A stretch of DNA of 64,000 nt from Sporopachydermia quercuum. Lineage: Eukaryota. The notes under the pieces were generated by a model that was given only the letters and a program-made list of their open reading frames with translations, had not been told where the DNA came from and ran no database searches. Of this stretch, positions 1 to 64,000 are shown piece by piece (positions within the stretch are counted from its first letter, which is position 1; each line of letters begins with the position of its first letter). The stretch covers positions 128,138-192,137 of the forward strand of contig BCGN01000004.1 of assembly GCA_001599295.1 (NCBI GenBank). The letters run 5' to 3'. The translations under genes were made by a program, and so were the position numbers.

Positions 1-412
1 CCTTTCTTGTTTGTTAGTCCTAAATTAAACTCGACACTGGTCTACCCTTCCCAAACTCTATTTCTAACGCTCAACCTAAACCCTATGTTTTAGCTCTAAA
101 AAAACTTAACACATTTCTTCCCTGTTTTAATCAATAAAAGCGTCCACTTCTCCTCCAATTTAGCTTTAGTTACCTCTTTCTACCTCTTTATTACAACTAT
201 CAACGCATTCCAAATTTTTAAACCTGTTTTCAAGTCGGATTTGTAGATTTTGTAGGTGTATTGGACTCCCGTGATCTTCACACACTCAACAACGGACATC
301 ATAACAACTGTTGCAACTCTATTGGTCACCTCCCAATAATAACACTACATAAACATCATACACATACACAGATACATATACAAGTAGTATCAAAAACTTC
401 TGCAACTATATA

Positions 413-2503
413 ATGGACAACCACCATCTTTTACTAAACAACAGTAACGCTGGGCCTATTCAAGCAATGAATATTCACCAAATGGCTTCAAATGCAAGAA
501 CCAACTCATACGACTCTGTGGAATCGAGCTCGGTGTCTCCTGCTTCTATTGCCTCACCAGAATCATCGGTCTCATCGGCATCTTCGAACTCGGATACGGA
601 AGTGAACACACAACCTTTGCTCAAGTTCACCAACGATGATGTTGAATCTTTGCTTCAAGCTGCAGGCGCTGTCGGCGTCGTGGAGCATTCCAACGGACAG
701 GAGACCCTCATGGGATCTACTCAACACAATCAGCTGCCACTAGTTCAACAGGGGCACCACAACGTTGCAAACAGACAAATCCTGAACCCGGGAGCAACTG
801 GAGTTTCTTCTACCGGAACCACAGCCACCGGAGCCACAACAACACAAGCCTCAGCCACCTCAGGACCCGCTACGACTTCCTCCTCTTCATCTTCCCTACC
901 TTGCAAATGGGGTGAATGCACCTTGGTTTTCGATACCGCAGAAGAACTATATACCCACTTGTGCGACCACCATGTCGGCAGAAAATGTACCGGCAATTTA
1001 TCTCTAAATTGCGGCTGGGAACACTGTAAAACCTCCACTGTTAAACGAGACCATATCACGTCCCACATCAGAGTCCATGTTCCATTGAAGCCCTATGAAT
1101 GCGATTTTTGCAAAAAGAAGTTTAAAAGACCTCAGGACTTGAAAAAGCACATTAAAACTCATGCCGATGAAAGTGTTTTACTTGGGCCTGATGGTTCAGC
1201 TTCCCGTATAAGGCCAACCCGCCATTCGGGTCACAACGGGTATGGAAATATCTACAATGAAACGGATTATGGTTTATATTACAATAGAGGTTATCCTGTT
1301 GGGATTCCTGCGTATAATGCAGGAGGTGCAGCTGAACTTCATGTGCCTGCGACAGGAGCTGGAAACAGACAGTACATTGTACCTGTTCCCAATATGCCTA
1401 CTGGATACAGCGGTATTTATGCTGGCAATATTCAAGGACAGCCACTTTCTTATGTTTCTATGCCGGTTGAAGTCAATAGAAAGAGAAAGCAAGATTCCGT
1501 GCTTCAATTTTATAATGATGTTAAGAAATCAAAAGTGCTTCCACAATATACACCGGAGATGGCTAATAGGCTTGCGTCTCTAGAGTATAATTTAGCGTCC
1601 GGTGTTGGAGCCGCAAATGGAGCTAATGTCGGAGCTGAAAACGAGAATTCAATGCTGGCTTCCACCGGTTATGTTAATAGCAGTGTTAATCCTATTAGCC
1701 ACCACGCTAGTATTGCAGCCCCTGGCGGTATGTATAACGTGAAACATGGCCATAACCACGTTCAAGAGCTGTATGAAGCTGACAGGTTCTTCACTCAACT
1801 GTCTGCCAGCTTGGATCAACAGCAGCAGCAACAACAGCAACAGCAACAGCAAACAAACACTGGATACTATATTCCAGCAAATCAAACCCATATTGCTTCT
1901 GGTGCTCCTATTTCTGCTTCAGCTAGTGGCCCACTCCCTGGAACTACCGCTACCGGTGTTCTACCAGAAGTCCGATCCTCTTCCATCTCTTCAGCTTCAG
2001 ACACCTACGTATCACCTGGTCCCCATATCCCACAATCTCAAATCCAAGGACAACCCCAAAGCCAATACACCTACAACGGAGGCTACGTTTCTACTGCTTA
2101 TCCTGTTATCAACGATCAAATCACTAGTAGCATTCCTGCCACTGCTAACACTACATACTATCAACCACAGCACACCAGATTGGATTTCGACTCTCAGAAG
2201 CGGTACTACGTTGGGGTTCAACAGCGGGCAGCCAAACAAGATTCAGACGAAGTGAAGAATAATGACAGCGATAATGAAGTCAGCGATTTGACTGAGTTGC
2301 TACAAGGTGTCTCTTTGAATGCTGAAAAGGCTGTTAATGTTGAGCATTTGAGAGCAATCATCAATCAAGCCAGAAAAGTGATTTCTGAAATGCTGGAATC
2401 TGAGAAAGAAGAAGATGACGAGGATGTTGATAGTTTGAAATTGAAGGAAAGTGCTGGTATTAAAGATAGTCATAGTTTGTACCCCAGTTTATTGACTGTT
2501 TAA
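413..2503 (+). CDS. RIM101: pH-response C2H2 zinc-finger transcription factor PacC/Rim101
   Basis: Three C2H2 fingers with the PacC signature ([13 protein letters not shown]...[44 protein letters not shown]); YPx[L/I] motifs YPVI and C-terminal YPSL; acidic tail; poly-Q tract. Confidence 0.96.
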
Positions 2504-3532
2504 TGGGGTTTAATGCAATCATGTGCGTTGTTTTGCAAATTGTGCATGATACTGCAGGGAACTGCAAACAGCTTCTGTAATAATGTATAGTACCTCGAGA
2601 TTTAAAGAATTTGTATTGGAAAATGGATCAAACTTGCGGAAAGAAGTCAGATTCTGGTGATTAGGAAATGGAATGGAAATGGCACGGAAATGGGATTGGA
2701 AGTGGATTAACTGAATGTTAAGATCAGCAAGTTGACTGCAAACGGGCCTGGCTTGTTGCATGGGAATGGATTTAGTATTTTATCATTATTATTATTATTA
2801 CTATTATTATTTATTGTTGTTATGATTATTATCGTTATTATTACGGTTTCTAGTATATTTATGCTGTTGTATTTATTATTAATCTTATGATGTTTACTGT
2901 CATTTATTGTTGGAAGAAAGGATTAGGTGGTAGGAGAATTGTATCTTTAGTTGATTTAACTTGTTTGGTTATTTAACATGAGTTTATTGATATAACCATT
3001 TTAGGACGTAAGGATCTTTAAAGCCAAAGTAGTTGTAAATTGGAAGTTTAGAAGTTCTGGCGAAGGAAGACTTCTGGAGACCTTGTGACGGGCCAATTGT
3101 ACAGTTTAAAGAGAGAAGGTCCTGTTTCATGAAATCAACTGAAGGTTCACTAGTTTTGACTGACATTCACATTTAAATCAAGTATAGCACAACACAACGT
3201 GGCATATTATATACGATTTATGAGGTTGATCATTGGAGTTGATCATTGGAGTTGTCAGAGTATAATTCTCAATTCTAGTAATCAGGAGTAATAATCGTCA
3301 TTCATTATTACGTTTCCCATNCAATCCAACTGTTGTTGATAGTTCTATTAGTTTATTATACACATTTCCTATCTTACTGTCCATCTGCTTCTCTATCTAC
3401 ACTCTAAATTGTATCATAGCTGAAGCCTATATAGCCTGCAGTAGCCTATTATAGCGCGTAACCTAGCCCTTTATAGCCTGCCATTCCTAGCTCACAATGG
3501 CAATAGTAGCAATGTGCCTTGTTGAAAATTTC

Positions 3533-4757
3533 CTATAAACTTCTTATAGCAGAAGACATTGTCTCGTAGATTCCTAAGAAAATAGCCCCACCAGCACTAA
3601 TCCACATAGTACGAGGCCCAACACCTTTCCATAATGCACCAATGCCTTCCTCGCGAACTAGACTTCTCCCCATCTTGAGAAACGACACTTTGTCACCATG
3701 AAGCATGATACGTGTCTTAATCACATCTAATGGAGTAGTCAGAGCTGCGGCCACACCTCCAGCTACTGAACCACAGGCTGCGCCTTGTATAGGAGTGGCT
3801 CTTTCTTGATTAAAGTATGCAGCAGTTCGTTTCTTCAGATATTCATATAGAGGATACTGCAGAACCGTGAACGGAACGTCTCTGGCAATAGTGCTTAGCC
3901 AACCACGATAGAGACCTTTAACACGTCCTTCTCCAGATTGATTGTTCCAGACGGATTTGAATGTATCCCAAGAAGAGTTATAACGGGCAACTTGAGTTCT
4001 CTGTTTAATAACTTCAGCGGGGACTCGCACTAAGCAAGCAGCGATTTCTCCCATTGAGGCGGAAGCCATGTGAGTTATTGAATCACGAGCTTGTTGTGGC
4101 AGGGATAAATGAGAAAACACTGGCGCTAAGTACACCTTTGAATACTCGTATGTGATGAAGAAAAAAGAGGCTAAAAAGTTAGTGGATGATGCAAAGATTA
4201 AGAGCAAGAGCAAGAGCAAGAGCAAGAGCAGGTTATTGAATGTTATGTAATTCGTAGGTATCGTAACTTAAGCTGAGATACACCAAAAAGTAATAGAAAA
4301 TGAACTTACCACTAGGAGCAGAAGCAACCGTTATACTTCCCAAACCTTTGTAGATGCCACGCCATCCTCCATTTTTGAAAAAGCCCCCTTTGGCTTGAAT
4401 TCTTGTTTTTATTGTATCAATAGGGAAGAATGCAATGTCAACACTGACTCCTGCTGATGCACCACTCTTCGCAAAAAATAGATAACGTTAGTAAAACATG
4501 CAGGAGATCAATAGATGAAAATATAATGAGCTTGAAGGCAGTTACAATAGGATTATAAGCCATAAAACACATCAACTGTTCGTTTGGGAAACATAATGAG
4601 TTGGAAGGTATCATTGTAGCATTATACTTTTAAAGCAGCATGTCGAAATTGGGTAATTGGGAGAGATGTCAATGGCAATAGACTCAAAAAAAAAAAAACA
4701 TACCAGCAACGAAACCAAAAAGAGATTTGGAGTCTTTTGAGTAGTTTCCCCACTCAT
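3533..4757 (-). CDS. PET8: Mitochondrial S-adenosylmethionine carrier (3 exons, 282 aa)
   Basis: Exons 4757-4704, 4466-4310 and 4170-3533; introns GTATGT..TACTAAC..AAG and GTAAGT..CACTAAC..TAG. Spliced protein has FFPIDTIKTRIQAKGGFFKNGGWRGIYKGLGS, VRVPAEVIKQR and TTPLDVIKTR carrier motifs. Confidence 0.93.
4200..4229. repeat. (AAGAGC)5 microsatellite inside PET8 intron 2
   Basis: aagagc repeated five times; it produces the spurious poly-Leu start of the 3533..4225 ORF. Confidence 0.85.
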
Positions 4758-5616
4758 ATTGCTATATAATGCTAATTCTATGAAGCTGATTTTTAAAGGA
4801 CCACCAGTTGTCTCCTGACTGTGACAGGCTAGGAGGTGTAAATGGGTAATAAACTTGCTAATCAGCTACTAACGACTGAAGCCTATTAACTACAATCCTA
4901 ATGAATTTTATGCTGAATAGTGGCATTATCAAGTAATATAAGCCCAATTGAATGTAATTCATTAAATTCACCGTAGATACCAATTGCCAAACGAATTGTT
5001 TTCTGTAGATCATTTGATATCGAACTCCTTAATTGAATCGACATTCTACATGTCCCTTTTCACATGCTTTGAAACCTCTGGGAATTTTTCATTTTTGTCT
5101 TGCGTCTCGCGACACAGAAAGACGATACGGATGCTATAATAGAAGATTAAGTAATCCCGTACTCAAATAAACTGAATAATTTGGCCGGGTAATTTCAACT
5201 ATTTTGCGGTGGGAACTTTTAAAATTGACTTTCACTACACAAACAAAATAGCTGAAATCGAAATTATCTCCTACATGCAGTGCAAGGGTGGGCTTGATAA
5301 ATCGGTAATAAGCAAGTAATCACTACCAAATGGACTTGACATCTTGCATACAAGCCAGAAATAATACTTTTCCTTTTGAATTGAAAGTGTACTTTAAGGC
5401 GCAGTTTAGGAAGATCGTTGAGCTATATTTACAGTTGAATTAAACATCTAGGAAATAAATCCTAGCAAACCAGTGGCGGCAATTCAGTATCTTAACTCCG
5501 GTTATTCACAACCTCTAGTAGAACACTTTTCTCTAGAATTATAACGAATAACACAACTAAAGCTCTCTCAAGGAGTACGTATTTTTGAATAACGCTACTT
5601 CCTTTCGTACGATACC

Positions 5617-6996
5617 ATGCAAGGCTTCTCAAGGACGGTAAGAGCTTCTTTACGGCTCTCATCATGCTCTGGGGTTAGAGCTAGAAGAACCCTTGCCACA
5701 GCATTCGAAGGAATGCCAAAACCTCCTCTAGGATCTTCGGTTGATCTAAGCAACGTGACTATGCCGGAAAATGAAGTGTTGGGATTGGGCAATAGACCTA
5801 TTTATCTAGACATGCAAGCCACCACACCTACAGATCCAAGGGTTTTGGATATGATGCTTAGATTCTATACTGGGTTGTATGGAAATCCTCATTCTAAGAC
5901 CCACGCTTATGGCTGGGAAACAGAAGAAGCAGTGGAAGAAGCACGAGGATACGTCGCTAATGTGATTGGTGCTGACCCGAAAGAAATAATCTTCACTTCT
6001 GGTGCTACGGAATCGAATAATATGGTCATTAAAGGTGTACCAAGGTTTTACCGTAAAACAAAGAACCATATCATCACCACTCAAACTGAACATAAATGTG
6101 TGTTGGATTCTTGCAGACATATGCAGGATCAAGGATTTGAAGTCACATATCTTGGTGTTGATGCTAAAGGTAGAATCAGTTTAGAAGAGCTAGAAGCCGC
6201 TATCAAGCCTACCACTGCCTTGGTGTCTATTATGGCCGTTAATAATGAAATCGGTGTTATTCAGCCAATTGAAGAAATTGGAAGAATCTGCAGATCCAAA
6301 AAAGTTTTTTTCCATACAGATGCTGCTCAAGCATTTGGCAAAATCCCAATCGATGTCAATAAATGTAACATTGATTTGATGAGTATCTCTGGTCATAAGA
6401 TCTATGGGCCAAAAGGTGTGGGTGCCTGTTATGTGAGAAGAAGACCAAGAGTCAGATTAGAACCTCTAATCAATGGTGGCGGACAAGAACGTGGTCTGAG
6501 ATCTGGTACTTTAGCTGCACCTTTAGTCGCAGGATTTGGTGAAGCTGCTAGACTATGCGTTCAGGAAGCTGCTTATGATAAACAACATATTGAAAGGTTA
6601 TCCAAGAAACTGCTTGATGGCCTGTTATCAATGGAACACACTATCAGAAATGGTGATCCTGCCAACTCATATGCTGGCTGTGTCAATGTTTCTTTTGCAT
6701 ATGTTGAAGGTGAATCGCTGTTAATGGCTTTGAAAGANATTGCTTTATCTTCAGGTTCAGCTTGCACTTCTGCCTCTTTAGAACCTTCGTATGTGTTGAG
6801 AGCTTTAGGATCTGATGATGCATTGGCCCACTCTTCGATAAGATTTGGTATTGGAAGATTCACTACGGAAGAAGAAATCGACTATGTTCTTGAGGCAATC
6901 ACCAAGAGAGTGAACTTCTTGAGAGAAATGAGTCCTTTATGGGAAATGGTGCAAGAAGGAATAGATCTTGATTCCATCGAATGGAGTGGTCATTAA
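5617..6996 (+). CDS. NFS1: Mitochondrial cysteine desulfurase
   Basis: [22 protein letters not shown] lysine motif [10 protein letters not shown], catalytic SSGSACTS, C-terminal IEWSGH; basic N-terminal presequence. Confidence 0.98.
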
Positions 6997-7267
6997 AGCA
7001 AATAACAACAATAACAATATCAGTGATTACTAGTTTATTTGATATGATTGATGTATTCAATTGGGTTTTTTGTTAAATCACCCTCTGTGAAAATTATTTC
7101 GATCACTTTTACTATTGCTGTTACTATTAGTATTTATTTGTTTTCTTATGTAATCATGCAATCAGTTTAATATATCATGTTTATATATCATTCTTCCTTT
7201 TATTATTATTTCCTAAGCCTTGTATACAATGGAACTAAATCGCTATATACGTCACCGATATGAGCAT

Positions 7268-8362
7268 CTAAGCAGATAAAAGNTTCTTGAACTCCTTGGC
7301 AATAGCATCGCCAACCTCAGNAGTGGAGGAAGAACCACCCAAATCTCCAGTTCTAACACCAGAATCCAAAACGGTGCCAACGGCAGTTTCCAGTAATTCA
7401 GCCTCCTTCTTCAAGTTCAACGACAATCTCAACATCATAGCTGATGATAAGATAGTAGCCACAGGGTTCACTTTGTTCTTTTCCAAGTCAGGTGCTGATC
7501 CATGGCATGGCTCGTATAATCCAAAGGCAGTGTTAGTATCAGGTAATGATGATAATGAAGCAGATGGCAACAAGCCTAAAGAACCAGGAATAACAGAAGC
7601 TTCGTCAGAAATGATATCACCAAACATGTTGTTGGTCAGAATAATACCGTTTAGTTGCGTAGGGTTTTTAACGAGAATCATAGCGGCAGAATCAATCAAT
7701 TGGTGCTGTAAAGTTAATTGAGGGAACTCCTTTTCAATGGTCTCAGTAACAACTTTTCTCCAAAGTCTCGATGATGCCAAGACATTTGCCTTATCTAAAG
7801 ACCACACAGGTAATGGAGGCTCTGATTGTAAAGCAAGAAAAGCACCCATACGAGTGATGCGTTTGATTTCTTCAACAGAGTACTTTTCGGTGTCCCAAGC
7901 AACACCATCGCCGTCTTCCTCTTTTCTTTCCCCAAAGTAAATACCCCCAACAAGTTCTCTAACTACAATGAAATCAGTGCCTTTCACAATGTTAGACTTC
8001 AATGGAGACAAGTCTAACAAGGCATCAGAAGCAAAATTACAGGGTCTCAAGTTGGCATACAGGTTTAGTTCCTTACGGATCTTCAGCAGTCCTTGTTCGG
8101 GTCTAACAGCACCTGTGCCCCATTTTGGTCCCCCGACAGCACCTAATAAAACAGCATCGGCTTTCTTAGCTGCTTCGATAGCATCATCGGTAATAGGTTC
8201 CCCAGTAGCATCGATACTAGCACCGCCAATCAAGTGGTTTTGAAATGAGAACTTGACATCAGGATTGACTTCGCTGATAACAGAAAGCACTTTCACAGCT
8301 TCATTGACAACTTCAGTACCAACGTGATCTCCTGGTAGTAGGACAATCTTTTTTTCGCTCAT
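7268..8362 (-). CDS. LEU2: 3-isopropylmalate dehydrogenase
   Basis: [73 protein letters not shown]. Confidence 0.98.
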
Positions 8363-9445
8363 CTTGTTACTGTATGCTAGGGTAGTTTGTGATAGTAAAG
8401 TTGTGCTCGGAATAATGCGCTATGTCTCAATCTAAATCCTGTACCTTGATAATATTTTAATAGTTAAACTTATTGTAAGAAAAGCTCGACAAAAACTCGA
8501 TTGTTTACTAGTATTTTAAATGTCTATTTATTTGAATGTCTCACAAAACATGATACTTTTTTTGATGTATATCTGGAGAAGAGGTGAAGAGCGTATTGTC
8601 ACATTGACAAGTCCTGGAAATTTCAGCGTTTTGCAATGATTTGTAAGAGTGGTGTTTACATGTGAAAGTCGGAAAACAGCAAACGGGCCGTAAATTACCT
8701 GTTTAGGACTTTAGAGAATATCGGGTATGCACCATTATGCATGATACTAGAAAAGTGAACTTTAAATTGCAAATCACTTAATGATTACATAACCCTTTAG
8801 TTTGGTATCCTGCCCCACACTGCAAAAAACCGGAAAAGATTGTCAAATTCTACTTATCTGTGCTAAATATAATTATGCTGTGCCCCCAGATCAAAGGGTT
8901 CGTTCAGACTTTCAATACTCTGGGTCTTTATTTACCAGAAAGTTCGCTTCTTGCCTTTACCATATCATATTTACGTTATCTCGTTGTTGATCAACCTGAA
9001 GATAGTGGGTGTTTGACTCTGTTTCACTCGTGCTTTATTTCGTTTCGCGTCTGTTATCACTCTTCGACGTATTTGTGTTCACTTCACAAGAAATTCTTTC
9101 GCAGCACCCAACACTTACTCATTATATCAATTCATTCCAGCACTCTTCGCAGCTTTCTCCCCCTTTTTTCTTTTTTGTTGATTAAAAAAAAATAGCAGAA
9201 CAGGTAACACTGTGACCATTTACCGAGAGAATTGCGATCATTTAAAGGTTTACGATAAACGATCAAGTGGATGGTCATATTAGGTGCATTGGGACATCAG
9301 TTTGGTTTGCAGTGATCAACAGCTCATTCCACAAAGCATTCAACTGCAAACCAGTACCACAATTAATAACATATCTGCTATCAAATTCACCGGGAAAACG
9401 TCTACACTCTCTTTTCCACTCTCATAATCATTTTATCCTCTTTCG

Positions 9446-11206
9446 ATGACAGATGTTAATGGAACAGTAGCCTATACCAGGCCTTCAGCGCCCTATCACC
9501 AGCAAGGGTTTACCACGTCGTCATCTCCTTCCTCGTCCCTATCAGCACCTGGTTCCCCTTCGGGGTCTGCTTCAGCTTCGAGTTCTTTATCGCCCAGCAT
9601 AACTAGAAACAATGATGAGAAGAAACTTTCACCGTTAGGCATATTGGAAAGGAAAACAAGATCCATGGCAAAACTACTTGTATCATCAAGAGACAGCTCT
9701 ATTGAGGACAGCACCCGAAACACGAAACACATATCTCCGGTAAAAGGTGCTCACAGCCGCAATAATTTTCATCCTAACAGCTTTACTGATGCCAGCTCAC
9801 CAAATAGGAGACCAACGTCAGCTACATCTACATCTTCATACTCTTACCCTTTCCTATCCCATGATACAGATTTGGACTCCATCGATTTAGAAAGAAGAAT
9901 AAGCATGTCCAGTGATACGAGTTCAATCAATGGACCGTTGCTAGAGAGAATGGGTATAGATGGTAAAGAGCTGCAACGAATTCAGGCTTCCAAGATCCTA
10001 AAAGAAGGCATAACAAGAGAAAGAGGCAACCCCAGTGTGAGTCCTGTTACGCCAGGAAAGGCGTCGGAATTTACTGTGATAAAAGGCCAACGGCTACCTC
10101 AGTCACATCATATATACACCAAGCCTATAGACTCAGTAGTGGTAGTGGGATTGCGTAGTCGGCATGGGAAGCCAACATTAGTGCCAACGGATGGTGGGCA
10201 TATCAATGAGTCTATTCCTAATAGCAACCAAGATAGAAGTACATACACTGCTGCTGCCAGTAAAGGAATTGGCCCTGGCAACAATTATAACAACTCTCAA
10301 CATAGCGCTTATTCTTATCCTCAAGGAACTCTAAACACATTTGATACTCCACAGCTTATTTATCAAGATACAGACGTTAAATCAAAACTGACAGAAGCCT
10401 TAGATAATTATGGTATAATAGCAGATACTACAGTTTATGGGGAAGCAAGCGAAGCTCTACTACAGCGAGCGCCAACGTTAGAGTCATATCGACCTAGAAT
10501 GTCCATTTCTTCAGCTTCAACAGGCGCTAGTATATCAACAAACAGACAAGCCAAGCAGAGCTCTTTTTCTACCTCAACACCAATAGTTGAATCAGAAGAC
10601 GAACTGACCCAATTCCATCATAATGAAATGACCCCCTCAGAAAGAGTTGCTCATGCTATTGAACTACACAGCCAGGGAAACTTACGAGAATCTACATACC
10701 AACTGTCTTTGGCAGCGAAAGAGGGTGATAGAACTGCAATGCTTTTGTATGGGGTTGCATTGCGCCATGGTTGGGGTGTAAGAGTTGACGAAGCAGCAGC
10801 ATTCCATTGGTTCAAAACAGCAGCTAATTTGGGTGATCTATCGGGGGTTGGAGATCAAGAACTAGATCCTTTCAGATTAGAAGAAGAGTCCCTCTCAAAA
10901 GGTATAAAGCACATTAAAGGACAAAATAAGGAAAGCGCTTTGGCAATCGCGTTGTATGAAATAGGCATGTCTTACTACAATTCATGGGGCATTGAAAAAG
11001 ATGAAAATATGGGCATCCGTTGTATTGAGCTTGCGGCAGCTTTAGGCGATGTTGAAGCAATGACTCAAGCTGGAAATATTTGGAGTACCAAAGGAAGTAA
11101 AAGGAAGAAGGATTTAAGACGATCTGGTGTTTGGTTCCGTCTGGCTGAAATCCATGGGGTTAAGATTATGGGTAATTCATGGATATACAAGTCAAAATAT
11201 AAATGA
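9446..11206 (+). CDS. DSF2: Sel1-repeat protein of the Dsf2/Nif1 type
   Basis: Ser-rich disordered N-terminus; C-terminal Sel1 repeats (AMLLYGVALRHGWG, ALYEIGMSYYNSWG) ending in GNSWIYKSKY. Confidence 0.75.
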   Translation: MTDVNGTVAYTRPSAPYHQQGFTTSSSPSSSLSAPGSPSGSASASSSLSPSITRNNDEKKLSPLGILERKTRSMAKLLVSSRDSSIEDSTRNTKHISPVKGAHSRNNFHPNSFTDASSPNRRPTSATSTSSYSYPFLSHDTDLDSIDLERRISMSSDTSSINGPLLERMGIDGKELQRIQASKILKEGITRERGNPSVSPVTPGKASEFTVIKGQRLPQSHHIYTKPIDSVVVVGLRSRHGKPTLVPTDGGHINESIPNSNQDRSTYTAAASKGIGPGNNYNNSQHSAYSYPQGTLNTFDTPQLIYQDTDVKSKLTEALDNYGIIADTTVYGEASEALLQRAPTLESYRPRMSISSASTGASISTNRQAKQSSFSTSTPIVESEDELTQFHHNEMTPSERVAHAIELHSQGNLRESTYQLSLAAKEGDRTAMLLYGVALRHGWGVRVDEAAAFHWFKTAANLGDLSGVGDQELDPFRLEEESLSKGIKHIKGQNKESALAIALYEIGMSYYNSWGIEKDENMGIRCIELAAALGDVEAMTQAGNIWSTKGSKRKKDLRRSGVWFRLAEIHGVKIMGNSWIYKSKYK

Positions 11207-12277
11207 TAGGCAGGGATTTGTAATTGCTGCCTTTAAGCTTGGCATGGCAGGATTTGATTATCAGTTCAACTACTAACAGGGGCATTAGCCATAATTGCCA
11301 CCAGCAATTATAAATGAGCTCCAATCAGTTTTCAGCTCATGCACAATGTGTTAATATTAGAAACTTGTATATAGTGTCAGTGGTAGCGTTACTATTACTA
11401 TTATTCACATCCTTATCATCATCACAGTTACCAGTACTTTAACTGCTAGTAATGGTGCTTTGTTTCAGAATGCCAAATTGCTTTTCTCTCGTTGAATTAT
11501 GAGAATCCAGTGCTCATGCTCTATCTTTGAGCTCTTTTGTTAAGATAATGAACCCTTTGTCCTATACTCAAGTCGAAGGTATCGTTAGTTGAATAAAATG
11601 GAGAACAGCGGAAAGATGGAGAATATCGATTTGAGAGCAGTAAATCTAGAAATATCAGCAACAGGTATAGCAGAGGGGTAAAAGCAACAGCAACGGCGAA
11701 GGCTACAGCATCCAAATGCTGTCAATCGCAGTCTTGCTGTTGGTACCTCTGCTGAACACAGCTTTGAATTCTAATGGCAATGCTTACCAACTGACAACAT
11801 CGAAAGTGCATTCGCCAGGGAACTTTGCCAAGCTTAAGTGGATTCGACCAGAAATATTATTAGATCAAACAAAAGAGGATGCCATAAATACGGTATTAAA
11901 GGAGAGCCTACAATAGTAGGGATATCAATATCTAACACTACCTACGATTATTGATAACTATAAATTACTAGGTAAACGCTATTAAAATGTTGGCAATTAG
12001 GATGACTTCACTAAATCTAAATACCGACTAATATGTATCTTTAAATATTCATGTGCTTTAACTTTTGCCTCTGAATTAAGATATACTAAGAAAGGTGTTC
12101 TTAATAGGTTTGGTTATAACGTAAGTCTCTATGATAATACTAAACATTTTTTGGAATCAATAAAAGATTTCAAAGATGGATATCATCAATANTGAAGCAA
12201 GATTCAATCTACCTAATCATACATGATAATTCATTATTCATTAACCATTACCTTATAAACTGCTAACCTACTAAATA

Positions 12278-13948
12278 CTAAACAGACTCAACTGTCACGA
12301 CATTATAAGAGGAACTCAATTTCTCAATTGAATCCATTCGCTCCCGGTGAACTCTCATCTTTCTTTCCTTAGCCAATCTCACCGACTTCCGCACGTTAAA
12401 TCCATTCTTTAGCATCTCCTGCGTCTCCTCCAATTCCAGCCCAGCAAGCTCAGGATAACAGAATAACACAGCTACAAATGCAACCGCGCACAGGGCTGCA
12501 AAGAAACCAAACGTCCCTGGCGGGGTGATTTTCTCCATCATCGTCAAATATGTCGACGAGATAACAAGAGAACCAGCCCAGTTGGTACATGTGGCGTACG
12601 ACACACCGAGACCGCGAACAGACATGGGGAACAGCTCGCTTTGCTGCCAGGGGACATTGCCAATGCCAGAAGCATAGAAGGCTACATAGAGCATCATGGC
12701 AATGATAATAACAATGCCCCAGCCAGAAATAGAGCCGTCGTGATTGTCGTTGATAGCAACGCCATGTTCGAATGTGAGGCCAAAAAAATGGAAGGCAATG
12801 GCACTGAGAACAAGTGCGCCACACATTCCCGGCATGCCAATCAGTAGCATATTTCGTCGTCCCACGCGGTCAATAATGAAAAATGCAACAACCGTGAAGG
12901 CAAAGTTCGTGCCAGCGACAATAATTGACACTGCAGTGGCATCGTTGAATCCAACAGCATCGAAAATCGTAGCCGAGAAATACATGAGTGAATTGAAACC
13001 TGTGAACTGCTGAATTCCCTGTAGCCCGCAAGCAATAACGAGACCCCTGAAGTTAGACGGAACNGTGTGGATTTCTTTGATTTTACTCCACAATCGAGTA
13101 AAGAAGCTACCGCCAGCTCCCCCATTGGCAATCTCGTTCTCCACGAGAATCTCCTGTACTTTGGCCTCAACCATAGCATCGGTAGCCCCCGCGTGGGTTT
13201 TCTTGAGCACCTTAGCTGCCTCCTCGGTCTTCTTACGTAGCAGTAAATATCTAGGTGTATCGGGTAAAAAGATGAATGTAACCATTTGAACAACAGGCGG
13301 GATGATTGAAAGGCCAACCAGGATTCTCCAGCCTTTGTATACATGGATTAAACCAGCACCAATGCCATAGGCCACTAGCTGGCCGCCAGTAATGCATAAA
13401 CAGTTGATAATCACCAGTCTACCACGATAACTTGAAGGGGCAGTCTCAGCGATGTATAAAGGAGCAATCAGGGACCCCATGCCGACACCTAAACCCATGA
13501 TAAATCTTCCGGCAATCATAGTCCAGACAGTCTTAGCAGCCGTTTGGACAGCGGCCCCGACAATGAACATAATATTAGAACCCATGATGGTAGGTTTTCT
13601 ACCGAAATGGTCAGCAAGAGTCCCCGCGAAAACTGCAGCAACCAATGCTCCCAACGATGTAGCAGATGTAATGAATTCTTTATCACCAGTGGTCAACACT
13701 TTGTTGTCTAAATCTGTGCCAATAGCAACTAAAGCCGAGGAAACATAACCAGTGTCATACCCGAACATAAAGCCAGAGATGGAAGCAACAAACACCAAAA
13801 CAAGGATGATTTTAGTAGGTTTAGCATTGTGCAAGCCGTTTGGTCTCAATTGATTGTTTTCTGATTGATCTGTCGAAAGTTGAGTTTCACTGGGCTCAGT
13901 AGTAACTGACTCCTGTGATACAGCGAGCGTTTCCTTCATTTTTCCCAA
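12278..13948 (-). CDS. ITR: Myo-inositol transporter (MFS sugar porter, ITR1/ITR2 family)
   Basis: [61 protein letters not shown]; about 12 hydrophobic segments. Confidence 0.93.
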
Positions 13949-14120
13949 TCTTTAACTACTAACAACTANGCAGCGAATTATACGGTGATAAGAGATCAAT
14001 GTGTGAATGTACTACTGATAGTGATAGTAGTAGTGAATAGAGATAAAGCTCTTGAAGATTGGTTGATAAGAGTTAGAAACGAAGATGGGATTAATGATGA
14101 AATAGAAGGACCAGGATGTG

Positions 14121-14128
14121 TATTTATA
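14121..14128 (-). promoter_or_regulatory. Putative TATA box (TATAAATA) of the ITR gene
   Basis: Plus-strand tatttata reads TATAAATA on the minus strand, about 175 nt upstream of the ITR ATG. Confidence 0.5.
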
Positions 14129-15092
14129 AACCAGGAAACGACGTAGGCAAATGTACCAATGGTAAATTGGTGAAATAGATGATCAGAGACAATTTGAGAA
14201 TGAACAGTTGTTGGAAAAGCTGTTTAAAAATTGACAGGCACGAGNAAAAGTGTGGGATTATCAAACTTTTCCTTGAGAGGTCTGGAAATTTCTAGTATTA
14301 GAGTTTCGAAATAGAGTTCACTTGTACAGAAGATTAATTGAGAGGAACGAACATTTAATATTCGGATTTGTGTCTCAATTTGGGTATAGGGTAACTTTTA
14401 GAGGTTTGATATTAAAGAAAATCATTGGATCTTTGGGATTTATTGAATAGAGTGCGCAATTCAATATGTTTTTTCGGCTTTTTTCCTGTTTTGAGCTAGT
14501 TTTTGGCTTCTGCTTTACTACCTATAAGTACTCGTTGGTCTAGTGATAATCGGATTAAAGTTTCCACAATATTAAGTACACAGTATCTTCGTGAAACCTT
14601 ATTTATAAGCAACACCAATACACTACAAAAGAAAACCATAAGGAATTCCCTGGAACCGGTAAAAATCATCACAGGCAGAAAAATAGAACTGTAACAGCTG
14701 ACGCTCATCTCTATACTTAGTTAACGGTTCTGCGGACTTGATTTGACGAACGTACTAAGTACACACACTATAACTAACCCATAGTTAACTGATATAATAT
14801 TCTCAATTTACTAGAACCTCGTTAGAGCTTCATTGTTCCGTTTTCCTGAAACTGTTGAACTTAAAACGCGTTGCGTACACAACCCTTACTTTTGTTCGAT
14901 TTACAACGATGAGACGGCATGTCAGATCCTTTATCGTTAGTTTATTCAATCTCTGTCTTGATCTTTAGCCATTCTCCATAACTCTCATACTAAAACTAAG
15001 CAATCTGGTGTAAATCGCCATAAAATTCATTAAATATGTGCTTACAAATGATTGAATATTACGTCCAATACGACTATTCGGTGAATAATGAT

Positions 15093-15144
15093 CCCCGCTT
15101 GGACGAAATGTGGGGACTTGCCTAGCATTTCTGAAAATCTGGGG
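15093..15144. promoter_or_regulatory. Cluster of three Mig1/CreA-type GC boxes
   Basis: ccccgc (reverse complement GCGGGG), aaatgtgggg and aaaatctgggg within about 52 nt, about 1.15 kb upstream of ITR. Confidence 0.5.
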
Positions 15145-17445
15145 AATCTGTAAACTCTATACCCCTCATAAAGCTTATCAGCTTACTAAATCATCGCTAT
15201 AATCGTCAATAGACCTTATCTATGATCCAAATTCATTGTGTAACTGTTAAAGGAAAAAGTCAATGGGAAAAACCCCGAAGTACTGCCGTTGTAACAGCAT
15301 TCTACATCGTTCTTAACTGCACCTTCCTTTCCTGCATTCTATTTTTTCCGAAACTGTATCAGACCGGGCCCTACTCCGACACCCATACCTCTTTCTTCAT
15401 ATTAAACCAACACAAATTTTTGAGGCTTCCAACTTGATATTCAAATTTAGGTATATCGGACTTTTTTCCGATAACATATCTTAGTTCCCGGATTATTTAA
15501 AAAGAACTAGTAAAATCTCCATACTAATAATCCTGATTCAACGTTTTTATGCCAAGCCACTTATCCCAATTAGGTTTCCTTTCGGTATACTTTTACTGGA
15601 ATTTTCTTCTTTTAGTTAAAACAAGGAATAATCATCCGGAAATTTTTCCTTGATTATTACTAAAAGGGTAATTAGTAATAAAAAACTTGTCACAAGTTCT
15701 GTCTTATTGTAGGAGGTAAGAAGTTGACGAGTCTACTCAAGTCATGTGATAACTTATAAGCTGGATCTGCAATATATCTTGTATGATGTAGAAGAATCAT
15801 GACTAAAAGGTAGCAATTGAAATAGATAGATATTAGAATTGATTGTCTAGAGGGTGAACTGGAGCTCTACAGTAATGTAAGAGGTGATAATATTCTTCTT
15901 CTTCCAATAGCAACTTACAACTTACAACCTACTCTGGCCATTCCCTATACAGCTGGGATTATGACCAAATTGCGGTTCCGTCTCCAGTCCTCGTTTCTTC
16001 ATTGACTGAGGTTTAGCTAATTAGTTCTGCTGTCAATAAATCTGTTCAATTTTCCTACCCTTGTTTTCACCTAAAGCAACCTAAAATCGCGTATTCCTCA
16101 GGCATGATATCCTCTCCCTCCACATTTTCCTTTTCTTTCATCTTGCAATAAACATGTTCTACCCCTCCTTAGCTACGGGATTCTAATCGTGTTTATCCTT
16201 ATTACTTACTGGAACTAAAGTTATTTCAGTTTATATTCAACTCATATTTGACTCGGGGATGTGCTTAGTTATCAACATCTTCATGCATCCATAACCAATT
16301 GTACTTTTCAACGGTTTTTCCGAGTCGCTAATTAAAGTTTGATCAACCCCGGATTTTTCCCCGACTACTGGGATCTAGTGGATTATCCTCAGGGTATCTC
16401 CACTGCCAGAGGTGTATCTTACTGTATCCCATAGATTTACCAGTGATTTCTCGGTTATTGGAGTCTTGGCGAAGTAATTCAACCCCAATATTTAAGGGGC
16501 TTGTGATATCACTGACTGTTCCTGGGATGAATCAACTGTTCTAACAATTGGCACCAAATCATAAACAAGGTAAAATGGGTGAAATGGTATCATGATTGCT
16601 GGATTTCTATAACTAGAGTAGATGCAAAAATGTTCTTGGTACCTGAAAATTCTATCAATTCGGTTAATGGCGGTTTAATACTCATTGCTGTTTAATGGGA
16701 GTGTCCTTTATCTATATGAGATTCATAGTACATTGCTATACCTCTCTGTTCTACATTTAGGTTGCTTTGCTATCTGATGCCCGTTATGAACAACAATTCT
16801 TGTTTCTTGGAATGTCATTGCTTTTATATTTCAGAATAGTTTGTATTTTTTTTATGAGTATGATCGAACAAGTATTATCTATTGCTACTTTTTGTCAGAT
16901 ACTGATTTCACCAACTGCCCAATCACTCAAACTTGAGACCAACTCTTCATAGTCCTACTTAAAGCTTGATGTCCCATCGGATTCGATTTTTACGTATCAA
17001 TTCAAGCATTTCTATATCCACCCTATTCAACTCATCTCTATTTCAAATTTCTAATACCTTCCTTTTTACTCCTTCATTGCAGAGATTCCTTCTCCCATCA
17101 TCAATCTTTAGGTACTCAACGCAAGCCTTGTTATGTTACTTTAGTACTAGATTATATGCACGTTACGCATTAACCTGCGTTCATTAACCCTAGTATCATC
17201 TCTCAAATTGTCCGATCTCATTATTCATGATATTATAGGAGTTGCTATCAGATGTTCGGACAACGCTCCTTCTGATATCAGTATCACTTGCTCGTATCTT
17301 CGTATTTGAGTCTCCTTCTTATCAAATGCTCGTTATGTTGATCAACTATCAAAAGATCGTTTGACCAAGTTTCTAACCTTTTGCCCAGAACCATTATATT
17401 TTTACCGTCTTGGCATCTTCTTTCTACATAACAAATCAGGTGAAA

Positions 17446-17892
17446 ATGGTCAGACCTATTCATCATTCGCCTCAAATGGTGGCCGGCTTAAACGAGCGAG
17501 TAAGTGTTCCTCTGCTATCCTGCAATTTCTCAGACCTTCTATTACTTTCATTCACTGTATTTTTTGTGGTCTATTTAGAAATGATGTCCTAACATTATCA
17601 GCTTCTTGAAGGAAGTTTATACGGAGGAGGCAAAGGTTTACTATTTGGCGTGATAACAATGTCGGCATTACACCTTTTCTCCAAAACATGGAGAACCAAA
17701 ACATCTATACAATTCAGAACATTCTATATGGCATCTTGTATATCCTGTGGTGTTGTAATTGCTTGTGACAAGCAATTGATCTCATATGAACAGGAAATCA
17801 TGGAAACCGAGACCCAGCGGCGAAAGGACTTTTTGGATAAAGCTGCTGATAGAGGAGAGTTGTATGGATCAGATGGTAGAAGTCTTANATAG
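17446..17892 (+). CDS. Small two-TM mitochondrial-type protein, Rcf3/Rcf2-N-like (2 exons, about 114 aa)
   Basis: Exons 17446-17499 and 17602-17892; intron GTAAGT..CCTAAC..CAG in phase 0. Spliced protein MVRPIHHSPQMVAGLNERLLEGSLYGGGKGLLFGVITMSALHLFSKTWRTKTSIQFRTFYMASCISCGVVIACDKQLISYEQ... resembles the recalled Rcf3 pattern. Confidence 0.72.
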
Positions 17893-18168
17893 ATCACACA
17901 TTTTTGTTATATCTGATGTGTATGCATATATCTGTTAAATAGAAGGAATAAATTTATGACTGTTGAAATGAAACCCCTCAAAAACAAAGTACTATGGGTA
18001 GATATAACAGTTTATTTGGAGAAAGACATATACGATGATTGATGGAGCTCTCAAACTAGGTAGATTTCTCTATGATTTACTATAATGATTATAAAACATG
18101 ATATACCAGGTTACTCTTCATTTCAGTTAGGTCTCATCTTTATTCTCAATTAATATTCATATCATACA

Positions 18169-19386
18169 CTATGGGTCATCAATTTCCACTATCTCAAACC
18201 GGTCATCATTCCATGCTAATAAGCTACTATCAATCCATCTCACTCCACGCATTCGTACTAAATTCAAGATCCGAGGACTGTTCCATAAAGAAGAATAAAC
18301 AGCTACATCTGAATATAAAATAGCCAATTTTTCTTTAGTTGAATCCCATTGAATATCTCGTATCTCATCACGACACGTTATTGTAGTGAAAGGTCCTACG
18401 GCATCACCAGTAGTGTTAATATTCCATATAAACACCGTTTGCTGTATAACTGTAGCCAATAACCCATTCGCACCTTCAGAAATATTAGTAATGACAGGTT
18501 GCCCTTCTCTAACAAAAACTGGATTCACCCATACTTTGAATTCAGTCCCACCTCCATCACGCCAGGAAACACCTGTAGGCATAGGTTTTATCCCATGAAT
18601 CAATGTCCTTTCTTTCCTCCCTAGAAAATCAACTATCACTACATATGAATTTTGCCTGTTTTCAACATTCAGGCATATTCTGCTATCTTTTAAACATATC
18701 ATGTCTTTTATATAAGTATCAAATTCGGTTGAATCATTAGCTATCTGCTTAACATTGAATTCAAACGTGGGTTGTCCAGAGGTATCGCCATGACCTATTA
18801 TATTATATACTGCTACTCGTTCAGCAAGCCCAACACCTTCTAAAGCTGCAACCCATTGAACCCCGGAAATAAATTCCACTTTCTGAGCATCTTTTGCTAA
18901 TGAAAACCTGTGGATAGGAACAGCTGATGCTGCTTTACTTTGAAACAACGTCAGATCATTAGGATTTGTCACGAGACCAAACAGCTGTTTATCGCTGGAA
19001 TATAACACATCACTCGTCTTAGGTCCTGCCACGTCCATTATATGTTTATATGATCTGTTGTAAAGCGAAGCTACCACATTTGCTTCAGAAAACAAGATAA
19101 TGGCTTCAGGTAACGATACAATTGATTCGACTCCATAAGGGGCAGCCAAAGTCCCTGATGTTGGCCCAAGGATAGCAACCACCAAAATATTCGTTTCTGC
19201 TACCACGACAATATCGCTGTCAATCCAGAAAAGAGAATATTGCTTGCTGGCCTGCGGTAACGAGATTTGTCTAATGGTATGCACATTGGGGATGGTTCTG
19301 ACTACAAGACCGGAAGGAGTGAAATGGGCAACATACTTGCCACATGGTGAGACTGATAAAGGTTTCAGATAAGAAAACGCACACAT
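18169..19386 (-). CDS. Divergent WD40-like beta-propeller, possibly WDR8/WRAP73
   Basis: First ATG at 19386; beta-rich ORF of about 405 aa with an N-terminal SVSPCGKYVAH..LVVRT motif like WDR8, plus VFIWN and IRDIQWD blade motifs. Confidence 0.55.
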   Translation of the reverse strand: MCAFSYLKPLSVSPCGKYVAHFTPSGLVVRTIPNVHTIRQISLPQASKQYSLFWIDSDIVVVAETNILVVAILGPTSGTLAAPYGVESIVSLPEAIILFSEANVVASLYNRSYKHIMDVAGPKTSDVLYSSDKQLFGLVTNPNDLTLFQSKAASAVPIHRFSLAKDAQKVEFISGVQWVAALEGVGLAERVAVYNIIGHGDTSGQPTFEFNVKQIANDSTEFDTYIKDMICLKDSRICLNVENRQNSYVVIVDFLGRKERTLIHGIKPMPTGVSWRDGGGTEFKVWVNPVFVREGQPVITNISEGANGLLATVIQQTVFIWNINTTGDAVGPFTTITCRDEIRDIQWDSTKEKLAILYSDVAVYSSLWNSPRILNLVRMRGVRWIDSSLLAWNDDRFEIVEIDDP

Positions 19387-20725
19387 TTGCAAATTGTGAT
19401 TGTATATTCAGTCTCAAAACGCGACTACAAAGCTTAGAAATCTGTAATGATGGAATAAGACTCGTGTCTAGTATGTGAAGGGCAGTGCGATATGTTGAAA
19501 TAACAATTAGGTTTGGGACGATACTGTATGATATATGCATGTGGTGCACAATTGGAAATAGTAATTGAGAATAACGTAATCAATCGTGTGTGCATACACC
19601 CGCTGGAAGTTGCATATTCTCTAACCTACTTCGTTAAGGCAGGGCTCATAAAGTGTGTCCCGAAATTTCGGAAAAGGCGGGAGAGGTATATGTCTCATCA
19701 GGTGAGATTGTATGTATGTTGTGTTGAACATCACAACGAAAGGTAAAAGGCAATGTTTTCTTACTCAAGTGAGTAATTTCTTGCTGGGCATATGCAGATA
19801 TCTGAGATTTTTGAAAGCCACACCAATTGATAAATGCCATATGTGTGAACGAAAAGCACCATATCACACAGTGCTCCGTGATCTCGGCTTTAATTAGGCA
19901 ACTACATGCCTAGGCTAAATAAAAAAAAAATCAGAGCGAACTTGATCGTTTTCAACTCTTAACAAGTAAATAATGTAATGCTTCATAGATTACTTTTTAA
20001 ACGAGAATGTTTCAACGAATAATTTCCACTAGAGGGTCACTGAAATCCGTTCAATTCCACTTTACTCATTGATCATTAAATGCAATTAAAGTTCATATCA
20101 ATATGCGCTCAGATGCATATTTGCTGTACTACATTCCCTATTATTTACATGTAGAAGCGTTACTGAGTGGGATGCATCCCAAACCAAATGTTGCTGTATC
20201 ACAAACACCAGAAATTATCTTCATATTTCTCTAAATTACAAAACATTAGGCCAAAAAAATGCAATATTTTACTCTAATATACCCAAATAACATATTTACA
20301 AATTTTTACACTCATAGGACCTTTCTTTCTCATAAAACCACACTTACCTTCCTACCTCGATCTTGCACCTTTCCTCAGAGTCACGTGATATTATCACCTG
20401 ATAAATGAGTTTTTCTTGATTTCTCCAATAGGGGTTTTCGCGAGATTTCTTTATATCTTCTGTAACCTTCCGTGCCATCCCATCGCCTTTTCTGCTCTGA
20501 CTTCCTTCCCTAAATACTAATAGAATCGACACTGTTATTTAATGTTTATCGGTAGCTTTTGCCTTCTACAAATATTTCTGCTTTTTGATTTCACTACTAC
20601 TACTAGAGGCTCACCACTAGTAACATCAGAGACTTAATCATCCAACCTAGCACTCAGTACAGTGCCCCACCTCAGCTAGATACTAACCAAGTACTTACCA
20701 TCAACATCCTCATCCCCTGATCACG

Positions 20726-22180
20726 ATGACAGAAACCCCAAACGACATACCATCAAATGAACGAGAGATTTACGCAACATCAATTGAAATCCGACGCAAA
20801 CTAACCGGTTTGATTTCCGACAGATCCAACTATCTTACATCTGACGCTATTAACAGTGTTTACTCAAGCTTAGAAGATCAGGTGAAAGAGTTGAACATCA
20901 TTCGAGCTAAGCCTGAACAAGCCAAAGAACATAACTCATTAGACATAGTACTTGATGATGTTTTCCAATTACTTTCACTAGCATATTTGACTGTTGGGCT
21001 CACAAGATCAGCTGCTGCAACTTATGCTTCTCTCACTTCTGTTGAACGTCTACTACATCATTTGGCGGAAGTAGAAGTCTACACCGCTGTTGATATAAGG
21101 CCTTTGAGGGAAAGATTATCTCAATTGGAAGCCATTACTGCAGCAAATAGTAACGATTCTGATAAGGATATTATTCAATTGATAGAAAGAAAAATTGCTA
21201 TGTGTGAAGTTGATTTGAAGCATCTTGAAGATGGAATCTCGCATGTTCCTGCAGACTTGGAACCTTTGTTAGCTAAACTGGTTACTCTGAAAAGACAAAT
21301 CCTTTCAGTAGGTGCCAATTCAAATTTCAAACCTGAAGATTTGAAACCTTTCCAACAGGAATTAAATAGATTGGAGGAGAAGTATGTCCGTTCTGATTTG
21401 TATAGTAAGATGGATGAGCTGACCTTGAAAGAGACTACTGAGGCTTCTGCTCCTAAAACTACTGATGCCACATCGCATGAATTATTGAAAGGGCTCATTG
21501 ACACTTGCCATGTGTTAATTAAAGATTTGATTGATGGCAAAGATCAAGTGCCCGAAAGTTTGAAAGGCACTTATTCACAGTTAAGTGATATGAAGAACAC
21601 ATTAGAAAATCTATTAATCACACACCGTTGGACGTTAAGAGCTACTGATTTATATAGTTATGGTAAACAGTTACGATCCATTGACGATACCCGTGTTAAC
21701 GGTAAATTCCTTGTTGACGATGGTACTGTTGCCCCTGAAAAAGCTCAAGTGATTTTACTTTATCTGTTAAGAAGATGCTATGCTATTATTTATAAGCTTC
21801 TAGAATCGTCAGAACCAGTGTCTGAAGCATTGACACCTATCCATAACCAATTGATTACTGTGAGAAGATGTTTGCTTGAAGTGAAGCGAATGGGCCAAGT
21901 TTCGTCCGTCAGAGAACTTTATCCATATCAAATGAAGCTTGCTAGTATTGATAATCTTCGTAAAGATGGTAAATTCTATGTGGGCAAACTCATTCCTGAG
22001 GGACAAGGAACATTAAATGCTTTATTGGCTGAATGTTACGACATTATATACGATTTACAAGAAAATATTCAAGAAGACGATAACAATGATGATGATTCTG
22101 CTATTACTTTTGTCAAAGGAGGAGATGGTGTTGATGTGTTGGACGATTACGGAAATTCAAGAGTTGAAGATCTCAATTAA
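20726..22180 (+). CDS. CUB1: Cub1/YPL260W (DUF2408) family protein
   Basis: LENLLITHRWTLRATDLY, LLRRCYAIIYKLLESSEPVSEALTPIHNQL, RELYPYQMKLASIDNLR, IPEGQGTLNALLAECYD. Confidence 0.9.
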   Translation: MTETPNDIPSNEREIYATSIEIRRKLTGLISDRSNYLTSDAINSVYSSLEDQVKELNIIRAKPEQAKEHNSLDIVLDDVFQLLSLAYLTVGLTRSAAATYASLTSVERLLHHLAEVEVYTAVDIRPLRERLSQLEAITAANSNDSDKDIIQLIERKIAMCEVDLKHLEDGISHVPADLEPLLAKLVTLKRQILSVGANSNFKPEDLKPFQQELNRLEEKYVRSDLYSKMDELTLKETTEASAPKTTDATSHELLKGLIDTCHVLIKDLIDGKDQVPESLKGTYSQLSDMKNTLENLLITHRWTLRATDLYSYGKQLRSIDDTRVNGKFLVDDGTVAPEKAQVILLYLLRRCYAIIYKLLESSEPVSEALTPIHNQLITVRRCLLEVKRMGQVSSVRELYPYQMKLASIDNLRKDGKFYVGKLIPEGQGTLNALLAECYDIIYDLQENIQEDDNNDDDSAITFVKGGDGVDVLDDYGNSRVEDLN

Positions 22181-22451
22181 CATGTAAATATAATTGATGA
22201 TACCTGTTGAAAAGTGTCCTAGTTGGACCTTCAACTATGCTTAAATTTTTAACGTTGTTTCTTTTCTTACATTGTTCTTTTTACTCTTCATTTGGTATGT
22301 TCTTATTGGTCGGTTTAGCTGTATCTAGCAATGAATATTGTTCATAATTTGCTGATTGTAGATCAAGTGAAGGTTTTGAGTGAATGACGATGATTATTAT
22401 GTATCATTTGATCAGTGAATATTTAATTGTGCTTTAAAAATCAATAAATGA

Positions 22452-22504
22452 CGACAGTTTGACTCTCGACAGTTTGACTCTCGACAGTTTGACTCTCAAC
22501 AGTT
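22452..22504. repeat. 15-bp tandem repeat (CGACAGTTTGACTCT) x3.5
   Basis: Three perfect copies plus a partial caacagtt downstream of CUB1. Confidence 0.9.
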
Positions 22505-23833
22505 GCTTTTCTATAGATGTTTTAATTTGCCTGTTCCATGACCCCTCGTTATCTAGTAAATAGGCTTTCTTGTTCATATGCATAGTTATGCGTATATATG
22601 TATCATTCCTAACTCTATATTTTGTATTAATGTGTCGTTGACATCACGTAGGCAAACCGTGAGTATTCTCAGTTTGTCTAGCACATTCAGATTGTTCTCA
22701 GTGATCTTTTCAGTGAAAAATAGATAATCTTTTCTGGTTGTTTCCTGTAGTTTAAACAACGACAAGAAAAGAATGCTTGGGTTTTACCACTTGTTTGTTA
22801 TCTGGTTCTCTGGTTCTCTGCTTCCCTCCTGCGCACATATTCAATTATCATATGTCACCCAAAATTCCTTTGAGATTTTGATTAAAGTCCCAATTATGCT
22901 TCATTGAAATTGAGGTGCCCCAATAGGTTTCAAGATGACATCAGTTTATGGTTGATATGATTGTGATTGTTTTTGCAAGTTAATAGGCACTTTGGTTATT
23001 TGTATTTTGTTAAAATGATATTATTGCTAATTAAATTATCGTGCCATATAGTAGTAAAAGAGCGCATATCAAACAGTGCTTCCAATTCTTACTAGTTAAG
23101 AATAAGGTTAATAAACGTTATGCTTTACAAACTTTAACTTCATATGTGTTTATAGTAAACAGAGTAAACTTCCATTCATTTCAAATATTACTTGTAATTC
23201 AAGCGAAAGATTATATATTACAGGTTGGACCTCAAAAACGGTCAAAAAATATGGGCCAACTCATATAAAAGCAGCAAACTCAGAATCACTCAGCACTTCA
23301 TCATTAACTCAAAGAAAAATGCCCCATACCGCAATTCACACAACTAAAGATTAAGAGATTCGTGTATATTATGCAGGAACAAATTTAAAGTTCAGTATCT
23401 ATGACACCCCCGACTAAAATTACCTATAAGGATCACTCATCGAGTACCTAAATCTCATTCCATTTTGCTATGAAAGCTTTAATAAAATCTCCAATAATAC
23501 AATTATAAGTCAAAGTAATGTCAAAAACATAAGCTCACTCCAATCTATTTGCATCTTTCCTATCTTCTCCTCCTTATCTTCTCTCCTCCCAAGTGCCCTC
23601 TTCTGTACTCTCCTGCAATGGTATGCACACTTCTCCACTAAATGACTCAACCAGCCTAATACAGAAAATGCTAAACTTTATCTCAAACTTTACCTCAAAC
23701 ATCATTCAAAATAAACAACTCTTCTTTCTTATCAACCGTATCTTATTATCACCACTAGAATCAACAATATATCATGGCAAACCATACGCATTATGTACAT
23801 TAAAACCATGAAGAAAGCCTCAACTAACCCATT

Positions 23834-26308
23834 ATGGATAGTTTAACTGAAAAATTACAGAAATCAACTCTGGAGTCTGCGCCTCCTACGCCACATGACT
23901 CTCCCGAACCGGAACTTGACTCATCAGAATCACCTATCCAAGCCACAGTCATACCTTCTGTTCGTATCCTATTTACACATTCAAGCTATGCGCATAAATT
24001 CGCTAGAAGCTGGGTGAGCAAATCTTATTGCTCTACTATAGTGGAAAGACCGGAACGGATGATGGCCCTGGCCATCGGATGTTTCGCAGCGTACTCTTTA
24101 TATCCGTCAGATTACAATATAGCTACTACTGATCATATGGGTTCTCTAACTAGCAATCACGTGGTAGCTGTCCACGGAAGAAAATGGCCCAAAAAACTGA
24201 CAAAACTCTGCGAAGAAAGCCAAAATAAACTAGCCAATAATCAAATCGAAGTTCCCAGCGACTGGAATTCAGGAGATATCTACTTAAGCTATCAGACTCT
24301 GGAGGCCTTGCGTGGAGCTGTTGGAGCTATGGAAACTGCAGTAGACACAGTTTTCAATCCAGACATGGAGAACATAATTTTCGTGGGTTTGAGGCCTCCG
24401 GGTCATCACTCTCATGCATGTACTCCTTCTGGGTTCTGTTTGATAAATAACGTTCATATTGGTATTCAGTATGCCAAAGAGAAGTATGATGTAACACACG
24501 CAGTGATACTGGATATAGATTTACATCACGGCGATGGAAGCCAGGATATATGTTGGAAGCTGGCTGGATTTATATGTGACGACGAAGCCGAGCAATCAGA
24601 GCAATCCGAGGTTGGTACTGACACTGACTCAGAAACGGAAGCGGAGGCAGCGATAGGAAAAGACCCGAACTCAACAACAACAGTCAAACAAGAATCCGAT
24701 TCAGAAACCACCGGGGACCCTGATGACATCAAATCGCCTGAAAAAGGACCTAAACTAGGTTACTTCTCAATGCACGATATCAATTCTTTTCCTACTGAAA
24801 CTGGCTTTGCCGCTCCCCTACATATAAAGAATGCCAGTACCTGTATAATGATGGCACATGATCTGTGCATATGGAATATACATCTACAACAGTATACTAC
24901 AGAAGAAGAATTCTATGAAATATACAGCAAAAAATACTACCAATTGATAGAAAAAGCTGATGAGTTTTTAACTGCAGGTAGAAAGGCAAAAGAAGAAGAA
25001 CTGCAAACGTTAAAAAATGCCAGAAATAAAGTTCAAGAAGCATGCAATTCTTGCAGCAACGCGCATACAAACTCTAAACTTAAAGTCCTGAATCAACATT
25101 TAGGGGAATTAAAAGAGCTAGAAAAAGCAATTGAGGCGCATAAACCTTTCAACAGTCTCATTTTCATTTCGGCTGGCTTCGACGCTTCCGAATATGAAAA
25201 TCCTCAGATGCAGCGCCACAATGTTCATGTTCCTACATCATTCTACGCCACATTCGCTAAGGATGCTCTAAGTAATTTGGCCAATGTACACGCCTCGGGA
25301 AGGCTGATTTCCGTAACGGAAGGTGGCTATTCTGACGGGGCGATTATTTCTTCCTCTTTTGCCCATTTAGTGGGATTGGCTGATCAGAAATGGGATAATG
25401 AGTGGAGCAAACCAAAGGTTATTAAAGAGTTATGTAAAGGCTGTAAACCTAGTTGGCATGAATACAAAAAGCAGTCGGAATTCAACAACTGGACACGTGA
25501 TGTGATAACAGGAGGGAGATCTTTGTGGCATCCCGATATCCTGAATGATATCGAACGGACCAAAGAGCAAGAAAGAGAGAAAGTTAATAAATTATCCGGG
25601 AGAGAGCTGCGGAGTCGGAATGAGCGTACTGCACGAAGCGAACGGAGGACGGAATCGGCAGAAAATGTTGCTGAAAGTGAAGATACAGAAGAACTTCTGA
25701 AGAATGAGCATCAGCCTCAGCTTCAGCCACGGGTTCTACAGAGCGACGAAACTGAGCATAAAAAGTATGGTCAAAACACTGGTTTCGTGGCTCATCCGGC
25801 ACACCATAAATATGAGCCACAAGTGAAACTTGAACCTAATCATGAACCTTTACTGACGTATAATTTGCTAATGCAGAGCAACGGCCACAGCGGCCATAAC
25901 AGCCACAACAGCCACAATTCAAAACAAAGCCCTAACTTACCGAAATACGCAGCCACCAGCCATAATATAGACGATGATGAAGTTATGGTGACGCCTACAA
26001 AGTCACCATATAAGATTGAGGCTGAGTACCATGACGAGGTAATGATAACGCCAACTAAGAATACCGATGACCCAATTAAGGAAAAAGACCTGGATCGTGG
26101 CGATGACCAACACGTTGCTGAGCCACAATTCAATGAATCTCATTTCTATTTTAGGCATAGTTCATCTAGTAGTGAATTATCTTCACGTGATCTCAATGTA
26201 AAGTTAGAAGAAGATAATAGTGAATCGAATGCTAGGCCACCTAATGCCACACCGCTGATCAGCAAACTGAGAAAAATGGATGGAGTATGGCATGTGGCAT
26301 CGGAATAA
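23834..26308 (+). CDS. HOS3: Histone deacetylase, Hos3 type
   Basis: TIVERPERM, RPPGHHSH, GFCLINNV, LDIDLHHGDGSQDI, SMHDINSFPTE, ISAGFDASEYE, EGGYSD. Confidence 0.94.
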   Translation: MDSLTEKLQKSTLESAPPTPHDSPEPELDSSESPIQATVIPSVRILFTHSSYAHKFARSWVSKSYCSTIVERPERMMALAIGCFAAYSLYPSDYNIATTDHMGSLTSNHVVAVHGRKWPKKLTKLCEESQNKLANNQIEVPSDWNSGDIYLSYQTLEALRGAVGAMETAVDTVFNPDMENIIFVGLRPPGHHSHACTPSGFCLINNVHIGIQYAKEKYDVTHAVILDIDLHHGDGSQDICWKLAGFICDDEAEQSEQSEVGTDTDSETEAEAAIGKDPNSTTTVKQESDSETTGDPDDIKSPEKGPKLGYFSMHDINSFPTETGFAAPLHIKNASTCIMMAHDLCIWNIHLQQYTTEEEFYEIYSKKYYQLIEKADEFLTAGRKAKEEELQTLKNARNKVQEACNSCSNAHTNSKLKVLNQHLGELKELEKAIEAHKPFNSLIFISAGFDASEYENPQMQRHNVHVPTSFYATFAKDALSNLANVHASGRLISVTEGGYSDGAIISSSFAHLVGLADQKWDNEWSKPKVIKELCKGCKPSWHEYKKQSEFNNWTRDVITGGRSLWHPDILNDIERTKEQEREKVNKLSGRELRSRNERTARSERRTESAENVAESEDTEELLKNEHQPQLQPRVLQSDETEHKKYGQNTGFVAHPAHHKYEPQVKLEPNHEPLLTYNLLMQSNGHSGHNSHNSHNSKQSPNLPKYAATSHNIDDDEVMVTPTKSPYKIEAEYHDEVMITPTKNTDDPIKEKDLDRGDDQHVAEPQFNESHFYFRHSSSSSELSSRDLNVKLEEDNSESNARPPNATPLISKLRKMDGVWHVASE

Positions 26309-27314
26309 TTGGGTAAATGGAAAAGTTAGGGTTAATGTACAATAAGGAATAAAGAGCAATGCAAGCAGTAATGATTTTCTAGAAGAGGAAATCTGTCTGG
26401 TCAAATTGGCGAAATTGGAAACCGGGTTTTATTGCGCCACACTAAGAACTATGTGCTGAGTCACCAGACTGAATATACCTATATCATCAATTGTAATATT
26501 ACATTTTTGCACTGTTACGAAGAGTAAGCAAAGCCACATAATTAGCCATATGTAGCCACGTTTTTACTTATTCAGAACTATTTTATTCTTCCCATTTGAA
26601 TCTCCAACTTTTTCAATGCGATTCAGAAGACGTTAGATGCAGCTCAGAATACTTTCCAAGAAAGATTTCTATTAAAGTTTGATTATACATATTATTGCCT
26701 CAACTTTAAATCTTATTTCTCCTCTTAGGTCGAGAACATACTTTACTCAACTATGTAGACTTATACAGAGAAGTCATTTCATATTCATTAATTTGGTTGT
26801 TTGATCGCAATTCTATTATTGAAGAAGGCTTTTTATTATATCTAAGTACGTTACGGGAATTTTATTGATATTGGCGGACAACAAGTTAGCAGATCCTATT
26901 GCATAGATATGCCCTAGGTCATTTAGTTGGAAACCCTGCATATAAATGCATACAGATACAGCAAACTCTTAAACTTTAAATGACAAGTCTTATCAGTTCA
27001 ATCAGTTAAATCATTTCTAATAAAAAGCGTCAAATTCAATCATTTAAATGTTCAAATCAACATATGATTTCCTTATCTCTTAATTTGTCAGTAACAGAGA
27101 TGTATTTTTGTTGTTTTCAAGATTATCTGTAAGGTTCTATCACTTCTTGCTTGGTACAACACATCATTTACTGCTAATAGTAAGGAAAGCGAAGAGTAGC
27201 TCTTTTGTTAATTATTAGTAAATTTCTTATCTAAAGCAATACAACACAATACATTATAATGTATGTGTCCATACTGAATATCAAAAAAATCAGTTCTAGT
27301 TCTATTCACCTTCT

Positions 27315-28640
27315 TCATACACTACTGAACTCATCCACACTTCTCAGAGAATTATAATGCTCTCCTAATCCGTAAACATGTTTATAATATACAATTTTCA
27401 GCTCAGGTTTCTTTCCTTCTTCGTTAAACCTCATTTCATCTTTACCATCAATTAAAACCAGTACAGGACACTTAAAAACTCTAGCTAATGCATATATCTC
27501 ACAGTTTCCACCCCATACAGCAGTATGCTCTAATTCATGGCAATAANTATCAATGTCTTTAACTATCAATGTTTCTTCATCTAAAAGAAAAGGAGTGAAC
27601 AAATCAGGGTTCTTTTTGATATATTCGGCAGTTAAATGACGTAACGAGGATACTGATTGAGCTATGTTATGCCGTTGAAGTAATTGATCACTGATGGAAG
27701 AGTATAAGCAATGGCCGTCAGGGATGATCTGAATATTATTATGTTAGTAACAATGTTGAAATATGAGTATGAATGGATCAAAATAAGCTGGCAAGTAGGA
27801 TAAACAGTAGGAGTAATAAATGAGGAAATGAGAAAACATGAGTGGATTATAAGATGCATGTACCTGCAAATTTTTCAACTTGCTGATAATGGACATTTTA
27901 CTCCTACTCTGTTCCACATACATGCTGCATTGCTCATTCACATGCTCATTCTCTCCGTTTCCTATATTATCATCCAAATTCCACCTTTCCTTCCTGAATA
28001 AAAAACGAAAAAATATAACAATGCTTACATCAAATTGAACTAGACCGTTCAGCTGACAGTATTCATCTACTTTTTTCAGCTCTAATTCCCTTAGATTTGG
28101 CTGATTCTTGGCTTCTTCTTCGGCTTCTTGTCGTAGTTTTTCAAGCTGCGCTTGTTTTCTTTCCTTTCTTTCTTTCTGTCGGTTCTTCCTTTGTTTCAAT
28201 GGCTGTTCGTTTATTTCGCTCTGTGGATTTTCTTGAACTTCCGCTGTTTGTTGAGGGTTGTTCAACTTTTCTAATTCTAGCTCTGCTAGTAATTTGGCAG
28301 CATTCAGCTCATCAGAATCTTCCGGAGAAATATCTCCAACAGGTTCTGGTTCCGGTTCCACTTCCAAAACAGCGGAGTTTCGGTTATATTTGAGTTCCAA
28401 TTCTTCTAACTGTAATTCATGCTTACGTAGCTGCTCAGCTTCCATTGTTTCGCATCTTTTCAGCAGCTCTTTTCGTTTTTTCCCCGAGCCTTTTGCTTGC
28501 TTTTTCAATCCTGTTATTTGAGAAACCAAATCGCGCCTCTCTTTCCTCTGCAAAGAAAGCACCTCTTCCTTAGTTGTCTCATAGGAAGAAGTAGAATTAG
28601 GTACTGATTCGCTGGCCACAGAAGATTCTTGTTCAGCCAT
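27315..28640 (-). CDS. OTU2: OTU-domain deubiquitinase Otu2/OTUD6 (2 exons, 341 aa)
   Basis: Exons 28640-28029 and 27728-27315; 300-nt intron GTAAGC..TACTAAC..CAG. Splicing restores FD|IIPDGHCLY (catalytic Cys), and exon 2 carries WGGNCEI and YGLGEHYNSL. Confidence 0.93.
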
Positions 28641-30604
28641 TATGTTAGATTATGTTGAGTTACACTAGGCTATGTTAAATTACGTCACAGGCTCTTCAGA
28701 TGTGAATAAGGATATAACTGTAGCTAAAAACAGTAACAAAGTAACAATTCCCAATGAAAGAATGTTATTAGTAGCACCTGTCAGTAAAGTTGCTCCTTGT
28801 ATGCTATATCCAGATGTCCTTAACAGAGGAGGCGATGGAAGTTGACTGGAAATCGGAATCAAACCTAGCAAAAAAGAACCAAGATTGTCCCCAAGCTTTG
28901 ATTATGAAAAAATCAAATTTGACTTTCTTTTCTTAGTATTAGCATATAGTACAAATATTGGTATGTTGATTCTAACCAATTGGGCAAGTATGCTTTCAAT
29001 CGTGGAGCTGGGGGAAATACGAGTACTAGTGTTTCACGTGCTCTGAAGCTCAAGGTAGTATTGTGGACAATTCCTGTAATGAAATTGGCAGAACAAGCGA
29101 GTATTCAGTATTATTTGCATAAGAATCTCAACAATTTCACAGAAATCATCGCTCCTTCGAGATGATTTTATGAAGATAAAAGCCAGTTTGTAAGATAAAA
29201 TTTTCGGGTAGTAAGTAGAATAAGATTTATGTTTATGCATGATTATGCAAAAGTAACTGAAGCTGGGAAGACAGGAGAAGGTAAGGCATCGGGGAATTTG
29301 GCATAAAAATATGTTGATAAATAGTCAGAACCTTTGAACTAACTAAAAACATTGTCTAAAGCTATTTAGAAGGTTAAAATATGTATTAAACCTAGAAATT
29401 TCACTAGTAACTCGGCTCTATGTCGTTAATAAGAATGTGGGAAATATGCATAGTAGAACCGAACCCAGAATCTTATTTGCCAAGCTATAAGCCTGAAGTA
29501 GTCCAACGTAACAGGAGGTATCATACTTATACGTAAGCCTACATTTGAACACTAAAGGCACAATGAAATTTTCTCAACATTCCCCAAAATGCTCGAAAAC
29601 TAGCCAAAACACTTTAATACCTAAAATCCCGATTTCTCCATTGTTCCTTCTCTTCTCTCCAGACCCCTTCCTGATGATCTCCCATCTGTATCACATAATC
29701 ATAAATTACCCAGTTTTTTTGCCAAAAGAAAAAGCATCAGATGTTTGGGTGTCAAATTTTTCAGCTGATTCTTTCGTTTCTCTTTCTGTGAAAGGTCGCT
29801 CGCTTGTAACTAAAGGATACAAAATAGTCTCAATGCTGGCTAATATATGGATAGATTACTGTTAATACGGATTATAGACATATCTTGAATATATACTATA
29901 TTTCTTATATATGTATATTATATACTATTGTTTATCCTAAGCGACAGAGGGGAACCTTGCATAAGAAAAAAGATCCATAAACAGGTATAATATACTGCTT
30001 GTACCCTACCTTATTGCTGAGCTCTTGATCTGGGACCAGTGATATTTGTCTTTATAAATTGCGTTGTATTACTATCGTAGTAAGATAAGCAAGCTAAGAA
30101 AGGATAGAATAGTATCGTCAGCAGCCTTGAAGTAGATTTTAATGTATGAACTACGCATATCAGCTGTACGATCTTTGATATTCACACATCTATTACTATT
30201 TTAGATAATCTACATACAGAGGATCACTTCTGACATTTGGCTATAGAGAACAACAATAGAAGAATAAATCAGAAATAAAAGCTACCAGAAAATATATGTC
30301 CGAACGTCTTGTTTTGTTCATTGTTGCAGCTATATGTTGATATATTGATTTAATCCTGCTTTCTATATGTACCATCTGTTGAGCTTCCGGCACTGATCAT
30401 TAGTAACATCTAGCTTCAGAACTAATATCATTAGAACAATCATTATTTCATCAAAGTACATGATTCCAATAAGTGATATCAAACAACCCCCCTGCTTTTT
30501 CATACTTAAACTAACCGCACGAGATCTTCTTTGAATCAATAAGTCTTACTTGCGTTGTCCGTCATTCAATCTCAACTCTTGCATCTACCGATCCACAGAT
30601 TACC

Positions 30605-33067
30605 ATGTCAATGCTATTGAAGCTAGGAACCATTCCACGGATCCCCGTGCAAATGGCCGCTCAAACTGTTAGAACTTCCGTTGGCATCAAAAGATATTTT
30701 CGCCCTGCTCTCAGTGGGAATATGATCGTCAACAGTACTGTTGTCACCAGATTCAACTCTACTGGTAAGCTTGATAACACCAACACTTCTTTCTTGGCTG
30801 ATGCTGTCGCCGAATCTCTTGCCGACCCTGCCAAAGAAATACATGCAGAACCAGTGAAAAAATCCCAGAAAAAGGGACCCAATGCTGGTTTCGAACGTGC
30901 TAAGGAGTTTGAAACACCAGCTGAAGCTGAGACCCGTCGTGCTGCTAACAGAGAACGATTTTTAAACCAGCTTGAAGCTGATAATACCACCCTCAAAGAA
31001 GCCATAGATACTGGTGATGTCGGAAAAGCCCTGCAGTTTTTGCAAGACACCTATTCGCGTTTTTACTCTCCTTCTCCTTTTATTGTGAAGAACCTAGTTT
31101 CAAAGCTTGTCACCAAGAATAGAGCAGGATTGACATCGCCTAAAGTATCGGACGTGGTAGACGCAATAGTAGGCAACGACTGTGCTCGCAATTCGATGTT
31201 TGAGTCTGTTTTATTCGAGCTTCTCCGCAAAAGTGCATATGAAGATGCATTGCAAGTATGGGTCAAATTTCTACAGGTTGTGAACGTTATTCCCGAAAAC
31301 ATCAAGCTTGCAAAGTCCAAGAAGAGTGCAACAGATGTTGATAGTATTCTTGACAATAGCATAACTAGCAACAACAGTAAAGATCGTGGATCTTCCGATA
31401 CTCCTCAGCTTATTGATATCAAAGAAGGAAACGTCGACTGGAGTCAATATGGACCTTCCATCGAGAAAATCTTTATGGCATCTTTTGCCTCGTTTGTCCA
31501 TCTGAGTATGAAAGACAGTATTCCGTTAACTATGGAAATCATCAGGCAAATGTTTGTAACAGAAAAACTCCCTGACGATCTCAAACTGAGACATGTGCTG
31601 ACCAAAGCAGGTTTAGGCTTCAAGAATACTCTAGCAGTTGTAGACAAGATCTCTTCTTTGCAGCTTTCTTCGGATGATCCTAATGCTCCAAGTGTTCATA
31701 CCCAGGTTGGCATGAACATTAGGGCTAACAGAGAGGCCAGAATCAACGAAATCTTGACAGAAGTGAAAAAAGTGTCTGACAGTACTGGAATCCCCCTTTC
31801 AGAGGAAACCATTCAAGAGTTCATGAAAGCTTACATTCATTTCAAAAACCTAACGAAAGTCCGCGAGGTTTGGAACTTTTTCAGTCTGGGAAACACTCCA
31901 CCTTCACTAGCATCTTGGAATCTGTTATTAAAGGCAGAATCTGTTTATGGACATAAAAGAGAGAGAAAGGCCAGTGTTCTTTCGTTGATTAAAGTGATGA
32001 AAGAACGTAATGTTGAACCTGACGCTGAAAGCTACTGCCGTTTAGCTAGATGCTTTTTCGTTTATGGAGAAATAGAAAGAGCAGATGCTCTGCTTGCTAG
32101 GATGGAAGATGGTTCATTGGGTATCAAGCCTACGTTGCTGGTATATGACGAATATATCATTGGCTATGCTTTGAAAGACCCCGAAGCAGCTCAGAGGTTT
32201 TGGTTTTCGGTTCTTGAGAAATACCCTGAATTTAAGATCTCTCTCACTGCTTTCAATGCTATTTTGAACGGATATTCAAAAGCTGGAAGCTACAATGAAG
32301 CTATGAAATTGCTTGATATCATGCCGAAATACCGTATTGAACCTGACAAGGCTACATACACTATTATTATTCATTTATGTTCAGAAACAGCTCGTAAGAA
32401 TGGCACTGTTTTGGAAATGTCTGTATTGACAGATCTACTGGATGATGCTTCTAAGAAAGGCCTGAACTTGAACGCTGTAGCATTGAATTCGATCATTGAA
32501 GCTTGCCTCAAGGGTCAAAATGATTTACCATCAGCAAGAATGGTGTTTGATTATATGAGACAAGCTCGTGATGTTAGAATGGCACCTACTATTTATACAT
32601 ACACATCAATGATAGATGGTGAGTGTAAACAAGGAAATGCTCATAATGGTGTCCAATTGCTTGAAGAAATGTACAGCAGGCGAATGCAACCTACTGCTAG
32701 CATCTGGAACATCATTTTCAAGGGATTCAGAGCGGCAGGAGATGTAGATGCTTGTATTGATTTATATACTATCATGAAATCCTCTAGAGGAAACAGATCA
32801 CAACTTAAAGAACAAGAAAAGGCAAGTGGTCTGGGTAAATACAAAGCTCCTAGGGCTAATCTTTTCACATATTTCTATGTTCTTGACTGTGTGAAAGATA
32901 GCGAGAGATTTGATTTTATCAATGAGTTGCTTGACGATATGGATAAATCAGGAATCACCAAGTTTGGCGAGGGAAGTCGAAAGATCATTCGAAATTTCAA
33001 AGATGACAGAATTGCTGTTCCTCCTACTTTGATAGCTACTGTAACTGAGCATAATCAGAAGTTCTGA
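30605..33067 (+). CDS. Mitochondrial pentatricopeptide-repeat (PPR) protein
   Basis: Basic presequence; multiple 35-aa PPR units (SWNLLLKA, PDAESY, AFNAILNGYSKAG, PDKATYTIII, PTIYTYTSMIDG, PTASIWNIIF). Confidence 0.88.
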   Translation: MSMLLKLGTIPRIPVQMAAQTVRTSVGIKRYFRPALSGNMIVNSTVVTRFNSTGKLDNTNTSFLADAVAESLADPAKEIHAEPVKKSQKKGPNAGFERAKEFETPAEAETRRAANRERFLNQLEADNTTLKEAIDTGDVGKALQFLQDTYSRFYSPSPFIVKNLVSKLVTKNRAGLTSPKVSDVVDAIVGNDCARNSMFESVLFELLRKSAYEDALQVWVKFLQVVNVIPENIKLAKSKKSATDVDSILDNSITSNNSKDRGSSDTPQLIDIKEGNVDWSQYGPSIEKIFMASFASFVHLSMKDSIPLTMEIIRQMFVTEKLPDDLKLRHVLTKAGLGFKNTLAVVDKISSLQLSSDDPNAPSVHTQVGMNIRANREARINEILTEVKKVSDSTGIPLSEETIQEFMKAYIHFKNLTKVREVWNFFSLGNTPPSLASWNLLLKAESVYGHKRERKASVLSLIKVMKERNVEPDAESYCRLARCFFVYGEIERADALLARMEDGSLGIKPTLLVYDEYIIGYALKDPEAAQRFWFSVLEKYPEFKISLTAFNAILNGYSKAGSYNEAMKLLDIMPKYRIEPDKATYTIIIHLCSETARKNGTVLEMSVLTDLLDDASKKGLNLNAVALNSIIEACLKGQNDLPSARMVFDYMRQARDVRMAPTIYTYTSMIDGECKQGNAHNGVQLLEEMYSRRMQPTASIWNIIFKGFRAAGDVDACIDLYTIMKSSRGNRSQLKEQEKASGLGKYKAPRANLFTYFYVLDCVKDSERFDFINELLDDMDKSGITKFGEGSRKIIRNFKDDRIAVPPTLIATVTEHNQKF

Positions 33068-33752
33068 GAGAGTATGATAAGAATAAGGTGAGAATAGGAG
33101 AAAAGCTTGTATAAACTGAAGAAATGGCAGTGAACTGTTTGATTATCTTGTAAATATGATACATAAGGAAAATAAACGATCAAATACATTACTATACAAA
33201 AAACAGTAGGAATATTAGTAAGTAGGAACCATTACAGTAGCTGTATTATGTATAATTATACTCCTTTGCCGGGCTTAATGTCTATTTGTCTTTAGAGTGG
33301 TTAGAAAGTGCTTCATTTCTCTACTGCCTACTATTGTCACTTGCTAGTTTATCCTTTCATGCACAACCAAGCACTTTATATTATCATGATTCATATTAAA
33401 CTCACTTCTTACTTTTGAAGTTGCTAACTATACAAGAGGAACCAAATTATGCGCAGTATTGATTACCAATTCCAAAGCCTTCCAAACAAGAATCAATCAT
33501 TATTGATATAACTGGACAAAGAGCAATTCGATGACTTGGCTCTATGGAGTGATGACGTATCAGATGTGGTACATTGCAATAGCTGTATGCTGATTATTGA
33601 ACGATTACAGCACTGTAAAACCCAGAATCATGAACCATCATTTTTCTCTCAAGCCATAGAATTGATTCAGTTAAATCGATCTCATACCCCATTAAAATCT
33701 TATGTCATTCTTACTATTTCCCTTCTCATCTTCTGAGATCCAAAACATCCCT

Positions 33753-34547
33753 CTAATTATTCTCGGTTTTTCCCATTGCCTTGTTCCATAAATCAGTTGA
33801 CCATTTCTCTATCCGAACATAAGCACTACCAACATCATCTAATGCTGGTCGAACATCTAAATAAAAAGATGGCATTCCGTTTGGCTCATCGGGTCCTGAA
33901 TAATAATCAATCACATATCTTACTTTCTTACCATTATCGCCACCACGTTGTACTGTCCAATCATGTCTATCGAATGGTGGATCAACAGCATATTTAGGCC
34001 ATATAAATCCCAGTATTTGATGTAATGTAGCCTTTGGGGTTCGATCGTTGGGTCTTCCAGTGAATTTCAGTAATCTAGGTTCGGTTTTAACTTCTTCGCT
34101 GAACGGTTTCTCCCATTTGAGGATTTCTTGCCACGCGCCTTCATTAAGAAAGTTGTGGATTTCTACCATTGACTCAACAGCATCTTCAGGAATTTCTGCT
34201 GAAGAGTTCTTACGGAGCATGGCATTAAACATCTGCTGAGGAGATGGATATTCCCAAACACCTTCTTCTGGACTGCTTCCTCTGGGGATTGATGATAAGG
34301 TTCTTTCTGTAGGTAACGGTGTTTTCTGTCCAGGGGCTCTCTGCGAAGATAAATCCGGCATGTTGTTCAAAGGGTTTAAGACAGTTCCGTCGTGATCAAC
34401 AGGGCAACCAGAGGCCTGAGATTTATTGAATTTAGCTGTGAATTTGCTATGATCAACAGGACATTTGGCGCCTGAACCGCCATCAGAAGTAGCAGGAAAT
34501 GCAACTTCCTTGTTTGAAAGTTGTTTATCAGCCCAGAACCAACCCAT
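33753..34547 (-). CDS. CYC3: Holocytochrome-c synthase (cytochrome c heme lyase)
   Basis: ATG at 34547 gives MGWFWADK; two CPV heme-regulatory motifs; WEYPSPQQMFNAM, HNFLNEGAW, FDRHDW, YVIDYY, LDVRPALD. Confidence 0.96.
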   Translation of the reverse strand: MGWFWADKQLSNKEVAFPATSDGGSGAKCPVDHSKFTAKFNKSQASGCPVDHDGTVLNPLNNMPDLSSQRAPGQKTPLPTERTLSSIPRGSSPEEGVWEYPSPQQMFNAMLRKNSSAEIPEDAVESMVEIHNFLNEGAWQEILKWEKPFSEEVKTEPRLLKFTGRPNDRTPKATLHQILGFIWPKYAVDPPFDRHDWTVQRGGDNGKKVRYVIDYYSGPDEPNGMPSFYLDVRPALDDVGSAYVRIEKWSTDLWNKAMGKTENN

Positions 34548-37500
34548 CGTGAATAGTAGCAAGAATGTTGTTTTTGAATATGATATGATGTAGTGTGCAA
34601 GCTACTAGTTGTTAGAATGCAGAATCCTTCAGATAGATTCTAATGCAAATCAAGCTGTAATACGTAGTGTATTACTCTATTTTTATCTTATCTCTTTTAT
34701 GCTGATTTCTGATGAACAGGAAAGCAGCCGTTAGAATACCTTTACACTTCACTGTCTACGTAACTCTGAGCTTATCCAAATAGATGAGGTTATCGTGGAT
34801 TATGATACACAGCGTTTATGACTCTGGCAGTATTAAATATTGTCCGAGTTTTCTAGTTCAAATAGTTACTAATTTAGTAAGGGGGATAAGTGCTTTTTGC
34901 GGTCGTTAGTAATTTACACTATGTGGAAGCCTATTGGTTGATGATAAATTGAATATGATATAAAGAGAGACTTTTGTAAGGGAAATACAAATGAACCATA
35001 CAAACAGTGACTAGATAGATCGCTTTTAGTTCAGAATACAAAAAACATTTTCTGTGATTTTGGAACACCCAATCATTTCGAATTTCGGGAGAATATGAGA
35101 GACATGCTGTAGAAGGAGATGTAAACTTGAAAGGGTAAGTCTGGAGATGGAGACAGTGAAAATGTTGTATGTGTGGTATTTGACTGGAAGTTTAGAAGAT
35201 ACAGAGAAGGATAAGGGGAAGATGTTAAAAATGTACGTTTCATATTTTAAGCTAGTTTTTGCTGTTTGTTTGTTGGATTTCATCTGGCTTTATTGCAGAT
35301 AGGAACTGCTTTCACTTATTGCTAGTGAGATACGGTGAATAATCGGAGATGTACTCATATCCTGTCATAAGACACAATTAAGGCTGAGCGAAGAGGACGT
35401 TAAATCGGTGAAGCAAAACTTTGAAATGGAAGGAAAATGAATGATAATTTGAGATAATTTGAAGTCAACCGAAAAGATTGAAGAGAATTCAAAGGAGTTG
35501 CGGGAGAAGGAAGAAGAGACCATAGACCGATGTTGCGTAATTTGCAACATGGTCAGAAGCTTATTCAAACTGGCTTTCGAACTATCATATCCTGGATTGC
35601 ATTCATTGAAGATACTTTTCATATAAATTCAATCAACTAACAACGTCGCTTTCCCCATAAAGCCTCAGAAATCATTCTACTAATCAAGAACCCCACCGGG
35701 CTACCTACCTACTTTAAATTTACCACTTGCAGCGTGACAGTCTCAATATAGGTAAAGAAGTTCCAGTTCTGTGTTCATACAGTTCCAACTTTAGAGGTAA
35801 AACCGTCACAGAATAGGCTCAACCGTGTTACCATATGTTTCATATGTGCTTGCTTAATGCTATTTTAGAATTTACTGTAACGGTCTTCCCCAGACGAGAT
35901 ATCGGAGAAACTCATCGAAAGATTAACGTTAGGAGTCTCTTAAAGTTTAGACACAATCATCAACTTAAATTATCTTATGCCTAGAGTTAAACTTAAGTAA
36001 AGAAAATTTGTTTGAAATGTGGCTGTGTACCACACTATTAACTACAATACATTGAGGAAGATCGTTTGTGCACCAGAAATAGTACATTCGCTAACTGTAA
36101 ATCATATAGATTAATGGTAACTAACTGATATTTTGAAGAAAGCTTAGTATCTACTGCTAATTATAACTATGCGATAGAAAAACTAGAGTTTCTTACTTTT
36201 AGTTAAAATTGTTCTCTAGAGAAAATCTCCAAATTTTCTTTCAATGTAAGGTCGTACCTTTCTGTAACAGCGCTTACCAAAAAACTAAAGAATAGAAAAT
36301 CTCTAACCAGCATCCCATATACGTCTTTCAGAAGAAACCAAGAAATGTTTTTGGAAGGTCAAATGGTATTCTGTTTCTACAATAGCATTCCAACATATAA
36401 CTAACAATAATTAGAACCTTGACAATTCATTCTGGAGCAGCCCAGAGTTGTGGTTAATTCCTCAATAGGCAGTTAAAACATAAGGTTTGGAGATATACCT
36501 GTAACTTTGCAGTAACTTTAACTGTATCTTCAACCCCCCTTTGTTAACCTTATCAGTTGTATTAATTTTACAAAATGTTATAGTCAATGTTCTGTAATAG
36601 AGCGTGATTTGATATTAAAAATATGAACACTATAACTACGTGCTCAGGTCTAATTTAATAATCATTTAGGAAGAGTTTGAATTTTCTCCAGCTAATAGAA
36701 CTGAATTAATATAGCAGGTTAAATGTCAATTGTAATTTGAATATGAATGAAGCGTGGTATTATCTAAAGCTATCTAATGAAAGACAATATATCTTGTCTA
36801 GAGTTTACGATTTCACCTTCTGATAATCATTTGTGTATAGAGAGGGGTTGCCCGCGGTTTTCTATTCTTACAAGTAGGTTACATGAATACAGCGGAACCT
36901 TGTCTGAAATCTCCAACCTCATAATGTACGGTGTATAAACCATTTCCCTCTTAGACTTCCTATAGGATTCAAGTTTTCTCACACCACTTTGTATCTTTAT
37001 AAATTATAAGGAAAAAATTATCATAATGCACACATTCTCGTAATTATTGATTACTAGTCCCTCGTTCCTAGTCCTGTTCCCCTGAGTCATCGGATGGGTG
37101 TGAACTGTCTGGTAACACGCTAAACCAAAACCAATCACAACAGTACTACAACCACCTCCAGGCTGTACCTCCTTCTTATCGTTTTGGTCTAGATACAATC
37201 CAACGCAAAACTTTACCCAACTGATCTCTAAGTCACATAGCACTCTCTGGATAGGCCTAATAATCATCAGTTATAACAAAATATCCTGCAATATTTCATC
37301 AACATGCATAATTATTATGTGAATTTCATACACCACATCGGGACTCCTACACTCTAGACAATAATACAAAGTTGAAGTCGTCGTAAACTTTATTTATCTC
37401 TAAGTACTCTAAAAACTCTGTCAAACTCTAACTCTTATGCAAGTTTATGTATCGCTCGGAGGTCCGACTAACTAGCCAATCACTAGTGAAAATTGACATG

Positions 37501-37804
37501 TAATTAACAAATTTTACCTCCAAACCAAATTATGAGTGACCAAACCTAGTTTGTATGGTAAATAGGGGTATATTTCTGTTGTAATCTCAGTTAAATACAA
37601 AGCAAGTTTGTATAAATAACTTCCTAGCTTCCTCCTCAAATTAAAAATCAATTGTTGATGGAAAATTATTATATTCATAATACAGTGAACAATTATTGTA
37701 TTCAGTTATAACTCTTCAAGTAAATTAAATATAGAGTCAACGTTGTAATCACGGAAGCTCTTCATACTTAAGAAGAATCAATACAGTTATAAAGTATTAA
37801 AAAA

Positions 37805-39385
37805 ATGCAACTTTCATCTACAATCTTATTCTCAGTTTTGGCTGCTCTTGCAGCTGCCTCACCTGTACCAAAATTCCCTTCTCCTGTTCCTGTTGAAGAA
37901 GCAGCAAGAGAAGCCAGAACTTTGGTCTTCAGAGAGTCATTGACCAACCTCGTGACAATTCACCAAAAGGGTAAATTAGAAGGTACTCCAGTCTCTTTTG
38001 TTGAATACTATGCTGATTGCGATAACGAAGGTTCTCCTTACATCTTATCCCTTAACATTGGCACCTCATTTAGAAACATTGCTGAAGGCTCTCCTGCCTC
38101 ATTATCAATCAGAGTTGGTGATCATCCTTTCACTGAAAGAGTTGACCCCAACTACCCAGGTGGTATTGTCACCTCACCTGCTGGATCTCCTCGTATCTCT
38201 CTCGCCGGTAAGCTTGTTGATGTCACTGACCCACTTGAGATCGTTAAGGCTGAAACCTGTTTCCTTAGAAGACATCCTGAAGCTCATGCTTGGCTTCCAG
38301 GTAACCCCATCCACAAATCCAAATGGACCAAGTTTGATGTTGAAAATGTCTACTTATTAGGAGGATTCGGAGACCGTGCTTTCATTGGAGAAGTTCCTTT
38401 GGACTTGTACAAGTCAGCTAAACCAGTTCCCAGTCATGGTCCAGATCATGGCCCAGACCATGGTCCAGATGGTGAACATGAAGAACTTCAATTAATCAAC
38501 CAATCCGAAGATGGAGCACCAGCTGCTCCTTCTAACCCATGGAAGGACTACGGAAAGCAACAAAAGAAACACTGGAAGAAGTACGGTAAGCAATGGAAGA
38601 AGAAGTTCACTCCTCCTGCAGACTCTGATGATGAAGTCGAAGAAGAAGCCATTGAGGATATTCCCAAGGGACCTGCTCCTGGTGAAGATCCTTCTAAACA
38701 CTGGAAGAAGCACGGAAAAGATTTAGGAAAGAAATGGAAGAAGCACGGAAAGGACCAAAAGAAGAAGTGGACCCCTCCTTCTGACTCTGACGATGAATTG
38801 GAAGAACAAGCCGTCGAAGATATTCCTGAAGGACCAGCTCCTGGTGAAGACCCTGCTGACTACTGGAAGAACCACGGTAAGCAAATCGGAAAGAAATGGA
38901 AGAAGTTTGGCAAGGACCAAAAGAAGAAGTGGACTCCTCCTGCTGAATCGGACAATGAATCTGATTCTGAAGATGAATTAGAAGAACAAGCCGTCGAAGA
39001 TATTCCTGAAGGACCAGCTCCTGGTGAAGACCCTGCTGACTACTGGAAGAATTACGGTAAGCAAGTCGGAAAGAAATGGAAGAAGTTTGGCAAGGACCAA
39101 AAGAAGAAGTGGACTCCTCCTGCTGAATCGGACAATGAATCTGATTCTGAAGATGAATTAGAAGAACAAGCCGTCGAAGATATTCCTGAAGGACCAGCTC
39201 CTGGTGAAGACCCTGCTGACTACTGGAAGAATTACGGTAAGCAAGTCGGAAAGAAATGGAAGAAGTTCGGCAAGGACCAGAAGGAAAAGTGGGGTTCTGG
39301 TGTCGAAGAATTCGACAAGGAAGCTGATTCTATTTTAGAGCAAGCTATGGAAAAGATCCACGATATTGCTAACCAACTCTTTTAA
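37805..39385 (+). CDS. Secreted CREG-like/pyridoxamine-phosphate-oxidase-like split-barrel protein with C-terminal Trp/Lys-acidic repeats
   Basis: Signal peptide MQLSSTILFSVLAALAAA; EEAAREARTL, EYYADC, PRISLAG, CFLRRHPEAHAWLPG, YLLGGFGDRAFIG; five repeat units; strongly biased codons. Confidence 0.85.
   Translation: MQLSSTILFSVLAALAAASPVPKFPSPVPVEEAAREARTLVFRESLTNLVTIHQKGKLEGTPVSFVEYYADCDNEGSPYILSLNIGTSFRNIAEGSPASLSIRVGDHPFTERVDPNYPGGIVTSPAGSPRISLAGKLVDVTDPLEIVKAETCFLRRHPEAHAWLPGNPIHKSKWTKFDVENVYLLGGFGDRAFIGEVPLDLYKSAKPVPSHGPDHGPDHGPDGEHEELQLINQSEDGAPAAPSNPWKDYGKQQKKHWKKYGKQWKKKFTPPADSDDEVEEEAIEDIPKGPAPGEDPSKHWKKHGKDLGKKWKKHGKDQKKKWTPPSDSDDELEEQAVEDIPEGPAPGEDPADYWKNHGKQIGKKWKKFGKDQKKKWTPPAESDNESDSEDELEEQAVEDIPEGPAPGEDPADYWKNYGKQVGKKWKKFGKDQKKKWTPPAESDNESDSEDELEEQAVEDIPEGPAPGEDPADYWKNYGKQVGKKWKKFGKDQKEKWGSGVEEFDKEADSILEQAMEKIHDIANQLF
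38540..39292 (+). repeat. Coding tandem repeat, units of 162/162/180/180 nt plus a fifth cationic block
   Basis: First Trp codon of each unit at 38540, 38702, 38864, 39044 and 39224; 38821-39000 and 39001-39180 differ at only 3 of 180 nt. Confidence 0.95.
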
Positions 39386-40466
39386 GCTTGCTTGGGATAG
39401 TTTTTCTTGCTTTTAATTTTTTATGATTTTGTTTTAGATATGTATGGTTTAGGGGTAATTATTTTGATATAATACAGATTATGTTGATGCTTTAACAATC
39501 TCAAGTAGTTTTCTTACCTTGATATTAATTGTAAACTTCAATAACGAGTTGCGTTTTGCATTTGTTATCGGCAAAATCAATATATAGTCTGATATTGCCA
39601 GAACTCATTCATGTCTGTAGGCAACTCTCCTTCAATCACCTTATAATCTATTTCATATATTTTGCTTCATTTTATTCAATAAACTTGATGAATATACAAT
39701 TACAGCGGGCATTACAAGAAAATGAAAAATAATAACTTTCAGTTGCTGCTGCACTCTCATAGGATTATTGTCTCTTGTCACCTTCAATATCTTCTCTCTA
39801 AATGTTTTATGTTTGCCAGATCTCAGTCCCATAATCGACCAAACTCCTCTGAATTGATCTTACTAGGTATTTAATAAATAGATCATGATACAGCTCTCAA
39901 ACAAAACTAAGTAGCTATTAAATCATTCATATTATCTCCAGACAATTGCTCTTTAGCTAGTTTACTCCTTCACTTTTATTTTGTATTTCAAAACGGGGGT
40001 CTCACGAGATAATTAATTGCTAAGCCACACAACCCATGGGGTGATTGCGCTATCTTGCTCAAACTTTGTATCACAAGATAAACGTGAACACAAAATCTTA
40101 ATTCAGATTGTACAGAATGGTAGCAGAAAAAGAAAACCTTTTCAACCAGTGAAAAATGAATAATTTCACTTACTAATAGATTTACCTGCTGTTCAATCAG
40201 GCGAATAGATATGACATATAACGAGTAAGACAAAGAGCAATATGAATAATAATACATTGTACTATAATTCACAATTTTGAATAGAATTTATATTCCTCTC
40301 GTATTATATTTTCTCGTTTATCGATATCTTAGGAAGGAAACAGGGCTTATCGTCTGGATATTCTTACATCACACTATCTTTTAATAGGAAGCACAGCGAT
40401 AGCTTTTTGGCATAAATTTTCGATTGATTTGGGACAAACACAGACACAGGAACAGGAACAGACAAA

Positions 40467-40914
40467 ATGAGTTTGACAGAGAATAATAAGAAATTAATTA
40501 GAGGAGCATCTGCTATAGGCGTTGTTGCATTGACTATCTATGCTATAAGCAAATGTCCTACAGTGTACAGTTCACTTTCAGGATGGTTTAACAAAAGCGT
40601 TGAAGTTGAGGATGCTTCTATCAAAGGGTTTGAAGGTGATATTGTAAGTGCCAACGATGAAACATTGAGAAACTGGCTAGCAAAGGTACGTAATAGATTT
40701 CTATTTTGGAAAGGTAGGAGCGAGCTTCATAGGATGAGTTCCTTTTTTATTTTTATTTTTTATGCAAGTTTGCACGTGCTAATTATGCTGTAATTATAGC
40801 ATATCTATAGATCAAGGATCAATACTAACTACTAATCTTTAGAATGATATTTACCCACCAGCAGGTACTACTGTTGAAGAACTACGCGGCCTGGTGAAGT
40901 CATTGGCTAATTAA
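40467..40914 (+). CDS. 96-aa protein: N-terminal TM helix plus Ish1/HeH-like helix-extension-helix (2 exons)
   Basis: Exons 40467-40685 and 40843-40914; intron GTACGT..TACTAAC..TAG. Spliced C-terminus SANDETLRNWLAK|NDIYPPAGTTVEELRGLVKSLAN. Confidence 0.72.
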
Positions 40915-41588
40915 GAAATAATTAATGAGTAAATGTGGTGTGAAAGGTTAAACAGTTGGNGATCGATTGAGAATTTTTAATAACTGCTGCCTGAATAGTA
41001 ATGATAGAAATGTATCCTAAGAGTAACCCACCAGTAAAGATATCAGTAGAGGTGTCAGTAGACGCAAGGAAGGGGAAAAGCAGTATCAATGAATGCCTAA
41101 TACCAGTAATTCGTTTCGATTTATTCTCGTTTCTGATATTCATTTAGTTTAAGATCTTCAGGTTGTTGTTTTGTTACCTTGGGATTTATCAAATCTCCTT
41201 CAGTTTGAAGAAATCCAAACTTTCCTGTTTTAAGGTCGACTTTTACTTTAAAATACGACAGCGGTTCAAATCCACACTGTCCTCTTATGTAGGTAAATCG
41301 AATGTGTGATATGCCTGAGGTGGTTCCTGATCAGCATTGAAGCTACCATTTTACTGTTAGTTGTACTAAAGTATTTCCACTGACAGAGATTATAATTAAT
41401 ATCCGAAAATAGCTATCATTATCAATACTAACTAAGGATGTAGAGTTCATGTCGTATCTTCTCTTTCAAGTATAGTTATACAAAATGATTATTAATTTTT
41501 CACCAACCGAGCTTTCCTTTCACTATCAAGTTTTCTAGTAGCGAACTTGATATTCCCTATATTTTATTTTCTATTTCTTTTATTTCTT

Positions 41589-42810
41589 CTATTTTTTATT
41601 GCTAACTTTTCTTTCCCATTGCTTTAACCCTCTAACAAACAATTCCTTATCTACTCCTTGGACATAATCATCTACATATACAAAATGAACCCCATACTCT
41701 TCTACTTCATTATTTCTCATCTCATCGTCAAAGAATACCATCTCCTCAAATTCATCGCCTGTGACTTTACCCAGTCTTCTGAAATGTGCCTTTTTTGACC
41801 CTGTTCCCCATTCCATATGGTCAAACCATTGAATGGCAGGTTTATTGTTGATGAACAGTCCTTGTAGAATAGCTTGTGCAGTATCAGGAGTAGGCGTTCT
41901 GCTGGCAGAAACAACTTTCACACCTTTGGTTTTCAGATGGATTATTATTTCTCGGACATCGGGAAAGAAATCTACTTCAGTGTTAGCTCTATCTTTCACT
42001 TTACCTCTAGATGCTATGATAGGAGTATATAGGCAATCGCAATAGTGCTGAAAATGTTAGTATCAGAATCAGATATTTGGTGTAAAGTGGAGAGTTGCCG
42101 ATAGGGCGTTGATAGGAAAAGATAAATGAGAATATAAATGGCATAGTAGTTGAGAGAATAAGCCTTTGGATATCGAATGAAGGGTATAGTACAGAGTGAG
42201 CGACAGTTCAGCAGAAAGTGATGAGGAATGATTGAATTTTTGAACATTGAATTGACTTGCTGTATTGGAAGGTAATATAAGTTGTACAGCTCATTTGAAC
42301 ATATCCAAGATTCTATAGAGCAACTCAATCCCGACTGAATGGCTAACAATTAGTTCCCGTTATCCAGACAGTTCATCCTTCATCCAATGGATCACTATGT
42401 TGATACCAACAGAAACGAAAAATCTAATGCAATTTTTTTTGCAGATTATAACGAATCTGTCCTAACTACTGCGGAAAGTCATTTATGAAACTATAGAATG
42501 TACTTGATATGATTTAATGCTCTGAAGAACACACCAATCACTCGTTCGTACCCTCCATTGCCATTGTACAGTCATATCTCCATTCTACCTTGAGCTCATC
42601 TCAGCAAATCAAATACTTACAGCTAATCTTTTGGTTAGTACCCTTTGAAACAAACCCTCAAACTGAAAAAATGCTACACGTAAGACTATTCATAACATTC
42701 ATCGTCTTCTTCTTCTACTTACGCCATAATGTATAATCAAGGTCAAATACAACTACCTTTGGATAGCTAGTGATATCCAATGAATCAAAATCCGTATTGT
42801 TTCTGCCCAT
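41589..42810 (-). CDS. MDP1: Magnesium-dependent phosphatase 1 (HAD IIIC; YER134C-like), 3 exons including a 2-nt micro-exon, 182 aa
   Basis: Exons 42810-42723, 42622-42621 and 42047-41589 give PKVVVFDLDYTLWPHYCD, SASRT, GSKKAHF and MVFFDDEMRN. Confidence 0.9.
42621..42622 (-). other. 2-nt micro-exon (CT) of MDP1
   Basis: Minus strand reads TACTAAC-caaaagat-TAG|CT|GTAAGT; it completes the CCT Pro codon and the reading frame. Confidence 0.85.
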
Positions 42811-43927
42811 TGTGAAAAAAATGGATAGGTGATATGCAGCTAGTGAGATTAAGCCAAAACGTAGAGCCATTATTTGATTGACGAAGCAAATCAAATGAAA
42901 ATAATGGAAAAGGCGGAGGAGAAGAAGCGGAAGTAGGGAAAAGAATGAAAGAGAGGAAAGATGAGACTGCAAAAGAAATTTAAGGTTATTATTTAAAGTT
43001 TGGAAATAAGTGGATGATTATACATTGACTTCAAACAGTTACTTAGAATGATTATTTGTTCTACTATGTTTTAATCAGAGCTATACTAGGAGTAGATATT
43101 CTTGACTGAAATAGGAAGTACTGGGAGTTCTAAATGTTTTGTACTTTTTGAGTCAGATTAGTCAGAGATCGGAGGCATTGAAGTATCAAAGGAAGAGGCA
43201 CTAACTACTGTTGGGTTATCTAGATCAATTCAAGCTTTTTAACTTCAAACTCAAAATAAACTTGAGGTAACTTAATCCTACAATCCCGCAAGAAAATGAC
43301 ATGAGAGTGCTGCAATAATGAAAAGTTTATCAATTGTATATAGCAAAATTTACAGCTTTTTAGTAATAAAATAGGGGAACTAACTTTCAAAAAACGGCCT
43401 TTTTCATTATTTGCAGTCATTTCCGAAACGTTTTTTGATTCAGTTTGATGACTAGCACCTGGTATCAAATAAACCTAAATAACTCCGATGCATTAAACTC
43501 GCATTTCTGCACAATTTTATTTCCTGCCNTTAAACTCAATTATCAGCTCCGAAACAACTAAATAACTCTTTCTTCTTTCTATTCATTTCATTCTGAAAGT
43601 AATACAAATATAGCATGAAAATACGTAGAATGAGCCATTTTCAATCTTATTGTCGTGCTTTAACTATGTTGGCCATGATTTGCGTATCAGTATACATATT
43701 TTTTCCCAGTAGTTAATGGATTCACTAAAATGACATACAGTGCTGATCCGGTGGTCTATGTTTTAGTAACTATCACCAACATATTAACGGAGGATCACTG
43801 ACCAGAATTCATGAACTTGACAATGTTTTGACCCTATTTGCCCCAGCAGAAATGCCGTTTCTTGTTTTATCGATTTCTCGATCATCGTCTGCATTGAAAA
43901 TCCCGACCCTTCCTCCCCAGTAGGCCT

Positions 43928-45012
43928 CTAAACAGTTCTGAATACCTCCATTGGAAAATCAATCAGCTGCAAGTCCTTTATTTCAATATCATCAAACTGA
44001 CATAATGAAAGAAATGTTTTCCTTCTTGACTTATAAACATCATTTTTAGACTGATCTGTTCGACGTGTATGGCTCTTACTACTTCTACTACCATTAACAT
44101 CATTGCCATTCGTATCTGTCTCATGGCATCCTAGCAGGTAAGGCAAATTCTCATCATACAGCTGTAGAACCTTTTTTATCTGATAGCTGTAGCTTGTATT
44201 TATGAGTTCTGGAGTTTCTATTAAACGTTCAAGTTCTTTCAGTTGGATGTTTGTTGCTCTTTTATGAATTTCCTTAGTACTTGCTGATAGGTAGGTTCTG
44301 CGGTGATCAGTCCCCTGGATAGCCTCACCATCAGCATCGCTATTATTAAGATCAAATTCATTAATTTCGCTATTCCTCCTATTAAAATTTTTATTCTCAT
44401 TATCGCGGCAGTTTTCATACTCTTGACAGTGTTCGTTCTCATATTCGTAATGTGATATTATAAGAGATACCACTGTCTTGTTGAACGCAATATAGACATA
44501 CGGCAGATTGAACGAAACTCCTGGAGCAAAATTAATGATTTGAGGATAGTTATATGTAGAGGTTGCATAGTCGTAGATGGTCCTTGCTGAATATAGATAA
44601 CTCATTTCCAAGCTTGATTCCTTTTCTCTTTCTCTTANCCTTTCTCCTTCTCCTCCTGCAGTTGTACCTATCCCTATTCTTACTGCTTTATCTCTGCCTA
44701 ACCCTTTCGAGGCTAATAAATTACCAAGGAAAAACCAACCAAGAGAAAAAAACCTTTGTTGTGAAACAGACTGCTGTAGCACTTGAATTGCAGGATTTGT
44801 TTGGTTCAATTGATAGTATATGACTGCTAGGTTGTAGAGTTGTTTATATGATCTTGGTAGTTGTTTGAAAGACATGATTGCTTCGTGGTATAATTTTGAA
44901 TCGTAGTATCGGACTGCTTGAGCCCATTTTTGACGCTAGATTGTTAGAGAGAGTCGATAAAATTCATTATAATGAGTAGAAATTCAGAAAATATAAATAC
45001 CTTATAAGCCAT
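43928..45012 (-). CDS. Divergent NoxR/p67phox-like TPR protein (2 exons)
   Basis: Exons 45012-45001 and 44935-43928; 65-nt intron GTATTT..CTAAC..TAG. MAYKRQKWAQAVRYYDSKLYHEAIMSFKQLPRSYKQLYNLAVIY...FFSLGWFFLG...IINFAPGVSFNLPYVYIAFN follows the recalled NoxR N-terminal pattern. Confidence 0.62.
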
Positions 45013-45302
45013 TTTGTTAGGAAACGTGCTTTATCTGGTTACTAGATGTTCTCTTGATAGTTGATAGTATCTTACACTATGATCATGTATTGTGATCATT
45101 TATTATTTACATTCCTATTGTAATATTTTCCTTAATCTCAAGAATCTCAGAAAGATAAATACAATTGTTTATTTATTTCATCAATCCATCAATTATATAA
45201 AGCAAGGATATAAATTACTTACAATGTTTTCTATATGGCGTGTCATAATGAATGCCCATTGCTCATTCATCTGTAACACATTTGAAACGCAGTACAGACC
45301 CT

Positions 45303-46088
45303 TTAGTTGCTACCAAGATAAAAATCCTTTTGAGTGGTCATCCAAACCAAAGTTGTAGCTGTATTTGTTAGCAATCAATATGATTAATACGATTGATAAC
45401 ACTTCGCAATTAAAATATACAGGAACTATCAAATACTTACAAGCTGTCAATAATGGTCCAAGCAATCCCTTGCCAAACTTCGCAGTACCGAAAATTAACC
45501 ACTCCGAAACGAAATGAAGTCCTGCAATGATAAATGATGACATGGTAATTTGATACACACTAGAAATGTATTTTTAGTTAGTAAATATGCCGATTGTTTA
45601 TTACCGTTCGCAGGATTTTGTTTTCTATCAATTTGTAGATGTACTATTACATCTCATATTCCCTCTACTTACACGGGATCATTCAAGTAGTATGCACCGT
45701 AGAATCTAATCACAGCAGCAAAGATTGTCCAAGTGCCAAAGGTTCTAGCAGATAATTCAGTCACTGGTTTTATTAGTTATCGCAGTAGTAGCTTATTGTA
45801 CCATGTTTGGCTATAAAATAATAAAGGCATACCTTGTTCAGGCTTTCCCTCGTACACTCTTCTGGTGAGTTTCAAACCTGATACATATGTTTGGGCTGAA
45901 TTGAATATCGAAACAGCTGAGACCTAGTAACAAGCGAGCGTTAGAATTTGGACAGCGAGGAAAAAATATAATACGAATTCGCAACTTTTACCGTAGATGA
46001 ACGTTGAAATTCATACAAATAACAGCCATTTTGGCAATAAACCAGGAATAGTAGGTAGAGCAGAGATGATAGTATCGATAAACGACAT
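45303..46088 (-). CDS. ERG28: Ergosterol biosynthesis scaffold Erg28 (5 exons, 142 aa)
   Basis: Exons 46088-46017, 45923-45833, 45763-45673, 45559-45441 and 45358-45303 with consistent phases. Motifs GLLPKWLLFVSAVSIFNSAQTY, VTELSARTFGTWT, HFVSEWLIFGT. Confidence 0.94.
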
Positions 46089-46198
46089 GGTGAAGGCAAG
46101 GAGTACTAGGAGGAAGTGATTGGAAGCTATTGAGATACTGAGAGATAGAATAAGTTTCCTAAATAAGATCTCGCTTTTTAAGGAATCTAACGGATTTT

Positions 46199-46205
46199 TA
46201 TACGA
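46199..46205 (-). promoter_or_regulatory. Sterol regulatory element (Upc2/Ecm22-type TCGTATA) upstream of ERG28
   Basis: Plus-strand tatacga equals TCGTATA on the gene strand, about 110 nt upstream of the ERG28 ATG. Confidence 0.55.
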
Positions 46206-47569
46206 TTCCTTTGATTAAGCTGACAATCACAAGATAATTGTATGGTAAAGTGTTTGTTTCCTTGCTGGAAAGGTGAAAAACAGACATTTCGAATGTGGTG
46301 ATTTTATACATGTGAAGTTATGAGAGTTTGCATAAGTCTGCAGGGATGGCATATGAATGCATGTGAAATTAGGGTTTAGAAACTAATAATCGTTGATTGG
46401 GCTGGGAATAGGTAAGAATCATGTACAACAAAGTATTTTAATAAAAAGTAGTTAGAAATACTTCCTGTTTACTCTGAGTGATATTATAGGATGTCACGGC
46501 AACAAAACAAGAGAAATAAAATTTGTAGGCATATTTTAACCTTTAAAAGGGCATTGGGTTAGTTAGTAAATTAGGTTATACAATCTAATTTAAGTTCAGC
46601 TCTTCTTAATTTTCTTCCTTTAGCTCCATTCATGATTTCTCATCATGAGCAATAACTTCGTCAACTGTATAAACTATTATAACAAACTGGCTTTAAAAAA
46701 ATTACTTCAGCCTGATTGTTATGCCTTCTAGTCCACTTCCGTTCTTCCTCTGGTTGTCTTCTCTCCATGTCAGACCGTTCCACATCCCCTTTTGGCAAAA
46801 CACTTACAAATCTTAACTACCTTCTATGCAGGTACCAAAACTTCAATGATTATCTTTTCCAGACTTAGATTCATTGTTGCACAAACTCAATCAATCCCAA
46901 CTTCCTTCCTTTGTGCGTTTTTCCTTTTTGTTCCCTTTTCTTCTCCTTTAAACGCTTTTCTTCCTTTATAAACCTCATTTACCTATTAATTTGACAACTT
47001 CCTTGCTTTTACATTTCTTTTAACTAAGAACGAATCAGTTGTTTACTTCCGTATCAAAGTGATTATATCCGTGTGAAGGAGCACCAGGGAAAACAAGGGT
47101 GTTGGATTTGATAGTTTATTCAGATGAATAGGAGTGCTGTAAGAATACCATGTACTATGCTCTACACTTTTTATTCTTTCATTTTGCTTATCCTTTTATA
47201 CCGGTTGTATCATAGGATATAGATGGTAGATTTAATGATCAGGAGATTCTGCTATCAGGTGTATTCGAGCCAACGAGAGGCATGATTATCTACTTAGCTG
47301 CACAATCTATACTTCCTGACCGCCAAGCATGAATCCTGTCAGGAATGCTGTACAGATTCCATGATAGAATATCAATTTCGAGGGAAAGCTCGTTAACAGC
47401 TTCTATTAAGACACTGCAGCTATTAAGTATAATATTACTACTATCGTGACCACTATTGATACTAATATTACTATAGATTCGATTCATTCACAATATAACA
47501 ATAGCAGAACATAGCTGCAACAATTTCTACAACTATATTACTATCAGTACTATCACTATACTATGAACA

Positions 47570-50390
47570 ATGGTTTATAAACATCAAAAGGAAGATAAAA
47601 TGCTTTTCAAAACAGCAAGTGCCAATAGAAGAATCAACTTCGAAAGTGCCATCAACAGCAAAGGCATTAATATCAATAGCAGTAATAAAAATAATAATAA
47701 TAACACCATCATTAGCGCAAATCAGAACAATCTCAGCTACCAGCTCAGCCTAGCTAATCCTGTTGCTGATTTTCTGTATACTGCAACTGCTTCCCCTGAC
47801 ATTACCACTATCACTCCTTCAGACTCAGCAGCTAAACCATCAAACATAGCAAGAAATAGTAAAGCAAAAGAACGCATTTGTCCAAAACCCGCTATTACTG
47901 TCGCTAGCACTTCAGCTGAAAGCAGTAATTTTAATCCCATTCTGAGTGCTGCTCCTACTATCAACACTTATCCTGCCAACAACTCTTACTCCGTAACACC
48001 TAGTACACCGTCTAATCAATCATCATTACAATCAAGCAATCGACAAGGCAATGAAATCAGTACTGTAAATGAATCTCCATCACTAAGACTTCTCAGAAAA
48101 ATCAAAGAGGAGGATCTGGCGTACAGATCAAAGTATCTACAACACAGTAGTGAACCAAGTCAACTAGAAGGTTCCTCAAAACAGGGAGAGAAGAAACCAG
48201 AGAAGGAATCGCACAAGGAACTAGAAAAAAGACCAAAATCTATTCTGAAAACATCATCGGTCAGCAACTTCACAGTAAACACTAAAAAGGACCTTCTAAC
48301 TGGAAAAGAAAGACAGGATGAGCCAAGTAAACATTTCCAGGGGCAAATGATGAATACGGGCAGCAAGCTGGGTCAGTATAGTGGAACATCAAACAGTAAT
48401 GCAGCTATTCGTAAACATACTTCACCGTTTCGAATACGTGAAAGGTTCTGGAGTTTGTTTGCTGGGAATGCTAGTGGAGCTCCAGCTGAGGAAGATGCTA
48501 CTGGCAGTGTTGGTAGATCCGGTGATAGCAGCACGAACGCTTCTCATAAAGGAAAATATAAGGACAAGAATGGGAATACTGATAGAAATAATGAATGGAA
48601 TAATGAAAGGAATAGTGTTATGATCAGTTCTACTGAAGACTATGATACTGATGCTGAAACATATGCTAACACGCTTGCTAATGCACACACCAGCGATGTA
48701 GGAAGAATGTTTATTAGAAGTGACACTGATACAGATGAAATTGATAAAACTAGAACTGAGAATAGTTTTATTAGCAGTAATAATACTTATGTCTATGTTA
48801 ATGATCCTATCAATAGGAATGGTACTATCAGCAGTACTAATATTAGCGATAATACTAATAGTACCACTGCTAGCAGACACTCTGCCTTGTTATCTAACCA
48901 TCGGACACCAAATCAACATCCTCCTCAGCAAAGCAATTCGTTCCCTACTTCTTCTGATTCTCATTTTCACTCTCACTCATCCTCACATACTAAATTATCT
49001 TTCCTTCAACATAAACTACAAAGCAACAGCAAAGAGTTCAATGAAATAGCAAAAGAGGTCTTGGAAATGTCGTTTGACGATTTATTTCGCAATGGTTCAG
49101 ACAAAGAGCTGTATACGTTTCAATGGAACCATTTGACGAAGAATAGTAAGGACAGTGCTTTGGATCTGATCTATAATGTGTGGATCAGGAATGATGGAAA
49201 TAAACATAAGCATAGGGATATGGATATGGATAGGGATAGGGATAGGGATAGGGATTTTTGTAATAATAATGACAATTATGATGGTAGCAAGGACAGGAAG
49301 CACCAGTGTGGCCTTATTAATAGAAATGGTGTTGCTGGTTTTAGTAATAATAACTGTACCACCATCAGCAGCAACAGTACTGTCAGCAGTAGTTATGGTA
49401 GAGTTACTAGTGGCGAGGGTGGCGATGCGGTTAATACAACAAGTGAATATTCGATTGATTCTAAAGGGAGTTCAGTCGGTTCTGAAAATAGAGCAAATGA
49501 TAGAACAAAAAAACTAAATAGAACATACGACAGAATTATAGCCGATGCTTATTTGGCTGCTGATGCAAACAGTATTAATGTTGTCAGTGAAAAAAGTGCT
49601 AATATCATCAACAATAACATTCACACTATTAGCATTAACAGCAGTAATAGAAACAATAACAACACTTCTTCTATCGGGGCTTCAGACATTCGATCACTTC
49701 ATACTGTCACCGACTCCTCCAATTCTGGTAATTCCACTGCTACAAACCCTATCGCCAGTATTAGCAATACCAGCAACTTATCAAAAGCCATTCCAGAAAC
49801 CAATGGCAATAATAACAGAATTCATCACATTAGCAAAGCTCCTCATAGAAACCAAACACCTATCAACTACAATAGCAGTAGCAATCACAGCAATCTCAAA
49901 CCCTTATACTCCTCTTCCTCTCGGCCTTCTTCATCTTCTTCCTCATCTTCTTCTTCTTCCTCCTCCTACTCGTTTACTGCATTTTCAGCAACAATCAATC
50001 CAAGAGATCGCTACATAATAAAAGAATCGATCGACACTAAAAAGGTAACTCATTTCACCAAACTCCAGGCTGCATGGTTTCTTACAGCTTGTTTTATCAC
50101 AGAAAATGCCATAAGATTGCAATTAGTATTGTCGCTATCACTATGGTTATTATTACTCTTATTTAGATTATTCTGAGATGTTCATTGCTAACCAATCACA
50201 CATATTTATTCGTGGATCTTTATAGAAGCTACAGAACTATATTCACTTCTTTTCGCCAACCGGCAGAGCAGAAACACACTTGTTGCTGCCATGTGTTACA
50301 CCAGAAACGTATAGACTACCAATAGGAACAAGAGAAGGATACTTGGAGTATTATTATTTGCAGTGCGATAGTAGCATTTCACTATTTTAG
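47570..50390 (+). CDS. Large Asn/Ser-rich low-complexity protein of unknown function (probably 2 exons)
   Basis: 868-codon ORF. A probable intron 50045-50225 (GTAACT..TGCTAAC..TAG) joins in frame to a 54-aa exon KLQNYIHFFSPTG...YYYLQCDSSISLF ending at TAG 50390; unspliced, the ORF ends at 50176. Confidence 0.6.
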
Positions 50391-52988
50391 TATTCTATGC
50401 TGATATTCAACGATTCTAACCCGAATATAACAGCATCATCAAAGTATTTCCTTTAGGTGGTTGTTTTCTATTCCAAGTGCCTGGAAAATACACTACAGGA
50501 TTTCTCGATTATTTGTTGAGCTTCCCTTTTGAGCATCACTATACTATGGGTAGATATGGTACTGGTATAGATACTTTGGATCATATGATAGATAGGATGA
50601 CAGAGATAATGGATAGAATGTAGATATAATAAGATANAATGACAGAATTTGTTGCCAATGTACAACACGGTCAGTATATGTTGCAATGTATTATAATAGT
50701 ACTGTCACTATCTAAGTACTGTGCCATACTACTCATAATACATCTCATGACTATCACTGCTACCAATCTACCCCATCATATCTTTCAACCCTACCATATC
50801 CAATCAACTACTTCCGTTCTCATACTAACAATACCAGAAATCATTGGAGTATCCCATTTGTTTCAGGACAACCCTTCACCATCATCCATTCATTTAATCA
50901 AACTATGGATAGATAAGAGAACATCGGAAGGGTCAATTCCCTGTTTCAATGAGCATTTGGAGAAAGTCCGAACAATATGCGCTGTTTTACATACAATGAC
51001 TACTGATGAATGGTTTCAATCATTCATACAGTCAAGCAAATACTTGGTATGTACAAGATCAGATGAGAGGAAGGGAGAGAACAGAACTAAGCAGTAATTA
51101 TGGTGTTGCTCACCGTTGATACTACCACTGGTACTATAATCATTAATCAGCATTTGTATCTATCACCGTTGCAAAGAATAGTGGTATTTGCAGTATTGAC
51201 ACAGGTATACTAGTGTGATAGCTGTTTTGTCTATAAGGTGTTGTAGCTTCATAGTTGCAATTTCATCATCTGATGCTTGATTCTATTTGGATTCCTTTTA
51301 TTATTGAACTCTTTATTGACCTCCTTATCGATCCTCTATTGATAATTTTATTTACTAACAAACAAAGGATAAAACATATTCACTGATTGACGTGTTTTAA
51401 CAACATTAGTGCCAGAAGGATCTCGCGTCAGTCATTTAGTAGTATATTTTTTTAGTATGTATGTATCATTTGATATTGCATTGCGTTTAAGCTGTAATGG
51501 TTATAGAGAATTGGTAGAAACTAACTCAATAATCCAGTCATGCTATAGCATTTGTTGTGCATTGTGAAGTATCTTTGAATAAGAAAAGAATATCAGCAGG
51601 GGAGACTGTATTAGTATGAATGATTTCATGGTGAAGATGAGTTTGAGCTGAGCAAAAATGACATTAATGAAGAGTCAAGAAACACTTCCCGCAACCGAAA
51701 ATATACCATTTAACTACTGATATGTCCTATACTCTGGATGTTGTAACCATTATCCTCACTATGGCATAGATATGCATAATCCATGGGACATACAATAACT
51801 AAGGGAGTATTCAATGCAATGTCATATTAAATGCCAGTTAGCAGGAATATGAGAAACAAACAGATGATTTATTTATATGTCATTCTATGCTATTCTGAAT
51901 CAATCTATGTTAAACTATGTTAATCTTTCATTGAGAATCCTTTCACAGTCAGAGAGGCCAGTGGGTTAATGACCGTCAATGCCATTCACAATCCTAATAA
52001 TCGGAGTACCCTTATACTGAAAAAGACTCAAGAAGTGAATAATACTATAGAATTATACAAAATAGCGATACAATGAACTATCCTGATCCTAGAAACAACT
52101 CTTTCTCACTCTAAGTATTTCTATTTCACCGGTTTCTCCTCCCTTATATTCTATGGCAGTATCATGAATTACAAATCACATGAAACCAGCCAATCTACCA
52201 AGCTAATAGTAATGCCCATGTGTCGGTATTGTCAAATCTACAGAAAAACTTTATCCAAATTTGTTCTTCAACCATCATCAACAGGAAGACAATCAACGAG
52301 AAAACAATCAACTTATCATCATTCAAATCGTAAATGGGCTTATCTTATGCCGTAACATAATAGCAGAGTGAGATGTGATGCTCTACCACTTCACATCTCA
52401 TCTACTACTATATTACGTAATCTACAACTGCTTCATCTCCCGAATTACCCCTATTGTTGGGAGGTTTCCCAACACACTTACTCATTCCGCATTTAGGCAT
52501 TTCCCGTCTCATTCCAACCATCATCAAATCAAACTTAGCTTGTTTCGTTTCCCCCGGCATGCTTCCATATGCTTGCTCCATGTTTGTCCACTGTAGAATT
52601 GTACAAGGTGCCGTAAGATACTCCTGTTGAAATACAGTGAACATTGTGGAGGTCCGGAAGCTCGTTTCAGTAACATAGTGCATACTTCTACTAGTCTGTT
52701 GATGTGACCTGTCCAATTGGCATTCAGTAGCCTGAAATTGATGTGTTGATTGAGACACCTGCACATAATAGTACAACCTATTTACATACAATACAGCTGA
52801 ATACTGAGATTGGTAGACTAATTAGATAGTTAAACTGATAATACCATAGTCAGTTGATCACCGAAATTCACTCAATTGCCTATATTTAGGACTCTGCTGG
52901 AAACAAAGCGCACAGTAGGAAGACTCCCGTTATAGAACTGAGCATGCACCTTTATAGTAGTCGATCACTTCTCCGCTAGTCATTCACA

Positions 52989-54392
52989 ATGCTCAGACGT
53001 ACGTCTTTGGTCCCTTTTGGATCTCGTGTTGGAAGCCCATTTTCAATCACCAGAATCCAGCCTTTAACTAGAATAGCATCATCTACCAAACAGATTCATA
53101 CCTCTTCCGCTAGAAAACCAGCTATGAAAACTCAACCTCTCAAATCAAGCTTCTTGCCAACTGCTCTGTTCACATTAGCTACAACCAGTGCCGCAGGTCT
53201 CATTGCCTACTACCTTCTCGATGCTAGATCAGCAGTTCATGAATACCTCATTTGTCCTGTGATCAGACTTCTCACTGATGCAGAAACTGGTCATAGACTA
53301 GGCATAAAACTCCTAGAATACGGGGTCGCTCCTAAGCTTAGAAACGAAGATTTTGACACGTCTTTACAAGTAGACGTCTTTGGTAAAACTCTCAAAGCTC
53401 CCGTGGGCTGTGCTGCAGGTTTAGACAAAGATGGTGAAGCCATTGACGGTCTCTTCAATTGTGGCTTTTCCTATGTGGAAATAGGATCAATTACTCCGGA
53501 ACCTCAACCAGGGAACCCCAAACCTCGGTTCTTCCGGTTGCCTAAAGACGACGCTGTCATCAACCGGTATGGCTTTAATTCCACGGGCCATTTGAACGTA
53601 ATTGCCAGATTGCGGCTCAGATTAGAAGCCTTCATCAGAAAATCTGGTGATCTTCCTACCGAGAACTCTCTATATGATAACAAGCTCTTGGGAATCAACC
53701 TTGGCAAGAATAAAATTGGAGATGAAGTAGAAGATTACGTGAAAGGTGTGAAACGATTAGGCCCTTATGCTGATGTATTGGTGATCAATGTCTCCAGTCC
53801 TAATACCCCAGGCTTGCGTTCACTACAGCATGAAGATAAGCTGACCAATTTATTGTCAACAGTAGTGAAAGAGAGAAATAAATTGAAAGGCAAAATGGTT
53901 CTTGATACTTTGAATAAACAAGGATTTGTTCCTCCAGTGTGTGTGAAGATTGCCCCTGATTTGAGTGAAGCTGAAATCCAGTCCATTGCTAAATCTGTGG
54001 CTGAGTCTCATATCGATGGAGTAATTGTTTCTAATACTACCATTCAAAGACCTGTTGAGAAAATGCGTACTAAGGAAGGGGTTGTGTTTGAAGCTGGTGG
54101 ATTATCGGGAGCTCCTGTCAAAGAATATTCGTTGAAAGCTCTGAAGACGTTGAAGGGGAGCTTGAAAGCCATTGGTGCTGATAAGAACGTGGTTTTGATT
54201 GGTTGTGGTGGAATAAGAAATGGCCGAGATGCAGTGGAGTTTGGTAAAGCAGGAGCATCATTTGTTGAGATTTACACTACGTTTGCATACAAAGGCCCAG
54301 GTTTAGTCTACAAGGTGAACAAGGAGATTGAACAGATTTTGGCTAAGGAGAACAAGAAATGGGAAGATATCATTGGTGAGGATTTTCAGTAA
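52989..54392 (+). CDS. URA9: Mitochondrial quinone-dependent (class 2) dihydroorotate dehydrogenase
   Basis: Presequence plus TM helix; [58 protein letters not shown]. Confidence 0.96.
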
Positions 54393-55107
54393 ATGCATAG
54401 ATGAGTAACTTTAGAGATTTGGTGTTATGGATATGAGCTGGTTTGTATGTTAACAGCATAATACGAACTATCAGTCAGTTATTGGCATAATAAGATCTGA
54501 TCAGGCATAAATGTCGTAAGATCACAAGTTTTACCATTAGATTAAAGGTCCGATATATCAAATTGTAGAGCTTATTCTGTTCTCTTTTTCTGTTCTCTGG
54601 CAACTTCCATCATTCAATTGAATTAAACAAAGGAAACATTCAAATTAGCATGTTAAGTGCCACAATCATTTTATCCCTGTCTTATATAATGGCAATTATA
54701 TTAGAATATTCGAAATGATTCATTTATATCAATGAAACAACTTTGCTCCTCGTATTGAGGATCAGGAAGCAGTAAATATTAAGTAGTAAGGCTACCAGTA
54801 GTTTGTCAGTCTATTCTGTTGTATTCTAGTATTCCTGCTGTATTCTCTATTTTCTGATATTCAATTAATACATAATATATAATTCATATAGTTTAACATT
54901 ATACGCTGAAGAGAGTCTCTCTTAAATCAAAATTGCTATTTATCTGTAATAAATGCACTATTACACTAATAACTCCCTAACTGTTTCTTTTCCTTCTCCT
55001 GTATCCCAACAATGTTGATAGTCTAGTTTACTTAACAAGACTGGTAAACAGAGATGAGAAGTATTATACTGAACCTTTGATTATTTGAAAGATCTATATT
55101 GAGTATG

Positions 55108-55152
<45 letters not shown>
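55108..55152. repeat. (ATA)15 microsatellite
   Basis: Perfect trinucleotide run between URA9 and GET2. Confidence 0.92.
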
Positions 55153-55204
55153 TAAAATAACTATAACAATATAAGGCAAGGACATGATGATAATAATAAG
55201 TTGA

Positions 55205-55245
55205 GATAAGATAACTAAGACAAGATAACTAAGATAAGATAACTA
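55205..55245. repeat. 14-bp tandem repeat GA[T/C]AAGATAACTAA x3
   Basis: Three near-identical copies. Confidence 0.8.
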
Positions 55246-56022
55246 TTATGATATATTCAGACTCACAAAGAAATTGATTGCTGGATTGAATCACAACAGC
55301 AGAAGATCATTAAAAATCATCAGAGATCATCAATTACAGAAACAACAATAGCAACAGTATTAATAATATTAATAACATTGGCAGTAGAGGATGATGATAG
55401 CAACGGAGCAATAAATATCATTACTGTTATTCTTGCTGTTGTAGAAAGCATCATATTTTTCTACTATTGAGAGAACATCGTTGTTATTATTGTTATTGTT
55501 GTTATTGTTACAACTCCAGCTCCTTGATAGTTATTGATCCATTTCTACTATACCATTTCTACTATATATTATATTTCCAATAAATGTTGTTATACTGCAT
55601 ACCAATTATATCTATTACAATCTTTCTATTCTAATATTTCCATTACAATACTTCTATTATATTCGATCTATTGAAATCAATAGATGTATCTTCAATGCAT
55701 ATAGAATATAGAGTATAGAATATGTCATATAGCAAATAGCATAAATTATCCAATACTAACCGCTTCTGTATAACATTTATCCCTAGAAAACCAACAATAG
55801 GAGGAAAATGTATCCAGCACTGTAAGACAAAAGTGATGTAATCTACTACTAGTCAGTTGAATAAATGTGCTACTATAGATATTATGAATATAATACAGCA
55901 AACAGTAAATAGTATTATAGTATCATAGCATTATAGTCATGGTCTCACGTTATAATACAATAGCCCCATGGTATAGCATCACAGTACCATATCATATCTT
56001 ACCCCATTTACCATCTAAATGA

Positions 56023-57138
56023 CTACTCCTTCTCAAATACTGTCTTCAATCCAAACAAAAACACCAAAACAGCTAAATCAGTAGTAACAGCAGTAAATAA
56101 ATCTTTATACCTCAGTCCAGAAAGCACTATATGCTTTACTGATGATGGCATTATTTGATCTGGTACCAAATGTAGAAATGTACCAATCTTGGATCCTGTA
56201 GAATTACCATCATTGCTGTTTTCAACAAATACATACTTAGCAATGAAGAAAGCAGCTTCCAGAGTCCAGAAAGCAAAGAAAACGTTGGTGGAAGAAAAGA
56301 AACGGGCGTCTGAGAGAAGTCTCGCAGATGAAGAGAGCAAGAAATGGAAATCTGTATAGGCTATGATATATAGGAAGAAGATGAGTATAATGAGAAGTTG
56401 AAGAAGAGTAAGAAAGGCGAGCTTTTTCTTGTGGCGGTAAGCAATAAGAGAAGTAGCGGCCAAATCGGAAACGGAAGGAGATCCGGGATTATGCGGAAAA
56501 GATCCGAGGGTTTCAAACAAATTAGGAAACTCAGATCCGTTCCCAGCTCCGAAACCTCCAAACCCATTTAAACCCTCGGAAGCTCCCCCCAGTTGTCTCA
56601 TGAAATCAGGAGGTAATAAATTAACTAAGTCGTCGTTAGAGCCACCAGAGCCAATTGGCATGTTATTAGCACTTGCTTTTATTAAAGAGGCCAACAAATC
56701 AACATCGCCAGAGTTTTCCCTAGCATTGAAAGCAGCATTGTTAGAATAGGTGGTGTCGCTGGAATTGGGAGGAAATGATGAGCCATTGGTGCTACTGTTT
56801 GGTTTGTTGAACTGTATATTGGAAATGTCTGACACTTCAGGGTCTGATTCATCTGATGCAGTTGTAGTAGAATTTATGATGGTGGGAACAGAATTGGGTT
56901 CTGGTGAGCTGTTCGAGGTTTCTTCTTCAACAGGAATGGGATTTATACTAGGAGATGTTGAAGCTGTAGCTGTAGAAGCTGCAGAAGCCGCATCATCAAC
57001 ACTATTACTGCTACTCCTTTCTTTTTCGTTGTCTCCAGTCTCACCAACCATTATTTTCGTTAATCGATCAGATCCTTTTCGTAGTTTCGCCAATCTTCGT
57101 TCACGAAGAATTCTTCGTTGTTCTTCAGCTTCACTCAT
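56023..57138 (-). CDS. GET2: GET complex subunit Get2 (tail-anchored protein insertase)
   Basis: N-terminal SEAEEQRRILRERRLAKLRKGSDRLTKI (RERR motif), disordered middle, three C-terminal TM segments. Confidence 0.88.
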   Translation of the reverse strand: MSEAEEQRRILRERRLAKLRKGSDRLTKIMVGETGDNEKERSSSNSVDDAASAASTATASTSPSINPIPVEEETSNSSPEPNSVPTIINSTTTASDESDPEVSDISNIQFNKPNSSTNGSSFPPNSSDTTYSNNAAFNARENSGDVDLLASLIKASANNMPIGSGGSNDDLVNLLPPDFMRQLGGASEGLNGFGGFGAGNGSEFPNLFETLGSFPHNPGSPSVSDLAATSLIAYRHKKKLAFLTLLQLLIILIFFLYIIAYTDFHFLLSSSARLLSDARFFSSTNVFFAFWTLEAAFFIAKYVFVENSNDGNSTGSKIGTFLHLVPDQIMPSSVKHIVLSGLRYKDLFTAVTTDLAVLVFLFGLKTVFEKE

Positions 57139-58890
57139 GACTGATGTGATGGCCGGCCGATGTGTTTGTGAATATTCAAATATTATGAGTCTTTTGATGG
57201 TTTGATTATTGACTGTTGTCTTGAACCTGTGTTGGACTTGTCCTGTATGTCGATACCAAGTGATGCTAATAATAATGACAGCAGTGTAGCAGTTACCGCA
57301 AGATAGATGGATAACCTACTAAATGATATTCCTGGGGACAATCTTAGGATAATAACAAAAGCCGATAAATCAGAGAAAAATAGATTTAAAGATGTTTTGT
57401 ATAACTCAATAGACTTGTTGTTTGCTGTTTGTTCTGTTGAATGAGGGTCGACAGTTTTTCTTCTTATTTTGGTAAGCTGGTAATATATGGCGAGACAATA
57501 ATTAATGGAATAGCCGAGTAAAGGTTCATGATGCTGCAGAAATCAATTATTGGTCTGAAACTAGGAGTTGTAGTATTAAATGCTAGTTTTTTGTTGCAGG
57601 AATTGTGGTAATTGTTGTGAATGTGAGAATTAATGTGAATTGATGTCAGAGGAAGGGTGGAACATAAGTTACATAAATTGACAAAAAGGGTAATAAGAGA
57701 AGGGCAAATGAATGATGAGCACAATGAATACTAAACGAGGACTGAAAGAGAAAAAATGGTACGGATGCTAAACTGCAAATTAGTGAAGTGTTTTCTGCAA
57801 TCGATGATAATTTAAAATCGTTTTGGTTGATTAAAATAATAAAATAAACGAGAATAAAAAGCTGTCGAGAAAGTGAGAAAGCAGATGACAAAGACATTCG
57901 GATCCTTTACATGTCTTGTGTTGGTTTTAGGTTTGAACCTTAATTGCAAGTGAGGTTTATACTTGAAAATTATAATGTACTCTAAGAATGGAAAAAGAGA
58001 AGAATTCAATGAATAGAAAACCACTTATGTTATGCCTAATACCTCAATCTGAATTTGATATCACTTTATGTGGATAAGGTGCCGTTTGAGGTAATATGAG
58101 AGATATTTGAACCATGCGGCATCATGCATCATTATGCATTCGTTTATATTTTGCATAGTAATACATTTCATGAACCAAACATTTTGTCCAAATAGCTTAG
58201 GTGATCAGCTCAATTCAAGAAGCATATAAGATGTAGTTAGTTTTATATGATTTGACAGCTAGGATCAATTAAGTGTTTAATCTCTTTAACACGAGAAAAC
58301 ATATAATTATTCTAAAGTAGATAGACAATTCCTTCTTCTACCCCAACTATTGAATGAATTTATCATGCATAAACACAGTTTCTGTGTAAGGTTTCATTTT
58401 TCAAACCACTTGCATCAAATCTGCATTTTTATACATACACCACTGTTTCTTACTTACACCATACTATTTACTAATAATATAAAGTTGTATCACCAAAATA
58501 CGCTCGCATCATTACTATCTATTCAATTTGCACCTAAAACTACTCAAATTATCCAAATTTCTCCAACTCTCCCCATTAGCTTTCCACCTATTCTTCCCTC
58601 AATTATGTGCATGGTTCTACCACATGCATATAATCCGCATGAAACTCCTCAACTTTATTTCATCCCTTCCTGATTATATCTTTCCTTCTCTTCTACTATC
58701 AACAACTACACCATTATTTCTATTAAAACCAACTAAATCATCTGTCAAACGCGATTTGAATGCTTACTCATCATTTCAGATATTATCACAATATATCCTT
58801 GCACTAGCAGTTTTATTTCCTCTGCTCAAGTCGCGTACGTTCGTCTTCCCGTTCAACTGGTCTCCATTCAACATCTACAATATCATGATA

Positions 58891-59364
58891 ATGTCTGATG
58901 CAGAAGATTTATCGCTAAATGAAGAACAAGCGTTGAAATCAACACCGGCCAAAGTTTTCTGGCCGAAAAGGTATACAAATACTGCTAGCTATGAACAGTA
59001 CGCTTGGCGACAAAAATGTATGGATGCTATTGAAAGATCAGAGGTAACGCTGATGAAATCAATTGACTGTGTGCCATTAGTTGTAACTGATGCAATTGAT
59101 TTAACTGTAGTGTCAAGTCGTAGTGGTAAATCTGATGATGGTAGCGTCGGTGGCACAGTATTTGAGGCAGGAGCGAGAAATTCTCCTGCTGTTGGTAATC
59201 TTAGTATAGGTAATTCATCTTCAGTGTCTTCTATGGCGGTGGGCATGGGAATAGGAATGGGAAGTGCTGGTGGATCTACAACTGTATATATTCCAGAAGA
59301 GGGGAAAGTGAGCGGAACTCGAGTTCGATATGATTTGAGGAAAAGCATGCTTAAGATTGTATGA
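58891..59364 (+). CDS. Hypothetical protein of about 157 aa
   Basis: MSDAEDLSLNEEQALKSTPAKVFWPKRY...; natural composition from this ATG (or 58885). The upstream part of the 58528 ORF looks like pyrimidine-rich UTR. Confidence 0.55.
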   Translation: MSDAEDLSLNEEQALKSTPAKVFWPKRYTNTASYEQYAWRQKCMDAIERSEVTLMKSIDCVPLVVTDAIDLTVVSSRSGKSDDGSVGGTVFEAGARNSPAVGNLSIGNSSSVSSMAVGMGIGMGSAGGSTTVYIPEEGKVSGTRVRYDLRKSMLKIV

Positions 59365-60262
59365 ATCAGTTTAGAAAGTTGGAAGCAAACGTGTTGGATG
59401 TAAAGCAAATGAGGCAGAAAAAGGAAGATATTTGATGGTGACGATGACGGATCACTTACCTGATTGTCAGAGTTCACTGAATTGCTAGAAATGAGGTTGG
59501 GATATTAATAGGATAAAGGTTGAGGTTCTCGGATGCCTAGGATGTTATCAGAAGCCTTTGATGTTACTACTGGAAATTATAAGAACTGATTGAATGGCTA
59601 GCTATTTCAACGGGATTTTCCGGATTGGTGGACTTCGCAGAATTCGCATGGCTCCTATCCATGGAACGGATTGGATTGTATCGTATGATCAATCTGAGAT
59701 CGCGGAGCAGTCCATTCTAATGTACTCTCATATTTGTTCCGTAAAACCTACAACGGGATCCTGAAGTACAAATAACAAAGCCTCATTTGAAAAATCAAAT
59801 GGCCGAGCACCTAAAAATTTAGTGGTTTTCTGAAAATGGGACGATAATTTCCAATTGAGAAATCCAATGTATTTATTTAATTCGGAAATAAGGTTAATTG
59901 CTTCCTGAATAGGGTATAAATATCGGAACTTTAAATACGGGTATGAAAGCGTAAAATATAGTGCATATTTATCGCTTATTTAATAGAGTCTCTATACAAA
60001 AGGTTTATCCAAGGCATTTATCCAGTAATTTGGGTTGGAAGTAAATATCGAAAGACTTATTGTTCTAGAAACTGAAACCCCATTTAAATAGATGTTCCGT
60101 TGTATTCTAAACCTGAAGATATGTGACTTGCTGTTCTGGATTCCCATCCGATATCTTTACCGGTAAGTTTTCCGTTAAGTTTTCCGCTGTTCCTATCATG
60201 ATTTCTGAACGGCTCCGCTCTTTTCCCCCTGCCACTCTACTCCGCTACTCTGTTACGCCTCT

Positions 60263-62218
60263 TCATACAACAGGCTCTCGAGCATTACTCAACTTGTTCA
60301 AATGCAAATAAACATCGGTTCCGTAGCCCTCCATTGAAAATAATTGTACATCCCCCCCAAAATACCGAGCATATAATCGGCTGATAGGTAATCCATATCC
60401 GAACCCCGCCATTGGTGCTCCCATCATTGTTTCATTGAAATCATCCGTCAATTGCGGGGTATTTTTAACCGTTGTGAACATATAATCAAATACTTGTGCA
60501 ACGTTCGACCGGGGAATTCCGCCACCTTGATCCGAAATCTTAATTGTAATGTCTTCTTTACCGTCGGCTACAATTACCTGAATAGGAGGATACTCGGTAA
60601 TAGGTGATCGGGTGAATTTAATCCCATTAGGACTAGTAGCCGAGCTTCCCCTCTCGGAAATGCCGGCTTCTTCCGAGGTCGGATTACTGCTACTTTCAAT
60701 TGAGTTATCTGCTTCTCCGTTATCTCCCAAATTCTCCGAGTTTCCCTCGGCTTCCTTCCCGAGTCTCCCTGGTTCCGCTCCGACTGATTCCGCACTCGGC
60801 CCATAATAATCTTTACTACTAATAACTAACGATACATACTCCTGATCAATAGTCCCGATCCCGTACTTCTCCACAGTTGCCCTCAACGAGTTCTTCACCA
60901 TTTCGAATATCATATGATTCAAATGAGCAGGAATATACATCAAAGTCAAATTCTTATCGCAAATCAGCTCAACTCTAGGTGATCCTTCATATAATCCAAA
61001 CCAATCCTCACATACTTGCTTGGCTAACTGTATAGCTTCAGTAGCTACATTATGAACATTGGTTCTAGTACATATAAGCCCAACATAGCCTTGTTCCTGT
61101 AGTTTATTCAACTGTCGTAAAGGAATTCTACCAGTCCAAATATCGCATAGAGAAACATGCTGGCCAATAAGTAATCTAATGCCAATTCTACTCATATAGA
61201 ATTTATCGAGAAACTGTTGAATTTTTTCATTGATAATGAGGTTTTTAGATTTGGTGCTGAAGTCTTGGCGATAATCTTTAATACCTTTGGCGATTGTAGT
61301 AACAACAGAGTCGTGACGGTGTCTTATTTTTCGTAATAGTTCTGCGTATTGAGAGATATAGTTTAGCACCTCTGGAGGCCATTGCTTGTTATCAGAATCG
61401 AAGATTTGATTGTTATTAATAGAGACATCGACAGGGGAATAATCAGGAGTTGATAGAAACGAGGATAAGGTTTGCTTAAGCCTTTGAAATAAGGTTAGGT
61501 TTGAACGATAAGATTTAAATGAGCTCAAATCTAAAGTTAAAGGTTGAGGAGATGAGTTGTCGATTGATGCGTTGGAATCTGAGGTGTTCGCAGAATTTGA
61601 GAAATTTGAGGAATCCGTCATAATATTGGGGTCGCTTTTTGATGAATTAGAAGTTGAATTGCTATTATTGGTTTGATTATCTTCACTGATAGGTACACTT
61701 ATAAACGAACTAGCTTTCAGAAGTTCAGCTTTAAGTTCAGGCGAAATAGACTTAGCAATTTCACTATCGTTAAACGCTAATAGCTCCTCAAAGGACCTCT
61801 CGTATCCCAGCCTTACTTTGAGAATCGAAGCATTTTCAGCCAGATCCTCTGGAAGGGTCTTCAGATCAAGAATTCTATGGGCTATTCTGGTTGGTAACTC
61901 TTCCTGTATGAATAATGAAGCTCTATAAAGCTGTGGTAAAGAAGGAGACCTACCGAATCTTGCCATTCGTAATAACGAGAGGTTTGACGGAGGAAATTTC
62001 GCATAGTGAGCTATTTTCTCTTGCAGACTTTTGTTCTTGAGATCAAATGGACTGGAGGATATAGTGTGCTGCGAGAAGGGTCTGGTTGATAGAATGATAG
62101 GAGTATATAATGAAGAATGCTGAGCATATTTTGAAGAATTAAGAAGATTATTTGGTCTTTTCAGCTGCTTTGTGATTGTAGTGATGCCTTTGGATACTCG
62201 AGGAAGTTTTGGTAACAT
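60263..62218 (-). CDS. Mitochondrial pyruvate dehydrogenase kinase (PDK/BCKDK family; Pkp1/Pkp2-like)
   Basis: ATG at 62218 (MLPKLPRVSK presequence); EELPTRIAHR, FLDKFYMSRIGIRLLIGQH, EMVKNSLRA, ISDQGGGI, MAGFGYGLPISRLYARYFGG, EGYGTDVYL. Confidence 0.93.
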   Translation of the reverse strand: MLPKLPRVSKGITTITKQLKRPNNLLNSSKYAQHSSLYTPIILSTRPFSQHTISSSPFDLKNKSLQEKIAHYAKFPPSNLSLLRMARFGRSPSLPQLYRASLFIQEELPTRIAHRILDLKTLPEDLAENASILKVRLGYERSFEELLAFNDSEIAKSISPELKAELLKASSFISVPISEDNQTNNSNSTSNSSKSDPNIMTDSSNFSNSANTSDSNASIDNSSPQPLTLDLSSFKSYRSNLTLFQRLKQTLSSFLSTPDYSPVDVSINNNQIFDSDNKQWPPEVLNYISQYAELLRKIRHRHDSVVTTIAKGIKDYRQDFSTKSKNLIINEKIQQFLDKFYMSRIGIRLLIGQHVSLCDIWTGRIPLRQLNKLQEQGYVGLICTRTNVHNVATEAIQLAKQVCEDWFGLYEGSPRVELICDKNLTLMYIPAHLNHMIFEMVKNSLRATVEKYGIGTIDQEYVSLVISSKDYYGPSAESVGAEPGRLGKEAEGNSENLGDNGEADNSIESSSNPTSEEAGISERGSSATSPNGIKFTRSPITEYPPIQVIVADGKEDITIKISDQGGGIPRSNVAQVFDYMFTTVKNTPQLTDDFNETMMGAPMAGFGYGLPISRLYARYFGGDVQLFSMEGYGTDVYLHLNKLSNAREPVV

Positions 62219-64000
62219 TTTGGAGAGCTTTAGATTTGCTTTTATGTGATGCGTTGTGTGTATAAGTATCGCATCAATGTTACTGCAATGATGCTGAGAG
62301 TTGAATGTTGAATAATACATGCAAAGGTGTCGTTTGAATGCAATTAGGTACGTGAATAACAAACAAGATGCTGTACTGGAATTAATTATAAGTCTTTGGA
62401 AGCGCCAGCTTATGCTGTGGTGTATCCGTCAGAGTTCCAAGCGAATCACTCGTTAATAGACTGTTGCAAATTTTTTCGTTCTAATAGCTAAACTGAGTCA
62501 ATCAAAGTGATCTGCTGGAGCAATAATTGCTTTTAATTTGAGTTTGTTCACCGAAGCTAGTTCTTATTCTTAGCTGTTACTGATTTTCTGGTACTCAACA
62601 ATCAATGCCGCAATGAGGTAGCTTGCCTCAATTGTTGTTAGCGAACCAGGAGGAAAGACAGCCGACAAGATANTTCTCAAAAGAGTTACCAAGAGAATAT
62701 TCTCCCAAAATACAATAANTACTACTAATCAGTTGCTCATGCGGTTCGTTTTTAAGCCTACTGCAAATATCTCTTCTGGCAATGTTCTTTCTTGNTGTGC
62801 CTGTGACTACTCAACTTCAGTTCATCACAGCTACCACGCTGAATGCTCTCTGCCAGAAAGGAAGTTCCAATGAGCTCAAAATAACGTATTCAGATTCCCA
62901 CAATAAACAAATGCAATACTATAACGCTTTATTATTAACTTAAGGTAATACTATTAACAGTCATTTATTCTTCATAGTAAACTTGTGATTCAGCCAATGA
63001 TGAAAATGATGAAATAATGTCCAAGAAAATAAATGGGTATAAAGGGTCTATTAAGGTCGGGGTAAAAGATAGACAGAAANAGGGTCTGGATTTGAAGATG
63101 TGTGAGAAACGAATAAGCGCAGGGGGAAGCGTAGAGATAATTAGGGGCTTGTGGATGTGGGTCGGGTGAGCTCCATAGGATCTGAAGAGTGATGATGTGA
63201 GGAGAAAGAGAATAGATGATTATGTAATATGAAACCGGATAGATGGAGAGAGCAAAATCAGGGGCGGGTCTGGAGATAAGAAATGGGTTAATGTGGGTAA
63301 AAGAAGAGAAATACGTAGGAAAAAAATAGCTAAAAGCACCAAATTATTCTGATTTAAATGAAAAATAAATCCCTAATTCATTATTGTTGAACATAATAAA
63401 CTATAATATTCAATCACATTGACCTCTCTCTCATTCTGTTTTATACTCCCTGTTCACCTCTTCAATCCTCTCTCTGAGTCTCCAGTCCTTTCCCTTTTTC
63501 AAGATCACGTAATCTAATGGAGTTACCCGTCGCTCACATCTAGGTAAACCAATCAAATTGTCATAATAAGCAATGAATAAACCTTTCCAACTGATCTTAA
63601 GGCACTATCACCAAACATTATCACAACAGTACAGTAGTACAATGGTGTATATACACTATCTACTACTACCGACGTATCTAGCGACTGTCAGTAAAGGATA
63701 TAATTGAAGACGACACACTATCTTCATCCAGAAAAGTGTTAATTATAGATAATCATAGAGCTTCCTGAGGTAGTTTTGTTTTATGAATTATACACGGACA
63801 TACTATACATACATATTTAATGCTAGACAGGATAAGAGAAGGTAGAATAAAGGAAGAGCTATCAAACAGCATCACCATTCTGTATAATACGCATTTACAT
63901 CGAACGATTGAATATCCAGGTACTTAAACCAGTCAAATCAGTCCAAACAACCCAATTATCATTACTTACGACTACANATCATATACAATGTCATTTATTA

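What the first reader, a model, noticed from the sequence alone, without database searches (positions are those of the whole stretch)
37805..39385. Secreted CREG-like protein fused to alternating cationic Trp/Lys 11-mer helices and acidic spacers
Seen: signal peptide, split-barrel domain, then five blocks like WKNYGKQVGKK-WKKFGKDQKKK-W with aromatic residues every 11 positions, Lys-rich and Arg-free. They are separated by strongly acidic, Pro-rich spacers (TPPAESDNESDSEDELEEQAVEDIPEGPAPGEDPADY). Established: 11-residue periodicity marks amphipathic membrane-binding helices (synuclein/perilipin/LEA type), and cationic peptide plus acidic spacer is the layout of multi-copy antimicrobial peptide precursors. 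CREG-like proteins as I recall them lack such a tail. Inference: a polyprotein releasing membrane-active peptides, or a charge-patterned vacuolar/secreted scaffold for polyanion binding or phase separation.
Basis: partly seen in the sequence, partly recalled or inferred. Interest (0 to 1): 0.8.

Follow-up and report, generated by a model that had tools for sequence, protein, structure and literature searches.

The report
Yeast CREG protein with Lys/Trp-helix tail
A budding-yeast secreted CREG-type barrel protein carries a tail of five lysine/tryptophan-rich helices alternating with acidic spacers, and this little-known, uncharacterised module also occurs on its own as small secreted proteins in related yeasts.

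Summary
ORF 37805-39385 (+) encodes 526 aa. It has an N-terminal hydrophobic leader and a CREG split barrel (PF13883, E 5.7e-44; Foldseek to human CREG 1XHN, TM 0.78). The tail is 282 aa, with 54 Lys and no Arg. It holds five 23-residue blocks of two 11-residue units, separated by acidic Pro-rich spacers. AlphaFold2 models each block as one helix and each spacer as disordered. The hydrophobic moment peaks at 96-98 degrees, as expected for an 11/3 helix.

The tail is not unique to this protein. A profile search of 1.84 billion representative proteins found 23 hits. The clear relatives are CREG fusions in Ogataea and Candida boidinii, and small stand-alone secreted proteins; every named one is from Pichiaceae. 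None is in Pfam, and I found no experimental paper. One stand-alone homologue is listed in computational surveys as a "Kex2-processed repeat protein", but only because KK is counted as a cleavage site.

Arg is strongly depleted across the family, KR/RR sites are nearly absent, and block ends carry D-P and T-P-P helix caps. I therefore favour an intact, multivalent, charge-gated binder of anionic surfaces (about 0.42) over a peptide-releasing polyprotein (about 0.25). Function is untested. Interest is moderate.

The parts
37805..39385 (+). Complete single-exon ORF of 526 aa plus stop
   Evidence: No CTG codons.
37805..37858 (+). Putative signal peptide, aa 1-18. The likely cleavage after AAA and before SP is an inference.
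   Evidence: Hydrophobic run at residues 3-18. AF2 helix 3-17. Judged by inspection only.
37892..38410 (+). CREG-type split beta-barrel, aa 30-202
   Evidence: PF13883 E 5.7e-44. pLDDT above 90 over most of it. Foldseek matches 1XHN at E 2.4e-11, TM 0.78, and heme-bound At3g03890 (6M0A) at E 1.6e-11.
38430..38470 (+). 12-nt repeat encoding the HGPD-HGPD-HGPD linker
   Evidence: TRF: period 12, 3.5 copies. pLDDT below 50.
38540..38608 (+). Basic block 1, aa 246-268 (WKDYGKQQKKHWKKYGKQWKKKF), net +9. This is the irregular copy.
   Evidence: AF2 helix 245-268.
38609..38701 (+). Acidic Pro-rich spacer 1, aa 269-299, net -9
   Evidence: pLDDT below 50 for 268-285.
38702..38770 (+). Basic block 2, aa 300-322, net +9
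   Evidence: AF2 helix 296-322.
38771..38863 (+). Acidic spacer 2, aa 323-353, net -12
   Evidence: Low pLDDT for 322-332.
38864..38932 (+). Basic block 3, aa 354-376, net +9
   Evidence: AF2 helix 350-376.
38933..39043 (+). Acidic spacer 3, aa 377-413, net -15, with an NES sequon at N384
   Evidence: pLDDT below 50 for 378-399.
39044..39112 (+). Basic block 4, aa 414-436, net +9
   Evidence: AF2 helix 410-435.
39113..39223 (+). Acidic spacer 4, aa 437-473, net -15, with an NES sequon at N444
   Evidence: pLDDT below 50 for 436-455.
39224..39292 (+). Basic block 5, aa 474-496, net +7
   Evidence: AF2 helix 470-497.
39302..39382 (+). Acidic amphipathic C-terminal helix, aa 500-526 (VEEFDKEADSILEQAMEKIHDIANQLF). 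It may correspond to the hydrophobic-patterned helix seen in relatives.
   Evidence: AF2 helix 500-525. The comparison with relatives was by eye and is an inference.

Best explanation
This is a real, intact gene of a budding yeast. It encodes a secreted CREG-family split-barrel protein. Its C-terminal 282 residues belong to a narrow, unnamed repeat family.

The family unit is an 11-residue motif, W-K-[HK]-[YHF]-G-K-[DE]-Q-K-K-[YKH]. Two such units plus a closing aromatic residue form one roughly 23-27-residue cationic amphipathic helix with an aromatic (W/Y/F) face. Each helix starts at a D/T-P N-cap and ends at K-K-K-W-T-P-P. Helices alternate with disordered, acidic, Pro-rich spacers.

Shown here: the anatomy, the predicted helicity, the 11/3 amphipathic phase, the family's narrow range, and its occurrence both fused to CREG and alone.

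Inferred: the module works in the uncleaved chain as a multivalent, charge-gated anchor. The Lys/aromatic helices would bind anionic surfaces, either lipid head-groups or the phosphomannan-bearing wall. The acidic spacers would keep the helices soluble and partly neutralised near neutral pH. Acidification below the tail's pI (about 5.1) would expose the positive charge, taking the net charge from -13 at pH 7 to +36 at pH 4. In the fusion, this would hold the CREG barrel at that surface.

The near-total replacement of Arg by Lys is read as selection to pass the Golgi without Kex2 cleavage at KR/RR.
For: 1. Domain and fold.

2. Helix per block: AF2 gives one continuous helix per block (245-268, 296-322, 350-376, 410-435, 470-497) with 10-residue block means of pLDDT up to 88, and spacers below 50. 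The hydrophobic moment peaks at 96-98 degrees. At most 3 of 2000 shuffles reach it.

3. Conservation: in 143 tail 11-mers from 21 proteins, K2 is present in 137, G5 in 138, K6 in 136, Q8 in 106, K9 in 117 (plus 17 R) and K10 in 136. Blocks are almost always exactly two units. Spacers keep their composition and the TPP...P..P..[DE]P..[YH]W edges.

4. Independent module: stand-alone secreted forms of 59-376 aa exist. The named ones come from Pichia californica, Ogataea arabinofermentans, Martiniozyma, Brettanomyces and C. boidinii, all Pichiaceae. O. arabinofermentans has a CREG protein without W/K units (P0035) and a separate W/K protein (P0044).

5. Arg avoidance: 21 tails hold 770 K against 33 R. 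The CREG barrels of the same proteins hold 65 K against 71 R. Only 6 of the 33 R follow a basic residue, against 11.2 expected (hypergeometric P 0.035; the units are not independent). The window tail has 0 KR/RR.

6. Charge switch: tail pI 5.13, net charge -13.4 at pH 7 and +35.7 at pH 4.
Against: - No binding, localisation or processing data exist for any member.
- No RNA evidence was obtained.
- Lys-rich, Arg-poor composition is also usual in many antimicrobial peptides (recalled), so Arg depletion does not exclude a peptide precursor.
- The charge balance is not uniform in the family. Stand-alone members range from pI 5.0 to 8.9, which weakens a strict masking model.
- A conserved core with variable spacers, and copy number that varies between species, are equally typical of polyprotein precursors.
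- One homologue is listed as a Kex2-processed repeat protein in two computational surveys.
- AF2 helicity of a Gly-containing, Lys-rich segment may hold only on a surface.
Confidence: 0.42

Rival explanations
1. Polyprotein precursor. The tail, and the stand-alone relatives, are cut in the secretory pathway or at the cell surface to release many copies of cationic W/K peptides. These would be either the 23-27-residue helices or 9-11-residue units ending in KK. They would act as antimicrobial, killer-type or signalling peptides. The acidic spacers would serve as neutralising pro-pieces.
For: - The layout of cationic amphipathic cores alternating with anionic spacers is present.
- The core is conserved while spacers and copy number vary between species.
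- Stand-alone members are little more than a signal peptide plus repeats.
- Each 11-mer ends in KK.
- The homologue ODV86226.1 (P0044) is listed in Table S2 of PMC7329392 as a KEP, with 'Detection in Marquer et al.' marked Yes.
- PMC6339444 states that KEX2 sites are KR or RR and 'to a lesser extent KK' (passage).
Against: - That listing is formal. The pipeline accepts KR, KK, RK or RR between repeats (methods passage), and any Lys-rich repeat satisfies this.
- The window tail has no KR/RR. Across 21 tails there are 6 [KR]R dipeptides, fewer than expected.
- KK lies within the blocks (GKK|W, WKK|F) as well as at their ends, so KK cleavage would fragment the helices.
- The N-terminal edge (…EDPADY|W) has no basic residue in four of the five blocks.
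- Block edges look like helix caps (D-P, T-P-P).
- The strict Arg preference of Kex2 at P1 is recalled from memory and was not tested here.
Confidence: 0.25
2. Polyanion-binding or phase-separating scaffold. The blocky polyampholyte tail binds soluble polyanions, such as vacuolar or extracellular polyphosphate or nucleic acid. Alternatively it self-associates through block-to-spacer electrostatics to form a condensate or matrix, in the vacuole or outside the cell.
For: - Charge segregation is extreme: blocks +9, spacers -9 to -15.
- The tail is near-isoelectric at pH about 5.1.
- Tails of other yeast CREG proteins differ in sequence but are also rich in Lys, His and acidic residues (median 12% K, 6% H, 19% D+E in 37 proteins). 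This suggests charge rather than sequence is the ancestral requirement.
- Animal CREG is mainly endolysosomal (abstract of PMC6212480, seen in the listing).
Against: - The strict conservation of W1, G5 and Q8 and of a two-unit block length goes beyond what charge patterning needs.
- The amphipathic phase with an aromatic face points to an interface and not a soluble polyanion.
- There are no localisation data.
Confidence: 0.15
3. The tail is a fast-evolving low-complexity appendage with no specific role, for example a solubility or spacer tail expanded by replication slippage.
For: - The last 2.8 units are 96% identical at the DNA level, showing recent expansion.
- Yeast CREG tails differ widely between lineages.
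- Copy number differs between close Ogataea species.
Against: - The 11-mer is conserved across at least five named Pichiaceae lineages at roughly 45% overall identity.
- It is kept as separate genes with their own signal peptides.
- Arg depletion is family-wide.
- The reading frame is preserved through 1.58 kb.
Confidence: 0.08

Closest known systems
[quoted passage not shown]
   Same: The N-terminal half is a member. The Pfam match has E 5.7e-44, and the Foldseek match to 1XHN has E 2.4e-11, TM 0.78 normalised by target. It has a secretory leader, as the animal protein does.
   Different: Animal and plant CREG is described as single-domain (PMC11602992 passages). This protein adds a tail longer than the barrel. 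Structural matches to heme-binding split barrels (6M0A, 5BNC) score as well as CREG, so ligand binding is open. Mannose-6-phosphate receptor biology does not apply to yeast (recalled).
Kex2-processed repeat proteins (KEPs) and multi-copy antimicrobial or pheromone precursors
   Same: It has a signal peptide, tandem conserved cores and variable spacers. A stand-alone homologue (ODV86226.1) is listed as a KEP in PMC7329392 Table S2, and that table says it was also detected by Le Marquer et al..
   Different: No KR/RR sites flank the cores here. Only KK is present, and it also lies inside the cores. There is no XA/XP Ste13 frame after a dibasic site. The tail is fused to a folded 170-residue domain. 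No peptide has been detected experimentally for any member; I found no paper.
11-residue amphipathic-helix repeat proteins (apolipoproteins A/E, alpha-synuclein, perilipins, group 3 LEA)
   Same: It shares the 11-residue period, the 11/3 helical phase (moment maximum at 96-98 degrees) and a conserved Gly within each 11-mer, as in the synuclein KTKEGV motif (recalled). It also shares a predicted helix that may form only on a surface.
   Different: There is no sequence relationship; no such Pfam family is matched. Blocks are only two units long and are interrupted by long acidic spacers. The apolar face is purely aromatic and narrow. The charge is +9 per 23 residues, far higher than in those families.
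Dehydrins (plant LEA group 2): Lys-rich K-segments between disordered segments, with an acidic or Ser stretch
   Same: The architecture is similar (recalled, not tested): repeated Lys-rich amphipathic helices separated by disordered linkers, with Ser/acidic runs such as ESDNESDSEDELEE.
   Different: There is no sequence similarity in any search. This protein is secreted, not cytosolic. It is Trp-rich and occurs in yeast.

Membership tests
CREG family (PF13883) | Match to the family profile above the curated cutoff | tested here: met
   150.5 bits against a cutoff of 27, residues 30-202.
CREG family (PF13883) | Split beta-barrel fold like human CREG (1XHN) | tested here: met
   AF2 pLDDT is above 90 over most of the barrel. 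Foldseek to 1xhn_B gives E 2.4e-11, TM(target) 0.78.
CREG family (PF13883) | Secretory signal peptide | tested here: met
   Residues 3-18 form a hydrophobic run followed by an AAA|SP site. This was judged by inspection; no dedicated predictor was available.
CREG family (PF13883) | Single-domain protein of about 220 aa, as in animals and plants | tested here: not met
   The protein is 526 aa with a 282-aa repeat tail. The single-domain statement comes from PMC11602992 passages.
CREG family (PF13883) | No flavin binding; lysosomal targeting through glycans | not testable with these tools
   Sequons lie at N232, N384 and N444. There are no ligand or localisation data.
Kex2-processed repeat proteins (KEPs) | ER signal peptide plus three or more tandem repeats | tested here: met
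   Five blocks; TRF finds 4.4 copies of a 180-nt unit.
Kex2-processed repeat proteins (KEPs) | Repeats separated by Kex2 recognition sites | tested here: inconclusive
   There are 0 KR/RR sites in the tail. Many KK sites are present. KK counts in the pipeline of PMC7329392 and 'to a lesser extent' in PMC6339444, but it also lies inside the cores.
Kex2-processed repeat proteins (KEPs) | Released repeat peptides | not testable with these tools
   This needs peptidomics.
11-mer amphipathic-helix lipid-binding proteins (apolipoprotein, synuclein, perilipin, LEA3) | 11-residue periodicity with an amphipathic 11/3 helix | tested here: met
11-mer amphipathic-helix lipid-binding proteins (apolipoprotein, synuclein, perilipin, LEA3) | Sequence membership in one of those families | tested here: not met
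   No such Pfam family is matched, even at E up to 10. The only Apolipoprotein matches are weak and below cutoff, and they are to the distant hits P0050 and P0052.
11-mer amphipathic-helix lipid-binding proteins (apolipoprotein, synuclein, perilipin, LEA3) | Lipid or membrane binding | not testable with these tools
   This needs liposome assays.

The most novel reading that the evidence does not exclude
The W/K module could define a Pichiaceae-restricted family of secreted, Arg-free, acid-gated membrane-active helices. This would be a yeast-encoded competition or defence (killer-type or antimicrobial) system, delivered as multi-copy arrays either alone or on a CREG carrier. The acidic spacers would act as built-in, pH-released inhibitors.
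Probability: 0.2. Interest if true: 0.7.

Novelty: new variant of a known kind. Interest (0 to 1): 0.5.

Why it matters
The result has three consequences.

- It defines an unannotated, lineage-restricted secreted repeat family. Only 23 hits were found among 1.84 billion representative proteins, and none matches a Pfam family above its cutoff. The yeasts concerned include industrial hosts such as Ogataea, the C. boidinii group and Brettanomyces.
- It shows that budding-yeast CREG proteins, themselves uncharacterised, regularly carry long charged tails.
- It gives a concrete, cheap test of two ideas. One is whether Lys-only composition is a way for cationic proteins to escape Kex2 in the yeast secretory pathway. 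The other is whether a cationic-helix/acidic-spacer array acts as a pH switch.

If the helices are membrane- or wall-active, they could serve as secretion-compatible anchoring or antimicrobial tags. If they are cleaved, they would be a new yeast peptide family.

Tried and rejected
- **Own genome:** none is held for this window (error), so paralogues elsewhere in the genome could not be sought. Within the 64-kb window the motif occurs only in this ORF.
- **Sequence search of the PDB:** the whole protein and one 27-aa block gave only chance-level hits (E at least 0.58).
- **Pfam on the tail alone:** nothing above cutoffs. KIF26 HTH scored 24.2 bits against 27, and the HMG box 15.1 against 25.4.
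- **ESM Atlas:** no usable hit for the tail. For P0044 the best scores were 0.79-0.82, within the chance range the tool states. One cluster had 19% 'Bacteriocin_CLI3235', which I do not count.
- **Earlier findings of this scan:** nothing by sequence or by words.
- **RNA evidence:** no RNA holder was listed.
- **Laid contigs:** two DNA runs match the flanks with 0-1 differences but do not bridge 38830-39238.
- **CREG barrel tree:** the backbone is unresolved, so one fusion cannot be told from several. I failed to drop the three CREG-less rows P0036, P0039 and P0040, which form a long-branch artefact.
- **Literature:** searches found no paper on a yeast CREG protein or on the accessions of the named homologues. 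One search was spoiled because 'Candida' matched 'candidate'. The Pichia hit of one search (PMC8717153) lists the protein among what look like milk proteins.
- **Le Marquer supplement:** the held text of PMC6339444's supplements did not contain the relevant rows. That survey's own entry for the homologue was therefore not seen. I saw only the 'Yes' flag in PMC7329392 Table S2.
- **Promelittin-type dipeptidyl processing:** the residues before each W do not fall into an X-Pro/X-Ala register. This was checked by eye on the sequence.
- **Shorter CREG forms:** Their absence is not claimed.
Full report
**Observation**

The ORF at 37805..39385 (+) is uninterrupted and encodes 526 aa. It has no CTG codon, so alternative yeast codes do not matter.

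Residues 3-18 form a hydrophobic leader followed by AAA|SP. This was judged by inspection and supported by AF2 helix 3-17. Residues 30-202 match PF13883 CREG_beta-barrel at E 5.7e-44.

The remaining 282 residues hold 54 Lys, 68 Asp+Glu, 25 Pro, 15 Trp and no Arg. There are five basic blocks, at aa 246-268, 300-322, 354-376, 414-436 and 474-496. Each carries Trp at positions i, i+11 and i+22. Block 1 is irregular.

The blocks carry net +9, and the last +7. The four spacers of 31-37 aa carry -9 to -15 and have six Pro each.

At the DNA level there is a 180-nt period (4.4 copies). The last 2.8 copies are 96% identical. A 33-nt period is nested inside.

**Structure**

AlphaFold2 was run on a 40-sequence alignment and gave mean pLDDT 73. 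It models the barrel confidently. Each basic block is one continuous helix: 245-268, 296-322, 350-376, 410-435 and 470-497, with 10-residue block means of pLDDT up to 88. The spacers are disordered (below 50). The protein ends in a helix at 500-525.

Foldseek places the barrel beside human CREG (1XHN, E 2.4e-11, TM 0.78 by target). It scores equally well against heme-binding split barrels: At3g03890 (6M0A, E 1.6e-11) and MSMEG_6519.

The hydrophobic moment of every block peaks at 96-98 degrees per residue, the 11/3 helix angle. Its values are 0.51-0.59, against 0.18-0.21 +/- 0.09-0.10 for shuffles, and at most 3 of 2000 shuffles reach them.

On such a helix W1, aromatic 4, residue 8 and residue 11 form a narrow aromatic stripe bordered by Gly5. 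The Lys residues fill the rest. This geometry was worked out by hand from the consensus.

Helices begin just after a conserved [DT]-P and end at K-K-K-[WYF]-[TAG]-P-P. I read these as helix caps; this is an inference.

**Relatives**

A word-indexed search with the whole protein found 38 proteins, 36 of them with the CREG domain. Counting the window's protein, 8 of 37 CREG proteins carry W/K units:
- the window protein;
- four Ogataea species records plus one further record (P0003, P0004, P0006, P0009, P0012);
- two C. boidinii-type records (P0002, P0005).

The other 29 carry different tails of 83-619 aa that are also rich in Lys, His and acidic residues. All of these were preselected to be at least 289 aa. 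Shorter, tail-less yeast forms were not searched.

I built a profile from the window tail and three CREG-less relatives and searched it against 1.84 billion representative proteins. It returned only 23 hits at E up to 1e-3, 15 of them at E up to 1e-10.

The strong hits are small proteins of 59-376 aa. Most have their own signal peptide, a short hydrophobic-patterned helix, W/K blocks with acidic spacers, and a hydrophobic C-terminus.

The named ones come from Pichia californica, Ogataea (Candida) arabinofermentans, Martiniozyma asiatica, Brettanomyces naardenensis and C. boidinii. All are Pichiaceae in the NCBI taxonomy.

O. arabinofermentans has a CREG protein without W/K units (P0035) and a separate W/K protein (P0044). 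The module has therefore been joined to or split from CREG at least once. A barrel tree could not resolve how often (it was flawed because I left in three CREG-less rows).

Over 143 tail 11-mers from 21 proteins the consensus is W-K-[HK]-[YHF]-G-K-[DE]-Q-K-K-[YKH]. Counts are K2 137, G5 138, K6 136, Q8 106 and K10 136. Blocks are almost always two units long. An earlier count of 101 units included a W-W pair inside the barrel and is superseded.

The weaker hits carry related W/F-x-x-F-G 11-mers without the Lys richness (P0049, P0050, P0052). Their homology is uncertain.

**What is known**

No Pfam family covers the tail or the stand-alone proteins. No PDB sequence matches. The Atlas gave nothing usable.

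I found no paper on a yeast CREG protein or on the named homologues.

[quoted passage not shown] Its Table S2 lists ODV86226.1, the accession of P0044, as KEP type 0. It also marks that protein as detected by Le Marquer et al..

That pipeline requires a signal peptide and at least three repeats of at least 8 aa between KR, KK, RK or RR (methods passage). Any Lys-rich repeat passes such a filter. The listing is therefore a formal label and carries no evidence of processing.

I could not see the corresponding row in the held supplements of PMC6339444.

**Mechanism**

Two readings compete.

*For a polyprotein.* The layout resembles antimicrobial-peptide and pheromone precursors. Cores are conserved while spacers and copy number vary. 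Each 11-mer ends in KK.

*Against a polyprotein.*
- The window tail has no KR or RR.
- In 21 tails there are 770 Lys but only 33 Arg. The barrels of the same proteins have 65 Lys and 71 Arg.
- Only 6 of the 33 Arg follow a basic residue, against 11.2 expected (P 0.035; the units are not independent). Most Arg sit in Q-R-K, which is not a dibasic P2-P1 site.
- KK also lies inside the helices.
- The upstream edge of most blocks has no basic residue.
- Block edges look like helix caps.
- In three lineages the array hangs on a folded domain.

I read the Arg depletion as selection to pass Kex2 intact. That Kex2 needs Arg at P1 is recalled and was not tested here.

I therefore favour an uncleaved, multivalent binder of anionic surfaces. 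The acidic spacers would neutralise the helices near neutral pH. The tail has pI 5.13 and net charge -13.4 at pH 7, rising to +35.7 at pH 4. Acidification of the medium or compartment would thus unmask the cationic faces.

The charge balance differs among relatives (pI 5.0-8.9), so the gating part is the weakest step. Which surface is bound (lipid, phosphomannan wall or polyphosphate) is open. A polyanion or condensate scaffold is kept as a separate rival.

**Context**

The neighbours are ordinary yeast genes: a PPR protein (30605-33067) and cytochrome c heme lyase (33753-34547). The heme lyase is at most 61-69% identical to any protein in the collection. Its best hits are spread over many budding-yeast families. 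The window protein itself has no identical entry. The species therefore has no close relative in these databases.

The same DNA stands in contigs of two independent studies with 0-1 differences in the flanks. Those short-read contigs break within the near-identical units.

**Verdict**

The barrel is an ordinary CREG-family member.

The tail is a member of a narrow, unnamed and experimentally untouched secreted repeat family. That family had been noticed only as an automatic KEP listing. It is a new variant of known kinds (11-mer amphipathic-helix repeats, and repeat precursors) and does not amount to a new category. Its function is open, and interest is moderate.

Noticed in passing
window 38430-38470: A 12-nt tandem repeat (3.5 copies) encodes HGPD-HGPD-HGPD in the linker between the barrel and the tail. 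Other yeast CREG proteins have comparable PHGE/PHGK or KHH runs at this place.
   Followed up: no
relatives P0003, P0004, P0006, P0009, P0012, P0007, P0010, P0013-P0017 (tails); P0036, P0040-P0048 (N-termini); window aa 500-526: A short hydrophobic-patterned helix, of the type LTRFVKAFSSFF, LNKLWTKVNQFF or GLMDSIASIL, follows the barrel in many yeast CREG proteins. It also opens the stand-alone W/K proteins. The window protein lacks it after the barrel but ends in a similar helix (SILEQAMEKIHDIANQLF). This suggests the stand-alone genes arose from a CREG gene by loss of the barrel, or the reverse.
   Followed up: partly
relatives P0010, P0013, P0018, P0020, P0022, P0027, P0032 (tails): Other yeast CREG tails repeat a motif of the type [ST]-x-E-E-[IL]-[FY]-x-x-H-H, together with His/Lys runs such as KHHKG. 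This could be metal- or heme-related, given the barrel's structural match to heme-binding split barrels.
   Followed up: no
P0050, P0052 (distant hits): These long proteins carry many 11-residue AFKEFGKDTE-type repeats that share the aromatic-K-x-F-G-K-D core. They also have weak, below-cutoff Apolipoprotein and SseC-like matches. They are possibly bacterial, and their relation to the yeast family is uncertain.
   Followed up: partly
window 37805-39385: Lys codon use differs sharply within the gene: 47 AAG to 7 AAA in the tail, against 5 to 5 in the first 244 codons.
   Followed up: no
window 34548-37804 and 39386-43927: Long stretches flank the gene without any ATG-initiated ORF of 150 aa or more. 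Three nearby ORFs have no Pfam match (27744-28640, 43928-44875, 47570-50176). No tRNA gene occurs in the whole window.
   Followed up: no
P0044 (UniRef name): A source names this stand-alone W/K protein 'WW domain-containing protein'. No WW family appears in the Pfam scan, so the name is probably an artefact of the regularly spaced Trp residues.
   Followed up: partly

Follow-up and report, generated by a model that had tools for sequence, protein, structure and literature searches.

A 1-nt exon is present in the APC11 gene of Arabidopsis, and its authors argue that it is spliced by intron definition with ordered removal of the introns (PMC4674806). The CYP621A P450 genes of Fusarium also contain a 1-nt exon, which was found by the same exon-phase argument that is used here and confirmed with SRA reads. 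The Fusarium paper presents its case as the second 1-nt exon after that of APC11 and states that exons of 2 to 5 bp are known in Arabidopsis, Drosophila, and human (PMC12940212). In Yarrowia lipolytica, the gene YALI0E34170g has a 4-nt internal exon, the shortest internal exon described there, which is validated by two cDNAs (PMC2911113). Zero-length exons, which are the sites of recursive splicing, have been described in SPNCRNA.445 of S. pombe and in BOT1 of C. neoformans (10.1101/226894, 10.1101/224170). Stwintrons, for example those of Lipomyces, are complex intervening sequences that are removed by consecutive standard splicing reactions (PMC7138796).

The locus described here lies on the minus strand of a 64-kb window, by which we mean the whole stretch of DNA that was analyzed. 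We consider it quite likely that this locus is a working MDP-1/Acid_PPase gene whose mRNA keeps a 2-nt exon, CT, between two ordinary introns. The micro-exon (42621..42622) is predicted from the reading frame, the splice signals, and conservation within the protein family.

Gene layout and the frame across the gap

The region from 43100 to 41300 was read, and each boundary was recomputed by script. Exon 1 (42723..42810, minus strand) is 88 nt long, begins with the ATG at 42810, and encodes 29 residues that end in DLDYTLW, plus a single C at 42723 that places its end in phase 1. The final bases, TTA TGG C, are followed by GTAAGT, and the frame meets a stop two codons later; exon 1 must therefore end at 42723 in phase 1. 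An additional in-frame ATG is found upstream of the exon 1 start, at 42870. The last exon (exon 3; 41589..42047, minus strand) is 459 nt long, begins in phase 0 with the CAC at 42047 right after TTTTCAG, opens with H-Y-C-D, and comprises 152 codons and the TAG stop at 41591-41589. When exon 1 is joined straight to the last exon, the product continues as WPLLRLPIYSYHSI, i.e., 14 wrong codons followed by the TAG at 42009-42007.

The gap between these two outer exons spans 675 nt and holds the sequence TACTAAC-N8-TAG/CT/GTAAGT. Intron 1 (42623..42722, minus strand; 100 nt) has the donor GTAAGT at 42722-42717, TACTAAC at 42640-42634 with the branch A at 42635, and the acceptor TAG at 42625-42623, 12 nt from the branch A. 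Intron 2 (42048..42620, minus strand; 573 nt) has the donor GTAAGT at 42620-42615, a single TACTAAC at 42062-42056 with the branch A at 42057, and the acceptor CAG at 42050-42048, 9 nt from the branch A. In the genomic sequence, none of the six splice signals is interrupted, and the introns follow one another rather than being nested. Inclusion of CT yields a coding sequence of 549 nt (88 + 2 + 459) that reads through 182 codons without a stop, and the codon split between the exons is CCT (Pro).

An earlier note on this DNA had placed the end of exon 1 in phase 1 and the start of the last exon in phase 0, had described the frameshift to the TAG at 42009-42007 upon direct joining, and had pointed to a perfect TACTAAC-N8-TAG/CT/GTAAGT that divides the gap into introns of 100 and 573 nt. 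Our recomputation reproduced the boundaries to the base, reached the same stop after 14 codons, and gave coordinates that agree with the proposed division, and we confirm that all sequence statements of that note are correct.

Other ways of joining the outer exons were enumerated. Donor 42722 and acceptor 42048 join in frame only via the 2-nt exon, and none of the 28 in-frame single-intron solutions with GT/GC-AG ends pairs these two sites. The single-intron solutions that retain DLDYTLW use acceptors inside the last exon and thereby delete at least 11 residues. One of these is a 709-nt intron that would run from donor 42722 to the next AG (ending at 42014), with the CAG of intron 2 bypassed as too close; its product would keep W-P (with Pro encoded by CCA), continue with S-R-G-K, and lose 11 residues and the original Pro codon. 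An enumeration of two-intron solutions that required only GT..AG returned at least 476 in-frame combinations, a number that is uninformative unless signal strength is considered, and the HMM scoring described below covered only the named rivals.

Protein family, product scoring, and relatives

Taken by itself, the last exon gives a match of 130.4 bits (cut-off, 27; E = 7.7e-38) to Pfam Acid_PPase (PF12689), covering profile positions 29-169 of 169. Exon 1 matches profile positions 2-15 with 24.7 bits (E = 2.3e-5), which is under the 27-bit cut-off on its own. HAD motif I, DxDxT, is present at the N terminus as D-L-D-Y-T in exon 1. In an alignment of the window protein with 12 relatives from the exhaustive protein search (alignment A1, 13 sequences), R50, T51, K85, H88, and F106-D107-D108-E109, all encoded by the last exon, are invariant. 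We take these residues to represent HAD motifs II to IV, with the S/T of motif II, the Lys of motif III, and the acidic pair of motif IV. Judged by its sequence, the gene product is a HAD-superfamily phosphatase of the MDP-1/Acid_PPase family, with a predicted Mg-dependent activity.

In alignment A1, the His that opens the last exon aligns directly after W-P in the ten homologues that keep the D-L-D-Y-T-L-W-P-x-W-x-D motif, and the gap between the two exons amounts to precisely one residue. The DxDxTxW motif was found in 200 of the 276 family proteins that were fetched. Of these 200 motif-bearing homologues, 175 have a Pro directly after the Trp, and 171 have P-x-[WYF]-x-[DAN] there. The retained CT would complete the CCT (Pro) codon of this conserved W-P step after the catalytic DxDxT and would set the last exon in frame.

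A family HMM built from 192 homologues was used to score five possible products. The product with the 2-nt exon included scored 230.8 bits, followed by the direct join with a +1 shift after CCA (224.0 bits), the direct join with the C dropped (220.6 bits), the single intron to the AG at 42014 (201.8 bits), and the last exon alone (180.1 bits). An earlier HMM of 71 sequences gave the same order for the 2-nt-exon product (216.4 bits), the single-intron product (189.0 bits), and the last exon alone (168.8 bits). The earlier note had stated that CT restores the motif DLDYTLWP, and this is upheld by the Pro found in 175 of 200 homologues, by the one-residue gap in the Pfam match, and by the best HMM score among the five products.

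The margin of the 2-nt-exon product over the two frameshift-type products is only 7 to 10 bits. It is conceivable that the mRNA is the direct join and that a programmed +1 shift of the ribosome, at CCA or after it, brings translation back into frame, as the shifted products retain good scores with the family HMM. These products nevertheless fall 7 to 10 bits below the 2-nt-exon product and lose the P-x-[WYF] spacing that is kept in 171 of the 200 homologues, and a shift would leave the internal splice signal unexplained. We know of no frameshift site that matches the direct-join junction, and we regard a programmed shift as extremely unlikely. The score of the 709-nt-intron product is lower by 27 to 29 bits (189.0 versus 216.4 and 201.8 versus 230.8 with the two HMMs). 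This drop upon loss of the 11 codons indicates that those codons are family-like coding sequence; they are open and carry family-like features, namely Y-C-D and a Pro at the family spacing.

The exhaustive protein search returned 538 relatives at E ≤ 0.001, with a best identity of 48%. A word-based protein search with the last exon gave one match, from Rhizophagus clarus (34% identity), and the best identity in a profile search was 44%. The nearest named protein is from Cyberlindnera jadinii (∼41% identity). Several of the nearest database relatives, including P0002, P0004, and P0005, are ORF-style fragments whose first residue falls within the last exon. Related yeasts may therefore conceal structures of the same kind. 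The earlier note had expected gene predictors to miss a 2-nt exon, and we agree: standard annotation pipelines will call this gene as a truncated or frameshifted ORF.

A metagenome scan yielded 80 loci with a best identity of 44%, and 71 of these carry the motif. An intron in the Pro codon was found in none of the 71 motif-bearing loci, all of which are distant (≤44% identity). In two of them (L006 and L022), a single intron lies 2 nt upstream, within the Trp codon, and another locus (L005) is interrupted five codons downstream; the remaining motif-bearing loci read through the W-P site. Because the metagenomic loci are all this distant, they say nothing on the lineage of the gene studied here. 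The arrangement with a 2-nt exon is so far without comparative support. Thus, the central proposal of the earlier note, that a 2-nt exon is needed to encode MDP1, is backed by the frame, the splice signals, the Pfam gap, the conservation of Pro, and the HMM score, but its structure is shared by 0 of the 71 distant loci.

Alternatively, the locus might be a pseudogene or a dying copy. Its outer exons would then merely be out of frame with each other, and the internal signal would be a relic or have arisen by chance. No conserved structure was found among the distant relatives that were reached, none of which exceeds 48% protein identity, and the protein is rather divergent, with no relative at E ≤ 1e-30 among 1.84 billion representatives, both of which would fit a decaying gene; an intact second copy elsewhere in the genome would permit such decay. 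In contrast, neither exon shows damage: the start and the stop are in place, no invariant residue of the family is missing, and the 152 codons of the last exon reach 130 bits in the Pfam comparison. Furthermore, the internal signal has no flaw and lies at the very point where two bases are required, the first of them a C. A pseudogene is quite unlikely on this evidence.

Splice signals, chance, and sequence accuracy

Five other introns were located in the window, and four of these, in three genes, are backed by Pfam matches in the exons. A mitochondrial carrier gene has introns at 4703-4467 and 4309-4171, an uninterrupted spliced frame of 283 aa, and Mito_carr matches in its exons. The intron of an OTU protease gene (28028-27729) ends where the OTU domain begins, and that of an Erg28-like gene (45672-45560) separates matches to profile positions 36-65 and 68-108. 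The fifth intron (40644-40842), in a small unnamed ORF lacking a Pfam match, is only probable. The donors of the five introns are GTAAGT, GTATGT, or GTAAGC, and the branch sites are TACTAAC or CACTAAC. Both MDP1 introns bear full consensus signals of this type. Other genes in the window are typical of budding yeast and include LEU2, a hexose-transporter-like protein, cytochrome c heme lyase, GET2, and a mitochondrial DHODH; the LEU2 protein has at most 82% identity to anything in the protein collection, with named matches across many budding-yeast genera.

The distance from the branch A to the acceptor G in the five introns is 8, 14, 15, 18, or 21 nt. The corresponding MDP1 distances of 12 and 9 nt fall within this range of 8 to 21 nt, which argues that the CAG of intron 2 is not too close to its branch site for use in this yeast. 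This bears on the 709-nt intron, for which the bypassing of that CAG is essential. Such an intron would be in frame, would have GT-AG ends, and would use the same TACTAAC with a UAG acceptor 43 nt from the branch A; in S. cerevisiae, acceptors less than about 10 nt from the branch are poorly used, which would favor the more distant site. Against this, another gene in the window apparently uses an acceptor 8 nt from its branch A, and the 709-nt intron would leave an internal TACTAAC..TAG-CT-GTAAGT, of which 0.01 is expected per window, without an explanation. Together with the lower score of its product, this makes a single 709-nt intron very unlikely.

The composite pattern TACTAAC-N(3-30)-AG-NN-GTAWGT has one match on both strands of the 64-kb window, at the MDP1 site, compared to a mean of 0.01 in dinucleotide shuffles (a match in 1 of 100 shuffles). 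With the looser pattern CTAAC..AG-N(1-12)-GTAWGT, the MDP1 site is the sole match in the window versus 0.95 expected, and no second micro-exon candidate was found there.

The accuracy of the sequence was assessed with DNA runs. In two runs from two studies (X1 and X2; word depths, 33 and 102), one contig per run covers positions 41400-43000 and shows neither a difference nor an indel relative to the window, although either run may be the source of the window itself. Since both are possible sources of the window DNA, these contigs provide weak but consistent evidence against an assembly error of 1 to 2 nt. Two more runs were uninformative: X4 gave a single identical contig of 166 nt at a depth of 2, and X5 gave only low-complexity matches at 41558-41597. 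An error of 1 to 2 nt at either junction had been named by the earlier note as a circumstance that would undo its proposal, and the identity of the X1 and X2 contigs over 41400-43000 speaks against one within the limits set by their possible role as sources.

If such an assembly or sequencing error were present at one of the outer junctions, the gene would truly have one ordinary intron. The 19 scattered single N in the window indicate that the assembly is imperfect. The exon junctions are nevertheless free of homopolymer runs, and every base from 41400 to 43000 is matched by both sets of contigs. Moreover, an error at a junction could not produce a complete branch site, acceptor, and donor within the intron. 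We consider a junction error the least probable of the alternatives, with a chance close to nil, and retain the prediction that the mRNA keeps CT between two introns.

Probable order of splicing and comparison with known systems

Each of the two introns carries a GTAAGT donor, a TACTAAC branch site, and a YAG acceptor and is complete as an ordinary U2-type yeast intron; each would be recognized by intron definition and removed in turn. Only 15 nt separate the branch A of intron 1 from the first base of the next donor downstream, that of intron 2. At this spacing, two spliceosomes presumably cannot occupy both introns together, and the introns would therefore be removed one after the other. It is reasonable to infer that intron definition and consecutive removal account for the inclusion of the 2-nt exon. 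Intron 1 is most likely removed first because its transcription is finished 573 nt ahead of the intron 2 acceptor. Its removal would leave ...GGCCT/GTAAGT, a normal donor for the second reaction, and the reverse order would likewise leave a normal acceptor. The process would be akin to recursive splicing, but two bases would be kept at the pivot.

No RNA fold that would impose an order was found: intron 1 with the pivot (z = +0.75) and intron 2 (z = −0.93) fold no better than shuffles. Neither intron has a match in Rfam. A sub-threshold match to snoU85 on the opposite strand within the last exon (17 bits versus a gathering score of 41; E = 0.1) was taken as chance. Introns 1 and 2 show no similarity to each other beyond chance (local score of 17 versus a shuffle mean of 17.7), which speaks against an origin by duplication. 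Removal of the 100-nt intron alone leaves an ordinary phase-0 intron after the Pro codon; therefore, the simplest history is the gain of a short intron beside an older, long one.

Intron 1 has an alternative acceptor, AAG (G at 42628), that lies 7 nt from the branch A and 5 nt upstream of the TAG, and its use gives a 7-nt exon with an in-frame stop. As an acceptor at 8 nt is seemingly used elsewhere in the window, part of the transcripts may be unproductive. Either skipping of CT (donor 1 to acceptor 2) or use of the AAG would yield a premature stop, and mRNAs with an early stop are expected to be substrates of NMD. The mis-spliced forms would presumably be removed by NMD as splicing errors and not as part of a designed switch; an on/off switch operated by skipping and NMD is speculation.

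We also considered a regulatory reading, in which the crowding of branch site, acceptor, and donor within 20 nt forces a strict order that is used as a kinetic gate. Failures, i.e., pairing of donor 1 with branch 2 or use of the AAG, would be degraded, and MDP1 output would be set by splicing fidelity or by the speed of transcription. This reading is unlikely. If true, it would involve the shortest coding exon known in budding yeast and would offer a natural, portable means of testing how close together two spliceosomes of yeast can operate.

One of the known cases closest to the predicted MDP1 structure is CYP621A of Fusarium. Both are fungal genes in which incompatible exon phases inside a conserved motif are solved by an ultra-short exon, AG/N../GT, in an apparent single intron, and both are missed by predictors. 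The two differ in that the Fusarium exon is one base long, occurs in a filamentous ascomycete, has degenerate signals, and is documented by 20 to 24 orthologous genes and by SRA reads (PMC12940212), whereas the MDP1 exon has two bases and is predicted from one genome. APC11 of Arabidopsis shares with MDP1 an exon below codon size and a model of one-after-other removal. Its exon is constitutive and, unlike that of MDP1, belongs to a plant gene and was shown experimentally with reporter constructs (PMC4674806).

In SPNCRNA.445 and BOT1, as in the MDP1 model, what looks like one yeast intron of a few hundred nt holds an acceptor beside a donor and is removed in two reactions. As these sites are described, they retain nothing and give the same mRNA whichever splicing route is taken, and neither host is a budding yeast (10.1101/226894, 10.1101/224170). 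The MDP1 site is not a zero-length recursive site because the CT between AG and GT is predicted to be kept and is needed for the frame. Stwintrons are likewise removed in consecutive reactions, but their inner intron interrupts a splice signal of the outer intron (PMC7138796), whereas the MDP1 introns lie side by side. Because no splice signal is interrupted, the MDP1 structure is not a stwintron.

The 4-nt exon of Yarrowia has four bases rather than two and belongs to a different gene, in a yeast that has many more multi-intron genes (PMC2911113). A 2-nt exon in MDP1 would lower the shortest internal exon that was found in print for budding yeasts, namely this 4-nt exon (PMC2911113). Neither a 2-nt exon in any yeast nor introns in MDP1 were found in the literature searched, a search whose scope left out most subscription papers, and the MDP1 CT is probably the shortest coding exon yet proposed for budding yeast. 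The introns of budding yeasts have near-invariant signals and are served by the best-understood spliceosome. A natural 2-nt exon with a branch site 15 nt from the next donor would be a clean substrate for studying how consecutive spliceosomes share a short RNA. Exons as short as 1 nt are already on record for plants and for Fusarium; therefore, the MDP1 case extends a known kind.

Surroundings of the MDP1 gene

Nineteen isolated single N bases are dispersed across the window (for example, at positions 3321, 27547, 40960, 43529, and 44638), and none of the 19 falls within the MDP1 region at 41589 to 42870. A second in-frame ATG is found at 42868 to 42870 on the minus strand, with 60 nt separating it from the MDP1 ATG at 42810. 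Use of this upstream ATG would add 20 residues, mostly hydrophobic, to the MDP1 protein, and the choice between the ATG at 42870 and that at 42810 depends on where transcription starts. A small plus-strand ORF (40467 to 40915, ∼59 + 23 codons) that has no Pfam match is convergent with MDP1 and faces its 3' end. It is probably interrupted by a 199-nt intron at 40644 to 40842, for which the candidate signals are a GTAAGT donor and a tandem TACTAAC-TACTAAT.

Introns in other genes of the window

The mitochondrial carrier gene (Mito_carr; 3533 to 4757, minus strand) contains two introns, 4703 to 4467 and 4309 to 4171, and is present only as fragments in ORF lists. Once spliced, its frame runs for 283 codons without a stop. 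The second intron uses CACTAAC as its branch site, and the acceptor that it appears to use follows the branch A by only 8 nt. The OTU-protease gene carries a 300-nt minus-strand intron (27729 to 28028) with a nonconsensus donor, GTAAGC. Approximately 100 nt of this intron is open by chance in continuation of the upstream ORF, which makes the listed 298-aa ORF a false extension, with the OTU domain encoded in a different frame. The isolated N at 27547 is within the OTU exon. In the Erg28-like gene, Pfam Erg28 matches flank a 113-nt, phase-2 intron (45560 to 45672, minus strand), covering profile positions 36 to 65 upstream and 68 to 108 downstream. Profile positions 1 to 35 were not found for this gene, so an additional intron further upstream is possible.

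Intron positions in relatives of MDP1

Among the nearest database relatives of the MDP1 protein are five ORF-style calls, P0002, P0004, P0005, P0009, and P0016, the first three of which share 45 to 48% identity with it. These calls start within, or shortly before, the stretch corresponding to the MDP1 last exon. Their genes may likewise have an intron close to the W-P site that was missed by the caller. In the metagenomic homologue L005, the intron is placed after P-F-W-V-D. Two fungal metagenomic MDP1 genes, L022 (2900 to 3020) and L006 (2850 to 2990), each have one intron at the motif, splitting its Trp codon (TG|...|G CCN); the site split in the window's MDP1 lies 2 nt further downstream.
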